Shown: in pieces, positions 1 through 64,000 of the stretch
Numbering within the stretch: position 1 is the stretch's first letter
Layout: every line of letters starts with the position of its first letter
DNA from: Acidobacteriota bacterium
GTDB taxonomy: Bacteria; Acidobacteriota; UBA6911; RPQK01; JADFOI01
Assembly: GCA_963663035.1 (NCBI GenBank)
Contig: OY760074.1
Coordinates: forward strand, 992,001-1,056,000
DNA length: 64,000 nt
Reading direction: 5' to 3'
Program-made: the position numbers and the translations under genes
Notes under the pieces: model-generated
Told to the model about the DNA's origin: nothing
The model's database searches: none
What the model saw: only the letters and a program-made list of their open reading frames with translations

Positions 1-1
1 C

Positions 2-3000
2 ATTGACCCGTTCGGAGAGACCCTTTTTGAACTGAGTCCGTTCGGAAAAAAGGGGAAGAAAATTCTTGCCTTGGCGGCTGATCCGCTGGATGCCTTCGTG
101 TGGGTGGCTACAAGAGATCAGGTGGCTCGTGTGAGCAGCGACGGGGAGATCCTGATGATCCAAGAGTCCATCGGCTCGAAGAAAAAGAAGGGGAGAAGTC
201 GGGATGTGGCCCTTTACGTCGACGTGATTTCTCCTCAAGTTATCTTCACAGCTCCACCGGGGGGGAGGCTGATGAGCAATAGTCAACCAGTGCTGATGTT
301 GAGCTTTAGGGATCTCGGCGGGGGAGTGGATCCTGCAACTTTGCGCTTTAAAGTGAACGGGGCAGAGTGGCCGAGCAGTTGCCTCTTTGCTGAGCAGGCA
401 GCCGCAACTTGCTTCCCTGATGTTCCCTTGCCGGAAGGGTTGATCGAGCTTTCGGCTTGGGTTGACGATTTCAATGGCAATCCCTCAGATCCGGCCCAAG
501 TACAGTTTGTCGTTGACACGATCCCTCCCCGAATCACCTTTGCCAGGCCTTTAGAGGGTGAGGTGCTCAACACCACTAGTCCGAGTTTACGGCTCGAGTA
601 CAGCGATATCGGCTCGGGTGTGGACAGCACGTCACTTGTGATCCAGGTCAACGGCAGTCCGCTGAAGGTCACCTGCGTCACGGAGGAGATGAGCGCTACC
701 TGTGATCCAGTCACACCCCTGCCAGTAGGACCCGACCACCTCACGGCTACTATCCAGGATCTAGCCGGAAACCTCTCGGCCTCGGCGGAGCTGGGCTTCA
801 CCATCCAATTGGGGGAAGCCAGGTTTCCAGTTTTGGATCCCATCGGAGACCAGACCGTGCCCTTGGGCAGCACGCTAACCTTTAACTTGACGGCCAATGA
901 TATAGAAGGCGATCCGCTGGCCTTTTCTGCTAGCCCAGTTCCATTGCCGGCGAACTCCAGCTTGAACGCCAGCTCAGGGGTGTTTACTTTCACTCCATTA
1001 TCCAATCAAGTGGGAGTCATTCCCCTGACTTTCAGCGTGAGTGATGGAGTTCTGAGCGATTCAGAAAACATCAACATCACCGTCCAGGGTTCCATTCCTG
1101 GCGGTGAGACAAGTTTTACCGGAAAGCTCCTCGATGCCAATGACTTCGAGCTGGGAGTAGAAACCCCGGTGGTTGGGGCCGTCATTTCTTTTCTGGGCAC
1201 GACACAATGGGCCCTTTCTGACTCTGAGGGGAATTTCACAGTGGATGATCTCCAGGGTGGGAGCCATATTCTGGATATTGATACCTCGACGGCTTATTTT
1301 GCTCCCGACGGTTCTGACTATGGAGGTTTTCGAGAGGAGGTTGAACTCATCTCAGGCGTTAACAATGTCGTAAGCCGCCCCTTCTTTCTCCCTCGAATTG
1401 CCGCCAGCAGTCTTACGCCGATTAATCCGAACTCGTTTACCAGAGTCACCAATCCTGATCTGGGAATCTCTTTGACAATTCCACCCAACACAGCCAAAGG
1501 AGAAGATGGCAACAACTTCACGGGTCAGCTTTCCATCTCATTGGTTCCCAGGGACCTTGCTCCAGCAGCTTTACCCGATTTCCTGGATCCAGGGCTGCTC
1601 ATCACCATCCAGCCGGTGGGTATCACCTTTGCGACTCCTGTTCCCATCACTTTTCCCAATATCGACAATCTTCCAGCAGGAAGCCAAGTGGACATCTGGT
1701 CCCTGGACGCCGATCTGGGTGTTTTTTCCATTGTCGGAACGGGTCTTGTCTCTGCGGATGCTACAGAGATTGAGACCATCTCCGGCGGGATCAGGGCCAC
1801 AGACTGGCATGCCATGATGCCGCCCCGGCCCAAACAGGACAACAGTGCCAACAACGCAGATAACCAGGATCCAGAGAAGTGTACGGAGTGTCCGACAGGG
1901 TCCAGGACAGCCGTCTCCTCAGGGAATCTGAGGGTTGAACAGGATCTGGTGAGCTACCGCTCTCTAGGTCAATCCCGAGCACTGCGGTTGGTCTACAATA
2001 GTCTGCATGCCGATCCTCAGCCCATCATTGGCTCAAAGACGACGATTCCATTGAGGGCCGCTGTGCCACTCTCGGTTTCAGCTCGTCTTAGCGTGGCCGG
2101 AGTCGATCAAGGTGTGAGCACCTTCATGAGCACACAAGGACTGAGTGAGGAGAGCGACGAAACGATCCGACAGGTGGTTTCCTACGAAGCCGCTGAGTTT
2201 CCCACGGGGCTCTATTCTTACCGGCTGCGATTGACCAGCCACTACTCCTCTACAGCCATTTCGGCCATTCAGACCGGCAATGTGCTGGTGAATAATCAGC
2301 GGGTGAGTCCTTTTGGTTCCGGTTGGACCCTGCAGGGTCTTGGGAAGCTCCATTTTCAGCGAGATGGGAGCATCGTTTTGACGGATGGCAATGGGTCTGC
2401 CAAGCTGTTCAGACGATCTTCCTCAGGCAGTCTGACTTTCCTCTCCCCTTCGGGAGATTTTTCTACCCTGGAGGGAAAGATCGATGGCAGCTTCACTCGA
2501 AGGCTCAAGGACGGAACTCAAATCGACTTCAATGTCGACGGCCTGCAGAGCTCGATTTTGGATCGAACCGGCACTAGAACCGTCTTCGCCTACGATGACA
2601 GTGAGCGGTTAATCTCAATCACCGATCCGGTGGGCTTGGTGACAAGCATTTCCTACACTGGAGGATTTCTGCGTTCCATGACGGATCCGGCAGGTCGCGT
2701 GACGCGATTTGAGCTCGACGCGGCGGGCAATCTTACCCGGATAGTGGCTCCGGACGGCACCCGCCGCCGCTTCACCTATGATCCACACCACCGCATGAGT
2801 ACGCACACTTCGAAAGGTGGATTTGTCACGACTTATAGCTATGGTTTCGCAGGCCGTAATGTCGCTGTCACACGTGCAGATGGCTCCACTCGAGGAATTG
2901 TCCCAAGCGAGGCTTTAGGCCTGGCGGATCTGTCCTCGGGAGTGGGGACTTCAGAGAATCCGGCTTCTGTGGTGCGCCCTGCAGACGTGGAAGCGCTTTG

Positions 3001-3121
3001 CATCCGGCTTCTGTGGTGCGCCAGTCACAGATGGAAATGGCAACGCGTCTCGCTTTACCACCGACCGGTTTGGTGGGGCCACCCGAACGATCGATGCCCT
3101 GGGGAGAACCACCCTGATTGA
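2..3121 (+). CDS. Large RHS/YD-repeat (teneurin-like) toxin carrier, N-terminal part; 5'-truncated by the window and frameshifted near 3000
   Basis: The frame is open from position 2 (IDPFGETLFELSPFG...). It has two Ig-like repeats (DTIPPRITF...D.AGN), a cadherin-like Ig domain, a carboxypeptidase-regulatory-like domain, then YD repeats (YDDSERLISITDPVG). The translation is out of frame after ~2998. Confidence 0.85.
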   Translation: MDPFGETLFELSPFGKKGKKILALAADPLDAFVWVATRDQVARVSSDGEILMIQESIGSKKKKGRSRDVALYVDVISPQVIFTAPPGGRLMSNSQPVLMLSFRDLGGGVDPATLRFKVNGAEWPSSCLFAEQAAATCFPDVPLPEGLIELSAWVDDFNGNPSDPAQVQFVVDTIPPRITFARPLEGEVLNTTSPSLRLEYSDIGSGVDSTSLVIQVNGSPLKVTCVTEEMSATCDPVTPLPVGPDHLTATIQDLAGNLSASAELGFTIQLGEARFPVLDPIGDQTVPLGSTLTFNLTANDIEGDPLAFSASPVPLPANSSLNASSGVFTFTPLSNQVGVIPLTFSVSDGVLSDSENINITVQGSIPGGETSFTGKLLDANDFELGVETPVVGAVISFLGTTQWALSDSEGNFTVDDLQGGSHILDIDTSTAYFAPDGSDYGGFREEVELISGVNNVVSRPFFLPRIAASSLTPINPNSFTRVTNPDLGISLTIPPNTAKGEDGNNFTGQLSISLVPRDLAPAALPDFLDPGLLITIQPVGITFATPVPITFPNIDNLPAGSQVDIWSLDADLGVFSIVGTGLVSADATEIETISGGIRATDWHAMMPPRPKQDNSANNADNQDPEKCTECPTGSRTAVSSGNLRVEQDLVSYRSLGQSRALRLVYNSLHADPQPIIGSKTTIPLRAAVPLSVSARLSVAGVDQGVSTFMSTQGLSEESDETIRQVVSYEAAEFPTGLYSYRLRLTSHYSSTAISAIQTGNVLVNNQRVSPFGSGWTLQGLGKLHFQRDGSIVLTDGNGSAKLFRRSSSGSLTFLSPSGDFSTLEGKIDGSFTRRLKDGTQIDFNVDGLQSSILDRTGTRTVFAYDDSERLISITDPVGLVTSISYTGGFLRSMTDPAGRVTRFELDAAGNLTRIVAPDGTRRRFTYDPHHRMSTHTSKGGFVTTYSYGFAGRNVAVTRADGSTRGIVPSEALGLADLSSGVGTSENPASVVRPADVEALCIRLLWCASHRWKWQRVSLYHRPVWWGHPNDRCPGENHPD
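2958..3022 (+). repeat. 21-bp direct repeat (ATCCGGCTTCTGTGGTGCGCC) at the RHS frameshift
   Basis: Identical copies at 2958-2978 and 3002-3022. Confidence 0.95.
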
Positions 3122-6100
3122 GCGAAATGGGGGCAACAAGGGGTCGCTTCAGGGGGACGCGACGTTTGCCGCTGGGCGAGTCGGTCAGGCGTTTCTCTTC
3201 AATCGGGTCGATGCTTTTGTGGAAATTCCTCACCACTCAAGTCTGGACGATTTTACAGAGGCCACGGTGGCCGCCTGGATAAATCTCAATTCTGTAGAGG
3301 GCCGTCAAGCTATTCTTTCCAAGGTTCCAGAGGGAAATTATTATTTGCTGGTCGACGGGGATCGGCTTAGCTTTGAAAACAATCTGATTAACTTTGGCGC
3401 GTTTAAGGGTTCCACGCAGCTGGCTTCCTCAACCTGGTATTTTGTGGCCGCCACCTGGGATGGCAGCGAGACTAGGCTCTATGTAAACGGGATACTGGAT
3501 GGCAGCGATCCTGTGGACTGGGTAGGTGCTCCGAACACAGATGCGGTGAAAATTGGACAACGAGGTCGAAATGACGATCTTTTCGGTGGACTCATCGACG
3601 AAGTTGAGATTTACAACCGGGCCCTCAGCGCTTCTGAAATCCAGGCCATCTTCGATGCGGGTAACTCGGGTAATCGGCCGGAGCCCTTGTCGGGTCTGAT
3701 CAGCCGCTGGCAAGGTGAGGGGAGTGCCTCTGATGTTAAAGGAGAGCAAGGGCTTCCCAGCCGAATAACCAGGGCCAACGGCGCTGTTTTCACAATGAGC
3801 TATGATCAGCGGGGCAATCTGCTGACCTCTACAGAAGAGGCCACCAACGCTACGACTACCTTCACTTACGAGCCTGTGTTCAATCAGGTCAGTTCGGTGA
3901 CAGACCCTGACGGGAACGCGACCGCCATCAACTATGACGCCAGTGGCAATCCCATTGAGATCATAGATGCTCTGGGAACCCGTACGGTCATGGCGTACGC
4001 TGATCCAACTTGTCCTGGCCAGCTGACCAGTGTCACGGCTGCTCAAGGATTACCGGAAGAAAACATCACAACCTTCGAGTATGACCCGGTCACATGCAAC
4101 CTCACTCAGACCACAGATCCGCTCTTGAACAGAACAGTCCTGGCCTACGATGCAGCCGGCAACGTCACTCAATCCAGTGACGCTGAAGGCCGGCTTACGC
4201 GTTTTCAGTACGATGTGCTGAATCGCCTCACTAAAGTCATCGATGCCACCAACTCCGCTCCTGACCCGGTTTGCGGGACGGCGAGCGTGACCTGCTACGA
4301 CTACGACGACCAGGGAAACCTCATTCAAGTGACCGACGCCCAGGGCAGCATGACAACCTTTGAATACGATACTGAGGACCGGTTGACGAAGACGACGGAC
4401 CCCTTGGGCAATTTCGAGACGTTTGACTATGACGACAACGGCAATCTTATCTCGACAACCGATCGCAGCAATCAGATGATCGACTTTGAGTATGATGTGG
4501 GTAACCAGCTGATCGAGAAAACCTTGCTGCCAGGGGCTCCAGGAGAAGCAGTGACAAGCTTCGGCTATGATCTGACTGGTAATCTCACCTCGGTCGCGGA
4601 TCCGGACAGCTTCCTGACCATGACCTACGACGACCTCAGTCGTCTAGACACTGTTTTCACTTCAGGCTCACCCAATCAGCTGGAGGTGTCGATCAGTTAC
4701 ACCTACGACAAGAACGGCAACCGCTTGACGATGACAGATCCGGAAAGAGTAACCAGTAGTGTTTATGACGAGCTGAACCGGCTGACCGACCTGACAAACC
4801 CCTCTTTAGACACGGTGTCCTTTGAATATGACAACTTGAGTCGTCGCACCCAACTGAGTATGCCCACTGGCGTCACGACTGTCTACAGCTATGACGATGC
4901 CAGTCAGCTGCTGAGTCTGGAGCATACGCTCGGAGCCTCGATGATCTCTAACTTCTCCTACACCTACGACAAGGTGGGGAATCGGAAGACTTTCGCCCAG
5001 GATCGTTCCGCGGTCAGTGTGGCTTCGCCTCTGAACTATCTCTACGATGATCTGAACCGTTTGATTGAAGGCACCCATCCTTTGCCTCTTCTTCCCCAGG
5101 AGATCTTCGACTACGATCCCGTAGGCAATCGTGAGCTGAGGGACGGGCAGTCTTTTACCTCCATCTTTGATGCAGCCAATCGTTTACTGGAGGATGAGGA
5201 CTTCTGCTACGACTACGACGACAACGGCAACTTAACCTCCAAGGAGGCCAAAGTGACGGGTGCTTGCGGCGCAGCCGGTCAACTCACAGAGTACGATTAT
5301 GATCCTGAAAACCAGCTCATTGAAGTCCGAGTCAATGGCACCCCGGTAGGAAGTTATCGCTACGACGGATTAGGTCGGAGGATCGAGAAGGACGCGAGTG
5401 GCGCGGTGACAAGGTACATCTATGACAACGAGGACCTTCTGCTGGAGTTTGACGGTGCCAACACTCTGATTGCTCGCTACACCCACGGGCCTGGAATCGA
5501 TGAGCCGTTGATCATGGAGCGAGATCTGGACACTAGCGGGACGTTTGAAGTTACTGAGCAATTCTTCTACCACGTGGATGGCCTTGGGAGTGTCACGGAG
5601 TTGACGGATTCTGCTGGGCTGGTCGCTCGAGCTTATGTGTACGATTCGTTTGGGCAGATTGCTCAGGAGGTGGGAACCTTAGCCAATCCCTTTACATTCA
5701 CGGGACGCGAAATTGATGAGGAGAGTGGCCTTTATTTCTACCGTGCCCGCTACTATGATCCGCGGACTGGAAGATTCACTAGCGAGGATCCTGTGGGTCT
5801 TGGAGGTGGCGACCCCAACTTCTACCAGTACGTACTGAATAACCCAATCAGCTTCGTAGATCCTACAGGGGAGGGTCCGAAGGGACTGGCAGCTTGTATC
5901 ATTGTTCAAGCTATCGGCGTGGGTCCGACGATAATAAATATAGTCAGCTTGGGATTTGAAGTAGGTGAAATAAATCAGGAAATCGAAGATATCAATAGAT
6001 GCATAGACGATGAGTTAGACAAGGGTTTCAGCAAAGCTGATTTTATAGAAATTGGACGATTGAGCACAAAGAAAAAGAAACTCGAAATGGAAAAACTTAG

Positions 6101-6194
6101 GAAACTTCTGGAAGGGGCCAAGGCCGAGGCCTACGGTAGGGCTCTTGAAATCCCACTGGCGCCTTTGTGCCTCTTTTTGATAGCAGCGTTTTGA
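3024..6194 (+). CDS. RHS/YD-repeat toxin, C-terminal part: inserted LamG domain, YD repeats, RHS core and 107-aa C-terminal toxin domain
   Basis: YD-like sequence resumes in this frame at 3024 (VTDGNGNASRFTTDRFG), upstream of the ORF-track start at 3219. RHS core motifs are present (FTGREIDEESGLYFYRARYYDPRTGRFTSEDP...NNPISFVDPTG). The divergent, AT-richer tip runs 5871-6194. Confidence 0.88.
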   Translation, partial: VTDGNGNASRFTTDRFGGATRTIDALGRTTLIERNGGNKGSLQGDATFAAGRVGQAFLFNRVDAFVEIPHHSSLDDFTEATVAAWINLNSVEGRQAILSKVPEGNYYLLVDGDRLSFENNLINFGAFKGSTQLASSTWYFVAATWDGSETRLYVNGILDGSDPVDWVGAPNTDAVKIGQRGRNDDLFGGLIDEVEIYNRALSASEIQAIFDAGNSGNRPEPLSGLISRWQGEGSASDVKGEQGLPSRITRANGAVFTMSYDQRGNLLTSTEEATNATTTFTYEPVFNQVSSVTDPDGNATAINYDASGNPIEIIDALGTRTVMAYADPTCPGQLTSVTAAQGLPEENITTFEYDPVTCNLTQTTDPLLNRTVLAYDAAGNVTQSSDAEGRLTRFQYDVLNRLTKVIDATNSAPDPVCGTASVTCYDYDDQGNLIQVTDAQGSMTTFEYDTEDRLTKTTDPLGNFETFDYDDNGNLISTTDRSNQMIDFEYDVGNQLIEKTLLPGAPGEAVTSFGYDLTGNLTSVADPDSFLTMTYDDLSRLDTVFTSGSPNQLEVSISYTYDKNGNRLTMTDPERVTSSVYDELNRLTDLTNPSLDTVSFEYDNLSRRTQLSMPTGVTTVYSYDDASQLLSLEHTLGASMISNFSYTYDKVGNRKTFAQDRSAVSVASPLNYLYDDLNRLIEGTHPLPLLPQEIFDYDPVGNRELRDGQSFTSIFDAANRLLEDEDFCYDYDDNGNLTSKEAKVTGACGAAGQLTEYDYDPENQLIEVRVNGTPVGSYRYDGLGRRIEKDASGAVTRYIYDNEDLLLEFDGANTLIARYTHGPGIDEPLIMERDLDTSGTFEVTEQFFYHVDGLGSVTELTDSAGLVARAYVYDSFGQIAQEVGTLANPFTFTGREIDEESGLYFYRARYYDPRTGRFTSEDPVGLGGGDPNFYQYVLNNPISFVDPTGEGPKGLAACIIVQAIGVGPTIINIVSLGFEVGEINQEIEDINRCIDDELDKGFSKADFIEIGRLSTKKKKLEMEKLRKLLEGAKAEAYGRALEIPLAPLCLFLIAAF

Positions 6195-6211
6195 GATAAC
6201 GGACGGGTAGA

Positions 6212-6601
6212 ATGCACTTCATCATGACGCACTTGGTGTTGATAGCGATGTGTTTCTGGATCAGTTCAGGTGTTGCGTTGTTTTGGTGGCTCTGTTTGAA
6301 TCAGCCAAAGCCGATACTGCGAAGATATCCAAGAACAATCTTGATCCAAATGAGCCTGCCATTCTTACGCAATCGTTGGAGGGACATTGACCCCAATGAC
6401 GTCGAACATTTAAACACCTTTAGAAAAAGGCTGTTCGTTCGTGTAGTGTTGCTATTCGTCATTCCCACCTTTCTCGTTTTCCTATGTGTACGTCTGAACA
6501 TTATTTACCTACACAACATATCGACTGAGGTGGACATGAGGTCCGAGGAGATCGATAGAAAGGTTGAGGAATTCTTAAGGGACAGGCCGGATGACGAATG
6601 A
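6212..6601 (+). CDS. Putative cognate immunity protein (two TM helices)
   Basis: It starts 17 nt after the toxin stop, is AT-rich, has two hydrophobic segments and shares the YPR...LP...D.D..D motif with the downstream paralogs. Confidence 0.75.
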   Translation: MHFIMTHLVLIAMCFWISSGVALFWWLCLNQPKPILRRYPRTILIQMSLPFLRNRWRDIDPNDVEHLNTFRKRLFVRVVLLFVIPTFLVFLCVRLNIIYLHNISTEVDMRSEEIDRKVEEFLRDRPDDE

Positions 6602-6606
6602 AGTAC

Positions 6607-6627
6607 GGGTAGACTGTCCCCACATTT
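6607..6627 (+). repeat. Cassette-boundary motif copy 1 (GGGTAGACTGTCCCCACATTT)
   Basis: It matches 8447-8467 at 18/21 positions and lies just after the stop of immunity gene 1. Confidence 0.7.
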
Positions 6628-6632
6628 CGCCC

Positions 6633-6728
6633 CAAGAATTAGCCCGTGAGGGAGGTGTAGGAACTGGAGTTAACGCCACCATAGGACTGGCTTGTGGGGC
6701 TGCGATAATCTTGGCGCTCCTCTTGTGA
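6633..6728 (+). pseudogene. Start-less remnant of an RHS toxin C-terminal tail (QELAREGGVGTGVNATIGLACGAAIILALLL*)
   Basis: It has a G-x10-C followed by a hydrophobic end, like the intact toxin tail (YGRALEIPLAPLCLFLIAAF*), and stops 20 nt before the next immunity gene. Confidence 0.55.
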
Positions 6729-6971
6729 ACCCAAAGGAGAGATAGGGAATGGGTATTAATGCTTTCACCCTGCCTTACTATGTACTTTTTCTAGCTATGA
6801 TGATGATTATCATCAAGATTTATAGGAAAATGCCGTCCAAAGAAATTATAAAAAAATATCCACGGTCAACAATAGCCAAGAGTATCTGTCTGCCCTTCTT
6901 TGAGTCCTGGAAGAAAGATGTTGAACCGGACCACATTGACGTAATTGAAAGGTATGCGAGATCAGGCCGCG

Positions 6972-8351
6972 GAGCTACCCTCAAAAGGTGTGTAAATAGC
7001 ACAGGCGGTGATTATCCTTCCGGGTGAAAATAAAAACCCGGGCGGAAGAGCCCGAAAGGAAGGAGTCACACCGCCATGAGCAAGAAGAACATTGATCACA
7101 GTGTGGAGTCAAGAGTCTGCTTTGAACAGCTGGAAGAGTGGGTGCGAGAGCAGATCCAGTTTTACGTACAGGAACTGCTGGAGGATGAAGTGACACAGCT
7201 GCTGGGACGAAGAAAGAATGAGCGTCGCCGAGAAGTGGACGCCTCCGGTGGCTATCGCAACGGCTACGGCAAGGAGCGGCGACTGACGATGAGTTGCGGA
7301 ACGATCAAGCTGCGGCGTCCCCGAGTGCGGGATCTGGAAGAGCGTTTTGAGAGCCGGGTCTTGCCGCTGTTTGCCAAGCGAACGCGAGAGGTACGAGACT
7401 TGATTCCAGAACTCTATTTACATGGTCTGGCCGAGGGGGATTTCGATCTGGCCTTGAGAGGGCTTTTAGGGGAAGAAGCGCCGCTGTCCCCCAGCACCGT
7501 AGCCCGGTTGAAACAGAAGTGGCAGGGAGAAATGGAGGCCTGGCAGAGCCGTCGGCTGGATGATCTGGAAGTCGTGTATTTGTGGGCGGACGGCGTGTAC
7601 ATCAAAGCAGGGCTGGAGAAGGAGAAGGCCGTGATTCTGGTAGTGATCGCCGCTTTAAGTGATGGCACTAAAGTGGTGGTGTCCGTCAGTAGTGGTTATC
7701 GAGAATCGACCCAGAGCTGGTCCGAAGTGCTGCGGGATCTCAAAGAGCGGGGGATGAACCCACCCCGTCTGGTGATCGCTGACGGGCATCTGGGGATCTG
7801 GGGAGCGTTGCGCAACGTGTTCCCAGAAGCCGACGAGCAGAGATGCTGGAATCATCGCATCGTCAACTTGCTGGCCAAGATCCCCAAGAGTCGGCACAAA
7901 GCGGCCTTGTTGATGTTGCGGCAGATCCCTTATGCAGAAACACGGCAGGAAGCCGAGCGAGTCAAAGGACGATTCCAACATTGGTGTAGCAAGAGAGGCC
8001 TGGAGGCAGCGGCTGATCTGATCGACCAGGACTGGGAGCGGATGGTGACGTTTTACAACTATCCCAAACAGCAGTGGCAACATCTGCGGACTACCAACCC
8101 AGTGGAGTCTCCCTTCTCTGCTCTGCGACTGCGAACCGATGCTGCTCGAAGGTTCAAGAAAGTGGCCAACGCACGGGCTGTCATCTGGAAGATGCTGCTG
8201 GTCGCTGAGAAGAGATTTCGCCGTTTGAAGGCTCCCCACTTGATGAAGGATGTCTACCAAGGAGCCCAATATGTCAATGGAGTTCCAGTCAACCCAGTCA
8301 CCCAGGAGAAAGCCGCCTGATGTCTATTTACACACTTATTGACGGAACCTC
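6972..8351 (+). mobile_element. IS256-family insertion sequence (~1380 bp)
   Basis: Imperfect terminal inverted repeats are GAGCTACCCTCAAAAGGTGTGTAAATAG and (rc) GAGGTTCCGTCAATAAGTGTGTAAATAG. The 9-bp target duplication CAGGCCGCG is at 6963-6971 and 8352-8360. Confidence 0.95.
7076..8320 (+). CDS. IS256-family (Mutator-like) DDE transposase
   Basis: Motifs YRNGY, PRVRD, YLWADG, IADG..G, QRCWNH, LRTTNPVES; 414 aa, intact. Confidence 0.95.
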   Translation: MSKKNIDHSVESRVCFEQLEEWVREQIQFYVQELLEDEVTQLLGRRKNERRREVDASGGYRNGYGKERRLTMSCGTIKLRRPRVRDLEERFESRVLPLFAKRTREVRDLIPELYLHGLAEGDFDLALRGLLGEEAPLSPSTVARLKQKWQGEMEAWQSRRLDDLEVVYLWADGVYIKAGLEKEKAVILVVIAALSDGTKVVVSVSSGYRESTQSWSEVLRDLKERGMNPPRLVIADGHLGIWGALRNVFPEADEQRCWNHRIVNLLAKIPKSRHKAALLMLRQIPYAETRQEAERVKGRFQHWCSKRGLEAAADLIDQDWERMVTFYNYPKQQWQHLRTTNPVESPFSALRLRTDAARRFKKVANARAVIWKMLLVAEKRFRRLKAPHLMKDVYQGAQYVNGVPVNPVTQEKAA

Positions 8352-8446
8352 CAGGCCGCGCTCTCATAGTTACTTTGCTTGTCTTTATTAGTATCTCCAG
8401 CATCATAAGATATCTACAGGTTGTGTACTTGTTGAGTGTTGTCGAA

Positions 8447-8467
8447 GGGTAGACTCTCCCTGCATTT
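8447..8467 (+). repeat. Cassette-boundary motif copy 2 (GGGTAGACTCTCCCTGCATTT)
   Basis: It matches copy 1 at 18/21 positions and contains the TAG stop of immunity paralog 2. Confidence 0.7.
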
Positions 8468-8517
8468 TCGGAGGTAGTGTTGCCAGTCTCGTCTTTGCCT
8501 TTTGCTTTGTTCTCTAA
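8467..8517 (+). pseudogene. Start-less remnant of an RHS toxin C-terminal tail (FGGSVASLVFAFCFVL*)
   Basis: It has G-x10-C plus a hydrophobic end, begins at the end of the motif and stops 12 nt before immunity paralog 3. Confidence 0.5.
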
Positions 8518-8529
8518 CTAAATTCAAGA

Positions 8530-8913
8530 ATGGATTGGCTAATGGCTGTTGTGCCGACACTTGTGTTTGTTCTTGTTTTCATTTGGTTGGTCCTGTCGGG
8601 GTTACACTTCTTGAAATGGAGGTCAAAGCACTCTCCGAAAAGCACTATGGCTAACTATCCAAGGCGCTCTATCTTCCAACTGATGCTATTTTTGCCGGTA
8701 AGTGGTTCGCCAACTATTGATTCCGATGACTACGATATCTTGACTGACTATAGAAGAAGAGTATGGATCCGTTATCTGGTCTTCGTTCTGATGCCGATTT
8801 TGATTATTGTTTTATGTGTGCGGATCCTGTCTCTTCGTATCGGCCAAACGGTAAACGAAATCCAAACGGATAGGCAGGAACTTGAACGTAGAATCGAAGA
8901 AAACACCCGTTAG
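8530..8913 (+). CDS. Orphan immunity paralog 3 (two TM helices)
   Basis: It aligns by eye with 6212-6601 (PK....YPR..I...LP...ID.DD...L..(Y/F)R.R...R....V.P....LCVR...E..R..EE). Confidence 0.8.
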   Translation: MDWLMAVVPTLVFVLVFIWLVLSGLHFLKWRSKHSPKSTMANYPRRSIFQLMLFLPVSGSPTIDSDDYDILTDYRRRVWIRYLVFVLMPILIIVLCVRILSLRIGQTVNEIQTDRQELERRIEENTR

Positions 8914-8930
8914 GAAAAATGAGAGATCTA

Positions 8931-8956
8931 GGTTGGTACTTCCCCCACTTTTCCCC
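8931..8956 (+). repeat. Degenerate cassette-boundary motif copy 3 (GGTTGGTACTTCCCCCACTTTTCCCC)
   Basis: Loose similarity to copy 1; it follows immunity paralog 3. Confidence 0.4.
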
Positions 8957-9020
8957 TTTTGGCGTCTAAGCTTGAGCAATTCTTGTTGCCTTTAACCCTC
9001 GTAAGATTTAGGATCGAGCC

Positions 9021-10694
9021 ATGAAACGAGCACTTACCTTAATGGCGCCCTTATGGGTAATTTCTGTGCTGATTCTATGGGGCTGCAGCGGACTGAGAGG
9101 GGATGAGGTCTTGTCCGAGGAGCAATTGGCCTGCGAAGCCCTGTCCGAGATGCGGAACTTAACCATTACCCTGGCTCAACTGGTGGAAGCCACCGAGGAG
9201 ACACCCGAGTACTGCTACGTGAAAGGAACCATCTCTCCTGGCATCGTCTATCATGTCCAGCTGCCCTTACCTGAGAACTGGAACGAGCGACTTCTCAACA
9301 TTGGAGACGGCGGCAAGGACGGAGATCTGGATTTTGCCGATTATCGCCTGGCCCAAGGCTATGCCGTGGCCAACAGCAACATGGGACACGACAACGGCTC
9401 CGAACCGGGAGCATCCTTTGGCTTCAACAACCGCCAGGCGGAAATCGATTTCGGCTACCGCGCGGTGCATCTCACGGCCAATGCTTCCAAGACTGTCGTG
9501 GACGCCTATTACGACAGGGATCCCGAGTATTCGTACTTTGAAGGCTGTTCCACAGGCGGCCGCGAGGCTCTTATGGAAGCTCAGAGGTTTCCCTACGATT
9601 TTGATGGAATCGTGGCAGGAGCTCCCGCTCTCTTTTATCAGAGGGCCAATGCCAACCACGTCTGGATGTTACAGAGAGTATTCCGCAACAACCTGGCCGG
9701 AAATCTGGCCTATGACAAGGACGGCGATGGCACACCTGAGAGCTTCACCAAGCTGAACCTTTTGAGCGACACCATGTTGGCCAAGTGTGATGGAGTGGAC
9801 GGAATCAGTGACGGCGTAATTGACGACCCGTTGGCCTGTGATTTCAAGCCGGAGGTTGATCTGGCTGACAAGATGTGCCCAAACAACGTCAATGGGGATG
9901 CTTGTTTTACCACCGAACAGATACAAACCATAAAGGATATCTACGGCGGAGCACACGACAGCAGAGGCGACCTGGTGTACAAGGGCAAACCCTTGGGCAC
10001 GGAGACGGGCTGGGCTTTCGCTCTTTTCCCTCACGCAGGCAACTCCATGACACCTGCCCGGGTGGGCACGCCGCAGCGTCCTGGCACTGCCGGCGACCAC
10101 CTCAACTACCTCTTCTATGAAAATGACCCAGGGACCACCATGCCGAAGTTCACGGACCTCTCCCAGGTCCCAAACAAGACGAGACAACCTCCTGAGTATG
10201 CGTGGTGGGAATTCAATGTCGATGACGTCACCAACGGCAAGGCGGATCTGATGATCTCGATCACCGAGGCCAAGGATCCTGATTTGAGCCGTTTTTTGCT
10301 CAAGCAAGACGGCAAGCTGATCATTTACCACGGGTGGAGGGACTCCCTGGCCAATCCCGAACCCACGCTGGACTATTACAAGGACGTCGTGGCCACGACC
10401 TTCAGCGGCGACCTCAACGCTGCTGTGGAGAAGACGCGGCTCTTTATGATTCCTGGAATGGGCCATTGTGCCGGTGGCCCGGGACCGAATACCTGGGAAA
10501 GGCTGGCACCACTGGTGGATTGGGTGGAAAACGGTAACCCACCTGATGCTCTGGTCGCCACCCATAGCACCGATGGAGTGGTAGACAACGAGCGGCCTAT
10601 TTGCCCCTACCCCCAACGGGCTGTTTTCACGGGTCCCGCTGGCGGGGAGAACGATTCTGCCAACTGGGTGGCAAGTAATTTTACCTGTCGGTGA
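9021..10694 (+). CDS. Tannase/feruloyl esterase family alpha/beta hydrolase, probable lipoprotein
   Basis: Nucleophile motif EGCSTGGRE, AQRFPYDFDGIVAGAP, IIYHGWRD, PGMGHCAGG; LWGC lipobox. Confidence 0.92.
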   Translation: MKRALTLMAPLWVISVLILWGCSGLRGDEVLSEEQLACEALSEMRNLTITLAQLVEATEETPEYCYVKGTISPGIVYHVQLPLPENWNERLLNIGDGGKDGDLDFADYRLAQGYAVANSNMGHDNGSEPGASFGFNNRQAEIDFGYRAVHLTANASKTVVDAYYDRDPEYSYFEGCSTGGREALMEAQRFPYDFDGIVAGAPALFYQRANANHVWMLQRVFRNNLAGNLAYDKDGDGTPESFTKLNLLSDTMLAKCDGVDGISDGVIDDPLACDFKPEVDLADKMCPNNVNGDACFTTEQIQTIKDIYGGAHDSRGDLVYKGKPLGTETGWAFALFPHAGNSMTPARVGTPQRPGTAGDHLNYLFYENDPGTTMPKFTDLSQVPNKTRQPPEYAWWEFNVDDVTNGKADLMISITEAKDPDLSRFLLKQDGKLIIYHGWRDSLANPEPTLDYYKDVVATTFSGDLNAAVEKTRLFMIPGMGHCAGGPGPNTWERLAPLVDWVENGNPPDALVATHSTDGVVDNERPICPYPQRAVFTGPAGGENDSANWVASNFTCR

Positions 10695-10698
10695 GTCT

Positions 10699-10755
10699 TA
10701 GCCCGGATTATTCATCAATTCGCTACTGCAGCTACGAAAGCATCCGCCCTGCCAG
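10699..10755 (+). repeat. Truncated MITE-like element (family A, one end only)
   Basis: TAGCCCGGATTATTCATCAATT...CATCCGCCCTGCCAG is closely similar to the first ~58 bp of 36270-36420. Confidence 0.75.
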
Positions 10756-10782
10756 TGAAGTGTCGGACAAAACGGGTCCTTA

Positions 10783-11697
10783 TTACCCTTTCCCTTTGAC
10801 TCTAGTGGCTTTACCTGGTGAGACAATTATTTCATCGATCAGAGCGTACTTGTTCTTGCGGTTTGCGTAAAAGGTCCAGAGATCCTCGCGTTCAACATCG
10901 TTGAGCACCGTCACAAGCGTTCTTCCTTGGGGGTCTTCGTCCAACCCACGGTCTATCTTTATGACGCCAACGTCGGTCAGCACCAATCGGGAATGAAGGT
11001 CCAGGGAATCATTCTCATCCTCCCATAAAACGAACTTGATTTCACTGTGTTGGGGAAGATGTCTCGAAAACCTCTGCTCGCATTCCTTCCTGAACCACTC
11101 ACCTTCTGCTTTTGCCCTCAAATGATATTCGAATCGAGACAAGGTTCTACCCTTTTCGGCACAAAGCAGGAAGTGGCCAAGTGGGCGAGTCCATTTCGCT
11201 CGCGAAGGGTCAAAGTAAGGATCGACCAAAATAACTTCCGTGCTGCTTTCGAGCAGCAGTTGACAGCATTCAGCAAGATCCTCTGCTGTTCTCTGAATCT
11301 GTCCGCCTCTACCGATCCTGATCAAAGGGTGCGTCTCCTCCACATCAGTTGGAGAGATGACATATTTCCTTTTAGTCTTACTCTCGTCGGCGATGATCGC
11401 TTGAAACGGCTTACGCAAATGCTCATCAAGTGCATTTTTCAGCCAGGCAACATCGAAGTTGAACGACCTTCCAGACTCCACAAGTTTCTGGCGCCTAAAT
11501 TGACGCAACCTCAGAGCGATTTTCTTCCTCTCGACATCTCCCAAATCTCTACAGGCTTTCAACACCTCGTCTTCCCATTTCTCTGGAAAGCGTGAGATGA
11601 GACGCCCGTGTTCAAAGCCAAACCGGTTAGTGATGTCTTTAAAGACTTCCCAACTACCCAATGCAGCGGGTTCGAGGGCATATTCACGAAAGATCAA
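10783..11697 (-). CDS. Hypothetical protein with C-terminal PLD-like (MIT_C-type) domain; partner of the ABC ATPase
   Basis: EVILVDPYF and LHSRLVLTDVGVIKIDRGLD resemble the MITD1 C-terminal PLD-like motifs. The TTG start overlaps the ATPase TGA. Confidence 0.65.
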   Translation of the reverse strand: MIFREYALEPAALGSWEVFKDITNRFGFEHGRLISRFPEKWEDEVLKACRDLGDVERKKIALRLRQFRRQKLVESGRSFNFDVAWLKNALDEHLRKPFQAIIADESKTKRKYVISPTDVEETHPLIRIGRGGQIQRTAEDLAECCQLLLESSTEVILVDPYFDPSRAKWTRPLGHFLLCAEKGRTLSRFEYHLRAKAEGEWFRKECEQRFSRHLPQHSEIKFVLWEDENDSLDLHSRLVLTDVGVIKIDRGLDEDPQGRTLVTVLNDVEREDLWTFYANRKNKYALIDEIIVSPGKATRVKGKG

Positions 11698-13394
11698 AAC
11701 AGCTCCTCCTCGCGCTCTTCAAAGAACCCACGCGGCCAGCGATCGATGAATTCGCCGGTCTTGTCGATCCTCAGCGGGGAAACATGGACCACCCCGTCAG
11801 CGGACTCCATAAAAATCACACTGACCTGATCGGGCGTGAGGGGTTGAACGTCCTTCGGTAGCTTATCCTCGCTGGTCTCGCGGATCCTACGGAGGAGCCT
11901 CAGCATGAGGTGTTCACTGTGAGTCTCCAATAAGAAGAGGTTATCGCCTGTCTGGATCTGAGCGATGAATAGGTCAGCCAGCTTTGATTGCAGTGCTGGG
12001 TGAATGTGCAATTCAGGCTGCTCGACCGTGACAATCTGGTCTTTGGATAATAAAGCTGCAATAACGACCGGGATCAACTGGGACGCACCCGTTCCCACGT
12101 CTCGTGGATTGAGGTCGCGGCCCGTCGTAGATTTTCTCAGCACCACGCGTGCCCGCTCGGGCATCTCGTGAATGCATTCCTCAATCTCAGGGGGATCTGT
12201 TACAGCCTCCGCGTCCAGCTTGGAGATTTGGGAAGACTCAAGCTCTCTGAAACGTCGGACGATGATTTTATAGCCCGTGTCTAGCCGATCTGCATCCTCT
12301 AACCATTGATTGATTTCAGCTTCTTTTTCTGGTGTTACTGTGAACAGTTCCTCCCACACACTGAGGCCAGAGTGTAGGCCAAATGCTGAAACGGGCTCGT
12401 CTTGCTCCAGAACCCTCGGAGGGCGAGCGCGGAGGGGGCCAAGGTACCGCAAAGACCGGAGAAGGTGTTCCACCATGGCTCCAGGCCGTAAGATGCATCG
12501 GCTCAAGATGTCATCGTACCCGTCCTTGAGCTGATAGCGGTCGTCACCATCCAGGTGTTCAGCGTCTCCTTTCTCGACCTCTTCTTCGCTGTCAATCTTT
12601 TTTTCACCGGCTGCTACGGCTTGTTCCCAGTCCGGAAGAGCACCCGCGCATCGTGTAAAAATATGGCCGGCACTCGGTGGGCCTGGAGGGTTGCCGGACC
12701 AGTGCCAGTGAGAGATGTCTTCAAGCATGAAATTCGAAAGCTCGTGAAATAGGTTGGGCGATTTCGAAGACCTCCCCTTACGGAAGATATGATGCTGGGT
12801 GTTGAAAACCGTGTCGAGGACATAGGGCTTCAGGTTCATATACCAACGTAGGAACTGGTCTTGGTCCACATCCTTGTACTGTTGGATGCGCCTAGAGGGA
12901 CCTACGTCGGAAAGCTTGGAGAAAAATTCTTCGTTCAACTCCACTCGGCAGGAGGCAAAATAGGGAATCGATAGAATCGGATCCCAGCAGACCGAAACTG
13001 AGACCGATGCGCGTTGCACCTTGGCCAAGCAGTCTAGACAGCGTTCTGTCAATCCGACGTGTTGAACTGTTCTGTGCTCAAAGGGAACATCACCAGACAG
13101 ACCAACCTTTTCAAGATCGATTTCCACAGTGACTGTAATGGGGAGTGAGAGATCGTAGTTGTGCACCATGTTCTGGAAGCCACCCAGATCGAGCGGCTCA
13201 TCGAAGATCGTCACTTGATGCGGATTCGGATTGTGGTTCACGAAGATTTCCCGTGCGTAGAGAAGAGCTTCCATTACGGTGCTCTTTCCGGCGCTGTTGG
13301 GACCGAACAGAAGCGTGATCGGTTTGAGCTCAATACGTACAGGGTCGCCGATCGCCTTGAAATTCTGGATGGTAAGAGCTCTCAGAGTTGCCAA
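11694..13394 (-). CDS. ABC-type ATPase (AAA_15/AAA_21-like) with DUF3696-like C-terminus
   Basis: IQNFKAI, Walker A GPNSAGKS, signature VGTGASQL, Walker B VTVEQPELHIHP, H-loop ETHSE, terminal DRWPRGFFEE. Confidence 0.88.
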   Translation of the reverse strand: MATLRALTIQNFKAIGDPVRIELKPITLLFGPNSAGKSTVMEALLYAREIFVNHNPNPHQVTIFDEPLDLGGFQNMVHNYDLSLPITVTVEIDLEKVGLSGDVPFEHRTVQHVGLTERCLDCLAKVQRASVSVSVCWDPILSIPYFASCRVELNEEFFSKLSDVGPSRRIQQYKDVDQDQFLRWYMNLKPYVLDTVFNTQHHIFRKGRSSKSPNLFHELSNFMLEDISHWHWSGNPPGPPSAGHIFTRCAGALPDWEQAVAAGEKKIDSEEEVEKGDAEHLDGDDRYQLKDGYDDILSRCILRPGAMVEHLLRSLRYLGPLRARPPRVLEQDEPVSAFGLHSGLSVWEELFTVTPEKEAEINQWLEDADRLDTGYKIIVRRFRELESSQISKLDAEAVTDPPEIEECIHEMPERARVVLRKSTTGRDLNPRDVGTGASQLIPVVIAALLSKDQIVTVEQPELHIHPALQSKLADLFIAQIQTGDNLFLLETHSEHLMLRLLRRIRETSEDKLPKDVQPLTPDQVSVIFMESADGVVHVSPLRIDKTGEFIDRWPRGFFEEREEELF

Positions 13395-13562
13395 AGTACG
13401 TTCGTTTCGAATCTAGATCTGATAGCCGCGTGCCCAGTCGGCATCGCTGAAGAATAGGCCCGAACTCGTCAACCAAGACGCATCATTCGGTGAAACAGGT
13501 GAAATCTGCACAAACATTAACCTTTATACTCGCCCGGTCAAATCTTTCAAAGAATCCTCCGG

Positions 13563-14408
13563 CTAGAAGGACGGATCACCAGCGGTGGCGGCTCGGTCCT
13601 CCGCCGTGTAGCGGATGTAACCCGACTCGTCGGCGAAGAGGAAATAGCGGCCCCCCAAGATTCCGTGGACAACAGGGTTGGCGTTAACGGTGAAAGTGGA
13701 ACCGTCTTCACCCGTAGTGGTGGTAAAGGTATACCCGTGCTGGGTACCCGATGCCAGTAGGCCGTCAATCGCCTGCGATTCCTCCAGGGTGGCCAAATCT
13801 GGAGCGTAGTCTCCCCCAGGCGTGGTCGCCGAGTAGGTCAATTGGGCGACGACCAGATCTCTCACCGCGCTGATCGCCGAAGATTCATTGGACACGCACC
13901 GATCACTGATGAAGTCCACAAATTCCTCCGGGTTACGATATCTGGAGTGCAATACCGTCATCTTCGGCATCGGTTGTTCGTCGGACCCATAGAAGCGTGT
14001 CTCCACAATGTTGTCTGCTGCATCATAGTGCCACTCAATGATGGCAGCGCCTAACTCCCCCAGTTCTTTTAGAGTGCCATCGGTACCAAAGAACCTTTGT
14101 TCAACGAGATTCTTTCGCCCATCATACTTGGAGCGAAACCTGGCAATCCCCTTTAGCGTCAGCAACTGCTCATCTATGCCAACGCACCTGTACTCTATTT
14201 CATTTCCATAGTCGTCGAATTGGTCCTGAGCACCTTCACAGTCATCCACGAACCCCTTTAACTGTGCGTTGGTATCCAGGGTTTGTATCTCCTTTTCATT
14301 GGACACGACTCTGTAATAGTTGGCCGCTCCTGGTGCGGCTTCTGTACGACTTCCCAGGAGAAGCAGTGTTGCGATCGTGATTGAAAGTGACAAGACGGAA
14401 TTCCTCAT
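13563..14408 (-). CDS. Secreted protein with three YD-like repeats fused to a type IV pilin-like head domain
   Basis: Signal peptide; repeats DDYGNEIE / YDGRKNLVE / YDAADNIVE; C-terminal NESSAISAVR..VAQLTY...GYTFT...RYF.ADESGYIRY. Confidence 0.65.
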   Translation of the reverse strand: MRNSVLSLSITIATLLLLGSRTEAAPGAANYYRVVSNEKEIQTLDTNAQLKGFVDDCEGAQDQFDDYGNEIEYRCVGIDEQLLTLKGIARFRSKYDGRKNLVEQRFFGTDGTLKELGELGAAIIEWHYDAADNIVETRFYGSDEQPMPKMTVLHSRYRNPEEFVDFISDRCVSNESSAISAVRDLVVAQLTYSATTPGGDYAPDLATLEESQAIDGLLASGTQHGYTFTTTTGEDGSTFTVNANPVVHGILGGRYFLFADESGYIRYTAEDRAATAGDPSF

Positions 14409-14683
14409 GGTTCTTCGTTTCCTTACAGGTTTTTCGGTAGATGCATCTAACGTGCCAATTTTCTTGACTCCCTTCTCCAGGTGCCTGCAGATTGCACATA
14501 ACTATCTATGGACCAATGAGTTAGACATTTTTTTGAGGGTGTGTCCGGGCTCAGGAGCACCCGATTCTTCCCAGCCTATGTCAATACTGGTTCACAGATG
14601 TCAATCCAGCTGCTTTACGAAACGCTCACCAGGAAGGGAGACATTACGGTAGATTGTCTCCTGTGTTTGCTAGCGTCCTAAGC

Positions 14684-15439
14684 ATGAAGGTGTATTTTCA
14701 ATTCGGTTTGTCGCTCTCCATGCTTTTAAACACGGCTCTGGAGGTGAATGCGCAATCGGACGGCACCCCGGTGCTCCCTAAGGAGATTGAGGAATACACC
14801 CTTGAATTTGAGAGAATTCAATCGTTGGATCGTCTTGAGCGGAACATCGAAGTTCTCTATCGAAAGGGAATCGTTGCCGGAAAGAGCCTTTTGTCCCCCG
14901 TCGAGATATCGGACTTGTATCTGCTGGAGAGGCTTAGCCAGGAACAGCTAAGAGCCGTGAGTCGCGCGCTTCCGGGCATCTTTCTGACTCGTGAAGAGGT
15001 TTTGCAGGCGAGACCCGACGCCAAGAGCTATCTTGAGTTTGCATTAAAGTGGGGCGGCCGCGCGGACATCGCGTACTTCTCAACTCTCCAAATTGCCTAC
15101 CCCAGCCCGGGCTGGCCACTGTATATTGAACCTCAGACTGATTACGGAGGATGTCGGCGGCTCGGCTCATTTGTCTTTTCCGAGCTCTATGGGATGTGGC
15201 GCGCGTTCCAAAGCCGATTTCCCGATCGTTACAAACAAGAGGTGGGAGAAGAGTTGGCAGATCTAGAAGAAAACCTCCTCCACCCGGGGGCCTGTGAGGG
15301 CCCCAGGGAAGTAGCGGAAGCGTACCGTGAGTTCATCCGCTCTTTTCCCGATGAGCCCGTCTCTAATGAAATTCGGTTACGTATCTCTGAGATTGAAAAC
15401 GGCACTTCCAATCTCAGATTCAACTTAAGTTTGCCGTGA
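14684..15439 (+). CDS. Hypothetical exported protein
   Basis: Long ORF with a signal-peptide-like N-terminus from the ATG at 14684; no family recognised. Confidence 0.65.
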   Translation: MKVYFQFGLSLSMLLNTALEVNAQSDGTPVLPKEIEEYTLEFERIQSLDRLERNIEVLYRKGIVAGKSLLSPVEISDLYLLERLSQEQLRAVSRALPGIFLTREEVLQARPDAKSYLEFALKWGGRADIAYFSTLQIAYPSPGWPLYIEPQTDYGGCRRLGSFVFSELYGMWRAFQSRFPDRYKQEVGEELADLEENLLHPGACEGPREVAEAYREFIRSFPDEPVSNEIRLRISEIENGTSNLRFNLSLP

Positions 15440-15490
15440 CGCTCTGGCCCGGTCTGCCCCGCTGATAGTTGCTTCAAGTCACTATTGAAA

Positions 15491-16843
15491 ATGTTGGGAA
15501 AAGAAGTTCGACAGACTCTTGTATTGGCAGGCCCGCTCATTCTGGCGCAGCTTGCCCAGATGTCCTCGTCTTTTGTGGATACCATCATGGTTGGTCGGCT
15601 GGGCAGTCAAGAGCTGGCTGGAGTGGCAGTGGGCGGTGCCGTGTACTTTCCTGTGGTCCTCATCGGCCTGGGAGTCCTGATGGCGGTCGGCCCCATGGTC
15701 TCGCACAGCTACGGCGCTGGTGACGAGGTTGCCATTGGCCGCTCCGTGCGCCAGGGTCTCTGGCTGGGGACGCTGCTGATCATTCCCACCTCTCTGGTGA
15801 TATGGAATGGACCCTCGCTGTTAGCCTGGATGGGCCAGGAGGAAAGCACCGTCCTTTTGGCCGAAGAATACCTCCATGCGATTATCTGGGGCCTCCCTCC
15901 GCTTCTCTGGTTCGGAGTTCTGCGTTACTTTCTGGAAGGCCTCTCTCGCCCGCTGGTGATCATGTTGATCACCAGCGGTGCTGTGATGCTCAACGTGATC
16001 GCTAATTACGTTCTTATGTACGGGAAGCTGGGATTTCCAGCACTGGGGTTAGCGGGCTGCGGCTGGGCAAGCGCGCTCGTTTACTGGAGTATGTTCCTGG
16101 TTATGGTTTTCGTCATTGGCAACAGCCAAGCACTTAGATCCTATGGAGTCTTTTCTCGCCTGGGTAAACCGGACTGGCACCATTTTCTGGAAATTTTCCG
16201 AATCGGTTGGCCCATCGGGGTGACCCTTGGTCTTGAAGTGGGTCTTTTTTCCTTCACGGCCCTCTTGATAGGACTCTTCGGTACCACCATGCTGGCTGCC
16301 CATCAGATCGCGACACAATGTGCGTCCTATGCTTTCATGGTCCCACTCGGTCTTTCCTTGGCGGTTTCAGTGCGAGTGGGCCAGGCCACTGGTCGGAGGG
16401 ATTTTCAGGGAGCCCGCCGCGCCGGCTATGTGGGTATGTGGCTCGGTTCCAGTTTCATGATGATCAGCGCCATCTGCTTTTGGGCATTTCCAAGGTCCAT
16501 CATTTCACTGTTTCTGGACGTCCAAAGCACCCTCAACACGGAAGTTGTGCTCCAGGCGACTGTCCTGCTGAGCATAGCCGCTGTCTTTCAGATCTTCGAC
16601 GGTCTCCAGGTTACGGCTGCCGGCGCCTTGAGGGGCCTGAAGGATACGCGAACACCCATGCTGGTCGCCGTAATCTCTTACTGGTGTGTGGGTTTGACCA
16701 GCGGCTATGTGTTGGGCTTTCAACTGGGCTTTGAGGGCGTGGGGTTGTGGTGGGGACTGGTCATTGGACTCACCATGGCTGCTCTTTTGTTGTCCTGGCG
16801 TTTCAACAGGAAGATCAAGGGTCTTCTTGTCTCAGCCGGCTGA
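15491..16843 (+). CDS. MATE family efflux transporter (NorM-like)
   Basis: ~12 TM segments; VDTIMVGRLG, FQIFDGLQV..AGALRGLKDT. Confidence 0.93.
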   Translation: MLGKEVRQTLVLAGPLILAQLAQMSSSFVDTIMVGRLGSQELAGVAVGGAVYFPVVLIGLGVLMAVGPMVSHSYGAGDEVAIGRSVRQGLWLGTLLIIPTSLVIWNGPSLLAWMGQEESTVLLAEEYLHAIIWGLPPLLWFGVLRYFLEGLSRPLVIMLITSGAVMLNVIANYVLMYGKLGFPALGLAGCGWASALVYWSMFLVMVFVIGNSQALRSYGVFSRLGKPDWHHFLEIFRIGWPIGVTLGLEVGLFSFTALLIGLFGTTMLAAHQIATQCASYAFMVPLGLSLAVSVRVGQATGRRDFQGARRAGYVGMWLGSSFMMISAICFWAFPRSIISLFLDVQSTLNTEVVLQATVLLSIAAVFQIFDGLQVTAAGALRGLKDTRTPMLVAVISYWCVGLTSGYVLGFQLGFEGVGLWWGLVIGLTMAALLLSWRFNRKIKGLLVSAG

Positions 16844-16926
16844 TCTCACCCAGCTGAGAAGGGCGTGCTACAATGGCCACCAAATTCCAAGGATGGTCCC
16901 AAGATCCGGTGCACTGGAGGTGTTCA

Positions 16927-17325
16927 ATGCCGATCGAAATTCCCGAGCCAATCAAGCAGTTCCTGAGTTTAAAAGCCTACGGTCATGTGGTCACGCGTAA
17001 TGCAGACGGCAGCCCGCAAGTGAGCATGGTCTGGATGGACGTCGATGGGAACGAAGTTCTCTTTAACACCGCGGAGGAAAGAGTCAAGCCGCGAAACCTG
17101 CGCCGCGACCCCCGCATTATCATCTCCGTCCAGAATCCCAACGACTCGCAGGTTTACGCCCTCTTCCACGGAAGTGCGACGGTGACCGAGGAAGGAGCGG
17201 ATGAGCACATTGACAAGCTGACCAAGCGTTTTCTGGGAATGGACGAGTATCCCTTCCGAGCGCCGGGCGAGCAGCGATTGATCGTTCGGACCCAGGTTGA
17301 TCGCATCGGGGGGTTTGGGACCTAG
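16927..17325 (+). CDS. PPOX-class putative F420-dependent oxidoreductase
   Basis: TRNADGSPQVSMVW, K.RNLRRDPR, HIDKLTKRF; RBS GGAGG before ATG 16927. Confidence 0.85.
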   Translation: MPIEIPEPIKQFLSLKAYGHVVTRNADGSPQVSMVWMDVDGNEVLFNTAEERVKPRNLRRDPRIIISVQNPNDSQVYALFHGSATVTEEGADEHIDKLTKRFLGMDEYPFRAPGEQRLIVRTQVDRIGGFGT

Positions 17326-17331
17326 AAAAAG

Positions 17332-18771
17332 ATGACAAGCCTGGCTCGAAAGTCTCTATTCGTTCTGGCAGGTATCGTAGTTGTGGTGGTCTTGGGGGCC
17401 GGCATTTTCCTGTTGACCTTCGATGCCGATCAATACTGCGGATATATCCTGGAGCCTCTCAGCCAGACGTTGGGAAGGCCTGTGGAGGCCGCGGGTCTTG
17501 AGCTGGGTCTGTTCCCATTGAGCTTAACCCTCAACGACATCCGAGTAGCCAAGAGCGCCGATATGAGCGGGGAAGACCTCTTGAGCGCCCAGGCCGTGGA
17601 AGTCCAGGTCACTCTCTCATCGCTTTTGAGTGGTGCCCCGGTGGTGAGCGGCCAGATCAGTCTCTCGGATGCTACGGTGCAGCCCGATGGTTGGAGTCGT
17701 CCTTTCACCATCCAGCAAGCCGATCTGGAATTCGGTCCCGATCAGGTGGAGCTGCAGAATCTGCAGGTGACGATAGCGGGGGGGACGCTTGAAGGCTTTC
17801 TGCGGGTGAACGATTGGGACGCTCCCAAGGTTGTCTTTGAGTTGAGCGGGGATTATTTTGACGTGACCGAGTTACAGAACTCGATGGGCTACTCCCAGGA
17901 ACCTTCTGGAAGGGGAGCCGGGGAAGCGGGTCAAGGGATGACCTGGTTCAACAAGGTGACTGGGGAAGGACAGTTGAAGCTGGGCCAACTCAAACACGGA
18001 ACTCTGATACTCGAGCCCTTTGAAGCAGCCGTCCAAATCGCGGAAGGACAGGTGATCTGTGAACCCATCAGCTTTGGCCTCTATGGCGGAACGGGCAGTG
18101 GTCGATTGCAAATCGACCTTTCCAAATCCGAGCCGTCCAGCACATTCAGCGTTGAACTGGAGAAGGTCGATGCCAACCAGATGCTCTCCGCCAACACCGA
18201 GTCCAAAGACAGGCTGTTTGGGAATTTGCATGCCTCCCTCGAGCTGGCTGCCAGTGGTGGTGAGCGAGACAGGATCTTTCAGACAGCCAACGGCCAGGGA
18301 ACGCTTCAGCTCACCGAGGGGGGGCTGGGTGCGCTGAACCTGGGGAAGGAGTTGGCCGACCTCAATAGTCTGGTGGGCTTGCCCTTCACCGAGACGGGTA
18401 CCCAACTGGAAGAGTTCTTTACCACGTTTTCGGTCGAGGACGGCTGGATCCGCACCGAGGATCTTCTGATCAGGACACCGAAGTTGGCCATGGGCGCTGT
18501 GGGGAGGTTGAGTCTCAGCGGAGAACTCGACTTCGAGGCCTCAGCGGCCTTCACTCCTGAAGCCAGCCAGCAGCTGTCCAACCCCCTGGCGAGCCTGTTT
18601 AGCAGTCTCTTCACCGATCAATACAACCGAATCGTGATTCCCTTTGACATCCAGGGCAACTTCAAGCAACCGCAGTTCAAGTTGGATGCGGGCCGCCTGG
18701 CCATGATTCGGCTCGGTGTCTTTTTGACCAAACCTCCGGAACCTGCCCAGGAGGAGACGACCCCGGAATAA
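17332..18771 (+). CDS. AsmA family protein
   Basis: N-terminal TM anchor then FDADQY...LGRPV; LYGG motif; C-terminal IPFDIQGNFKQP. Confidence 0.8.
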   Translation: MTSLARKSLFVLAGIVVVVVLGAGIFLLTFDADQYCGYILEPLSQTLGRPVEAAGLELGLFPLSLTLNDIRVAKSADMSGEDLLSAQAVEVQVTLSSLLSGAPVVSGQISLSDATVQPDGWSRPFTIQQADLEFGPDQVELQNLQVTIAGGTLEGFLRVNDWDAPKVVFELSGDYFDVTELQNSMGYSQEPSGRGAGEAGQGMTWFNKVTGEGQLKLGQLKHGTLILEPFEAAVQIAEGQVICEPISFGLYGGTGSGRLQIDLSKSEPSSTFSVELEKVDANQMLSANTESKDRLFGNLHASLELAASGGERDRIFQTANGQGTLQLTEGGLGALNLGKELADLNSLVGLPFTETGTQLEEFFTTFSVEDGWIRTEDLLIRTPKLAMGAVGRLSLSGELDFEASAAFTPEASQQLSNPLASLFSSLFTDQYNRIVIPFDIQGNFKQPQFKLDAGRLAMIRLGVFLTKPPEPAQEETTPE

Positions 18772-18775
18772 GGCT

Positions 18776-19108
18776 ATGAAACACCAGATCGGACCCTTTC
18801 TTATCCTGATGGTGCTGGTGGCTGCTTGCCAGAGTTCCACCAGCCCACCCTCAGAGCTCAGGGTCGGTTTGAGCAAGGCCGAAGTGCTCGAGTTGCTGGG
18901 CCAACCCGGGGTGAGAGGCACCCTGGTCAAGCAAACCGAATCCATCTGGGGACCACAGGAGGAGTGGTGGGATCAGGTTGAGATGGGGGCTTCCCTTGAA
19001 ACCTGGTCATACCTCTATCCCGGAGAGGGAACTCAGTTCGTCTATTTCCTGGACGAGTCGGATACCGTGTCCTTCACGGCCTATACTCCAGAGGGGGTTG
19101 TCTATTGA
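18776..19108 (+). CDS. Small lipoprotein (SmpA/BamE-like fold possible)
   Basis: LVAAC lipobox; LRVGLSKAEVLELLGQP...ETWSY. Confidence 0.7.
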   Translation: MKHQIGPFLILMVLVAACQSSTSPPSELRVGLSKAEVLELLGQPGVRGTLVKQTESIWGPQEEWWDQVEMGASLETWSYLYPGEGTQFVYFLDESDTVSFTAYTPEGVVY

Positions 19109-20070
19109 CCGGTCCCCTCTGAACCGGTCCAGTGGTATTGTTTCCTGTGGTAAATTTCGCCGACGGTCTGGGTGCAGATGACTTTAATGGTGCGGAATGT
19201 TTTGTCGGAGAGGGCGGGAGGTCGAAAGGTCAGAATATACTGGCTTTTCAATTCCTCGGCCACTTGCAGGTAACTGCTCCTGAGATCTTCCAGCTTTTCT
19301 GGGAAGAAAACTCTACCGCCGGTAGCCTCGGCTAACTGAGAGAGGGAGATTTCTTTTTCTCGAAAATAAAGCTCAATAAAGTCCGACTCCTCGTGGAGTA
19401 CGTTTTTCATCACCTGATTGAGAAAGTCCACTCGCTCGCTGGTTTTAACCTTGGGTTGGACCAGGCGCGTGCGGCTCACGATGTAAAGTGAGATGTTGGA
19501 TTCAATGAGATAGTTCAGGACATCATCGGATGTGGACCGGCTTTCATTATCGAGTCCGTCAGTGAGAAGGATGATGACCCTTTTCCCGGGCAGGTCAACC
19601 AGTCTTTCACGGGCTGTAGAAAGCAGTGCATCGTAGAGCGCCGTTCGATAGCCACGCTCCAGGTGTTTGAGTGACTTTCGCACCTCTTCCCGGTCATTGG
19701 TCCAATCCTGCAGCAATTCCAGCTGGTCGGAAAAGGAAATAATGGCAATTCTGTCCTCTCTGCCGAAGGCTTGGGCAAACTGCAGGGCGGCCTCGCGGAT
19801 CTCTTCCAGCTCTTCCCGAAGACTGCTGCTGACATCCAGCAGAAGGGTGACATGGATGGCTGTTTTGTCGAGAAGGAAGTTCTGGATGGGCCGCGGCTCA
19901 TCCTCATCCAGAAGGATGAACTGCTCTCGAGTCAGGTTGGTGAGAACCCGACCCTTGGCGTCCAGGACACTGACGGGAACCTTGATGTAGTCGGCCCGGA
20001 CTTTGAATGAAGGTGTGTCTTGAGCAAGAAGCAGGGGACAGCAGAGAAAAATCCAGGCCAGGCGGCGCAT
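19102..20070 (-). CDS. VWA domain protein (acidobacterial VWFA-related)
   Basis: MIDAS DVSSS, TALYDA, LLTDGLD. The true start is MRRLAW at 20070; the ORF-track extension runs into a repeat. Confidence 0.9.
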   Translation of the reverse strand: MRRLAWIFLCCPLLLAQDTPSFKVRADYIKVPVSVLDAKGRVLTNLTREQFILLDEDEPRPIQNFLLDKTAIHVTLLLDVSSSLREELEEIREAALQFAQAFGREDRIAIISFSDQLELLQDWTNDREEVRKSLKHLERGYRTALYDALLSTARERLVDLPGKRVIILLTDGLDNESRSTSDDVLNYLIESNISLYIVSRTRLVQPKVKTSERVDFLNQVMKNVLHEESDFIELYFREKEISLSQLAEATGGRVFFPEKLEDLRSSYLQVAEELKSQYILTFRPPALSDKTFRTIKVICTQTVGEIYHRKQYHWTGSEGTGQ

Positions 20071-20098
20071 GACCCCATTATAGTACCAAGACCATCCC

Positions 20099-20300
20099 AA
20101 GCCCACACTTCTCACACCAGGTCGTCGCGAAGCGGCGAAAGGACCGGAAAACAGAGCCGTGGGCTTTAGCCCACGGGCCCGCAGGCTAAAGCCTGCGGCT
20201 CCGACTGGCGCGCGAGGGGTACCCGCTTGCGGGTCGCGCAACGCAGTCAGGTCGTATCATTGCGCCGATGCAGTAGACCTGGTGTGAGAAGTGCGGGCTA
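20099..20300. mobile_element. MITE-like element, family B, with internal REP-like hairpins
   Basis: TIRs AGCCC(A/G)CACTTCTCACACCAGG / CCTGGTGTGAGAAGTGCGGGCT; closely similar to 41902-42164 and (rc) 49921-50122. Confidence 0.85.
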
Positions 20301-20316
20301 AACGAGGGGCGAAGGG

Positions 20317-21792
20317 CTACGGTTTCCATCTGAGCTGGGGAGAGCGGGCGGCCCGCACTTCGTCCAGGCGGGTCAGCTTGGCCGTGGTTGGGGCACTGGT
20401 GACCAAGTCGGGGTCGTCCCTGGCCTCACGGCTGATGGCAATCATGGCCTCAATGAAAGCATCCAATTCCTCTTTGCTGTGGCTCTCGGTGGGCTCGATC
20501 ATGAGCGCTCCCTGGACGATCAAAGGGAAATAAGTGGTGGGGGGATGGAAGCCGTAGTCGATTAATCTTTTGGCGATGTCCAGTGTCGTCACGCCCGTTT
20601 TGTTCTGCCTCTTGTCCGAGAAAACGACCTCGTGCAGGATGGGGGTGTCATAGGGAAGATCGTAGTATCCCTCCAGCCGCCGCCGAATGTAGTTGGCGCT
20701 CAGGACGGCCATTCCGCTCAATTCCTTCAGTCCTTCTCGACCACAGCTGAGGATGTAGCAAAGAGCCCGCACCGCCATCCCGAAATTGCCATAAAAAGCA
20801 TGGACACGGCCGATGCTGGCGGGCTCATCGGAGTTGAGTCGATACTGCCCTCCCTCCTGCTCCACCCGGGGCACCGGCAAGTAGGGTGAAAGATCTTTCT
20901 TGCAGGCCACCGGACCGCTGCCTGGCCCGCCCCCGCCGTGAGGGGTGGAAAGCGTCTTGTGGAGGTTGAGGTGAAGCACATCGATTCCCATCTCGCCCGG
21001 CCGAGCATAGCCCATCAAGGCGTTCAAATTGGCGCCGTCCATATAAATGAGTCCACCCTGGTGGTGGACAACCTGGGCGATCTCCTCGATCTGTGTTTCA
21101 AAAATCCCCATGGTATTGGGGTTGGTCAGCATCAGACAGGCCACCTCTTCTGTCATTTTCTCCTTCAGCACCTCAACGTCGATCCTGCCCTCTGCATTTG
21201 AGGGGATGGAGATCACCTCATAGCCAGCCAGGACGGCGCTGGCCGGATTGGTTCCGTGGGCCGAGTCGGGAATCAGGACAAATCGACGAGGGTCCCCCTG
21301 GCGGGAAAGATGACAGGCGCGGATCATTAAGATGCCCGTGAACTCGGCCTGAGCCCCTCCTGCAGGCTGCAGACTCACCGCGTCCATGGCGGTCAGTTCC
21401 TTCAGGGTTTCCTGGAGCCTGAAGAGAATCTCCAGGTTGCCCTGACTGTGCTGATCCCCTTGAAGCGGATGGGTCAAGGCGATATCGGAGAGGCGAGCAA
21501 CTCGTTCGTTGAGCTTGGGGTTGTACTTCATGCTGCAGGAGCCCAGTGGGTACATCCCCAGGTCGATGTGGTAGTTCCAGGTGGAGAGCCGGGTGTAATG
21601 GCGTATCAACTCGACCTCGCTGACCTCGGGAAAACCCTGGACCTCCTGGCGCAGATATTTGGAATCCAGGATTTCCTCCACCGGGACATCCTCAACATCC
21701 AGGGGAGGAAGAGTGTAGGCGGCTTTCCCGGGGCCTGATTTGTCAAAAATCAGCGGCTCGTTCAGGTTAAAGGTAACGGATGTTCGTTTCAC
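20317..21792 (-). CDS. gcvPB: Glycine dehydrogenase (decarboxylating) subunit 2
   Basis: YPLGSCSMKYNP, SAHGTNPAS, HLNLHKTLSTPHGGGGPG. Confidence 0.96.
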   Translation of the reverse strand: MKRTSVTFNLNEPLIFDKSGPGKAAYTLPPLDVEDVPVEEILDSKYLRQEVQGFPEVSEVELIRHYTRLSTWNYHIDLGMYPLGSCSMKYNPKLNERVARLSDIALTHPLQGDQHSQGNLEILFRLQETLKELTAMDAVSLQPAGGAQAEFTGILMIRACHLSRQGDPRRFVLIPDSAHGTNPASAVLAGYEVISIPSNAEGRIDVEVLKEKMTEEVACLMLTNPNTMGIFETQIEEIAQVVHHQGGLIYMDGANLNALMGYARPGEMGIDVLHLNLHKTLSTPHGGGGPGSGPVACKKDLSPYLPVPRVEQEGGQYRLNSDEPASIGRVHAFYGNFGMAVRALCYILSCGREGLKELSGMAVLSANYIRRRLEGYYDLPYDTPILHEVVFSDKRQNKTGVTTLDIAKRLIDYGFHPPTTYFPLIVQGALMIEPTESHSKEELDAFIEAMIAISREARDDPDLVTSAPTTAKLTRLDEVRAARSPQLRWKP

Positions 21793-23132
21793 AGCGGGAC
21801 TTCTACACCTTTCAAGATTTCCGCAAAGCGTTGTATTTTTTCGAGACTGTTCTGCTCGGTCACGCAGACCAGCATCTGGTTGGACCGCTCAGGAAAATAT
21901 CTCCCCAGGGGAAGGCCCCCGATGATCCCCTCGCCGGCGAGTCGGCGATTGATCTCCTCGGGATCCTCAGCGCAGTCCACCACCATTTCGTTGAAAGTGG
22001 CTCCGGAAAAAGCCAGGGAATCACCCAGTAATTTCCGCAAAGAGAAAGCCTTCTTGAGATTCTGCTCGGCTAGCTCTCGGATCCCACCCTTACCCAGAGT
22101 GGTGAGGAAAACGGCAGCAATCAAGGCACACAGGCCTTGATTGGTACAGATATTGGAGGTCGCCTTCTGGCGGCGGATGTGTTGCTCTCGAGTGGCCAGC
22201 GTCAGGACGAAGCCTGGCCGCCCCAGACTGTCGACGGTTTGACCCACCAGCCGGCCCGGCATTTGGCGCTTGTACTTGTCCTTGGTGGCAAAGAGACCCA
22301 GATAGGGTCCTCCAAATCCCAGAGGGATGCCCAGGGATTGCCCCTCTCCCACCACGATGTCTGCACCCAGTTCCCCCGGAGGTTTGAGAAGTCCCATTGA
22401 GAGGGCCTCGGTCACCACGACGATGGACAGAGCGCCTGCCCTCTCGCACAGACGACTTGCGGCCTCCACTTCATCCAGGACTCCAAAGAAGTTGGGGGAC
22501 TGAATCACCACGGCAGCATGATCCTCACTCAGGAGCTGCTCCAGACTTTCCAAGCAAATGCATCCCGATTCCGTGAAAGGGAGGTCCTCTATCTGGATAT
22601 CCAGGTTGGCGGTATAGGTTTCCAGGACTCTCCGGTACTCCGGGTGCACGCTTTGGGGGATCAGTATCTTCTGTCGCTTGGTCGTGCGAACGGCCATGAG
22701 CACACCCTCGGCCAGCGCGCTGCTTCCGTCATAGAGGCTGGCGTTGGCAACTTCCATTCCGGTGAGCTGACAGATGAGTGTTTGAAACTCAAAGGTGGCT
22801 TGCAGCGTTCCCTGGCTGATCTCGGGTTGGTAAGGGGTATAGCAGGTGTAGAACTCGGCTCGCGAAATGACCGAGTCAATCAGGGTGGGGAGAAAGTGAT
22901 TGTAGGCTCCCGCTCCCAGAAAGTACTCGAAGTTTTCGGCGGAGGCGTTTTTCTGGCCCAGGGCCCGAAAATACTTGAGGATGTCGGTCTCGGAAGCAGC
23001 CTCCGGAATGTCGAGGGTCTCCCTGAGCCTCAGATTCTCAGGAATCGTCCCAAAGAGATCTTCCACGCGATCCACTCCGGTGACTTGCAGCATCAACCGC
23101 TTTTCTTCCGGTGTGATCGAAACGTAGCGCAT
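21789..23132 (-). CDS. gcvPA: Glycine dehydrogenase subunit 1
   Basis: YTPYQPEISQGTLQ, REQHIRRQKATSNICTNQ. Confidence 0.96.
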   Translation of the reverse strand: MRYVSITPEEKRLMLQVTGVDRVEDLFGTIPENLRLRETLDIPEAASETDILKYFRALGQKNASAENFEYFLGAGAYNHFLPTLIDSVISRAEFYTCYTPYQPEISQGTLQATFEFQTLICQLTGMEVANASLYDGSSALAEGVLMAVRTTKRQKILIPQSVHPEYRRVLETYTANLDIQIEDLPFTESGCICLESLEQLLSEDHAAVVIQSPNFFGVLDEVEAASRLCERAGALSIVVVTEALSMGLLKPPGELGADIVVGEGQSLGIPLGFGGPYLGLFATKDKYKRQMPGRLVGQTVDSLGRPGFVLTLATREQHIRRQKATSNICTNQGLCALIAAVFLTTLGKGGIRELAEQNLKKAFSLRKLLGDSLAFSGATFNEMVVDCAEDPEEINRRLAGEGIIGGLPLGRYFPERSNQMLVCVTEQNSLEKIQRFAEILKGVEVPL

Positions 23133-23135
23133 CGA

Positions 23136-23528
23136 CTACTCCTGTGACTCGTCCTGGACATATTGCGAGTACGCCTGGGAAGACATGAGCCCCTTCAGTT
23201 CGGTCGGGTCTTCCAGACGGGTGCGAATGATCCAACCCTCACCGTAAGGATCGTCATTCACTCGCTGGGGGGAGTCCACCAACGCTTGGTTGATCTCCAC
23301 AATCTCCCCGGAAACCGGCATGTAGATCTCCGAGACCGCCTTGACGGACTCCACGGTGCCAAACGGATCGGTAGCGCTAAAGGTTGCACCCACCTCCGGC
23401 AGTTCAACGAATACCACGTCTCCCAGCTCGGCCTGAGCGTAATCCGTGATTCCAATGGTGACGATGTCATCTTCCCGCAGGACCCACTCGTGTTCATGGC
23501 TGTACAAAAGTTCATCTGGAGCGTTCAT
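23136..23528 (-). CDS. gcvH: Glycine cleavage system H protein
   Basis: HEW, GITDYAQ.ELGDVVFV, lipoyl motif VESVKA. Confidence 0.97.
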   Translation of the reverse strand: MNAPDELLYSHEHEWVLREDDIVTIGITDYAQAELGDVVFVELPEVGATFSATDPFGTVESVKAVSEIYMPVSGEIVEINQALVDSPQRVNDDPYGEGWIIRTRLEDPTELKGLMSSQAYSQYVQDESQE

Positions 23529-23739
23529 CTGTCTCCCTCCTCGTGCTTTCCTCTCAGGAGAGCATCCAACATGTCAAAAGTGTCAATTCTTTTATCCCAA
23601 GTGGAGATTGGAATCAACTCAGAAGACCGGGGTCATCATATCAACAAGCCATACCTTTTTGGACAGATTGATCCCATGCTGCACTGCATGTTAGATTGCA
23701 TGATCCTGGACACGAACGTTCTCCAGCGATAAACAGAGC

Positions 23740-24168
23740 ATGAAAGTCGAAGAAGCTACCGAAGTTACTGCAGAATTAGTCGAAGCTTTCAGCCAGCTCA
23801 CCGGCCAGCTGAGCCGCTCGGCTCCGCCGCCCGGAGAGCAGCAGCTTGGGGAGATCGTCAGCTCCACTGCCACCCGCCTGCTGGTGGCAAGAGTCGATGG
23901 AGCGATCGTGGGAAGCCTGACCCTGGCCTTGTTCCGGATTCCTACGGGTGTGCGGGCGTGGATTGAAGATGTGGTCGTGGATGAGTCCGTTCGTGGACGG
24001 GGAATTGGAGAAGCGCTGAATCGAGAAGCCTTGAGAATAGCCAAGGATCATGGTGCCAGGAGCGTGGACTTGACGTCTCGGCCTAGCCGGGAAGCGGCCA
24101 ACCGCTTATACCAGCGCTTGGGTTTCAAGGCACGAGAGACCAACGTCTACAGATATTCGTTTGAGTGA
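23740..24168 (+). CDS. GNAT family N-acetyltransferase
   Basis: IEDVVVD...RGRGIG, LTSRPSREAANRLYQRLGF. Confidence 0.92.
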   Translation: MKVEEATEVTAELVEAFSQLTGQLSRSAPPPGEQQLGEIVSSTATRLLVARVDGAIVGSLTLALFRIPTGVRAWIEDVVVDESVRGRGIGEALNREALRIAKDHGARSVDLTSRPSREAANRLYQRLGFKARETNVYRYSFE

Positions 24169-24193
24169 AGCGGTTGCTGCAGATAGAGGGTGA

Positions 24194-25363
24194 ATGAAGA
24201 AACCGATTCCGGTTCAGACTTGTTTGCTGGCCTTGGCGCTTTCGACGTTCGCGCTGGGAGTACAAATCTCCCCAGGTTCCTTTTCCTATCAGTATGTCGG
24301 CCTGCGTTTCCCGGCACCGACCGGTTGGTACCTGGCAACCGACAGTGAGGTCTCCCAAGGTCTCCAGGAAGGCGCCCAGATCGTGGGAGTGGACAGTCCG
24401 CAAATCCAGGCCGTCGTGGAGCAAATGCCTGGTAAGGTCCTCGTATGGGTTTCAGAACAGCCTCCAGGCAGCGATTTTGAGGGTATCAATCGCAATATCC
24501 TCGTTGCTGCCATTGACGTACGAGGTCACCGCGATGAGTTTGCCAGCGGAGCTGACTTCCTGAAAGCGGGTTCTCAAGTGATGAAGGAGTCACTGCCAGA
24601 GGCAGAGATCTCAGAAATCTCCGTACAGCGGTTGGGCGGTGAGGACTTCCATAAACTTGAGCTTCTCCTTCCAGCGGAGGAGCTGACGATACATCAATGG
24701 CAGCTGGCGCGGATCCACAATGATTATCTGGTTATCCTGAATGTGAGCGCGGAAAGCCCCAGCGGCATCGAAGAACTCTTTCAAATATCGGATGGGTTGA
24801 GCTTCTTTGAGGTTTCTCAGGAGGTTGACAGTAGCGCCGAAGGCCAATCATTCAGAAACCAGGCAGCCATTGTGTTTCCTCCTTCCTCGGGCGGCAATCT
24901 GCTCAGGACTTGGGGAATCGTACTCATGGTCCTGGGAGTCATCTGGTACCTCACGTCACTTGGCGGATCAAAAAAGGAGGAAAGTCTTATGTCCCACAAA
25001 GGAAAGGTACAGCTTACCGTCATCTTCACGGCCACTCCCGACCTGGTCGAGCAGGGTGATCAGATTTTTGAGAGCCACGCCCAGTGGATGGAGGAATCAC
25101 ACCATCGCGAGGGTGACAAGGCCCTTCTGCGATACAACGTCTCCAAGGGAGCGGAGTTGTCCAACCCCCTGGACCCGTCATCCGCACCGACCGGCAACAC
25201 CTCCTTCGTCCTGATGGAAGTGTACGAGAGCCAGGCCGGCATGGATGACCACTGGAAGCAGGGCACTGAGAACTGGGCGGACTTTTCCAACTTCGGAGCC
25301 TGGGCCAGCCAATGTCAGGTGACGACGCTGCACGGGTCGCCGGTCATCCATTCGCTCTGGTAA
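24194..25363 (+). CDS. Exported/TM hypothetical protein fused in frame to a ~124-aa cytoplasmic protein with its own internal start at 24989
   Basis: Signal peptide, TM near residue 245, then RBS AAGGAGG (24974-24980) and in-frame ATG 24989 (MSHKGKVQLTVIF...). Confidence 0.7.
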   Translation: MKKPIPVQTCLLALALSTFALGVQISPGSFSYQYVGLRFPAPTGWYLATDSEVSQGLQEGAQIVGVDSPQIQAVVEQMPGKVLVWVSEQPPGSDFEGINRNILVAAIDVRGHRDEFASGADFLKAGSQVMKESLPEAEISEISVQRLGGEDFHKLELLLPAEELTIHQWQLARIHNDYLVILNVSAESPSGIEELFQISDGLSFFEVSQEVDSSAEGQSFRNQAAIVFPPSSGGNLLRTWGIVLMVLGVIWYLTSLGGSKKEESLMSHKGKVQLTVIFTATPDLVEQGDQIFESHAQWMEESHHREGDKALLRYNVSKGAELSNPLDPSSAPTGNTSFVLMEVYESQAGMDDHWKQGTENWADFSNFGAWASQCQVTTLHGSPVIHSLW

Positions 25364-25370
25364 CCCGCGG

Positions 25371-28072
25371 CTAGTTCGAAGGCACCAGGCGCTTGAGTTC
25401 CTCAAACCAGTTGAGGACGACGTTGAGCTGTGGTGCTTCGACTTCCTGTGATTCTTCCTGAACCATGAGAAAGCGCTGGCCGTCGGCTGAGACGTCATAT
25501 TGGGCAGTGGTCGGTGAACTAGACCTTCTGTAGGGTCCCTCGAAGAGTTGCCGGGGTGTGCCCGTGCGGAAGGAGGGCTGTGTCGTAATCTCTACGGCCA
25601 TCATCCCATCTCCGCTGCGATAGAAGAGTTCGTCCCCACTGTGAGCCCACTTGGTTTCTCGACCCCCATCGGTTGAAATCTGCCACTTCGCTTCCTGAAG
25701 GTTAGGGAAGGGCCGAACGTAGACTTCGTTGCGACCTGACTCATTGGAGGCATAGGCGAGATACCGCCCGTCTGGCGAGAACTGAGCATCGAATTCAACC
25801 GCAGGTGTTTGAAGGACCGGTCGAGCTTGCTGCGGGTCATCCAGTGGCAATAGCCACACATCCTGAGCGGTCGTTGGATCCGCATGCAAGAAAGCCAGCA
25901 ATTTACCGTCGGGGGAGAAAGAGTGAGGGAGCTGAATTTCAGGTCTTGCTAAAAGCAGCTCCTCTTTTCCGCTGCCGTCCACCGGGATCCAGTACAGATC
26001 ATACGGTTCCGCCCGGTTGGAGGCATACACCACCCGCTTGCCGTCAGGGGCCCAGAGAGGCCAGCCGTCGTTTCCTTCAAAGGTCAGGCGGTTGAAGGTC
26101 TTGTCGATCAGATCGTAGATCCACAGGCTGGGCTGAAGCGCACCCAGCTTGACGAGCAGCTGACGACCATCTGGCGAAAGCCGCGGATATTCATAAGGGC
26201 CTGGAGGCAGGTCCAACGGCTCGGCCTCTCCCTCTCGATTCACCCAGACCAACGATCTCGCGGTGCTGCGGAGACCCCCTGGGAGGTACACCAGGGTTCC
26301 CAGACGGGAAACGCTCCACCCTGCTGTGTCGCCCCTGATTGTCACAACGCCTTCAACGATGGGTACAGGAGTTCCGGTCAACTCCAGCCGCTCCGCGTCA
26401 AAGGGGACCGCCATGAGTGTTCCCGCCATCCTGGGCTGGACATAAAGCAGATGCCCGCTGGATACGTAGCGGGCCTGGCTGCCTCCTTCTATCAGGACCC
26501 TCCGCTCGCCCGTTTGCAACGACTGGGCCACGATCTGGACGTCTTGATAAGTGGCGCCGTAGGCTGTAAAAAGCACCACCTCTCCACCCGGAAGGAGGTG
26601 GGGTAAACGGTGACTGGTCTCCCCTTTGTCAGAATCCAACGTGGTGATGGGTTGGGGCGTCCCTCCCTCGGCTGAGACCTGCGAAAGACCCGTACCCCGT
26701 GCGTCGGGGGTAAACACGATGGTACCGTTTTCCCCCCAACTTCCCCCTCGACCCCCGGTAGCATCGGACAGGACCACCGGCAGTCCACCGCTGGTGGAAA
26801 CTTTCTTCAGCTTGCCCCCGGCAAAAACCCCACCCATCGCCCATCGGGCGAGAAGAAAGGACGATTGGCGTCTTCTGTGTCGGGAACGACTTTGGTCTCT
26901 AGGCTCTCCATAGCCCGCAAATAAAGCTGCCTGACTCCACTTCCCTGACTGGTGAAAGCGAGGTGACTTCCGTCTGGTGAGAGAACCAGACTCTCCGCTG
27001 ACGGCCGTAAACCGGTTGGCAGCGGCAGCACAAACCGAGCTATCGAGCCAGTCGCCGTGTCGGGTGCGGGTGCGAGAGTCCAGATGGCAAGGCTTGCCAT
27101 GATGGCTCCCACCAACAGGGCAGCCACCAGGGGGAGGGTGGGGCGCCAGCCCCGTCGGGCCGGGATCGCCGTGGCGGGAGTGAGAGCCTTTAGGATCTCA
27201 CCCGTGAACTCCTGGGAGTCTCCGCCTTCCGCGATCAGCTCTGCCAGGTCCGTCCTCACTTCATGGACGAGCTGATAACGCTGATCCGGGTCCTTGGCCA
27301 GCATCTTTTTGACGGTGTGCTGAAGGAGGACGGGGATGTCCTCTCTGTAGCGAGTCAGAGGGGGAGGAGTTTCACCCAAAATGGCATGGGCCGTTTCCAT
27401 GGCCAAACCCTTCTTTAGGGGATTCACCCCGCTGAGCATCTCATAAAGCACCAGACCAAAGGAGAAGATATCGGATCGAAGATCGACCTGTTCACCACGC
27501 ACCTGCTCAGGGGACATGTAGGGAATCGTCCCTAGACTGGCACCCTCCCGAGTCAGGGCGGTGGTGATCTCCTGCTTCTCCTGACCCTCGACCGGACTCA
27601 CTCGCTTGGCCAGGCCGAAGTCCATCATTTTCACGTGGCGTTCAGAGGTGAGCATGATGTTGGACGGTTTCAAGTCTCGATGGACGATGCCTTGCCTGTG
27701 TGCCCCTTCCAGAGCCTCGGCGATCTCCACTGCCATCTCTAGCGCATCCTTTAAAGGTAGCGGACCTTCCAGCAGTCGCTCGCCCAGGGTCTGTCCCTGG
27801 ATGTACTCCATGGCGATGAAGGATCTGTTATCCGCTTCTTGAACCTCGTAGATCTTGCAGATAAAGGGGTGGTCCAGAGCGGCCGCTGACTTGGCTTCCC
27901 GCAGAAAGCGCTTTCTAGCAGTGGAGTCCTGCTGCAGCTCCTGGGGCAGGAATTTCAGCGCCACTTTGCGATCCAGCCTCGTATCCTGAGCCAGGAAGAC
28001 CTCTCCCATGCCGCCTTCTCCGATCTTTTTCAGGATCTTGTAGTGAGATATCGTCTCTCCGACCAATGGCAT
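25371..28072 (-). pseudogene. Hanks-type Ser/Thr kinase + TM + TolB/PD40 beta-propeller, frameshifted at ~26823-26827
   Basis: Kinase motifs GEGGMG, HRDLKPSN, DFG, GTIPYMSPEQ. The repeat FFSPDGRWVGF continues as FAGGKLKKV in another frame; one T is missing from a T5 run. Confidence 0.85.
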
Positions 28073-28147
28073 CTCCCCTTCAAGTGTGGGTGCGAGTTGC
28101 TTCAAATAGTAGGACTTTTAGAAAGGATTCGCAAGCACAGCTCAGGC

Positions 28148-29233
28148 TTAGCGATTGTAAAAGGGTGTCTCCACCACCTTGGCCTGGAGGAGTTTGCCCC
28201 GAATGTCCACCTGGAACTGCTGGCCGGGCTGGGCATACTCCACCGGCAGATAGACTAACCCCACACTTTTGTTCAGGGAAGGGGCAAAGCCTCCACTGGT
28301 GACCTCAGCCACCCTCTGGTCCCCGACTGAAACCGGGAAGTGATCGCGGGCAATTCCCCGGTCCACCATCTCAAAACCGACCAGCCTGCGATGGTGCCCT
28401 TCTTCCTTGAGCTTGACCAGGGCTTCCTGACCAATGAACTCTCCTTTGCTGAGTTTGACAATCCAGCCCAGACCCGCCTCCCAGGGGTTGGTGGTCTCAT
28501 TGATCTCGTGCCCGTAAAGGCAATAGGCCACTTCCAATCGCAGGGTGTTGCGGGCAGCCAAGCCAGCCGCCGTGATTTGGAAGCGCTGTCCCACCTGAAA
28601 CAGCCGCTCCCAGATGGGTTGGGCCGCCTCCACCGGGATGTAGATTTCAAAGCCGTCCTCCCCGGTGTAGCCCGTTCTCGAGATGAGGGCTCGTGCGCCG
28701 TGCACCTTCCCGTGGGTGAACCAGTAGTATTGAAGAGAGGAGAGGTCCACCTCGGTGAGCTGCTGGAGCACGGTTTCGGCCTGGGGTCCCTGGATGGCCA
28801 GCTGGACATAGGAATCGCTGCTGTCCAGGATGTCCACCTGCCCCTGTTTGTGTTTCCGAACCCATTGGAAATCCTTGTCCTTGTTGGCTGCGTTAACGCA
28901 AATGAAAATGTGTTCCGCATTGATCCGGTAAAGGACAATGTCGTCGATGAAAGTTCCTTCCGGATAAAGAAATGCCGAGTACTGGGCCTGGCCGTCAGCC
29001 AGACGGGAGATATCATTGCTGGTGAGTTTTTGGGCCATGGCAAGGGCGTCCTTGCCCACCATCTCGATCTCACCCATGTGGCTGACGTCAAAGACCCCTA
29101 CCCCTTGCCGGACCGAGAAATGTTCCTTGAGCGCGCTTCCATAGTGCACGGGCATCTCCCAACCGGCGAAGTCCACCATTCGCCCTCCGCATTCTCTGTG
29201 AGCCGCGTTCAAAGGAGTTTTTTTCAAGCTCAT
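28148..29233 (-). CDS. gcvT: Glycine cleavage system aminomethyltransferase
   Basis: FAGWEMP, FDVSHMG, SRTGYTGEDGFE, GLAARNTLRLE; start MSLKKTPL. Confidence 0.96.
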   Translation of the reverse strand: MSLKKTPLNAAHRECGGRMVDFAGWEMPVHYGSALKEHFSVRQGVGVFDVSHMGEIEMVGKDALAMAQKLTSNDISRLADGQAQYSAFLYPEGTFIDDIVLYRINAEHIFICVNAANKDKDFQWVRKHKQGQVDILDSSDSYVQLAIQGPQAETVLQQLTEVDLSSLQYYWFTHGKVHGARALISRTGYTGEDGFEIYIPVEAAQPIWERLFQVGQRFQITAAGLAARNTLRLEVAYCLYGHEINETTNPWEAGLGWIVKLSKGEFIGQEALVKLKEEGHHRRLVGFEMVDRGIARDHFPVSVGDQRVAEVTSGGFAPSLNKSVGLVYLPVEYAQPGQQFQVDIRGKLLQAKVVETPFYNR

Positions 29234-29258
29234 CCCAACGAATCCTGCCGGTGTACCT

Positions 29259-30572
29259 CTACTTTTCTCCCCTCCGAATGGCCCTGGCGCGGTGTTCCAG
29301 CTCATCGGCCTCCGCATTACGGTCCAGTCTGCTCAACAAGTCGGCATAGTTTTCCAGGATTGTGGCTACGTCTGGATGTTCCAGCCCTAGCGCTTTCTCC
29401 CAGATGGCCAGCGATCGCCGGTAGAATGGCTCCGCCTCGGCATACTTGCCCTGGGCCTGATAGAGCATCGCCAAGTTGTTGAGGCTCCTTGCGACATTCG
29501 GGTGCTCCGGGCCCAGAACCTTTTCCCAGACACTCAATGCCCTCTTGTAAAGCGGCTCCACTTCACCGTATTTACCCTGGTCGTAGTACAGTAATCCCAA
29601 GTTATTCAGGCTCGCTGCCACACTGGGATGCTCCGGTCCCAGCGCCTTCTCCAGAATGGCCAAGGAGTGCTGGTACAAGACCTCCGCCTTGGCATAGTCG
29701 CCCTGCTGGCGGTGGATCTCTGCCAGGTTGTTGAGATTCCTGGCTACATTGGGATGCTCTGGGCCCAGGGCCTTCTCCAGGATGTCCAAAGAGCGCTGGT
29801 ACAGGGGCAGCGCCTCGGCATTCTTGCCCTGCTCGTGGTGAAGCTCGGCCAGGTTATTGAGACTTCTTGCTAAATCGGGATGGTCCGGCCCCAGGGCCTT
29901 CTCCACGATGGCCAAGGAGCGCTGGTACAAGGGCTGCGCCTCGGCAAACCTGCCCTGGTCCTTGTAGAGCAAGGCCAGGTTGTTGAGGTTCCTCGCTACA
30001 TCGGGATGGTCCGGCCCCAGCGTCTTCTCCCAGATGGCCAGAGAGCGTCTAAACAACGGCTCCGCGTCTGCATAGTTGCCCTGCCTGCGGTGGATCTCTG
30101 CCAGGTTGTTGAGGTTCGTACCCACATGAGCATCCTCCGGCCCCAGGGCCTTCTCCAGGATGGCCAGAGCGCGCTGGTATAGCGCCTCCGCTTCGGCATA
30201 CAGGCCCTGCTCCTTATGGAGCAAGCCCAGGTTGTTGAGGCTCATTGCCACGTCGGGATGCTCCGCTCCCAGCGCCTTCTCTCGGATGGCGAGGGCCCGG
30301 CGACTGGCTGGTTCCGCTTCGGCATACCTGCCCTGGGCTCGGTATAGCTCAGCCAGGTTGTTGAGGCAGAGTGCGAGGCGGGGGTCTGGGTCTGGGAAGC
30401 TTTCAGCTTCCTTGAGCGCAGCTAAGTACAACTCCTCGGCCTCAGCGTAACGGGCTTGCTCATAGGCCCCCAGTCCTGCCTTATTGTATTTCTCCCAGAG
30501 TGCCTCCTGGGCAGCGGCACCAAGCGGACTGAGCGCTGCCAGTAACAGGGCGCCAATCACTCTGACTGCCAT
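29259..30572 (-). CDS. Secreted tetratricopeptide repeat protein (42-aa kinesin-light-chain-type TPRs)
   Basis: About 9 repeats of LGPEHPDVA..LNNLA.LY..QG.YAEAE.LYQR.LAI.EK; signal peptide from ATG 30572. Confidence 0.92.
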   Translation of the reverse strand: MAVRVIGALLLAALSPLGAAAQEALWEKYNKAGLGAYEQARYAEAEELYLAALKEAESFPDPDPRLALCLNNLAELYRAQGRYAEAEPASRRALAIREKALGAEHPDVAMSLNNLGLLHKEQGLYAEAEALYQRALAILEKALGPEDAHVGTNLNNLAEIHRRQGNYADAEPLFRRSLAIWEKTLGPDHPDVARNLNNLALLYKDQGRFAEAQPLYQRSLAIVEKALGPDHPDLARSLNNLAELHHEQGKNAEALPLYQRSLDILEKALGPEHPNVARNLNNLAEIHRQQGDYAKAEVLYQHSLAILEKALGPEHPSVAASLNNLGLLYYDQGKYGEVEPLYKRALSVWEKVLGPEHPNVARSLNNLAMLYQAQGKYAEAEPFYRRSLAIWEKALGLEHPDVATILENYADLLSRLDRNAEADELEHRARAIRRGEK

Positions 30573-30612
30573 CGAATACCTACCCCAGAATCCTGCTATA
30601 GTTGTGTCCGAG

Positions 30613-31506
30613 ATGACCGGTTCGCTGGGCTCGGCAAAGATTTTGATGACGTTGATGATTCTCATAGGAGCATCAGGTTTTTCTGTTGGGCAGGTGCCTT
30701 CAGGAACGCGCCACTACTTCTATCTTTCTGACCAGCGCATCATTACCCTCGAACTGGTCAATGAGCAAAAAGCAATTTTAAACTATATCAGCCTGGGTGA
30801 CGCGTTTGAGATTATTCAGGCGCCTGGGCTGCTGATTTTCGATTCAGAAGGTCATCCCTTTCCCGGACACCTCATCGAAGTGGAGGAGGCCGCCGATCCC
30901 AACGACAGATTCAAGGTGACTGAACTCGCCCAGCCCCGCAGCTATGCAGGCTACAGCATCTGGGGAGATTTCCGTTTGCAAACGCCCGTCGAGGAGGCCT
31001 ATTTCCAGGTCGGCTCTCGTATCGTGAAGCTCGAGCCTCTCTTGGAGGAGGATTTCGAATGGCTGGCAGGCAAAATCGGAGACCTGGATCTTTCCATGGA
31101 GGACGGAAAACAGATGGTGCTACGGGCGGGCTTCCTTCAGGGGCACGGTACGCTTTACACCAGCGGAGCACCGGAGTTGGAGGAAATTGAGGGCCACTTT
31201 CCAGATCTGGAGCTTTTGCAGCCGGTGCTCATTTCCGGTCCCCGACCCCTGCTTCCTTCTTCATTTAGCGATCTGCCCGACCCCGTCCTCGTCGTGCTGA
31301 GCGCCAGAGTGAGCCGCTCGGGAGGCCTGACCGAGCTGCAGGTTGCTCAGGGTGTCGCGCCCCGCTTGGATGAGCTTGCTCTCCAGACAGTGCAAAACTC
31401 CTGGACTTTCTTGCCGGCCATTTCGAAAGGGAAAGTTGCCGCTGCCCGGCTGACCTTCAATGTGGTCTTCCGCAGGGGCGGGCCGGAGGCTCGCCCAAGC
31501 CGTTAG
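30613..31506 (+). CDS. Exported protein with C-terminal TonB_C-like domain
   Basis: C-terminal VVLSARVSRSG...LDELALQTV..WTFLPA...GK; signal-like N-terminus. Confidence 0.65.
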   Translation: MTGSLGSAKILMTLMILIGASGFSVGQVPSGTRHYFYLSDQRIITLELVNEQKAILNYISLGDAFEIIQAPGLLIFDSEGHPFPGHLIEVEEAADPNDRFKVTELAQPRSYAGYSIWGDFRLQTPVEEAYFQVGSRIVKLEPLLEEDFEWLAGKIGDLDLSMEDGKQMVLRAGFLQGHGTLYTSGAPELEEIEGHFPDLELLQPVLISGPRPLLPSSFSDLPDPVLVVLSARVSRSGGLTELQVAQGVAPRLDELALQTVQNSWTFLPAISKGKVAAARLTFNVVFRRGGPEARPSR

Positions 31507-31526
31507 GAATGCACAGTTCCGACACT

Positions 31527-31606
31527 CAGGCCCGTGGGCTAAAGCCCACGGCTCTGTTTGAGCCTTGTCAGTTCTGTCAGAGCCACAGGCTTCAGCCTGC
31601 GGGCTA
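31527..31606. repeat. Inverted REP pair (REPIN-like)
   Basis: CCCGTGGGCTAAAGCCCACGGCTCTG ... CAGAGCCACAGGCTTCAGCCTGCGGG uses the same REP unit as the family B elements; its end supplies the hemD TAG. Confidence 0.8.
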
Positions 31607-32398
31607 TCCCGGCAGATTCTGAAAATATCGCTCGATTGCCTTGACCAGATCCGGGATGGAGGATCTCTCAGCTTGAACCACGATCTCTAAACCATACTCC
31701 CTGGCCGTGGCTGCTGTGATGGGCCCAATCGCTGCGTAGTGGAACTGTTTCAGATCCTCAACCTCCTGGGCGAGAGCCGTAAAATGATTCACCGTTGAGG
31801 AACTCGTGAAAGTGATCAGATCGGGAGGTTGTTGGTCTAACAGCTCCGCCATCCTTGAGCGGCTCTCCTCGGGCACTACGGTGTCATAGATCTCAATCAG
31901 GTTGACCTGGGCGCCCTGTTCCCGGAGTGACTGGGGGAGAAGCTCACGAGCCTTGCTGGCTCGGGGAAGCAGTATCCGCAGGTCCTGGATACTCCCGCTG
32001 TTGAAGTCCAGGAAGTCCTCCAGGATGCCCTCTGCCTGATAGAGCCTTGGAACCAGAGCAACGGTATAGCCGTAGCTCTCGACCTTAGCGGCGGTAGCGG
32101 GTCCAATGGTGCAGATTTTGGGGAATGGGGAGTCCCCCTCTGGAGCAGGTAATCGGCCCAGGGCCTGGGCCCGATCCATAAAGATCTCCACCGCGTTGGC
32201 ACTGGTGAACATCAGCCAGTCACAGTCCTCCAGTCCTCCAACGGCACGGTCCAGTTCCGGAGTAGGGCGGGGGCGGATTTCAATGGTGGGCAGATCCAGG
32301 ACTCGAGCGCCCGCTTTCTCGAGAAGCAGCCTGAACTCGGGGGCCTGGCCGCGGCTTCGAGTATTGAGAATGGTGCGATCGTGCAAGGGACCACTCAT
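31604..32398 (-). CDS. hemD: Uroporphyrinogen-III synthase
   Basis: FTSANAV, IGPATA, TFTSSSTV; ATGA overlap with hemC. Confidence 0.92.
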   Translation of the reverse strand: MSGPLHDRTILNTRSRGQAPEFRLLLEKAGARVLDLPTIEIRPRPTPELDRAVGGLEDCDWLMFTSANAVEIFMDRAQALGRLPAPEGDSPFPKICTIGPATAAKVESYGYTVALVPRLYQAEGILEDFLDFNSGSIQDLRILLPRASKARELLPQSLREQGAQVNLIEIYDTVVPEESRSRMAELLDQQPPDLITFTSSSTVNHFTALAQEVEDLKQFHYAAIGPITAATAREYGLEIVVQAERSSIPDLVKAIERYFQNLPG

Positions 32399-33339
32399 GA
32401 TAGGTTTTGAACGGCGGACCCTTTGAGCATTTGGTCCCCACCCTGAGAGATCAGGTACTGGGCTGTCTCCACAGCCAGCCTCTCCAGGTCCTGGGGCTGC
32501 CCTTGGCACACTCTTTTGACCACTTCAAGGCTGGCGGGATCGGCCACAAAGGCCGTGAAGTGGGCATTCCCGTCTTCAATCGAGGCGTGGGCCCCCATGG
32601 GCACGTCACATCCGCCTCCCATTTCTTGAAGAAATCGCCTTTCCGCCAGGGCACAGTGTCGAGTGGGCAGGTCGTCAAGGGGCTTGACAAGTTGGAGAGT
32701 CGACTCGTCATCCGCACGGATTTCTACCCCCAGGGCACCCTGGCCTATGGCCGGAATCATTTCCTCCACTGGAAAAAAGTAGGATATTTTCTCCTCAAGT
32801 CCCAGCCGTCTCAGGCCGGCAGCCGCCAGGACGATTCCGTCCAGGTTCCGCTCTCGGATCTTCCGGATGCGGGTGTCTACGTTGCCTCGAATGGCGGACA
32901 CCACGAGGTCTGGCCTCAGCAGCTGGAGCTGTACGCGGCGGCGAAGGGAACCCGTACCCAAGCGCGCTTTTGGGGGTAGCGCCTCAAAAGACTGGATCTC
33001 CGGGGACTCTGTCACCAGCACGTCTCGAGCATCCTCCCTCTGCGGGATAGCGGCCAGCGTCAGCCCCTCGGGCAGTTCGGTGGGAAGGTCCTTTAAACTG
33101 TGGACAGCCACGTCGATACGCTGCTCCAGGAGAGCCTCCTCGATTTCTTTGACAAATAATCCTTTGACACCGGTTGCCAGCTTGGAGAGGGCGGTGTGGG
33201 GGATCTTGTCACCGGTGGTTCGGATCACTTCAATACTCACCTCGAGATCGGGGTGGAGTGTCTCAAGGTCCCGCGCCAGAATTTTCGATTGGCGGAGGGC
33301 CAACTGGCTGCCCCGAGAGCCTAGGACGATTTTCCTCAT
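32395..33339 (-). CDS. hemC: Hydroxymethylbilane synthase
   Basis: GSRGSQLAL.Q, KGLFVKEIE, AVHSLKDLP, RGNVDTR, GGCDVP. Confidence 0.97.
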   Translation of the reverse strand: MRKIVLGSRGSQLALRQSKILARDLETLHPDLEVSIEVIRTTGDKIPHTALSKLATGVKGLFVKEIEEALLEQRIDVAVHSLKDLPTELPEGLTLAAIPQREDARDVLVTESPEIQSFEALPPKARLGTGSLRRRVQLQLLRPDLVVSAIRGNVDTRIRKIRERNLDGIVLAAAGLRRLGLEEKISYFFPVEEMIPAIGQGALGVEIRADDESTLQLVKPLDDLPTRHCALAERRFLQEMGGGCDVPMGAHASIEDGNAHFTAFVADPASLEVVKRVCQGQPQDLERLAVETAQYLISQGGDQMLKGSAVQNLS

Positions 33340-34604
33340 GTTTCTTCGTCCAGGCGAAAAATCTTTCTCATCATTTCGAGCTTGTGAAGGTGGCGAGTAG
33401 GATCTTCATCCGCTTGCCGGAGTTCGGTGATGAGGGGATGGGCGATTCTGTGAGCGGTGCTTTTGAGTGCCTTTTCCAGTCGCTGGTACTCCTCCGGATT
33501 CAGGTTGGCGTGGTTGCCCTTGAGCTCCTTCAAACAGATCTCCTCAATGCGATGCCGCAGGGCACTGATCAGAGGTCCGGTGCCGCGGGTGCTCAGTTGG
33601 CTCATGAATTTGGCAACTTCTGTCTGGACGATCTTTTCTCCAGTCTCCGCTTCTTCACATCGCTGGCGAATGTTGGCATTAATGACCGACTGCAGATCGT
33701 CAATATCGTACAGAAAGACGTTTTCCAGCTCATTGACATGGGGGTCGACATTGCGGGGAAAGGAGATATCAATGATGAACAGCGGCCGGTACCTTCGCCG
33801 TTTGACGATTTTCTCGAGACGCTCTTTGTCCAGGAGAAGGGAAGTGGACCCAGTGCAGACCAGGGCAATGTCAGACCGGATCAGGTAGGTTTCCAGATCG
33901 CTGAAGGGAACTGCCTTTCCCAGCAGTTGAGCGGCCAGTGCCTGGCTGCGCTCGGGCGTCCGATTGGTGACAAAGACCTGGCTGACACCTGAATCGAGAA
34001 GGCTGCGGGCAGCCAGCTCACCCATTTCTCCAGCGCCCAGGAGCAGAGTTGACTTTCCCGTGAGATCCCCAAAGATTTTTCGGGCCAGCTCGACGGCAAC
34101 GGAACTGATGGATACGGCCGAAGCCCCAATTCGAGTCGAGCTTCTCACCTTTTTGGCGACAAAGAAAGTTCGGGGAATCAAGTCTTTGAGATAAGTTCCC
34201 ACGCTTTCTGCCTGACAGGCTGCGGCATAAGCCTGTTTGACCTGGGCAAGGATCTGCGGCTCTCCCACCACCATCGAATCCAGACTGCTGGCCACTCGAA
34301 AAATGTGTCTTACGGCGTCACCCTGCAGATGACTGTAAAGATAATCCTCCAGGAAGCGAGGTTCCAAGGCGTGAAAGGAGTAAAGAAATTCCTTGACCGA
34401 CTCGATGACCTGCTCTTGGCTTTTCTCTCCATGGGCGAGGATTTCCACCCGGTTGCAGGTGGAGATAATCATTCCTTCCTGCAAGCCAAACTCTGTTTGC
34501 AGGCGCTTGAGAGCCGGGTGTAATTGCTCCTCGGGGAAGGCAATGCGCTCACGTACCTCCACGGGTGCGGTTTTATGGTTGAGTCCGACTAAAACGAGAT
34601 CCAT
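33336..34604 (-). CDS. hemA: Glutamyl-tRNA reductase
   Basis: GLNHKTAPV, STCNRVE, SSLDSMVVGEPQIL, GAGEM. Confidence 0.97.
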   Translation of the reverse strand: MDLVLVGLNHKTAPVEVRERIAFPEEQLHPALKRLQTEFGLQEGMIISTCNRVEILAHGEKSQEQVIESVKEFLYSFHALEPRFLEDYLYSHLQGDAVRHIFRVASSLDSMVVGEPQILAQVKQAYAAACQAESVGTYLKDLIPRTFFVAKKVRSSTRIGASAVSISSVAVELARKIFGDLTGKSTLLLGAGEMGELAARSLLDSGVSQVFVTNRTPERSQALAAQLLGKAVPFSDLETYLIRSDIALVCTGSTSLLLDKERLEKIVKRRRYRPLFIIDISFPRNVDPHVNELENVFLYDIDDLQSVINANIRQRCEEAETGEKIVQTEVAKFMSQLSTRGTGPLISALRHRIEEICLKELKGNHANLNPEEYQRLEKALKSTAHRIAHPLITELRQADEDPTRHLHKLEMMRKIFRLDEET

Positions 34605-34611
34605 TAGCTAA

Positions 34612-34763
34612 AAGCCCGCATTATGGATAGGTTTTCGTAGCGAAGTGGCGCAAGCGCCGCGATGACAAGGCGTGTGAAGGGGTACCCGCTTGCGGGTCGC
34701 GCAACGCCGTCAGCGCGGATGATTGCGACACTGTAGCAGAAAATTTATTCATAATGCGGGCTA
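34612..34763. mobile_element. MITE-like element, family A
   Basis: TIRs AGCCCGCATTATG / CATAATGCGGGCT; core GGGGTACCCGCTTGCGGGTCGCGCAAC; its end overlaps the ccsA TAG. Confidence 0.85.
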
Positions 34764-35570
34764 TAAAAACGGATGTAAACCTCCCAAGTAGCGTGCTCCC
34801 AGGAAGGTGAAAAGAACTGACAGAAATCCGAACATGCTCATCATGGCTGCGCGCCTTCCACGCCAGCCCGCCGTGACACGCAGATAAATCAGTACCAGGT
34901 AGATCCCCCAGGTGACCAGTGCCGCGATGACCTTGGGATCGCCCTGCCAGGCCCCGACCCAATCCTGCTCAGCCCAGATCACCCCTGCCAGGAGCCCCAA
35001 GGTCATAAAGCAGAAGCCGGAAATCAGGAACTTATAAAACAGGTCATCAAGCAGGACCAGCGAAGGAAGCCAGTAATAAAAGGTCTTTGGCTTTTTGCCC
35101 TTCAGTTCTCGTTCTTGAAACAGGTACAAAAGGCTGGCAATGAAGGTGACAAAGAACATTCCGTAGGCCAGAAAGAGGCAGATGGTGTGCCAGTAAATCC
35201 AGGAACTGCTGAAGATCTCAGGCACCGGGGAGGATTTGATGAAGATGGTTCCCAGCATTAAAACGGTGACCAGAGGGAGCAGGAAAAGTCCAAGGGGCTT
35301 AATGCGATAGCGCAAGTGGGAGATAAAAAAACAGAGAGAAACGGTCCAGGCGAAAAATGCCAGCGCCTCTTTCAAGTCCGTCAGCGGGAGGCGCGATTTT
35401 TCCACTGCACTGTAGATGAGAAAAGCCGAGTGCAGGGCGAAGCCCACCCCCACCGAGGCAATGGCGATCCGATGGAATATGGTTTTCCTGTTTGAAACAA
35501 AGGCCGCCACGCTGTGGAGAAGCCCGAGTACGTAAAAGCAGAAGGCTGAGTTCAGGAGCAGTACACTCAC
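34761..35570 (-). CDS. ccsA: Cytochrome c biogenesis CcsA/HemX-family membrane protein
   Basis: Multiple TMs; GVIWA...W.GDPK...LVTW..Y; upstream of hemA. Confidence 0.85.
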   Translation of the reverse strand: MSVLLLNSAFCFYVLGLLHSVAAFVSNRKTIFHRIAIASVGVGFALHSAFLIYSAVEKSRLPLTDLKEALAFFAWTVSLCFFISHLRYRIKPLGLFLLPLVTVLMLGTIFIKSSPVPEIFSSSWIYWHTICLFLAYGMFFVTFIASLLYLFQERELKGKKPKTFYYWLPSLVLLDDLFYKFLISGFCFMTLGLLAGVIWAEQDWVGAWQGDPKVIAALVTWGIYLVLIYLRVTAGWRGRRAAMMSMFGFLSVLFTFLGARYLGGLHPFL

Positions 35571-35609
35571 GGGAAATCCATTATAGCAGCACGGTGGGGG
35601 TGCTGTGGT

Positions 35610-36272
35610 ATGATTTGTCGCGTGAATTTCGGTGGGATTGATCCGATATTTCTCCTGATCAGCATTGCAGTGCTCTTATTTTCTCTGAGTATTCACGAGT
35701 CTGCCCACGCCTGGACGGCGGATTGGCTGGGGGATTCCACGGGTCGCTACCTGGGCCGGGTGACTCTGAACCCGCTGGCTCATCTCGACCTGGTGGGAAG
35801 TCTCATTTTTCCGCTGGTGGGACTCCTCACTGGAGGGGTAATCTTTGGCTGGGCCAAACCGGTGCCGGTCAATACTCAGAACCTGAAAAATCCCAAAAAG
35901 GATCATGTCCTGATTGCAGCGGCCGGGCCCGCCAGCAATGTGGTGGCAGGTCTGGCCTTTCTGGTGAGCTTGAAAGCCATACTGCTGCTCAACCCGGCAA
36001 TGGCCAGGGGGGAGCATACCCTGTACCCGTTGTTCCTGTTTTGCTATCTGGGGCTGATGATCAATGTCATCCTGGCGGTCTTTAATATCATTCCCATTCC
36101 ACCCCTGGATGGCAGTTGGATCCTGTCCGGTCTGTTGCCGGAAAATCTTTCTGTCCTCATTGACAGAATCAGGCCGTATGGATTCATGCTTTTACTTTTC
36201 CTCTTGATGTCCGGTGCCTTGGGAAGCATTCTCGGTCCAGCCCTTGGCTTTGTGCAGGGCTTGATTTTTTAG
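35610..36272 (+). CDS. Site-2 protease (M50 metallopeptidase)
   Basis: HESAH, AGPASN, FNIIPIPPLDGS. Confidence 0.93.
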   Translation: MICRVNFGGIDPIFLLISIAVLLFSLSIHESAHAWTADWLGDSTGRYLGRVTLNPLAHLDLVGSLIFPLVGLLTGGVIFGWAKPVPVNTQNLKNPKKDHVLIAAAGPASNVVAGLAFLVSLKAILLLNPAMARGEHTLYPLFLFCYLGLMINVILAVFNIIPIPPLDGSWILSGLLPENLSVLIDRIRPYGFMLLLFLLMSGALGSILGPALGFVQGLIF

Positions 36273-36420
36273 CCCGGACTATGCATAAATTCTCTACTAC
36301 AGCGACGAAATCATCCGCCCTGCCAGCGTTACACGACCCGCAAGCGGGTACCCCTCGTGTGCCTTGTCAGGTCGGCGCTTTCGTCACTTCGTGACGAGAA
36401 CCTATGCATAATCCGGGCTC
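36270..36420. mobile_element. MITE-like element, family A (inverted relative to 34612)
   Basis: TIRs AGCCCGGA(C/T)TATGCATA / TATGCATAATCCGGGCT; core ACCCGCAAGCGGGTACCCCTC; begins at the protease TAG. Confidence 0.85.
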
Positions 36421-36432
36421 TAGGCTTCAACG

Positions 36433-37419
36433 ATGAAAAAACGAGTGTTTAGCGGGATGCGGCCAACCGGCCGGCTGCATCTGGGGAATTTCTTTGGCGC
36501 TCTGCAGAACTGGGTTCGTCTGCAGGAGGAGTACGAGTGCATTTTCGGAATAGTGGACTACCATGCCCTGACCTCCGACTACGCAGATGTGGATCGGATC
36601 AGGCAGAGTGTCCTGGGGGTGGCCATGGACTGGCTTGCCAGTGGGATCGATCCCGAAAAGTCCACCATCATGATCCAGTCCCTCGTTCCGGAACATGCTG
36701 AACTGCACCTGCTGCTTTCCATGATTGTCCCCATACCTTGGCTGGAGCGGGTTCCCACCTATAAAGAACAGATTCAGCAGCTCTCGGACAAAGACCTTTC
36801 GACCTATGGCTTCCTGGGATATCCACTGCTTCAGGCGGCGGATATTTTAATTTACAAAGCAGACATGGTTCCGGTTGGGGAAGATCAGGTGGCACATATT
36901 GAACTGTGCCGGGAAATCGCCCGCCGTTTCAATCACTTCTACGGTTCTGTTTTTCCAGAGCCCCAGGCTCAGTTGACCCGAATGGCGCGTTTACCCGGCA
37001 CGGATGGGCGAAAAATGAGTAAGAGTTACGGTAACGAGATCCAGCTCTCCGAAGACCCCAAGAGCATCTCTGAGAAAGTGATGAAGATGATGACGGATCC
37101 AGCGCGGGTCCGACGCACCGACCCGGGCAATCCAAAAATTTGCCCGGTATTCGACTATCACAAACTTCTCACCGACGATGATGGCCAGCAGTGGGTCACC
37201 GAGGGCTGCACCACGGCGGGAATTGGCTGCACGGACTGCAAGGGGCTGCTGCTGAAGAATCTGCTTCCCGTCATCGAACCGCTCCATGAAAAAAGGATGG
37301 AGCTGGAGCGAAAGCCCGAGCAAGTGAAGGAGCTGCTGATGGAAGGTAGCAGCAAGGCAAAAGGTCTAGCCAGAAAGACCATGGGGGAGGTACGTCAGGC
37401 CATGAAGATAGACTACTAA
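36433..37419 (+). CDS. trpS: Tryptophan--tRNA ligase
   Basis: SGMRPTG.LHLGN, YPLLQAADIL, VPVGEDQ, KMSKS. Confidence 0.97.
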   Translation: MKKRVFSGMRPTGRLHLGNFFGALQNWVRLQEEYECIFGIVDYHALTSDYADVDRIRQSVLGVAMDWLASGIDPEKSTIMIQSLVPEHAELHLLLSMIVPIPWLERVPTYKEQIQQLSDKDLSTYGFLGYPLLQAADILIYKADMVPVGEDQVAHIELCREIARRFNHFYGSVFPEPQAQLTRMARLPGTDGRKMSKSYGNEIQLSEDPKSISEKVMKMMTDPARVRRTDPGNPKICPVFDYHKLLTDDDGQQWVTEGCTTAGIGCTDCKGLLLKNLLPVIEPLHEKRMELERKPEQVKELLMEGSSKAKGLARKTMGEVRQAMKIDY

Positions 37420-37423
37420 ACAA

Positions 37424-38152
37424 ATGCCGGATCTAGCCGTGCCCGAAGGAGAGGGCTATACGGTTCAACTGGATAGTTTTGAAGGCCCCCTGGACCTGCT
37501 TCTTCATCTCATCCGCCAACAAGAGATCGATATCTACCAGATTCCCATCGCCCAGATCACGGATCAGTATCTGCGCTATCTGGAAATGATGAAGGATCTC
37601 AACATCACCATTGCGGGAGACTTCCTGGTCATTGCCGCCACCCTGATTCACATCAAATCGGGGATGCTGCTTCCCGCTCAGCCCGGTTCCGAGTTGAATG
37701 AGGAGGTTGAGCGTTCTCGCCAGGAACTCGTTGAACAGCTACTGGAACACGAGAAATTCAAGCAAGCAGCCCAAATGCTCTTTGAGCGGGAAACCGTTGA
37801 GCTCTGTGTCTGGCCCCCCGATGAAAGCGAGTTCCAGGCCGAGGAAGAGGAACTCATATCGGCCAATGTGTTTGATCTGGTAAGTGCTTTTCACCGTATG
37901 GCAGAACGCTATAAGGACCAAATCGTCATGGAGATGGAAGGTGAAACGGTGTCTCTGGCAGAGAAGCTCGGGGAAATCAGACGCCTCCTGAAGGTCCAGA
38001 AGGAAGTCCTGTTTTCCTTCTTTTTCCAGCTCAAGATTTCTCGCCTTCATCTGGCCGTCACCTTCATGGCTTTACTGGAACTGACGAGGCTGCGAGAGGT
38101 TCGCCTCATTCAAAAAGATCTTTTCGAAGACATTCGCATTCTGGCATGTTAG
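37424..38152 (+). CDS. scpA: Segregation/condensation protein A
   Basis: FEGPLDLLLHLI, AATLIHIKS, TFMALLEL. Confidence 0.95.
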   Translation: MPDLAVPEGEGYTVQLDSFEGPLDLLLHLIRQQEIDIYQIPIAQITDQYLRYLEMMKDLNITIAGDFLVIAATLIHIKSGMLLPAQPGSELNEEVERSRQELVEQLLEHEKFKQAAQMLFERETVELCVWPPDESEFQAEEEELISANVFDLVSAFHRMAERYKDQIVMEMEGETVSLAEKLGEIRRLLKVQKEVLFSFFFQLKISRLHLAVTFMALLELTRLREVRLIQKDLFEDIRILAC

Positions 38153-38688
38153 AAGAGGCGTTACCCAACCAGATTCTGGCCATTCTCTTTGTGGCGAAAG
38201 AGCCACTGACCCTTTCTGAACTCCAGGAGGTTTATCCCGACACTTCTGTGGAAGAACTCAAGGGGAAGCTGGATAGTCTGGTTTCGAAGTTTAACTCTTT
38301 TCAGCAAGCAGTGGAGATTCGCCAAATTGGGGGTGGTTATAGAATGACGACCCGTCCCCATCATCATGAAAACATCCGAACCTACCTGAAAACAAGACCT
38401 TCCGCTCAACTGTCCCTGGCAGCCCTGGAGACGCTTGCTGTGATCGCCTACAAACAACCTGTGACTCTCCCAGAAATCATGGACATCCGTGGTATCAAAG
38501 GGACTTCCACGATCCATACTCTGCTTGAGAAAAAGCTGATCGAAACGCGGGGGCGAAAGAAGGTGGTGGGGCGGCCGATCATGTATGGAACCACCAAGCA
38601 ATTTATCGTTCACTTTGGCCTCAACGATCTCTCCGAGCTGCCAACTTTAGAAGAATTCCAAGAGATTCTCTCCCAGTCCACTGGTTGA
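38146..38688 (+). CDS. scpB: SMC-Scp complex subunit ScpB
   Basis: LS.AALETLAVIAYKQPVT, GRP..YGTT..F..HFGL..LSELP. Confidence 0.95.
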   Translation: MLEEALPNQILAILFVAKEPLTLSELQEVYPDTSVEELKGKLDSLVSKFNSFQQAVEIRQIGGGYRMTTRPHHHENIRTYLKTRPSAQLSLAALETLAVIAYKQPVTLPEIMDIRGIKGTSTIHTLLEKKLIETRGRKKVVGRPIMYGTTKQFIVHFGLNDLSELPTLEEFQEILSQSTG

Positions 38689-38706
38689 GGAGCTCCCGGC
38701 CCTGCC

Positions 38707-39441
38707 ATGCAAGAGCGGCTTCAGAAGATTGTGGCAGCTGCGGGAATCGCTTCGCGGCGCAAGGCGGAGGAGCTCATCCGGAAGGGCCGCGTTTCCGTCA
38801 ACGACCAAACAGTCACCCAGTTAGGGACCAAGGTTGATCCTCAGAAGGATCGCATCAAGGTGGATGGCCGACCCATTCGGGCGGAGCCCCTGGAATATTT
38901 TATGGTCAACAAACCGCAGGGTGTCCTGAGTGCCGTATCCGATCCCTCCAAACGTCCCCTGGTGACGGACCTGGTGCGCTCGCGAAGGAGACTGTATCCG
39001 GTGGGGAGACTCGACTTTCAAAGCGAAGGCTTGATGATTCTCACCAATGATGGCGCACTGACCCGTAAAATCACCCGGGCGGGAACGATGGAAAAGATCT
39101 ATAAGGTCAAGGTGCGTGGCCAACCCGCCCAGAAGCAGCTGGACTGGCTTTGTGGCGGCATTACGGTCGAGGGGGAAAAGTTTTCCAGATGCAAGATTGC
39201 CGAGTTGAAAAAAGCACGAAACTGCTGGTTCACGGTGGTGCTTCGAGAGGGGAAAAATCGTCAGATTCGGCGTATGTTCGAGCACATTGGTCATCCCGTG
39301 ATGCGTGTTCGCCGGATGGCCATTGGAGGGGTGACTCTGGGAGATCTGAAACCGGGTGCCTCCCGGAAGCTGACCTCCAGGGAGGTGCAATTGTTGCAGG
39401 GCGAAAAAAAACAAGGGCAAGAAAGTAGAAAATCAGGATAA
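38707..39441 (+). CDS. rluB: rRNA pseudouridine synthase (RluB-like)
   Basis: S4 domain ERLQK..A.AG.ASRRKAE, VGRLDFQSEGL, EGKNRQIRRM; follows scpAB. Confidence 0.85.
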   Translation: MQERLQKIVAAAGIASRRKAEELIRKGRVSVNDQTVTQLGTKVDPQKDRIKVDGRPIRAEPLEYFMVNKPQGVLSAVSDPSKRPLVTDLVRSRRRLYPVGRLDFQSEGLMILTNDGALTRKITRAGTMEKIYKVKVRGQPAQKQLDWLCGGITVEGEKFSRCKIAELKKARNCWFTVVLREGKNRQIRRMFEHIGHPVMRVRRMAIGGVTLGDLKPGASRKLTSREVQLLQGEKKQGQESRKSG

Positions 39442-39451
39442 TAGAAGGAAG

Positions 39452-40672
39452 ATGTTTACTGGAATTGTTCAAGAGACGGGCGAAATTCTCTCTGAGGAGC
39501 ACAGTGCCGATGGAGCCACTTTTGAAATTGGAGGTGTGCAGCTCCTGGGAGATCTCAAGCGAGGGGATAGTATCAGTGTGGATGGTGTCTGTCTGACGGT
39601 GTCAAAGAAGAAAAAGGGAGCGATCACGGTAGAACTGACTCCCGAGACGCTCAAGTGCACCAATCTGGGAGAGCGCCGTGCGGGCGATTCTGTCAATCTT
39701 GAGCCTTCCGCCAGACTATCGGACTTTCTGGGAGGCCACCTGGTGCAGGGTCACGTGGACCAAACAGGTGAGGTTCTGGCCATAACAGAGGTGGGAAACT
39801 CCAAGGTCTTTCAAATTGCCGCTCCCGAAGAGGTCCTGCGCTACTGCACTCTGAAAGGAAGCGCCACCGTTAACGGTGTGAGCCTGACCCTCTCGGCGTT
39901 GGATTCCAAGAGCTTCGAAGTCACCATTATTCCCCACACCATGGAGGTTACGAATTTTCAGGAGTTAAAGGTCGGAGATCGAGTCAATCTGGAAGCGGAC
40001 GTGGTGAGTAAATATGTGGAATCCCACGTGAGCAAATACCTGGATTCCCATGTGCAGCGTCGTCTGGGGTTGCTGGCGGGTGTGGCGCTGCTCAGTTCAA
40101 GTCTGCTCTTTGGAGGCGATTTTGCTCTGGCACCCAACTCGGTCCTGGTTTATCAGAACCAGAACAGCCGGGGAGGGGAGACCCAATTTGTGATTCGAGT
40201 GGCACGTTTCCAGCCCGACATCGTTCTGGAGTGGGAGTCCACAAGCGATCAAGGCACCCTTCACCTCTTTCAAAGCGCTGTGGAAGAGGCAAGAAATTTC
40301 ACTTTCACCTCGCTCTTTGAGGTGGGTGTCGAAATGGAATCGTCCGATACGATGACATACTGGCTGTCCGAGAGGATGTACCAGGAACTCACGGAAGATG
40401 GCGAGACCCAGGTTCAGGTCAATAACTCGCCTGTGAAACTAAAGGTGAAAGGTGAGGAAACCTATCGTCTGACGGTCAATAAGGAGGTCCAGGAGATCCC
40501 GACCCTCTCGATTGAAGATGACCGAGGGGGCACCTGGTTCTTCCATAAGGATCGCGAAAACCCACTTCTCCTGGCCTATGTCACTCCCTATTTCCATCAA
40601 CGCTTGACCGTTGTCTCGACTGCTCCTACCAACACCCTGCGCTGGATGAGACAGGTACCTCCCGTAAAGTAG
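39452..40672 (+). CDS. ribE: Riboflavin synthase fused to a ~205-aa extra hydrophobic-leader domain
   Basis: MFTGIV, DSISVDGVCLT, GGHLVQGHVD, VNLEAD; the ORF runs ~200 aa past the usual end. Confidence 0.88.
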   Translation: MFTGIVQETGEILSEEHSADGATFEIGGVQLLGDLKRGDSISVDGVCLTVSKKKKGAITVELTPETLKCTNLGERRAGDSVNLEPSARLSDFLGGHLVQGHVDQTGEVLAITEVGNSKVFQIAAPEEVLRYCTLKGSATVNGVSLTLSALDSKSFEVTIIPHTMEVTNFQELKVGDRVNLEADVVSKYVESHVSKYLDSHVQRRLGLLAGVALLSSSLLFGGDFALAPNSVLVYQNQNSRGGETQFVIRVARFQPDIVLEWESTSDQGTLHLFQSAVEEARNFTFTSLFEVGVEMESSDTMTYWLSERMYQELTEDGETQVQVNNSPVKLKVKGEETYRLTVNKEVQEIPTLSIEDDRGGTWFFHKDRENPLLLAYVTPYFHQRLTVVSTAPTNTLRWMRQVPPVK

Positions 40673-40764
40673 AAAGACCGGGCAGTGGCCTTATCTCTGT
40701 GGCGTGGCGGGAAATTCCGCTATAATGAGGTTTTAATCAGCAAAGGAGAGTTTCTGTTAGCGGC

Positions 40765-41904
40765 ATGTCTTTGGACAAAGTAGAGGACGCCATCCAGGAT
40801 TTTCGTGACGGAAAGATGGTGATCGTCATCGACGAAGAGGATCGTGAGAACGAAGGGGATCTGACCGTGGCTGCGGAGATGGTGACTCCTGAGGTCATCA
40901 ACTTCATGGCCAAATATGGTCGGGGTTTGATCTGCATGCCCATGACGGGAGAGCGGCTGAATGAGCTGGATATTCCCCTGATGGTGTCCAAGAACGAATC
41001 GACCCATGGAACTGCCTTTTGTGTCAGCATTGAGGCGCGTCGGAACGTTTCTACCGGTATTTCCGCCGCTGACCGAGCTATCACCGTTCAAACAGCTGTC
41101 GATCCCAAATCCCGCCCTGGGGATTTGATTCGGCCCGGGCATATTTTCCCACTGCGGGCGCGCCGGGGTGGAGTCTTGAAGCGAGCTGGACAAACAGAGG
41201 CCGCGGTGGATCTGGCTCGCATAGCGGGGCTGACACCAGCCGGGGTCATCTGCGAGATCATGAACGAAGATGGAACCATGTCGCGGCTTCCGGATTTGCA
41301 GGAATTTGGCACAAAGCATGGCCTCAAGATCATCTCGGTTGTCGATTTGATTCAGTTTCGTCTCAAGACCGAAAAGTTTGTCAAGCGTCTCCAGCAGATG
41401 CCTTTCAGCTCGGAGTTTGGGCAGTTTGAGCTCTTTCTTTTTGAGAATGAATTGGAGGGCGATCTCCATCTGGCATTGGTGAAGGGAGATGTGAAGGGCA
41501 AGGAACCTGTCCTGGTGCGCGTGCAAAGCGAATCGGTGCTGGGAGATGTGTTCTTAAGCCTGGCGAGCGACAGTGGGAGGGAGTTGAGACGCTCCTTTGA
41601 ACTGATTCAGGAGGCGGGGCGAGGTGTACTGGTTTACCTGCGCCTGCGAGGCGAGAAGAGACCGCTGCTGGGGGAAGTGAAACAGCATCTGGCGCAGTCC
41701 GAACAGGCCGAGAGGCAACTTGACCAGCGGAGTCCGGTCGACTTCAGAGACTACGGGATTGGGGCACAGATTCTTTCCGATCTAGGTCTCCATGAGATCC
41801 GGCTCTTAACCAATCACCCCAAGAAGATGGTGGGATTGGAAGGGTTCGACCTCAATGTTGTCGAACAACTTCCCATCGAAGTTACTGAGTTCTTGAGCAC
41901 TTAG
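40765..41904 (+). CDS. ribB: DHBP synthase fused to a degenerate GTP cyclohydrolase II domain (RibBX-like)
   Basis: [30 protein letters not shown]; the GCHII half lacks the Zn-binding Cys residues. Confidence 0.9.
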
Positions 41905-42164
41905 CCCGCATTTCTCGCACCAGGTCGTCGCGAAGCGGCAGAAGGGCCGGAAAACAGAGCCGTGGGCTTTAGCCCACGGGCCCGCAGGCTAAAGCCTGCG
42001 GCTCCGACTGGCGCGCGAGGGGTACCCGCTTGCGGGTCGACCCCCGCAAACGTACTCTTGAGTACGTTGAGGAGGCTGAGGGGTACCCGCTTGCGGGTCG
42101 CGCAACACTGTCAGGTCGGATCATTGCGTCGATGTAGTAGAGCGGATGTGAGAAGTGCGGGCTA
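41902..42164. mobile_element. MITE-like element, family B, with internal insertion/duplication
   Basis: Same ends as 20099; the core GAGGGGTACCCGCTTGCGGGTCG occurs twice around an extra hairpin; begins at the ribB TAG. Confidence 0.85.
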
Positions 42165-42166
42165 AC

Positions 42167-43180
42167 TTAGCCCTTCTCTGCCTGGTATCCGTCCCGGTGC
42201 TGAACTTTCAGATTCTTGTCCGGTTTCCCGTCACCGTCTACGTCTGCCACAACCTCCACCTTGATTTTCCGAAATTTCCCGTCCTTTTTGGTGTTGGTGG
42301 AGACATAACCCAGAGAGTACTGGTTCCTGAGCAACCTTGAAATGGTCTCGAAGATTGCCCGGTATTGCGGCTCGAAGCGAGGGAAAAAGGCCATACCACC
42401 CGTGTGTTTGGCGAAGGCCTTGAGGACGGCATCGGCCTGGAAGAGATCCATCCGCGTCGTATTGCTGTAGTACCGATCGTCAGTGACGCGTGAAGATCCA
42501 CCCAGACTGATGGGGTAGATGACGGCGTTGGATTCTTTGACCTTATCCAGGATGTCGTCGAGATTAATCTTACTGAAGGTGTCCAGTCCAGAGGACACCA
42601 GGACCACGGCGGCTTTACTTTCCAGGTCTTCCACCCCATCGAGTACTTCGTAAAGGGCGTCGTAGAGATTACTCTCCCTAAAGGCCGGATAGTTCAGTCT
42701 GCGAAGAGAATTGAAGACTTCATTCTTGTTGTGCGTGAAATCAACCAGAATCTCGGACCGAATGTCGTAGGCAACTACCGCAATCCAGTCCTCCGGCCGC
42801 ATCTGGGCCACGAAGTAATTGGAGGCCTGATAGGCTTCATAGAGCCATTGCCAGGGAATGACACTGCTGAACTCTACCAGGAGGACGGCTGTGATGGGCG
42901 CTTCAATGGGAGTGAAAAAGGAGATGTCCTGCTCGACTTTTTCTTCGAAGACTTTGAAGTGTTCCCTCCCCAGCCCCTGGATCAGATTCCCATCCTTGTC
43001 CTGAACCGTCACGTCAACTTTGATTTGGTTGACGGCAACTCTCAGGGAGGCCCGGCCCTGGGGTTTCTCCTCCTGTTCCTCAATGGGCTGTTCCCTTTCC
43101 TGTGCTTGAACAGCATTGGGTAAGACACCCCAGGTCAAGAGAGAGACAGCCACGATTAACGCGCAAAATAGTCTTTTCAT
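42167..43180 (-). CDS. VWA domain protein (acidobacterial type), degenerate MIDAS
   Basis: VDVTVQDKDG..I.GL, NLYDAL, LRNQYSLGY.STN...DGKFRKI; EFSSV in place of DxSxS. Confidence 0.88.
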   Translation of the reverse strand: MKRLFCALIVAVSLLTWGVLPNAVQAQEREQPIEEQEEKPQGRASLRVAVNQIKVDVTVQDKDGNLIQGLGREHFKVFEEKVEQDISFFTPIEAPITAVLLVEFSSVIPWQWLYEAYQASNYFVAQMRPEDWIAVVAYDIRSEILVDFTHNKNEVFNSLRRLNYPAFRESNLYDALYEVLDGVEDLESKAAVVLVSSGLDTFSKINLDDILDKVKESNAVIYPISLGGSSRVTDDRYYSNTTRMDLFQADAVLKAFAKHTGGMAFFPRFEPQYRAIFETISRLLRNQYSLGYVSTNTKKDGKFRKIKVEVVADVDGDGKPDKNLKVQHRDGYQAEKG

Positions 43181-43419
43181 GGTCGAGATCCTCACAGTTC
43201 TTCTACCAGTATACTCCGTTTTCGAGAACGAATCACTCGCCCCGATGATTCATAAATTTTTGCCGCTGCGGAAGCAGCCTTTCTGAATTTGGTGATGCAT
43301 ATGAGTGGCAAAAGTTCTGCACCCAGTGTGTGAGACGAAACACCGGAGGGTGACGAATCTTCAGACAAGTGCAGGTCACTGCCTGCTGAAGTTTGTGATT
43401 TCCAGGAGAGAGACCTCCG

Positions 43420-43611
43420 GAGCCCCGAAGGGGCGCCAGGAAATAGCCAGGGGTGTAAACCCCTGGTCATCGAGCAGGTTTGGCGAGGAGCCCTGTAAGG
43501 GCGGCACTCCGAAGTCTTTTTTTCTGTGCCGCCCTTTCAGGGCTCTGATCTGCTACTCCATCCTACCCAGGGCTACGCCCTGGGCTATTTCCTGTCGCCC
43601 CTTCGGGGCTC
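43420..43611. repeat. Long nested palindrome (REPIN-like), family C
   Basis: AGCCCCGAAGGGGCG...AGGAAATAGCC / GGCTATTTCCTGTCGCCCCTTCGGGGCT with an inner GAGCCCTG.AAGGGCGGCAC pair. Confidence 0.85.
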
Positions 43612-44948
43612 AAGAGCACCGTTCCTTCGAGCTCGCGGCCGATCAGGACGAAGTGAAAATCCATCACGTTGGTCAGGGTTGGGCCGGTCATGATCAGATC
43701 ACCCAATGGAGCGAAAAAGTGATAGGAATCATTGCGGTCCAGATAGTCCTGAATCGACAGGCCCTTTGCTCTTGCCAGCTGGGCGGTTGCGGGTGAAGCG
43801 ACAGCGCCGGCTGCGTCTGTGGGCCCGTCAGTTCCATCCGATCCCAGACTGGCGAATAACACATCCGTATGGCTCCAATCGGCAATCTCGCGGGCGCACC
43901 AGAGAGCAAACTCCTGATTTCTTCCTCCTTTTCCCGTTCCACTGATGCGCACAGTCGTTTCACCGCCCGAGATGATACAGCAAGGGGGGGCAATGGGATG
44001 CCCGCTACCCAGCACCTCGCGTGCTACGGCCACGTGCAGCAGGGCCACATCTGCCGTATTACCGGTCATGGAGGAAGAGAGGATCAGCGGCGAAAAGCCG
44101 AGTGCTCTGGCTTGCTCAGCTGCCGCCTGGAGAGCCTGAGTATTACATCCGACAATGGCATTTTGCACCTTCTCAAGGCGAGGATCGCCCGGTTTGGGCG
44201 TCTCCTCTTCACCCGAGCGGAGATACTTGAGCACGGAGGCCGGGACTTTTTCTTCAATCCCCTGTCTGTGAAGAATTTCCACACACTGCTGGAAGGTTGT
44301 GGGATCCGCACTGGTGAGACCAGAAGCGATGCTGGCCGGATCATCGCCTACCACATCTGAGAGCAAAAGAGTCATCACTTCGGCACCCTGAGTGTAGTCC
44401 AGCAACCGTCCTCCTTTGATCCTGCTGAGATGCTTACGGATGGCGTTGATCTCCTGAATGGTGGCTTCGCTTTTGAGCAACAGGCTTGTGGTGGCTTGTT
44501 TTTCCTCAAAGGTGATGGCCGAAACCGGTGCAGGAAGCAGTGCCGATCCTCCTCCTGAGATGACGACGATCAGGAGATCCTTCTCATGCAGATTTTCGCG
44601 GAGAAAGGTTAAAAGATGTTGGGTCGATTGGTATCCTCCCTCATCCGGCTCAGGGTGGCCTCCTTCCAGGACGGTGGTCTTCTGGAGTTTCCCGCTGTGC
44701 CCGTACTTGACGACGACCAGTCCCATCTCCAGCTTTTCTCCCAGGACCCCTTCCACCGCACGAGCCATGGGAACCCCTGCTTTACCGGCGCCCACCAGGA
44801 ACACTCGTCGATCGGCAAGAGAGTAGGTTCGATCGGCCACGAGCAGCCGGTCATCTTCTCGATTGAGGAGCCGTGACACCGCTTTCTCCGGCTCCACGGC
44901 CTCGAGAGCACTGCGCTGGATCTGTTCCAGAGCCGATCGAAGTTCCAT
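43563..44948 (-). CDS. Glycerate kinase (MOFRL/TtuD family)
   Basis: GAGKA, ISGGGSAL, RKHLS.IKGG, SDVVGDD, GGETTV, GGRNQE, SDGTDG, TGPT.TNV.D. Confidence 0.93.
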   Translation of the reverse strand: MELRSALEQIQRSALEAVEPEKAVSRLLNREDDRLLVADRTYSLADRRVFLVGAGKAGVPMARAVEGVLGEKLEMGLVVVKYGHSGKLQKTTVLEGGHPEPDEGGYQSTQHLLTFLRENLHEKDLLIVVISGGGSALLPAPVSAITFEEKQATTSLLLKSEATIQEINAIRKHLSRIKGGRLLDYTQGAEVMTLLLSDVVGDDPASIASGLTSADPTTFQQCVEILHRQGIEEKVPASVLKYLRSGEEETPKPGDPRLEKVQNAIVGCNTQALQAAAEQARALGFSPLILSSSMTGNTADVALLHVAVAREVLGSGHPIAPPCCIISGGETTVRISGTGKGGRNQEFALWCAREIADWSHTDVLFASLGSDGTDGPTDAAGAVASPATAQLARAKGLSIQDYLDRNDSYHFFAPLGDLIMTGPTLTNVMDFHFVLIGRELEGTVLLSPEGATGNSPGRSPG

Positions 44949-45027
44949 GGGACCATTATAGAGTTCCAGGCAGGAGCAAAGCACGGTTTTCTTGTCGGGT
45001 ACGGCTTCAAATGCTAAACTTCAAGCC

Positions 45028-46290
45028 ATGAGCGACTTCCATCAAGCAGGCATGATCAGTACCCTTCATCGATTGGGAAACGCCGATCCGGAGAGTCTGG
45101 AAGCAGAGCTTCTCGAGCATGTTAAGACCCGTCCCATCGCGCTGGTGCTGCCTTGCCTATACTCAGAACTGGAGGGGGAGGCGGTCCCTATCATCGTGGA
45201 AGAGCTCAAGAAGGTGGAGTATATCGATCAGATCGTCCTGAGCATGGATCGGATGGACCTGGAGGAGTTCAAAAATGCTGCTTCGTTCTTCTCAAAAGTA
45301 CCTCAGCATTTGCGGATTCTCTGGCACGATGGGCCCCATCTCCAGCGGCTCATCGAGGAGCTGGATGACAACGACTTGTCGGTAGGTGGGCGGGGAAAGG
45401 GACGGGGCAGTTGGCTGGCCTTCGGTTATGTGCTGGCCACTCAAAGGGCAGCGGTCATTGCCTTGCATGACTGTGACATCGTTTCCTACGAGCGGGACCT
45501 GTTGGCTCGACTCTGTTATCCCCTTGCCAATAAGAGCATGGGCTATGAATTCTGCAAGGGATACTACTCCCGCTATGGAAGGCGTCTTTACGGACGAGTG
45601 ACCCGCCTTTTTGTCACTCCACTCCTGGAAGCCTTGACCCAGTTGACAGGGCATGTCCGGATTTTGGACTATCTGGAAAGTTTCCGTTATCCACTGGCGG
45701 GAGAATTCGCTATCACGACCGGACTGGCACGAGCCAACCGAATACCGGGCGACTGGGGTTTAGAGATCGGTACGCTGTGTGAGGTGTATCGGAACTGTTC
45801 CCTCAAGCGCATCTGCCAGGTGGATCTCATAGAAAATTACCAGCACAAGCACCAGGAACTCTCTCACCAGGATCCTGCCAAGGGTTTGATGAAGATGGCG
45901 GTAGATATTGCCGATACCTTGTTCCGAACCCTGGCTACGGAGGGCGTGATCATGAGCGAGGCCTTTTTTCGGACTCTCTCAACCGCCTACCAGCGTTCCG
46001 CCGAGGACATCATTCGGCGCTACAATGACGATGCCGCCATCAATGGATTGGAATTGGATCGTCACTCCGAGAATCTGGCCGTGGGTACCTTTCGAAGGGC
46101 TTTGGAGATCGCCTGCATGAAGTTTGTAGAGGATCCGCACGGAGCCTTGCTCATCCCCAACTGGAACCGGGTTACTTCGGCCCTGCCCGACTTTCTGGAT
46201 CGGCTCTACGAGGCGGTTGAAGAAGACCATCTGATGGTCAGCCGCCAGGAGATAGGAGCCAGGAGTGAGGAGATAGGAGCCAGAAGCTAA
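45028..46290 (+). CDS. Glycosyltransferase, probable glucosyl-3-phosphoglycerate synthase
   Basis: MSDFHQ.G.I.TLH, GKGR..W, HDCDI, FCKGYY.R, GRVTRL, FRYPLAGEF, WGLEIG, YQHKHQ. Confidence 0.8.
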   Translation: MSDFHQAGMISTLHRLGNADPESLEAELLEHVKTRPIALVLPCLYSELEGEAVPIIVEELKKVEYIDQIVLSMDRMDLEEFKNAASFFSKVPQHLRILWHDGPHLQRLIEELDDNDLSVGGRGKGRGSWLAFGYVLATQRAAVIALHDCDIVSYERDLLARLCYPLANKSMGYEFCKGYYSRYGRRLYGRVTRLFVTPLLEALTQLTGHVRILDYLESFRYPLAGEFAITTGLARANRIPGDWGLEIGTLCEVYRNCSLKRICQVDLIENYQHKHQELSHQDPAKGLMKMAVDIADTLFRTLATEGVIMSEAFFRTLSTAYQRSAEDIIRRYNDDAAINGLELDRHSENLAVGTFRRALEIACMKFVEDPHGALLIPNWNRVTSALPDFLDRLYEAVEEDHLMVSRQEIGARSEEIGARS

Positions 46291-46320
46291 AAGAGAGAAT
46301 CCAGCCTCCTACCTCCTTTT
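46244..46320. repeat. Short (C/T)AGGAG-type tandem repeats with a 21-bp duplication in the gene 3' end
   Basis: AGGAGATAGGAGCCAG occurs twice, encoding EIGARS-EEIGARS; a complementary CTCCT tract follows. Confidence 0.65.
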
Positions 46321-46323
46321 CCA

Positions 46324-47448
46324 TCAATTCAGATTCAGATGCACCAGGTCATCTTGTTTGAACAGTTTGGGGAAACGCTTCAGCAGCTGATGGCGAGTTA
46401 TGCCGGCAGTGATTCCCAGGCTGACCGTGACAGCGATAAAGAGCAGAATCATGATCAGAATGGCTCTCACGACTCCCATGAAGGAGCCGACCATTTCCCT
46501 CATGACCCTCTCGGGATCCAGATCCTTCTGGTAGAGCCAGGTGATGGTCGGAATGTACTGGATCCGGGGAAGGATTTCGCGAGCCAAAGGCTCCGGGCCG
46601 AAAAAGATGGCGATCATGAGCCCGGTCCGTTTCATATACACTCCCTGGGGCGAGAAGTAGTCCTCCATCGCGTTCTGCAACCTTACCAGGTAGTCTGCGG
46701 CCACAGCGGTGGTGGGATATCCAATCAGGAAAAGTGCATGGTCATCGGGAGCGTACTGGGCAAAAGTTACCTCAATATCTTTGTCGAATCCCATTTGTGC
46801 CCTCCAACCTTCGGGAAAGTGGCGGTTCAAGGCCAGGCCGGATTCCCCGAGGTAGAAGCGTATCGATTCGAGGATTAATCCTTCTTTGGGAAGGCGGAGC
46901 ACGGTGCCGGGATGAAGGTTGAGCAGAGGAATCGCTTCAACCAGGGTCTGGGCAAGGTTGCCAAGGGTTTCCTTGGAGCTCTGTCCTGGTTCCGGTTCGC
47001 TGAGATGAAGGAAGTAATGACCACGCCAAAGGACGAGGCTCTGGTCGGAGTAATAGTTGTCCACCGGGAGGTTCAACCGTTCCTGAGGAGCGTTTTTCAA
47101 GAAGCTTTGCCAAATGGAAAACATTCCAAAGGCCCCCAGGGCATCTTTCATCTCATAGATCTCTAGTTCCAGGGAAGGCAGTTCAGACGTGCTCTCTGGC
47201 CGGACAGCCCAGCGGGAATAAGAGAGCAGGATGTATTCCTCCAGAAGGATCCCGCTGAAGGGACCGATTCCAACCTGTTCCTCGGGTGGGGTCAGCTCGC
47301 TGAGTTGTTCAAACCGGTATTCGCTCAGCTCGAGCAAATACTTCTGGATGGTGGCTTCTGCCTCTACTGAGGAGGGAGTCAGAAGGGCGCAAAGAACCGT
47401 AAAAAGTAAACTTCTGACAAGGCGCTTCACCCCAATGAAAGACATCAC
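46324..47448 (-). CDS. Membrane-anchored hypothetical protein (DUF6599-like)
   Basis: Signal peptide, LEIYEMKDALGAFGMFS, LWRGHYF, C-terminal TM followed by a LHL end. Confidence 0.65.
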   Translation of the reverse strand: MMSFIGVKRLVRSLLFTVLCALLTPSSVEAEATIQKYLLELSEYRFEQLSELTPPEEQVGIGPFSGILLEEYILLSYSRWAVRPESTSELPSLELEIYEMKDALGAFGMFSIWQSFLKNAPQERLNLPVDNYYSDQSLVLWRGHYFLHLSEPEPGQSSKETLGNLAQTLVEAIPLLNLHPGTVLRLPKEGLILESIRFYLGESGLALNRHFPEGWRAQMGFDKDIEVTFAQYAPDDHALFLIGYPTTAVAADYLVRLQNAMEDYFSPQGVYMKRTGLMIAIFFGPEPLAREILPRIQYIPTITWLYQKDLDPERVMREMVGSFMGVVRAILIMILLFIAVTVSLGITAGITRHQLLKRFPKLFKQDDLVHLNLN

Positions 47449-47484
47449 TGATGGGTATTATATGGCTTCAGCCCGTGGAGATGT

Positions 47485-49161
47485 CTAATCAGGTGAGTCA
47501 CTGGCGGTGTTGGCGGTCCGCTCGAAGGTGGGGACGGCGCCCAGGGAGCGCAAGTATTGTTCGATTCCTCGAAAGAGAGCTTCTGCAACCTGATTTCGTC
47601 CCTCCTGCTCCTTGAAGTACTGTTCGTCAGAGGGATTGCTGAGGAACCCGACCTCGGTCAAGATGCCGGGCATGTTCAGGTTGATGAGAACGATAAAGGG
47701 CGCTTTCTTGACTCCGCGGTCCCGAAGGATGGGACGGTGGTTCTTCACTTCTTTGTACAGGCTCTGCTGGACAGTCTGGGCCAGATCGCTTGACTCCTCG
47801 TTGTAATCCCCCATGGTGATTTGCCTGAGCAGATCTTCAAGGTCGCTGATGTTCCTTTGTGAACTGGCATTTTCACGACTGGCTACTTCGCGTTCCTCTG
47901 CGTTCGAGGTCAAGTTCAAAAAGAATGTCTCCACCCCGGAAACCTTCCGACTCTTGCTGGAGTTGGCATGCACCGAGATGAAGAGGTCGGCACCCAGTTG
48001 GTTGGCAATAGCGGTACGCTCTTCCAGCGGAACAAATGTGTCCGTGCTTCGGGTCAACACCACTTCGGTTGCCAACCGCGTTTCCAGAAGCTCTTTCACT
48101 TTGAGTGAAACGGCCAGTACCAGGTTTTTCTCCATTAAACCGGAGGGCCCAATCGTGCCGGTGTCTACGCCTCCATGACCGGGATCAATGACCACCCGAC
48201 CCACTTTGAGGCCCAGGACCCGAGTGAGGCTGCGATCTCCATTGAGATTGGAAGCGGGAGTAATAGGGGTTTCACTTACCCTGATCTGCCTGTCTGTGCC
48301 TGTTTCCAGAGAGATGACGGCCTCTTGAGTCTTGACGGTGCGCTCGGTGTTGGTCGAGGCCACTGAAGGGCGCACCCCACCCTGCGTGTCAATGACGATG
48401 CGGAAAGGATCATAGAGTGCGAAGACTGTGTGTTTATTGATCTTCTCGAAATCGAGAACGAGCCGGACTTTGGCCGGGCTGTTCTGGGCGACGCGGATCT
48501 GCTTGATGAAGAGATCGTTGACGGGGTAGATCTTCCCGTTGAGCTCGGAGTTGAGGCGTGTCCCTTCCAGGTCGAAGTAAATGCGGTCGGGGTTCGAGAG
48601 AATGTGCTTTTGAAATTCGACTTCCTGGTCCAGTTGAATGACTACGCGGGTGTAATCCTTACTGGACCAGTAGCGAATTTCAGAGACGGTAGCCAGATCA
48701 GCTAGCCGACCCCGGATGTCTTCTATCTCTGGCTGGGCAGCCACTTCCTGCTCCACAACCGGCTTTGGTTTCAGCAGCTCCGCCCGCTCCAGCGCATCCC
48801 CCTTATGCTTGGTCCGGGGGTACTGATCAGCTACAAACTCGAAATAGTAGATGGCCTGCTGGCGGTAGCCTTTGTTTTCAAAGCGTTGCGCCATTTCCTC
48901 GTACAGACCGCCCACGGCGTAAAGAGCGTCGTCACAGGCTCCGTAGGTGGGGTCGTGGTCCACTACCCGGCGATAGAAAAAAATGGTCTGTCTATACCTT
49001 GTCAGGGTCCGATCGGATTTCGCTGTCTGCAGGAGCTGGTCGTGGTATTGGCGAGCCTTCTGGTAGGCAGCTCGCGCCGCCTGGCGGTCACGCCCGTAGA
49101 GGGACGTCGAAATCGCCAGAAGGAGTAGAAAACCCGTAATGACAGACGTATATCTGCGCAT
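47485..49161 (-). CDS. N-acetylmuramoyl-L-alanine amidase (TPR-like + AMIN + Amidase_3)
   Basis: TRVVI.LD, NPDRIYFDL, VIDPGHGG.D.G, LFISVHANS, LTEVGFLSN. Confidence 0.94.
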   Translation of the reverse strand: MRRYTSVITGFLLLLAISTSLYGRDRQAARAAYQKARQYHDQLLQTAKSDRTLTRYRQTIFFYRRVVDHDPTYGACDDALYAVGGLYEEMAQRFENKGYRQQAIYYFEFVADQYPRTKHKGDALERAELLKPKPVVEQEVAAQPEIEDIRGRLADLATVSEIRYWSSKDYTRVVIQLDQEVEFQKHILSNPDRIYFDLEGTRLNSELNGKIYPVNDLFIKQIRVAQNSPAKVRLVLDFEKINKHTVFALYDPFRIVIDTQGGVRPSVASTNTERTVKTQEAVISLETGTDRQIRVSETPITPASNLNGDRSLTRVLGLKVGRVVIDPGHGGVDTGTIGPSGLMEKNLVLAVSLKVKELLETRLATEVVLTRSTDTFVPLEERTAIANQLGADLFISVHANSSKSRKVSGVETFFLNLTSNAEEREVASRENASSQRNISDLEDLLRQITMGDYNEESSDLAQTVQQSLYKEVKNHRPILRDRGVKKAPFIVLINLNMPGILTEVGFLSNPSDEQYFKEQEGRNQVAEALFRGIEQYLRSLGAVPTFERTANTASDSPD

Positions 49162-49222
49162 CCACTTCTCAGAAGTCTAGTTCCTCGATTCTTACTCGAA
49201 AAAAGTATAGAACAGACGTGTG

Positions 49223-49804
49223 TCACTCTGTGTTGGTAAAGAGGACACTTCCGTTGGGCTGGATGACGCGTTTGAGTCGAAACTTGCCGCGTGGCCACTG
49301 GACGGGGGGTACTGGGGCCGGGGCCGAATTCAAGGCGTGGTAAGCACTTGTGACTTTACGGACATATTTTTGAGTCTCGGAATAGGGAGGCACTCCACTG
49401 TAACGGACCACGGCGTTTTCCCCGGCGTTGTAGGCGGCCAGGACGTGCTCCAGATTACCTTGGAAGTAACCCATCAGAAAGTTCAAATACCTGATACCAC
49501 CCTGGATGTTGTCTTCCGGGTCAAAACTGTCGGTCACACCAAATCGCCTGGCCGTGTCGGGGTGAAGCTGCATCAATCCCTCACAGCCTTTTGAGGAGAC
49601 GGCGTAGCGATCGTAGTTGCTTTCCACCATGATGATCGCCTCCACCAGATGGACATTCAGATCGTATTTTGGCGCCCATTCCTCGATCAGGGAGAGGTAG
49701 CCGGCTCGGGTATCGCGGAGGTCATTGGTGTCCAGAGAAGAGGCGCTATCATCGGCCCAAAGAGAGGTGCTGAGCAGGACCAGGAGGACCGCCAGGATGG
49801 CCAT
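49223..49804 (-). CDS. Lytic transglycosylase (SLT domain)
   Basis: AII.VESNYD..AVSSKG..GLMQL.P.TA, AAYNAG, ETQKYV. Confidence 0.92.
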   Translation of the reverse strand: MAILAVLLVLLSTSLWADDSASSLDTNDLRDTRAGYLSLIEEWAPKYDLNVHLVEAIIMVESNYDRYAVSSKGCEGLMQLHPDTARRFGVTDSFDPEDNIQGGIRYLNFLMGYFQGNLEHVLAAYNAGENAVVRYSGVPPYSETQKYVRKVTSAYHALNSAPAPVPPVQWPRGKFRLKRVIQPNGSVLFTNTE

Positions 49805-49920
49805 GGGGTCTCTAAGATGTTTGTTGAGTAGTGGTAAACGTCCCAAGCTTATACTATACCTCAATCGGTGCTCCCTTTGATCGGTTCCAGGTCTCCAACA
49901 GGGGAGCACAGGAGCTAGGT

Positions 49921-50122
49921 TGACCCGCAGTTCTCACACCCGCTCTACTGCATCGGCGTAATGATCCGACCTGACTGCGTTGCGCGACCCGCAAGCGGGT
50001 ACCCCTCGTGCGCCAGTCGGAGCCGCAGGCTTTAGCCTGCGGGCCCGTGGGCTAAAGCCCACGGCTCTGTTTTCCGTCCCTTCCGCCGCTTCGCAACGAC
50101 CTGGTGTGAGAACTGCGGGTTA
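49921..50122. mobile_element. MITE-like element, family B (inverted)
   Basis: Reverse complement of the 20099 element; TIR ACCCGCAGTTCTCACACC; its end overlaps the alaS TAA. Confidence 0.85.
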
Positions 50123-52762
50123 ACCGAGAAATTCACCGACGAACTGGTAGGTTTGCTCCAGGGCCTCGCTCAAACGAGAGGGATCTTTTCCGCCTGCCTC
50201 TGCCATATCCGGCTTGCCGCCTCCCCCGCCCTTGACCAGGGGAGCGATTTTGCCAATCAACTCATTGGCATTGATTCTGTCTGTGAGATCCGACGTCACC
50301 ATGGCGACCAGACTCACCTTGCCGTCCCCGGGGGTGCCCAGGACCACGACGCCCGTCTTGAGGCGATTCTTGAGCTCATCGGCCAGTTGCCGGAGGCCGT
50401 TTCTATCCAGATTTTCTACCTTTTGTGAAAGGACTTTAACACCATTAATCTCACGAACTTCTTGAAGGATGTCGCTGCTCTTGTCCTGGGCCAACTTCAA
50501 CTGCAGCTGGTCGAGTTGCTTGTGTAATTCCTTGAGTTCCTGAAGGATCTTTGGCACCGCTTTTGCCAGTTCAGCGCGGCCAACCTTCAGATCTCCCGAG
50601 AGCTCGCCGAGCAGAGCTTCATCGTCCAAGAAGCGGGACAGGGCATTCTCACCGGTCATGGCCTCTACCCGCCGAACGCCGGCCGAAACACTGTTTTCGC
50701 TCACGATCTTAAAGAGTGCGATCTCGCCCGTTCGACTGACATGAGTTCCTCCACACAGCTCCATGCTGAAGCCCGGGATCTTGACGACTCGCACTTGCGC
50801 CTGGTACTTCTCGCCGAACAATGCCATGGCTCCTTCCTGGAGGGCGTCATCGAGGTCGCGGATCTGGGTCTGGACCTGGAGGTTTTTTCGGATCTTCCTG
50901 TTGACCAGTTCCTCGATTTGGCGGCTTTCCCGGCTGGTGAGGGGTTTGTAATGGGTGAAGTCAAAGCGTAGACGGCCTGGTGCCACCAGTGATCCGGCCT
51001 GTTTGACATGTTCTCCCAGAACTTCACGCAGGGCGGCATGCAGAAGATGTGTGGCGGTGTGATTGCGGGCGGTATGGGTTCTCTCCTCCAGCGAGACATC
51101 GCACAGAGCCGTCTCATCTTTCCTTAACCGGCCACTGTGTACTTTGACCTTGTGCAGGCGCAAGCCAGCGATAGGGCTGTAGACATCTTCTACAGAGGCA
51201 CGGGTGTCACCGTTGCGGATGGTTCCTGTATCGGCAACCTGCCCACCGGCCTCAGCGTAAAATGGAGTCTGATCGAGAACGATCTCTCCCGTCTGGCCCT
51301 CTGTAAGTTCTTGCACCAGTTGATCTTCCCGCAGGATGGCCAGAGCACGAGCAGGGACATCGCTGGTCTCGGTATATCCGGTGAATTCTGTGGGCAGTTC
51401 CTGGCGGGCAAGCTCCTGATAGATGGGCTCAATCTCTCTTCCTGCACCTTTCCAGCTGACTCTGGCCCTTTCACGCTGTTTCTCCATTTCAGCGTAATAA
51501 CCCCTCTCATCCACCTCCAGATTGCGTTCAAGGGCAATTTCCTGGGCCAGGTCGAAGGGAAACCCATAGGTATCATAGAGTCGAAAAAGCTCTTTTCCCG
51601 GCAGCACCCGCTGGTCTTTTTTGAGACTTTTCTCACAGATCTCCTCGAGGAGTGCCATCCCATGGTCGAGGGTGGCGCTGAATCGTTGCTCCTCGTTTTT
51701 GACGATTTCGGCTGCGTACTCACGAGTCTCCAGCAGTTCCGGATAGGCGTCTTTCATCAGGTTGGCCACCAGCGAGGTGAGGGTATAGATGAATGGCTGG
51801 GCAGTACCGAGCATCTTGCCGTGGCGAATGGCGCGCCGAAGAATCTTCCTGAGGACATACTCCCGACCTTCGTTGCCGGGCGCGACACCATCGTTGATGA
51901 GAAAGGCACAGGCCCGGCTGTGATCGGCCAGGATCCTCAAACTGATATCTTTTTTCTCGTCCTTGCCATACTCCACCCCGGTCTGGCGCGAGGCTTCCAG
52001 GATAAGGGGATGGAAAAGGTCGGTGTCATAGTTGCTCTGGACGCCCTGCAGAACACAGGCGAGTCTCTCCAATCCCATTCCCGTGTCGATGGAAGGGGAG
52101 GGAAGGGGCGTCATCTCACCTGAGGCATCTCTGTTGAACTGCATAAACACCAGGTTCCAGACCTCCACATATCGCCCGCAGTCACAGTCCCGTGAGCAGT
52201 CGACATGTCCAGCCGGGCTGGTGGTCAGGTCGTAGTGCAGCTCTGAACAGGGACCACAGGGTCCGGTAGCCCCCATTGACCAGAAATTCTCCTTGTCTCC
52301 CAATTTGAGGATGCGATCTGCAGGAACACCAACGTGGTCTCTCCACAGGGTCAGAGCCTCATCGTCATCTTGATAAATGGTGATGTGAAGCCGCTCCGCG
52401 GGAAGTTTATAGACCTGTGTGCACAGCTCCCAGGCACACTCGATCGCTTTCTTCTTGAAATAGTCTCCAAAGGAGAAGTTGCCCAACATCTCAAAGAAGG
52501 TGTGATGCAGGCTGGTGCGACCCACCGTCTCCAGATCGTTATGCTTGCCGCTCACGCGCATGCACTTTTGACTGCTGGTGGCCCGGTTGTAGTCGCGCTT
52601 TTCCAATCCCAGGAAAACATCCTTGAACTGGTTCATTCCCGCGTTGGTGAAAAGGAGAGTGGGGTCGTTTTCGGGAACCAACGAGCTGCTCTTCACGCGC
52701 TTGTGCTGGTGATCCTCAAAATACTGCAGAAAGCCTTCTCGGATCTCGTTGGAGGTCTTCAT
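50120..52762 (-). CDS. alaS: Alanine--tRNA ligase
   Basis: DPTLLFTNAGMNQFK, HHTFFEMLGNFSFGDYFK, HTATHLL, ELCGGTHV, GGGGKP. Confidence 0.98.
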   Translation of the reverse strand: MKTSNEIREGFLQYFEDHQHKRVKSSSLVPENDPTLLFTNAGMNQFKDVFLGLEKRDYNRATSSQKCMRVSGKHNDLETVGRTSLHHTFFEMLGNFSFGDYFKKKAIECAWELCTQVYKLPAERLHITIYQDDDEALTLWRDHVGVPADRILKLGDKENFWSMGATGPCGPCSELHYDLTTSPAGHVDCSRDCDCGRYVEVWNLVFMQFNRDASGEMTPLPSPSIDTGMGLERLACVLQGVQSNYDTDLFHPLILEASRQTGVEYGKDEKKDISLRILADHSRACAFLINDGVAPGNEGREYVLRKILRRAIRHGKMLGTAQPFIYTLTSLVANLMKDAYPELLETREYAAEIVKNEEQRFSATLDHGMALLEEICEKSLKKDQRVLPGKELFRLYDTYGFPFDLAQEIALERNLEVDERGYYAEMEKQRERARVSWKGAGREIEPIYQELARQELPTEFTGYTETSDVPARALAILREDQLVQELTEGQTGEIVLDQTPFYAEAGGQVADTGTIRNGDTRASVEDVYSPIAGLRLHKVKVHSGRLRKDETALCDVSLEERTHTARNHTATHLLHAALREVLGEHVKQAGSLVAPGRLRFDFTHYKPLTSRESRQIEELVNRKIRKNLQVQTQIRDLDDALQEGAMALFGEKYQAQVRVVKIPGFSMELCGGTHVSRTGEIALFKIVSENSVSAGVRRVEAMTGENALSRFLDDEALLGELSGDLKVGRAELAKAVPKILQELKELHKQLDQLQLKLAQDKSSDILQEVREINGVKVLSQKVENLDRNGLRQLADELKNRLKTGVVVLGTPGDGKVSLVAMVTSDLTDRINANELIGKIAPLVKGGGGGKPDMAEAGGKDPSRLSEALEQTYQFVGEFLG

Positions 52763-52773
52763 TTAGGTTTTTC

Positions 52774-53250
52774 TCAATCCCAATCGATCTTCTGAAAGTA
52801 GGGCCCCAGTTGCTCCCTCACCAGGGCGGAAAGGTATCCCAGCCGGACACAATGATCAAAAAGCTTCTTGAGCTGAGGGGCGGTTTGGGGTCTTCCCGAT
52901 TTCCCAACCCATATCTGTATGGCTTCTTGCAGGCTTTGTTCTTCCTTCTTCGCTCCGTTGACCTGTTCTAGAATGCCGGGGATCATTCTAGCATCGATGC
53001 CCAGCCTCTTTAAATCCTGGACGATTCTGCGGTCGCCCCAAAGCCCACGCTGACGCCTGCTCAGAGCACGCCGCAAGGCAACAGCCTGATCGTCGAGGAG
53101 TCCCTCTTCCTGGAGACGGTTGAGAACCTCTTCTACGGCCTGGGAAGGGCCCTTGACAAGCAGTTTTCCTCGAAGTGCGAAGCGAGTGTGATCTCTTCTG
53201 GCCAGCAGGCGCAAGGCACGTCCGTAGAGAGGGGAGGTTTCAGCTGCCAA
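52774..53250 (-). CDS. recX: Regulatory protein RecX
   Basis: ALRLLARRDHT..L..KL, GLLDD, WG..RI...L...GI; upstream of alaS. Confidence 0.8.
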   Translation of the reverse strand: MAAETSPLYGRALRLLARRDHTRFALRGKLLVKGPSQAVEEVLNRLQEEGLLDDQAVALRRALSRRQRGLWGDRRIVQDLKRLGIDARMIPGILEQVNGAKKEEQSLQEAIQIWVGKSGRPQTAPQLKKLFDHCVRLGYLSALVREQLGPYFQKIDWD

Positions 53251-53268
53251 GTTTCAGGTTTTACGACC

Positions 53269-54207
53269 TCAATCGCTCTTTTCCCCGTAGACCAGCGTCA
53301 TCCAGGAGTGTCGATCGTCCACCTTTCCCTTAACGTAGTCGAAAAAGTCTTGCTGGATCTGGGTCGTGATGGGTCCTCGTTCTCCTGGGCCGACCGGGAT
53401 GTGATCGACAGAGCGGATCGGGGTGACTTCAGCGGCTGTCCCGGTGAGAAAGATTTCATCAGCGAGATAGAGCATCTCTCGAGGAAGGACTTCTTCGACG
53501 ACCTCGTAACCGCGCTCTTTGGCCAGGGTGATGACGCTGTTCCGCGTGATACCTGGAAGGATGGCGCTGCTGATCGGGGTGGTGTGCAGCTTCCCATGGC
53601 GGATCAAGAAGATATTTTCGCCACTCCCCTCGCTGATGAACCCCTGGCTGTCAAGGGCCACACCCTCGGCAAATCCATTGGTGACGGCCTCCATCTTGAT
53701 GAGGATGCTGTTGATGTAGTTTCCCGCTACCTTGGCCATGGAGGGAAAGGTGTTGGGTGCGGCTCGGCTCCAGCTCGAGACACAGACATCGACACCGGTC
53801 TCAGTTGATTCATCCCCCAGATAGGAACCCCACTCCCACACCAGAATGAAACATTCCGTAGGAGCTTGAAGGGGATTGAGCCCCAGGCTGCCAGCGCCGC
53901 AAAAAATGAGAGGGCGGATGTAACAGTGTTCCAGCTCGTTGACTCGAATCGTTTCCAGGATCGCCTGCTGAAGGTCCTGGGGAGAGAAGGGAATTTCTCG
54001 GCGGTAGATCTTACAGGAATCGAAAAGTCTCCCCACGTGCTCTTCCAGGCGGAACACTTCAGAGCCTCTCGATGACTGATAGCAGCGAAGTCCCTCGAAC
54101 CAGGAGGAGCCGTAATGCAGGCCGTGAGAGCTGACGTGAACGTTGGCTTTCTCCCAGTCGACAAACTCGCCGTTATACCAAATCTTTTTCGACTTAGGAG
54201 CAGTCAT
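53269..54207 (-). CDS. ilvE: Branched-chain amino acid aminotransferase
   Basis: HGLHYG...FEG.R.Y, EGSGENIF, ILPGITR, FLTGTAAEVTP. Confidence 0.95.
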   Translation of the reverse strand: MTAPKSKKIWYNGEFVDWEKANVHVSSHGLHYGSSWFEGLRCYQSSRGSEVFRLEEHVGRLFDSCKIYRREIPFSPQDLQQAILETIRVNELEHCYIRPLIFCGAGSLGLNPLQAPTECFILVWEWGSYLGDESTETGVDVCVSSWSRAAPNTFPSMAKVAGNYINSILIKMEAVTNGFAEGVALDSQGFISEGSGENIFLIRHGKLHTTPISSAILPGITRNSVITLAKERGYEVVEEVLPREMLYLADEIFLTGTAAEVTPIRSVDHIPVGPGERGPITTQIQQDFFDYVKGKVDDRHSWMTLVYGEKSD

Positions 54208-54239
54208 GAGGCACAGGATAGGAGGCTGGTGGCCACAAG

Positions 54240-55226
54240 TCAATCCTGAGACGGTGGAGCACTGTGTTTCCTGGCGAAGTAACCCTTCTTCGCCCGGATC
54301 TTCAAGCCTCTCTCTTTGGCATTTCGGACAATGACGTCAGTTTTCCGCCAAGTCCCATCCAAGGTCGGATTGCTGGAGACATAGGCCAGGCGATATTGGT
54401 TGCGTAGCTCGTAGGCAATGGACTCGAAGACTTCGCTGAGTTGCTCAATTTCCTCGGGGAAGAAGGCCTCTCCACCCGTGCTTTCAGGAATGGCCCTGAT
54501 CTGCTCGCGGATCTTCTCGCTTTCCGACTTGAAAACGCCGAAGAACCCGCCGCTTCTCGATAGGTCCCGGTCCAGGAAGGCGACAACATAGAGTTGAACG
54601 TCACTTTCCTCCACTTTCTCCACAACCTCCTGGTGGTCATAGAAGCTGTCCTTGTCCTCTCCGTCGGTAAATACGATGACGGCTTTTTTGGGCTCGCTTC
54701 CCTCTCTGGCCTTATCAACGGCCAGATAGATGGCATCATACAGAGCGGTGCCTCCCGAGATAATGAGGTTGTCCAGGGCATCGTAGATGTCCTGGACGTC
54801 CGTGGTGAAATCCTGCTCTAACTCGACTTCGTCCTTGAAGGCGATGAAGAACAGCTCATTCTGAGGATTGTTCTTGGTGAGGAAAAGGTGAGTGGCCTGG
54901 TTGACCAGGTCAAATTTGTCCCGCATGCTGCCGCTGGAGTCGATGACCACTCCCACCGTTGAGGGAACATCGTCCCGGCCAAAGTAAGTGATTTCCTGCT
55001 GGATCTTGTCTTCATAAACCAGGAAATCCTCTTTCTGAAGATTCGAGACCAGGGTGTTTTCTCTGTCGTAGACCGAGGAATAGAGCACGACCTGTTCGAC
55101 CTCGGCACGAAATTGGGCGGGCGTTCCTGCTTCTGGGTTCTGAGCAAGGGCAAACCCAGCTGGTGGGCACAGTGTCAAAAGAAGGGCGCTCAGCAGGGTT
55201 TGTTTGGGCGAGATGAGCTCAAGCAT
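54240..55226 (-). CDS. VWA domain protein (acidobacterial type)
   Basis: DSSGSM, GGTALYDA, FTDGED, ELRNQY. Confidence 0.9.
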   Translation of the reverse strand: MLELISPKQTLLSALLLTLCPPAGFALAQNPEAGTPAQFRAEVEQVVLYSSVYDRENTLVSNLQKEDFLVYEDKIQQEITYFGRDDVPSTVGVVIDSSGSMRDKFDLVNQATHLFLTKNNPQNELFFIAFKDEVELEQDFTTDVQDIYDALDNLIISGGTALYDAIYLAVDKAREGSEPKKAVIVFTDGEDKDSFYDHQEVVEKVEESDVQLYVVAFLDRDLSRSGGFFGVFKSESEKIREQIRAIPESTGGEAFFPEEIEQLSEVFESIAYELRNQYRLAYVSSNPTLDGTWRKTDVIVRNAKERGLKIRAKKGYFARKHSAPPSQD

Positions 55227-55244
55227 GAATCTGGGTGAAGGATC

Positions 55245-56144
55245 CTATTTTCGAGGAGCAAAGTAACCCTCTTTGGTACGAACCTTCAATTTGGGCATAC
55301 CTTCGGGTGGATCCAGGCGCACCTGGACTTTGCGCCAGCTGCCGTCGGACTTGGAATCTGTGGAGCTGTAGCCCACCAGGTACTGGCTGCGCAACTCGGA
55401 GTGGATCAAGTCACAGAAGTAATCCAGCTGCTTGAAATTATTGGGGAAAAAGGCCCGGCCACCCGTCAGACGGACGATTTCCGTAATGATGCCCCGCCCG
55501 TACTCCATCTCGCTCCTTTCGCCGACGACATAGATCTGGACATCCGATTCCTTGACGAAGTCTTTGAGCTCGCTGAAGGTGTAGCGGCTGCTGTTGTCTT
55601 CACCGTCGGTGATGACGATGAGAGCTTTCTTATCACTGCGAGCATCACGGATCTTCTCCAAGCCTATGTAGATGGCATCATACAAGGCTGTTCGTCCTTT
55701 GGGGGACTTAATGGACAGCTCATTTTGGATGTTTTCGCTGCGGTTGGTGAAATCCCGCACGAGTGTGGACTGCTCATTAAAAGTGACCAGAAAGTATTCA
55801 TCCTCCGGATCGCCCTGTTCCAGAAAGCGAATCACCGAACTGCGAGCACTCAGGACATTGTCTCCCATGGATCCGCTGGTATCGAGGATGATTCCGACGC
55901 TGATCGGGGAACTGTCGCTGGAGAAATGGGTCAGGGTCTGTTCGAGTTTATTCTCGAAAAGCTGGAAGTGCTCCCTCTGCAAACCAACAACGTAGCGGTT
56001 TAGCGGGTCCGTTACAGTGACTCGCACCACGACGGTATCAACATTGATTCGAAAGCGGGGAGGTGAGAGGTCTTCTTCAGCTACACCTATCCCAACACTA
56101 AAAAGAAGGCTAAGAATAAGACAGGGGATACAAACCCTTCTCAT
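55245..56144 (-). CDS. VWA domain protein (acidobacterial type)
   Basis: DTSGSM, GRTALYDA, ITDGEDN, ELRSQY. Confidence 0.9.
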   Translation of the reverse strand: MRRVCIPCLILSLLFSVGIGVAEEDLSPPRFRINVDTVVVRVTVTDPLNRYVVGLQREHFQLFENKLEQTLTHFSSDSSPISVGIILDTSGSMGDNVLSARSSVIRFLEQGDPEDEYFLVTFNEQSTLVRDFTNRSENIQNELSIKSPKGRTALYDAIYIGLEKIRDARSDKKALIVITDGEDNSSRYTFSELKDFVKESDVQIYVVGERSEMEYGRGIITEIVRLTGGRAFFPNNFKQLDYFCDLIHSELRSQYLVGYSSTDSKSDGSWRKVQVRLDPPEGMPKLKVRTKEGYFAPRK

Positions 56145-56215
56145 GACTATACTTACTATGATAGCTGAAAATGACCGAGAGTGAAAGGAGAAAATCTGAG
56201 AAGTGTGGTTTCTCG

Positions 56216-58480
56216 TTACTGGTCCTGGATCTGAGCGAAATAGTCCTGGGGAACCAGGACTTGGCGGGGTTTGCTCCCATCGGGTGGGCCAATCAATCCC
56301 TCATGCTCCATCATGTCCAGCATTCGGGCTGCTCGTCCGTACCCGATCCTCAAGCGCCGCTGAAGCATGGAGGTTGAGGCTTTGCCAGTCTCTACGACAA
56401 ATTGCGCAGCCTGTTGGTAGAACTCATCTTCCAGATCGGAGATCTCGAGGAGGGAGCTCTCCTTTTCTTTCTCTACCCCAACCACCACCTCCTCTTCATA
56501 CTCAGGCTGGGCCTGTTTTTTGAGGAATCCGGTGATCAGCTGAATTTCCTTTTCGCTGATGTAGCCTCCGTGGATGCGGATCAACCGAGATGTTCCAGGT
56601 GGGAGAAAGAGCATGTCACCATCTCCCAACAGTCGTTCCGCGCCGTTGCAGTCAAGAACGGTGCGCGAGTCGACCTTGGAGGACACGCGAAAGGAAAGCC
56701 GGCAGGGAAAGTTAGCCTTGATGAGTCCGGTCAGCACGTCTACAGAGGGGCGCTGCGTGGCCAGGATCAAGTGGATACCAATGGCTCTGGCCATTTGTGC
56801 CAGGCGAGTCACGGAAGCTTCCACTTCCTTGCCGGCGGTCATCATCAAATCCGCCAACTCGTCTACGATCAAGACAATATAGGGAAGCGGGAGGTTCTCT
56901 TCGTCATCATTTTTCTCACTCAGGATCAACCGGTTGTATTGATCGATGTTGCGTACCCCCCGCTGGGCCAGCAACTTGTAACGCTGTTCCATCTCGTTGA
57001 CAGTCCAGTTGAGGGCATTGGCGGCTCGTTTTGGGTCCGTGACAATGGGGGTGAGTAAATGAGGAATGTCCTCGTATACTCCCAACTCCAAGCGCTTGGG
57101 ATCAATCATGATAAAGCGCACCTGGGCCGGACTGCACTTATAGAGGATGGAACAGACTGCGCAGTTCAAGGCCACGCTCTTTCCGGAACCCGTGGCCCCG
57201 GCAATGAGAAGATGAGGCATGCTGGCCAGATCACTGATGTAAGTACTCCCGTTGATCAGCTTTCCCAGTGCCAGTGTGAGCCGGGAAGTGGATTTTTCAA
57301 AGGCGGTCCCGGCCAGCAGCTCCCGAAAACGGATGGGGTGACGGTGGAGATTCGGAACTTCAATTCCCACGGTGTTTTTTCCGGGAATCCGGTCAATGCG
57401 AATCGACTCCGCTTTCAGAGCCAGACACAGGTCGTCGGCCAGGCTTGTGATCCTGCTGTACTTGATTCCGGCCTCAGGCTTGAACTCAAAAGTGGTGACA
57501 ATAGGCCCGGGGTGGATTTGAAGGACGCGGCCATGGACATCAAATTCAGCACACTTGGTGGCCAGAATTTGAGCCCGCTCGATCAAGTGAGGGTCATCGA
57601 TAACGGTGTCATCCTGCGGCAGCTGGAGAAAATCCAAAGGGGGAGTCTGATAGGGACGAACAGCCTGGCTTCCCAGAGAAGAGCTGGAGCTGTCCTGGAT
57701 CGATAGAGGGCCCGAAGGCGATGGTCTCAACTTTGGAGGAAGCGTTACGGTGACCGTTGGCAGGTGGTCTGATATCGTCTCCTGTGGGACCTTTCTTACG
57801 GGTGGTTCATTCAAAAAGAATCTTCGGGGCGGGGGCTGTGTGACCAACTTCTTTTTGTCCTGACTCAACCGGGCCAGGCTCTTTCTGTCACGGCGATGCG
57901 CTCGCCAGGAGACGTAGTGTCCAATCAGGATCGGAGAAAAATTCCAGTTTCGTTCCTGAATCCAGGTGAGGGTGTGATCTATGGAGAAGCGGGTGGTCGT
58001 GATCAAAGACAGAATCAGAAGGGCGGCCACCACAACCAGTGATCCCGGAGCATTCAGGAAGAGTAAGAGAGCATTTGCCAGCAAAAGGCCCAGCATGCCT
58101 CCGGCCATGAAGTTGACACTCTCTGGCAGGGTGGGAGAGAGCAGGCTCAATCCGGCACTAAGCGCTGCCAGGGTGCAGGAAAGACCCAACACTTTGATGA
58201 AAGGATATTCTGCTGACCGACCCCGGATCGTCTTGTAACCCAGCACCAGTAGGAGCAGCGGGAGATAGAGGGCAGCCAGTCCCAGAAGCTGGAAGAGGAA
58301 ATCGGAACTCCAGGCGCCGAGCTTGCCTACATAGTTGGCGTATTCCAGGGCGGCTGAGGAAACACTGGCCGAAGGGTCCAGGCCGTTGTGGCTGAGCAGG
58401 GAAAGGAGAAGAAGCAGCGAGGAGGCCAGAAACACCACTCCCAGGAGCTCACCTGCCTTTTGTCTTTGATAAATAGACAT
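56216..58480 (-). CDS. ftsK: DNA translocase FtsK
   Basis: N-terminal TMs; MPHLLIAGATGSGKSV, DELADLMM, ATQRPSVDV, gamma domain LQRRLRIGYGRAAR. Confidence 0.97.
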   Translation of the reverse strand: MSIYQRQKAGELLGVVFLASSLLLLLSLLSHNGLDPSASVSSAALEYANYVGKLGAWSSDFLFQLLGLAALYLPLLLLVLGYKTIRGRSAEYPFIKVLGLSCTLAALSAGLSLLSPTLPESVNFMAGGMLGLLLANALLLFLNAPGSLVVVAALLILSLITTTRFSIDHTLTWIQERNWNFSPILIGHYVSWRAHRRDRKSLARLSQDKKKLVTQPPPRRFFLNEPPVRKVPQETISDHLPTVTVTLPPKLRPSPSGPLSIQDSSSSSLGSQAVRPYQTPPLDFLQLPQDDTVIDDPHLIERAQILATKCAEFDVHGRVLQIHPGPIVTTFEFKPEAGIKYSRITSLADDLCLALKAESIRIDRIPGKNTVGIEVPNLHRHPIRFRELLAGTAFEKSTSRLTLALGKLINGSTYISDLASMPHLLIAGATGSGKSVALNCAVCSILYKCSPAQVRFIMIDPKRLELGVYEDIPHLLTPIVTDPKRAANALNWTVNEMEQRYKLLAQRGVRNIDQYNRLILSEKNDDEENLPLPYIVLIVDELADLMMTAGKEVEASVTRLAQMARAIGIHLILATQRPSVDVLTGLIKANFPCRLSFRVSSKVDSRTVLDCNGAERLLGDGDMLFLPPGTSRLIRIHGGYISEKEIQLITGFLKKQAQPEYEEEVVVGVEKEKESSLLEISDLEDEFYQQAAQFVVETGKASTSMLQRRLRIGYGRAARMLDMMEHEGLIGPPDGSKPRQVLVPQDYFAQIQDQ

Positions 58481-58525
58481 AGCTCGAGTAACCTCTCACT
58501 CTACCAACTGACGGTGACTCTTCTT

Positions 58526-58561
58526 GTCAGCGGTCAGTGGTTAGCTGTCAGTTGTCAGTTG
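58526..58561. repeat. Heptamer tandem repeat (GTCAGNN)x5 overlapping the rnj stop
   Basis: GTCAGCG-GTCAGTG-GTTAGCT-GTCAGTT-GTCAGTT. Confidence 0.7.
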
Positions 58562-60222
58562 TTGAGCAGCACCGGCAAAATAATCGGTCTCTTGCCGGTC
58601 TGTTTTCGCAGAAAGCGTCGGAGACCCTTTCGCAGGAGATCTTTAAAGACTTCCTCATCCTGCCTGTCTTCCAGCGCCGTTTGGGCCACCAGGGAGGAGA
58701 CCTCATTTTGAGCAGCTTCGACCAGGTCGGAGGAGGTCTCCATGAGCACAAAGCCTCTGGAAACCAGCTGCGGCTCTCCCAGGAGATCTCCTGTGACGCG
58801 GTCCAGGCGCAAGACCAGGACCACGAAGCCATCCTCGGACAGATAACGGCGGTCTCGCAGGACCCCCTCGTGAACCTCCTCCAGAAGACCTTCGTCGATA
58901 AAGCGTTTGCCCACCTTGATCGTTCCAGCTACCTCCATTGAATCGGGTAGGAGCTTCAAGATGTCTCCGTTTTCAATGATGAGAATGTTTTCTGGAGGGA
59001 TTCCTTGATCCTGGGCCAGCTCCGCATGATTCTTCAGTTGTCTGAACTCTCCATGGATGGGGACAAAAAACTTGGGTCGGGTCACATTGATCATCTGCTT
59101 CAGGTCATCGCGCAGACCATGACCAGAGCTGTGAATGGATGAGTGGCGAGAGTCGTAGACTCGAGCACCACGGCGATAGAAATGGTTCATCAGGTTGGAG
59201 ATCGGCTTTTCATTTCCCGGGATGATCCGTGCCGAAAGAATGACCAGATCTCCTTCTTCGACTTCGATGGCCTTGAATTCATTCCTGGACATGCGACTCA
59301 GAGCCGAGCGGGGTTCTCCCTGACTACCGGTGGCTAGAACAATCAGTTCATCCACCGCATAATCCTTTGTCTCCTTTGCTGAGATCAGGAGATTTTCGGG
59401 GACGTGGAGATAGTCGAGCTGGGTGGCTATTTTGATGTTGGTAATCATGCTGCGGCCCACAGGCACGACCTTCCGTCCGGACTCCTGGGCCAGGTCCAGG
59501 ATGACTTGAATGCGATGAATGCTGCTGGCAAAGCAAGCCACAATGATTTTCTTCTGTGCCGTCTCAAAGAGATTGCGCAGCGCGTCATACATGGTGGTCT
59601 CAGAAGCAGCCTGGCCTGAGGTCCGGCTATTGGTACTATCGGAGAACAGGGCCAGGACCCCTTTCTCCGCGTACTCCGAGAGACGATCTAGGTCGCTTAT
59701 CTTGCCATCTATCGGTCCTTGATCGAGCTTGAAATCCCCGGTCCAGATGATTCTTCCCACCGGGCTGGAAATGGCAAAGCAAAAGGCATCGGGGAAAGAG
59801 TGGGTCATGTGGAGGGGTTCAACGGTGAAAGAGCCGAACTCGAGTTTCTGTCTGGCCTCGATGGAGACCAGTTGTGCCGAGTCCTCCAGTTTGTGTTCCT
59901 TTAACCTTTCAGTCACCAGACCCAGCGTCAGGCGGCTGCCATAAACGGGAACCGGGATTTCGCCAATTAGATAAGCGAGTCCTCCCGCATGGTCCTCGTG
60001 ACCATGAGTCAGTAATATGGCCCGCAGTTGCTCTTGATTCTCCTTCAGGAAGGAAATGTCGGGAACGATCACCTCCACCCCTAGATCGTACCCCTGACCG
60101 TTACCGGGAAAGGTCACTCCGGCGTCGATGAGGATCATATCACTGCCGCAGCGCAGCGCTGCGCAGTTCATTCCAAACTCACCCAGACCTCCAAGAGGCA
60201 TGACTTCCAGACAATCACTCAT
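58555..60222 (-). CDS. rnj: Ribonuclease J
   Basis: PLGGLGEFGMN, THGHEDH, TGDFK, GSQGEP, IHSSGH, PIHGE. Confidence 0.96.
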   Translation of the reverse strand: MSDCLEVMPLGGLGEFGMNCAALRCGSDMILIDAGVTFPGNGQGYDLGVEVIVPDISFLKENQEQLRAILLTHGHEDHAGGLAYLIGEIPVPVYGSRLTLGLVTERLKEHKLEDSAQLVSIEARQKLEFGSFTVEPLHMTHSFPDAFCFAISSPVGRIIWTGDFKLDQGPIDGKISDLDRLSEYAEKGVLALFSDSTNSRTSGQAASETTMYDALRNLFETAQKKIIVACFASSIHRIQVILDLAQESGRKVVPVGRSMITNIKIATQLDYLHVPENLLISAKETKDYAVDELIVLATGSQGEPRSALSRMSRNEFKAIEVEEGDLVILSARIIPGNEKPISNLMNHFYRRGARVYDSRHSSIHSSGHGLRDDLKQMINVTRPKFFVPIHGEFRQLKNHAELAQDQGIPPENILIIENGDILKLLPDSMEVAGTIKVGKRFIDEGLLEEVHEGVLRDRRYLSEDGFVVLVLRLDRVTGDLLGEPQLVSRGFVLMETSSDLVEAAQNEVSSLVAQTALEDRQDEEVFKDLLRKGLRRFLRKQTGKRPIILPVLLNN

Positions 60223-60234
60223 GAGACGGGTAAA

Positions 60235-61029
60235 TTATAGCATCCGGGCAAGACAGCTATATTGTTCCAGGCTGACTGCTTCGGGGCGGGTTTGTTCCGC
60301 GATATCGCAGGTCTGGAAGGCTGTCCGAATACGGTCAGGGTCATGATCTCTCTTGAGATTGTTCCAGAGGGTCTTTCGGCGCTGCTGGAAAGCGTTCTTG
60401 AGCAAGTCCAGGAAGGCTGCATAATCGGACACAGGGTGGGGAGGCTCCCGGGGGAGCAGCTTCACGACGTGAGAGATGACCTTGGGTTGGGGTACAAAGA
60501 CGCCCGGGGGGATGTCAAAGCCGGCTAGTCGCTGGAAGTGATATTCCATGAGCAAGGTGAAGTATCCGTAGTCCTTGCTCCCCGGAGCGGCCAAGATTCG
60601 TTGAGCTACCTCTTTCTGGATCAAGATGGTGCAGCTTTGAATCCGATCCTTTATTTCGATCATCCTTTGTAGTATCCGGGTCGAGATGTTATAGGGAAGG
60701 TTGCCAATGACTTTGACAGGGTCCTGACCTAAAATGGTATCCCAGTCCAAGGTCAGCACATCCGCCTGGACAAGGGTGAGCCGGCTGTTGCCGGGGCTGT
60801 CCCCCGGCGGCCAGTGATCTTTCAGATACTGCACCATTTCACGGTCGAACTCGACCGCAATGACTTGGCGGGCCATGCTGATGAGGATCTCGGTTAATTG
60901 GCCGGTTCCCGGACCAATTTCAACGACGCTGTCGTGGGGACCGATCTCAGCAAAGCGGGCGATTTTTCGACAGGAGTTGGAATCGGTCAGGAAATGTTGA
61001 CCTAGAGATCGTTTTGCCCGGGGTTTCAT
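60235..61029 (-). CDS. rsmA: 16S rRNA dimethyladenosine transferase
   Basis: LGQHFL, EIGPG.G.LT, GNLPYNIS; start MKPRAKR. Confidence 0.95.
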   Translation of the reverse strand: MKPRAKRSLGQHFLTDSNSCRKIARFAEIGPHDSVVEIGPGTGQLTEILISMARQVIAVEFDREMVQYLKDHWPPGDSPGNSRLTLVQADVLTLDWDTILGQDPVKVIGNLPYNISTRILQRMIEIKDRIQSCTILIQKEVAQRILAAPGSKDYGYFTLLMEYHFQRLAGFDIPPGVFVPQPKVISHVVKLLPREPPHPVSDYAAFLDLLKNAFQQRRKTLWNNLKRDHDPDRIRTAFQTCDIAEQTRPEAVSLEQYSCLARML

Positions 61030-61102
61030 CTGGACCAAATCTGAGTATGGTAACATAACCCTGTATGGAGGAAGTGGACGTGGAAAATGCCAAGGAGATG
61101 AC

Positions 61103-61441
61103 ATGAGCGAGAACGTACAGTCTGTCACGGATGCGACTTTTGAAGAGGTCGTCTTGAACTCCGACAAACCGGTGCTGGTGGACTTTTGGGCCGCCTGGTG
61201 CGCCCCCTGTCGGATGCTTACACCCATTGTAGATGAGGTTGCTCAGGACTTTTCTGAGACGGCTACAGTTGTGAATTTAAACGTGGATGAGAATTCGGAA
61301 ACCTCTTCCAAATACAACATCAAGGGAATTCCTACCTTGCTGCTTTTCAAAGGTGGCGAAATCAAGGATCAGATTGTGGGCGCCACGTCGAAAGAAAATA
61401 TTGCCAGAATGATCCAAAATCAACTGCAGGAAACCAGCTAG
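61103..61441 (+). CDS. trxA: Thioredoxin
   Basis: VDFWAAWCAPC, IPTLLLFK. Confidence 0.95.
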   Translation: MSENVQSVTDATFEEVVLNSDKPVLVDFWAAWCAPCRMLTPIVDEVAQDFSETATVVNLNVDENSETSSKYNIKGIPTLLLFKGGEIKDQIVGATSKENIARMIQNQLQETS

Positions 61442-61496
61442 CGAGTAAGAGAGCAAATGATTCAGGTCTGGTCGGTTGCTCCGCTGTTCTCCCATC

Positions 61497-62798
61497 ATGG
61501 CTAATGTAGTGATTGTCGGCACTCAGTGGGGAGATGAGGGTAAAGGAAAGATCGTTCACCTCATCACCGACCGCTTTGACATCGTGGCTCGCTATCAGGG
61601 TGGTCACAATGCGGGTCACACCGTCATGATCGGCGATCAAAAATATATCCTTCACCTGATTCCCTCGGGGATTCTGCATGCCAAGAAGGTGTGTGTCATT
61701 GGGAATGGTGTCGTGATTGATCCTATGGCTCTGGATGAAGAGCTGGAGACGCTCAAGGATTTTCAAGTGGAAGGCCGGCTGTTCATCAGTGCCCGCTCAC
61801 ACCTCATCATGCCCTATCACCGCGCAATGGAGACCGGGGAGGAAACTCGTCTGGGGGAGAAGAAGATCGGCACGACCAGCCGGGGAATTGGCCCTTGTTA
61901 CGAAGATAAGGTTGGCCGCCGGGGAATCCGGGTAGGAGATCTGTCTTACCCGAAAGTTTTCAAGGCCAAGCTGGAGACTAACCTCGCTTTGAAAAATGAG
62001 ATCCTGACTCACGTATACGGAGCTGAACCGCTTGACGCCGGGGAGATTTATTCCTCGTATATGGAGCTGGCCCCCAAACTGTTGGCCTTGATGACCAATA
62101 CGGCCTTATATCTGAATGGGGCCATTCGCTCGGGTAAAAGCGTCCTGTTCGAGGGTGCTCAGGGAACGCTTCTGGACGTGGATCACGGCACCTATCCGTT
62201 TGTGACCTCTTCCAACGCCACCGCAGGAGGTGCCTGTGTTGGTACAGGCGTAGGACCCAGTGAAATCGACGGCATCCTTGGGATTGCCAAAGCCTATACG
62301 ACACGGGTGGGGGCAGGACCCTTTCCCACTGAGTTGACTGACGACACAGGGGAACTCATCCAAAAGAAGGGGAAGGAGATTGGCGCCTCCACCAGCCGGC
62401 CTCGCCGCTGCGGTTGGTTTGATGCGGTGGTGGTGCGGTACGCTTGCCTCATCAACAGCATTGACACCCTGGTGGTGACCAAGTTGGATGTGCTCGATGA
62501 ACTGGAAGAGATCAAAATCTGCAGCGGCTATCAGTACGAAGGGAAGGACCTGGACTATTTTCCCACTCAAATGAGTGTCCTGGAGGAAATTATGCCGATC
62601 TATGAGACTCATCGAGGATGGGAAACTGATACCTCACAGATCCATGATTATCACGCACTTCCCAGACCGGCCAGAGATTATCTGGACCGGATCTCAGAAT
62701 TGATCAAAACCGACATCTCCATCATCTCCATCGGACCGGAGCAGGGAGAGACGATCATTCTGGAAGAGAGCCTGCGCATACCCAAGCTGGCACATTAA
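61497..62798 (+). CDS. purA: Adenylosuccinate synthetase
   Basis: QWGDEGKGK, GGHNAGHT, FEGAQG, YTTRVG.GPFPTE, RRCGWFD. Confidence 0.98.
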   Translation: MANVVIVGTQWGDEGKGKIVHLITDRFDIVARYQGGHNAGHTVMIGDQKYILHLIPSGILHAKKVCVIGNGVVIDPMALDEELETLKDFQVEGRLFISARSHLIMPYHRAMETGEETRLGEKKIGTTSRGIGPCYEDKVGRRGIRVGDLSYPKVFKAKLETNLALKNEILTHVYGAEPLDAGEIYSSYMELAPKLLALMTNTALYLNGAIRSGKSVLFEGAQGTLLDVDHGTYPFVTSSNATAGGACVGTGVGPSEIDGILGIAKAYTTRVGAGPFPTELTDDTGELIQKKGKEIGASTSRPRRCGWFDAVVVRYACLINSIDTLVVTKLDVLDELEEIKICSGYQYEGKDLDYFPTQMSVLEEIMPIYETHRGWETDTSQIHDYHALPRPARDYLDRISELIKTDISIISIGPEQGETIILEESLRIPKLAH

Positions 62799-62832
62799 GT
62801 CTCGCCCTGCCGCTCCCTCGCTAACGCGCATC

Positions 62833-62871
62833 GTATTCTCCTGGCTCCTGCCTCCTGACTCCTGTATTCTC
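62833..62871. repeat. Heptamer tandem repeat (CTCCTGN)x4
   Basis: GTATT-CTCCTGG-CTCCTGC-CTCCTGA-CTCCT-GTATTCTC. Confidence 0.7.
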
Positions 62872-62895
62872 TTGAAACGTGAAAGGAAGTGTGAA

Positions 62896-64000
62896 ATGAG
62901 ACTCTCCAGACTTCTGCCTATCATCACTCTTTTCCTGTTGAACGCATGTCTTGAAACCCAGCCACCACCCGAGCAGGTCGATCTGCTCCTGATCAATGCT
63001 CGCGTGGTTGACGGAACGGGCGAAGTCTACGATGGAGCGACCATTGCCATCAGCGGCGAACGGATCGAGAGTATCGTGCGGGCCCCTGGCCCATTTGAAA
63101 GCGCCATTCAGATCGACCTCCAGGGAAAAACCGTCCTGCCGGGTCTGATCAATACCCATATCCATATCGGAACTTTGGGGAGGTTCGAAGACCAGGAAAC
63201 TCTGGACCAATATCTCTCCAACGACTTACCGGCCGACCTGGAAGAGTACCTGGCTCACGGCATCACCTCCGTCAAGTCCACCGGCGATATCCCGGAGGCC
63301 TTTATTCCGGTAAGAGAGCGGATTGAACGGGGTGATCTTCGGGGTCCCCGAGTGTTTCTGGCCGGCCCCGTACTCTCAGCCCCTGGAGGACACCCCGGTG
63401 CCAGCCTCTATCCCGACAATGCCTGGCTGCGGGAACTTGCCTCTAGAGAACTGACCACCGAAGAGGAGGCGCGTACAGAGGTCCGCCAGTTGGCCGAAAT
63501 GGGCGTGGATGCCATCAAGTTTGTCTATCACGGCAGTTCGGATGATGCCAAGCCCTATATGCTGGCGCCCGGCCTGCCCATCCGAAAGATCACCTCCCAG
63601 GTGATGGAAGCCATCATTGCTGAGGCTCATCAGCTTGGACTTCCCGTCACTGCCCATACGGCGGAACTGGAGGATGCAGTCGCGGTCCTGGAGGCCGGGT
63701 GTGACGGCCTGGAACATGGGGTGACGCGCTCACTCATTGAGGGTGAGGCATTGGGAGCTCTACTGCTGGAAAAGGGTGCCTTCTATGGACCGACTCTCTC
63801 CGGTTATATCAGCCGGAATCCCGTCATGGCAGACACGCTTTTGCCCAACGTCAAGCAGCTTGCCGAGCAGGGGGTCCGCATGGTTCTGGGGACCGACGGA
63901 GGCCCCGGCCGCGGGGGATCGGGAGTCGATACTCTCAAGGAACTGGAACTGATGGTTCAGGCGGGATTGACTCCCCAGCAGGCGATCCAGGCGGGAACTC
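62896..64000 (+). CDS. Amidohydrolase-family lipoprotein, 3'-truncated by the window (absent from the ORF track)
   Basis: Read by hand: MRLSRLLPIITLFLLNAC...LINARVVDGTG...DLQGKTVLPGLINTHIH (HxH)...GVDAIK...TAH...LEHG...LGTD. Confidence 0.88.
   Translation, partial: MRLSRLLPIITLFLLNACLETQPPPEQVDLLLINARVVDGTGEVYDGATIAISGERIESIVRAPGPFESAIQIDLQGKTVLPGLINTHIHIGTLGRFEDQETLDQYLSNDLPADLEEYLAHGITSVKSTGDIPEAFIPVRERIERGDLRGPRVFLAGPVLSAPGGHPGASLYPDNAWLRELASRELTTEEEARTEVRQLAEMGVDAIKFVYHGSSDDAKPYMLAPGLPIRKITSQVMEAIIAEAHQLGLPVTAHTAELEDAVAVLEAGCDGLEHGVTRSLIEGEALGALLLEKGAFYGPTLSGYISRNPVMADTLLPNVKQLAEQGVRMVLGTDGGPGRGGSGVDTLKELELMVQAGLTPQQAIQAGT

Follow-up and report, generated by a model that had tools for sequence, protein, structure and literature searches.

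A REP-type repeat piece at every joint of a putative orphan immunity array behind an RHS toxin gene of an uncultured Acidobacteriota bacterium

Known comparators for stacked gene cassettes are integron attC arrays and the recombinase-associated acquired interbacterial defence islands of Bacteroidales. Orphan modules of the classical Rhs/CDI type retain a piece of the toxin core, permitting homologous re-activation. Such Rhs/CDI orphan toxin-immunity modules are attributed to C-terminal displacement (Koskiniemi et al. 2014, PMC3967940; Poole et al. 2011, PMC3150448). In the T6SS clusters of Vibrio cholerae, orphan immunity arrays have been explained by sequential displacement of effector-immunity modules, and upstream-anchored, homology-facilitated illegitimate recombination was proposed for them (Kirchberger et al. 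2017, PMC5361080). A separate literature treats the REP/REPIN repeats and their RAYT transposases (Bertels and Rainey 2011, PMC3116915).

We analyzed a 64,000-nt stretch of an Acidobacteriota genome (the window; positions 992001-1056000 of the contig, genome G000), in which an RHS toxin gene is followed by three paralogous membrane-protein genes, imm1, imm2, and imm3. Like the V. cholerae arrays, the locus has one live toxin and several immunity genes, as expected where a new module replaces the old toxin and the old immunity gene stays. Orphans there match live pairs in other strains, and here imm3 matches a pair in the congener G002. Unlike the V. cholerae arrays, the carrier is an RHS protein of an uncultured bacterium, 3' stubs of the toxins are kept, and a REP piece lies at every joint, a feature not described in the available text of that account. 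With the Rhs/CDI orphans the locus has in common that the RHS core is conserved, that every polymorphic tip has its immunity gene next to it, and that modules once displaced are stacked farther downstream. Classical orphans differ in their retained core; here none is kept, and with only 16 to about 31 codons left of the toxin end there is no way to revive the orphan toxins. As in integron arrays and the Bacteroidales islands, small genes of one orientation are each followed by a related short repeat, and immunity genes are stacked. Unlike in those systems, the window has no integrase or recombinase, and unlike attC sites the repeat is genome-wide rather than confined to the array, with joints that have neither a conserved fold nor a fixed crossover point. 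The repeat resembles REP/REPIN sequences, which are short, dispersed, extragenic palindromic units occurring as hairpin-forming inverted doublets, singlets, and tandem clusters, and the array's unit flanks a RAYT gene in genome G010. It departs from them in its low copy number (about 28 arms), its perfectly palindromic doublets, and a G000 RAYT gene flanked by a diverged variant. A literature search found no published description of REP at toxin/immunity module joints.

The RHS gene occupies the following positions of the window.

1..3121 (+): first reading frame of the RHS gene, with Ig-like domains and the first RHS repeats; the gene starts about 930 bases 5' of the window
2959..3023 (+): frame-change site, an apparent 44-nt insertion between 21-nt direct repeats (2959-2979 and 3003-3023)
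2919..5865 (+): second open frame, with a LamG-like domain, RHS repeats, and the core end
5866..6194 (+): CT1, the toxin tip now in place, of about 109 aa with two hydrophobic ends and no Pfam family

RHS/YD repeats are present in both frames (PF05593; E 1.3e-77 with 10 stretches in 3219-6194, E 6.1e-21 in 2-3121), and we read from the sequence a ..DPTGEG motif, which we take to be the RHS core end. At the protein level the first-frame product is 65% identical to the intact RHS protein of G002 over residues 176-1172 of the latter. Between 2980 and 3024 the match to that protein shifts from frame 2 to frame 3, and the second frame is open for 1091 aa. Identity to G002 across the 5' part and core, the putative upstream anchor, is 81%. 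A query with the RHS core matched 7 of the 15 genomes of the family. The tips beyond the conserved core differ among G000, G002, G003, G005, and G006; CT1 has weak similarity to the G002 tip CT3 (E 0.012).

The array reads CT1-imm1 / stub(CT2)-imm2 / stub(CT3)-imm3, with a start-less stub directly 5' of both imm2 and imm3 and a related motif at every joint.

6195..6211 (+): joint J0, from toxin stop to imm1 start; with the last toxin codons it marginally resembles the inner half of a REP arm
6212..6601 (+): imm1, encoding 129 aa with two predicted membrane helices; presumably the immunity gene cognate to CT1
6634..6728 (+): stub 1, about 31 start-less codons with a hydrophobic, Cys-containing tail; presumed from position and pattern to be the 3' end of a lost tip, CT2
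6749..6971 (+): 5' part of imm2, an orphan immunity gene whose intact homologues have 109-113 aa
8361..8452 (+): 3' part of imm2; its TAG stop (8450-8452) falls within motif 2
8467..8517 (+): stub 2, the final 16 codons of the CT3 toxin tip
8530..8913 (+): imm3, 127 aa, an orphan immunity gene whose orthologue in G002 is the cognate one there

The original prediction saw three paralogous membrane proteins that share a YPR motif, and this was borne out: an imm3 query retrieves imm1 from the genome (E 1.5e-12, 26% identity), and YPR is invariant across the alignment. Mutual identity among the three is only 19-26%. Elsewhere, imm1 and imm2 have close homologues (75-94% and 67-88% identity, respectively; P0001-P0005 and P0009-P0015). 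Profile scans of genomes with the imm1 and imm2 clades each gave zero loci, and the imm1 profile found one locus of 1083 bp (L023) in metagenomes. No Pfam family scored above cut-off for the toxin tips or the immunity proteins. We infer that the three genes have an immunity function; imm1 starts 17 nt past the live toxin end, and G002 inherits CT3 and imm3 together. The modules have a GC content of 38-46% against 54.4% genome-wide. Our promoter and terminator scan of 5800-9100 gave results at or below shuffle expectation.

The predicted origin of the immunity genes in related toxin loci also found support. Positions 8467-8920 of the window (454 bp) are 91.2% identical to G002:C73 7845-8298, the 3' end of an intact 2630-aa RHS ORF plus its immunity gene. 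This homology begins with the final base of motif 2, in agreement with the claim of a breakpoint at the motif, and ends at 8920. By this sequence match stub 2 is a real toxin remnant. The stubs were said to end 12-20 nt before their immunity genes, and the gaps are indeed 20 nt (6728 to 6749) and 12 nt (8517 to 8530). That both are toxin tails held for stub 2; stub 1 may be one by analogy. A word-based search with stub 1 for an intact CT2 gave no match at E <= 1, BLASTP against CT3 gave none, and across these searches and HMMER it had no significant homologue and no demonstrable toxin homologue. One HMMER candidate, a 799-aa protein with seven internal stretches (E 3.8e-5), was rejected as an apparent low-complexity match rather than a toxin tail. 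Comparing the RHS core or tip with the array (blastn and tblastx) gave best E-values of just 0.09-0.15, in line with the claim that no core was retained.

Orphans of this kind are also found in G002, where the RHS orthologue carries CT3-imm3, then a 36-codon CTX stub, then immX. The RHS orthologue of G005 carries CTX-immX. Since G002 holds the CTX stub and immX behind CT3-imm3, and since tips differ among the congeners, stub-plus-immunity orphans recur at the RHS locus. Behind imm3 in G002 comes a unique 40-nt linker rather than a REP. The linker is not REP-like (752 of 2000 shuffles reached an equal score), and it has no second copy in G002, G000, G003, or G005. Thus imm3 did not always travel with a REP.

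The motif at the joints belongs to a dispersed REP/REPIN-type repeat, of which it is a single arm (a singlet), and is not a private recombination site. Its three occurrences in the array are as follows.

6597..6633 (+): REP singlet 1, which holds motif 1 and overlaps the imm1 stop codon
8444..8470 (+): REP singlet 2, a shorter, decayed arm piece that holds motif 2
8931..8958 (+): REP-like remnant 3 (motif 3), of which the outer end, 8943-8956, alone is recognizable

Motifs 1 (6607-6627) and 2 (8447-8467) are identical at 18 of 21 positions, reproducing the relatedness first noticed, and none of 100 shuffled windows yielded two matches. The third copy is degenerate, as had been said: only the 14 nt at 8943-8956 align to the repeat consensus, with 1 of 2000 shuffles scoring as well. 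With an nhmmer profile built from 24 arms, REP1 was matched over profile positions 3-36 (E 2.5e-6), continuing to CGCCCC, and REP2 spans about 12-36 at just 4.9 bits. Smith-Waterman alignment to the full doublet was equaled by 0 of 2000 shuffles for either singlet. REP1 is intact, REP2 has three to four changes, and REP3 can barely be recognized.

In the 3.59-Mb genome the motif has 30 matches compared with one for the reversed control. The genome holds about 28 REP arms, including 12 perfect palindromic doublets of about 78 bp, whose arms co-vary, plus singlets, spread over 0.15-3.42 Mb. The usual place of the repeat is just past stop codons, and it has stops in all three frames itself. The two other genomic singlets both lie 10-12 nt past the stop of a long same-strand ORF. 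All 12 doublets and the other singlets adjoin unrelated genes and are mostly intergenic. A scattered REP/REPIN arm of this kind is the outcome that the original prediction had named as refuting it. Nor is the motif the semi-palindromic site it was taken for, as it has only 3-4 bp of self-complement and the joint RNAs fold no better than shuffles (four joints, z -0.36 to +1.69, no conserved fold). Among 41 genomes including G000 the repeat is present in six (five of the 40 relatives searched), and tandem same-orientation arms occur in G002 (C53 and C332). Both REP1 and REP2 have a rarer GTAGA variant seen in one of the 12 doublets of this genome, and one could descend from the other.

Each of the three joints in this genome has a REP piece despite there being so few arms in the genome, a frequency far above chance. 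REP at all three is not predicted by the displacement model itself, an observation that counts against displacement alone. The likeness of J0 to a REP arm was matched by 24 of 2000 shuffles, and J0 is conserved in L023. This locus, the sole imm1 homologue with DNA at hand, has no REP directly behind the imm1 homologue. Both L023 and the homologue-less stub 1 speak against a displacement reading. The other rearranged flank, upstream of a PHP gene at 903 kb, has no REP arm. J1 and J2 differ in their outer REP limits by about 4-6 nt and in their inner limits by about 10 nt. At J2 the only sequence in common with the toxin is TTC, and at the left joints 8-11 nt of microhomology are possible, the imm2 value being read from protein sequence alone. 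REP2 intrudes on imm2 with its left edge and hence is not simply an untouched native flank, and the final five codons found in imm2 homologues are absent. With REP extents that differ, TTC shared at J2, and a shortened imm2, the joints look illegitimate rather than site-specific.

An insertion sequence and its alleles also bear on the history of the locus.

6972..8351 (+): IS256-family insertion sequence, 1380 bp, with a Transposase_mut ORF at 7076-8320; it interrupts imm2

The element has a 9-bp target duplication (6963-6971 and 8352-8360). Four public runs were compared over window positions 5000-9600. Outside the IS, contigs of X19, X22, and X23 match the window exactly in the parts of the array that they cover. 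The IS-free joint, and hence the IS-free allele, is present in X19 and X22, and X1 has the IS plus one identical 151-nt piece (6517-6667). No other cassette variant was seen among the four. We excluded inversion between inverted IS copies as the source of the locus rearrangement because the 9-bp duplication of the imm2 IS is intact and an IS-free allele exists.

The absence of a visible recombinase from the window was confirmed, with no match to PF00589 or PF00239 within 992001-1056000. Elsewhere in the genome these families have eight and two matches, respectively. Of the linked enzymes that might have been expected, the closest tyrosine recombinase match is about 96 kb away, and a Y1/RAYT gene does exist but 1.33 Mb from the array. 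In G010:C304, a 225-aa Y1 (RAYT) gene has a REP arm on either side (NF047646, E 1.8e-18; its 66.8 bits fall below the 80-bit cut-off), and a second, truncated RAYT copy is found in G010:C293, so that the arm is on both sides at two G010 loci. The G000 RAYT is 50% identical to that of G010 and next to the same neighboring gene. The orthologous RAYT genes of G000 and G004 are flanked by a diverged REP variant and not by the array's arm. A dedicated site-directed process analogous to integron or Xer systems, as originally proposed, is not supported, given the dispersal of the motif, the varying REP limits, the bare TTC shared at J2, the REP-free orphan joint in G002, the lack of a recombinase in the window, and the distance to the RAYT gene.

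On balance, the array is probably a product of sequential C-terminal displacement, a process already known for toxin/immunity modules, with each downstream end sealed by an illegitimate joint at a REP singlet or close to one. The toxin tip and immunity module of the RHS locus would have been swapped out at least twice, each swap retaining the prior immunity gene and just the last 16 to about 31 codons of the prior toxin. Incoming DNA from a relative would pair upstream with the conserved RHS core, and its downstream end would be joined illegitimately, through microhomology of a few bases, within the 3' end of the toxin tip already in place. Recombinants that still hold the old immunity gene would then be favored by selection. 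The REP pieces may mark the downstream edge of each incoming module or may have provoked the joint or a deletion there, and they would have decayed with age from the intact REP1 to REP3. The order of these events, the homology-anchored illegitimate joining, and the arrival of REP together with a module are what we infer.

The same joints could be read as the work of the repeats themselves. If REPs were portable homology, same-orientation copies behind an incoming immunity gene and in or beside the resident toxin 3' end would recombine, and ordinary or short-homology recombination would insert a [stub-immunity-REP] unit or delete the interval, leaving one REP per joint. We consider this fairly unlikely. 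It fits the same-orientation pieces at all three joints, the GTAGA variant of REP1 and REP2, and the tandem arms of G002, but the intact G002 CT3 has no REP where stub 2 begins, with TTC alone in common, and about 35 nt is the most homology that the arms could provide. REPs would have had to enter toxin tails on two separate occasions, and REP1 and REP2 are unlike in extent and decay, which would not be expected of products of a single event. Alternatively, a Y1 transposase of the RAYT type, supplied in trans, might cut a REP end and join it to single-stranded toxin-tail DNA, stacking cassettes or trimming displaced toxins. Consistent with this, the stub 2 breakpoint coincides with the outer tip of an arm, every joint has a REP piece, arms flank the RAYT genes at the two G010 loci, and the related RAYT of G000 sits beside the same neighboring gene. 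We nevertheless judge it unlikely, given the shifting limits of J1 and J2, the diverged repeats around the G000 and G004 RAYT genes, the 1.33 Mb between RAYT and array, the orphan joint without REP in G002, and the other singlets and all 12 doublets at unrelated genes. We know of no precedent for gene capture by RAYTs, and a literature search for it found none.

A REP- or RAYT-directed stacking process is unlikely in general. Its broadest form, in which REP singlets are portable joints and a RAYT-type enzyme or REP-REP recombination repeatedly joins the outer end of a REP behind one immunity gene to a neighboring toxin 3' end, we likewise hold to be unlikely. If true, portable REP joints would build and reshuffle [toxin stub-immunity-REP] units as a REP-based counterpart of the integron, and REP/RAYT systems would take part in the acquisition of interbacterial defence. 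If a single [toxin end-immunity-motif] unit had been tandemly duplicated in place and the copies had then diverged, the shared layout of the units and their paralogous immunity genes would be accounted for, but this scenario is scarcely credible and effectively refuted by paralogues of such low mutual identity next to stub 2-imm3 DNA 91% identical to another species' live module. The separate close homologues of imm1 and imm2 elsewhere also oppose duplication, as does a motif that matches the genome-wide repeat better than the flanks match each other.

Arrays of orphan immunity genes preserve a record of earlier toxin types and can shield a strain from neighbors still bearing the old toxins. 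This locus extends the orphan-immunity picture to the RHS system of an uncultured lineage, and the comparison with a congener shows one displacement step directly, in that one species has the toxin whole and another has just a 16-codon stub. The REP repeat piece at every module joint of this genome was unexpected. If the pattern does not recur, this is an ordinary displacement array whose repeats merely happened to lie behind genes. If it recurs in other genomes, REPs would be preferred breakpoints or portable homology in toxin/immunity module turnover, and a repeat class of debated function would be given a concrete role.

An array of three presumed immunity genes follows the RHS gene in the source genome (G000; 3.59 Mb, single contig), of which the window covers G000:C1:992001-1056000.

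Features of the RHS gene and its array (window positions)
entering from upstream, end 6194: RHS gene, from ORFs and domain search
5866-6194: CT1, toxin tip, about 109 codons after the core end, hydrophobic at both ends
6212-6601: imm1
6607-6627: motif 1 (joint J1), downstream of imm1
ending 6728: stub 1, a start-less open stretch, presumed toxin end
starting 6749: imm2, interrupted by an insertion sequence
6972-8351: IS256-family element, 1380 bp, inside imm2, with a 9-bp target duplication
8447-8467: motif 2 (joint J2)
ending 8517: stub 2, toxin end
8530-8913: imm3
after imm3: motif 3 (joint J3), degenerate

CT1 matched no family in a Pfam search. With the frame rejoined across the insertion by coordinates, imm2 resumes at 8361 and stops at a TAG (8450-8452) within motif 2. 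The stubs stop 20 nt and 12 nt before the next start codon, the live toxin 17 nt. The modules have a GC content of 38-46% compared to 54.4% for both the genome and the RHS body. As originally predicted, the three encoded proteins are paralogous (imm3 matches imm1 with an E of 1.5e-12 and 26% identity) and share a YPR motif, invariant in an alignment with identities of 19-24%. Motifs 1 and 2 have 18 of 21 positions in common; two such matches arose in no shuffle of the window out of 100. The RHS core was also correctly described as absent from the array (best E 0.09-0.15).

Judged by sequence, the motif is an arm of a REP/REPIN-type repeat, as it occurs in dispersed doublets and singlets and flanks a Y1 transposase gene in a related genome, G010. 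A degenerate version of the motif matched the source genome 30 times, the reversed control once. Twenty-four of these matches pair up, inverted and about 49 nt apart, into 12 perfect palindromes of about 78 bp, located between 0.15 and 3.16 Mb. The 12 doublet sites run from G000:C1 150787 to 3160527, one of them (1061576-1061653) about 5.6 kb past the window end. The two arms of a doublet always carry the same variant bases, and the palindromes at 283850 and 3160458 run 7-9 nt on into copy-specific flanks, which suggests each doublet was made or corrected by one arm being copied onto the other.

An nhmmer profile built from the 24 doublet arms gave 28 genome matches at E <= 1e-3. Apart from the 24 arms themselves, these were motif 1, matched with an E of 2.5e-6 over profile positions 3-36, one short palindromic form, and singlets at 229903 and 3419249. 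We also aligned each joint to the full doublet and scored it against 2000 shuffles. No shuffle was as good for J1 or for J2, the latter reaching only 4.9 bits against the nhmmer profile. One was as good for J3, where only the outer 14 nt align, and 24 were for J0 (toxin stop to imm1 start), a marginal result. Long, unrelated ORFs on the same strand stop 10 and 12 nt ahead of the singlets at 229903 and 3419249. Read from the arm alignment, the arm holds TGA, TGA, and TAG, one per frame, so any gene joined to it terminates within 20 nt. All four G000 singlets (229903, 3419249, window 6597, and window 8444) abut or overlap a same-strand ORF stop. At G000:C1:2483181-2483255, four 19-nt units in tandem, each equal to the arm's outer half, immediately precede a full doublet.

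The repeat is present in six of 41 related genomes, G000 included, as doublets, short palindromes, singlets, and tandem arms. The congener G002 has 25 matches, G010 has 10, G029 has eight, and G026 and G004 have two each. On G010:C304 a Y1 transposase gene (225 aa) is bracketed by two arms whose outer ends face away from it; the gene matches the NCBIfam REP-associated tyrosine transposase (RAYT) model with an E of 1.8e-18, below the model cut-off. A second, truncated copy with the same arms is on G010:C293. The original prediction had called for a search for a linked Y1/RAYT gene; G000 encodes a homologue of the G010 gene, 50% identical, beside the same neighbor gene and 1.33 Mb from the array. 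The repeats flanking the G000 and G004 homologues are a diverged variant, and a second G000 Y1 gene is flanked by an unrelated REP family. At G000:C1:2323222-2326542 (L010), the G000 RAYT gene follows a Mg-chelatase/ComM-like gene, and a second copy of the last ~45 nt of that gene stands on the other side of the RAYT gene, as though the RAYT unit had inserted in the 3' end of its neighbor.

A profile of the immunity family matched only two of 76 genomes of the order, G000 and G002. On G002:C73, an RHS frame runs for 2630 codons without interruption and is open at the 5' end of the contig. The last 16 residues of its tip are nearly those of stub 2, and an imm3 orthologue comes next. Window 8467-8920 corresponds to G002:C73 7845-8298 with 91.2% identity by blastn, bearing out the prediction that stub 2 is a real toxin end. 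The homology starts at the last base of motif 2, with only TTC common to motif and toxin, and stops 7 nt past the imm3 stop, just before motif 3. Between G000 and G002, identity is 81% in the 5' part of the RHS gene (window 1-1810) and in a core stretch (5359-5654); the two genes are therefore orthologous with different tips. An RHS core query matched seven of 15 genomes of the family.

Stub 1 fits the same displacement scheme by its position and its hydrophobic, Cys-containing end; homology searches with it found no intact CT2, the corresponding tip. CT1 and CT3, the tip matching stub 2, are weakly alike (E 0.012). On a metagenome contig of 1083 bp (L023, 1-971), an imm1 homologue with 77% identity stands alone, with about three codons of toxin end upstream and nothing more of the toxin. 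A serine recombinase (resolvase) gene precedes it by about 140 nt and a convergent gene follows, making it an orphan immunity gene whose surroundings may be mobile. At J0, window 6186-6214 (the last toxin codons and the spacer before imm1) is similar, as far as GGGTAG, to the inner half of the REP arm, with 24 of 2000 shuffles as good, and the stretch is kept in L023 (566-596). A true resemblance would make the stretch an old component of the CT1-imm1 module.

Chance cannot account for a REP piece at all three joints within 2.4 kb when the genome has about 28 arms per 3.59 Mb. The piece at J1 (REP1) begins in the inner part of the arm, reaches the CGCCCC tail, and is identical to a G002 copy over 29 nt. 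REP2, at J2, is shorter than REP1 on both sides, by about 10 nt at its start and 4-6 nt at its end, its left edge replacing the last five codons present in all seven intact imm2 homologues; judged from protein sequence only, pairing of the lost codons with the initial 12 nt of the motif would be possible. REP1 and REP2 share a GTAGA variant found in only one of the 12 G000 doublets. REP1 is intact, REP2 has three to four changes, and REP3 is nearly gone, a gradient that matches the expected order of module arrival.

The motif had been proposed as a dedicated recombination site. We do not read it so because copies of the repeat lie across the genome, mostly with no relation to toxin loci, its limits differ between joints, REP2 cuts into imm2, and J2 shares only TTC. 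In addition, the joints fold no better than shuffles, the equivalent orphan joint in G002 is formed by a 40-nt linker that is unique and lacks REP similarity, and no gene in the window has PF00589 or PF00239, consistent with the original remark that no recombinase is visible there. The reading we favor instead is that each incoming module ends in, or is joined at, a REP singlet behind its own immunity gene, and the downstream joint would be an illegitimate event guided by microhomology. Such joining follows a model put forward for immunity arrays in Vibrio, homology-facilitated illegitimate recombination (PMC5361080). Recombination between REP copies would give the same picture and is unlikely; joining catalyzed by a RAYT, which would give it as well, we consider less likely still. 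No link of REPs to orphan immunity joints was found in the literature searched, where one paper with both 'rhs' and 'REP' handled the topics separately.

The locus may be decaying given a frame change in the RHS gene, the insertion in imm2, and the loss of ancestral downstream genes. The shift of the RHS frame falls between 2980 and 3024, where 44 nt appear to have been inserted (window 2959-3023), with a 21-nt direct repeat at the bounds. Either a genuine inactivating mutation or an error of assembly could explain the insertion. The IS256-family element has 21 full copies in G000 (98.7-100% identity), and imm2 without it is found in public runs X19 and X22, with 6962 joined to 8352 by a 9-bp overlap. 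The IS contig has a depth of 50-1400 (X1, X19, X22, and X23), the locus a depth of about 1-14 in those three runs that contain it. Synteny with congeners stops right after imm3 (window 8920-9020). The PHP gene behind the array in G002, G003, and G005 is about 95 kb away in G000 on the other strand (G000:C1:902801-903337), adjoining different genes than in the congeners. Further on, window 10783-13394 (minus strand) encodes a 566-aa AAA_15/AAA_21/DUF3696 ATPase and a 304-aa protein of no family with a 4-nt overlap, a pair that looks like a phage-defense or abortive-infection type module.

Tips differ among the congeners. In G005, the tip CTX is followed by immX (62 aa), a His-rich gene, and the PHP gene. 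In G002, CT3-imm3 comes first, followed by the 40-nt linker, a CTX remnant (its last ~36 codons, 77.6% identical to G005), and then immX and the His-rich and PHP genes as in G005. G003 has a third tip type and no immX. Between the His-rich and PHP genes, G002 and G005 also have a related REP variant that contains a GGGACGTCCC palindrome (L027 9166-9200 and L036 1655-1685), with none at the corresponding place in G000. The differing tips and the remnant in these downstream regions show that orphans made of a stub and an immunity gene are a repeated result of tip replacement at the RHS locus, in keeping with the known pattern of C-terminal, or sequential, displacement.
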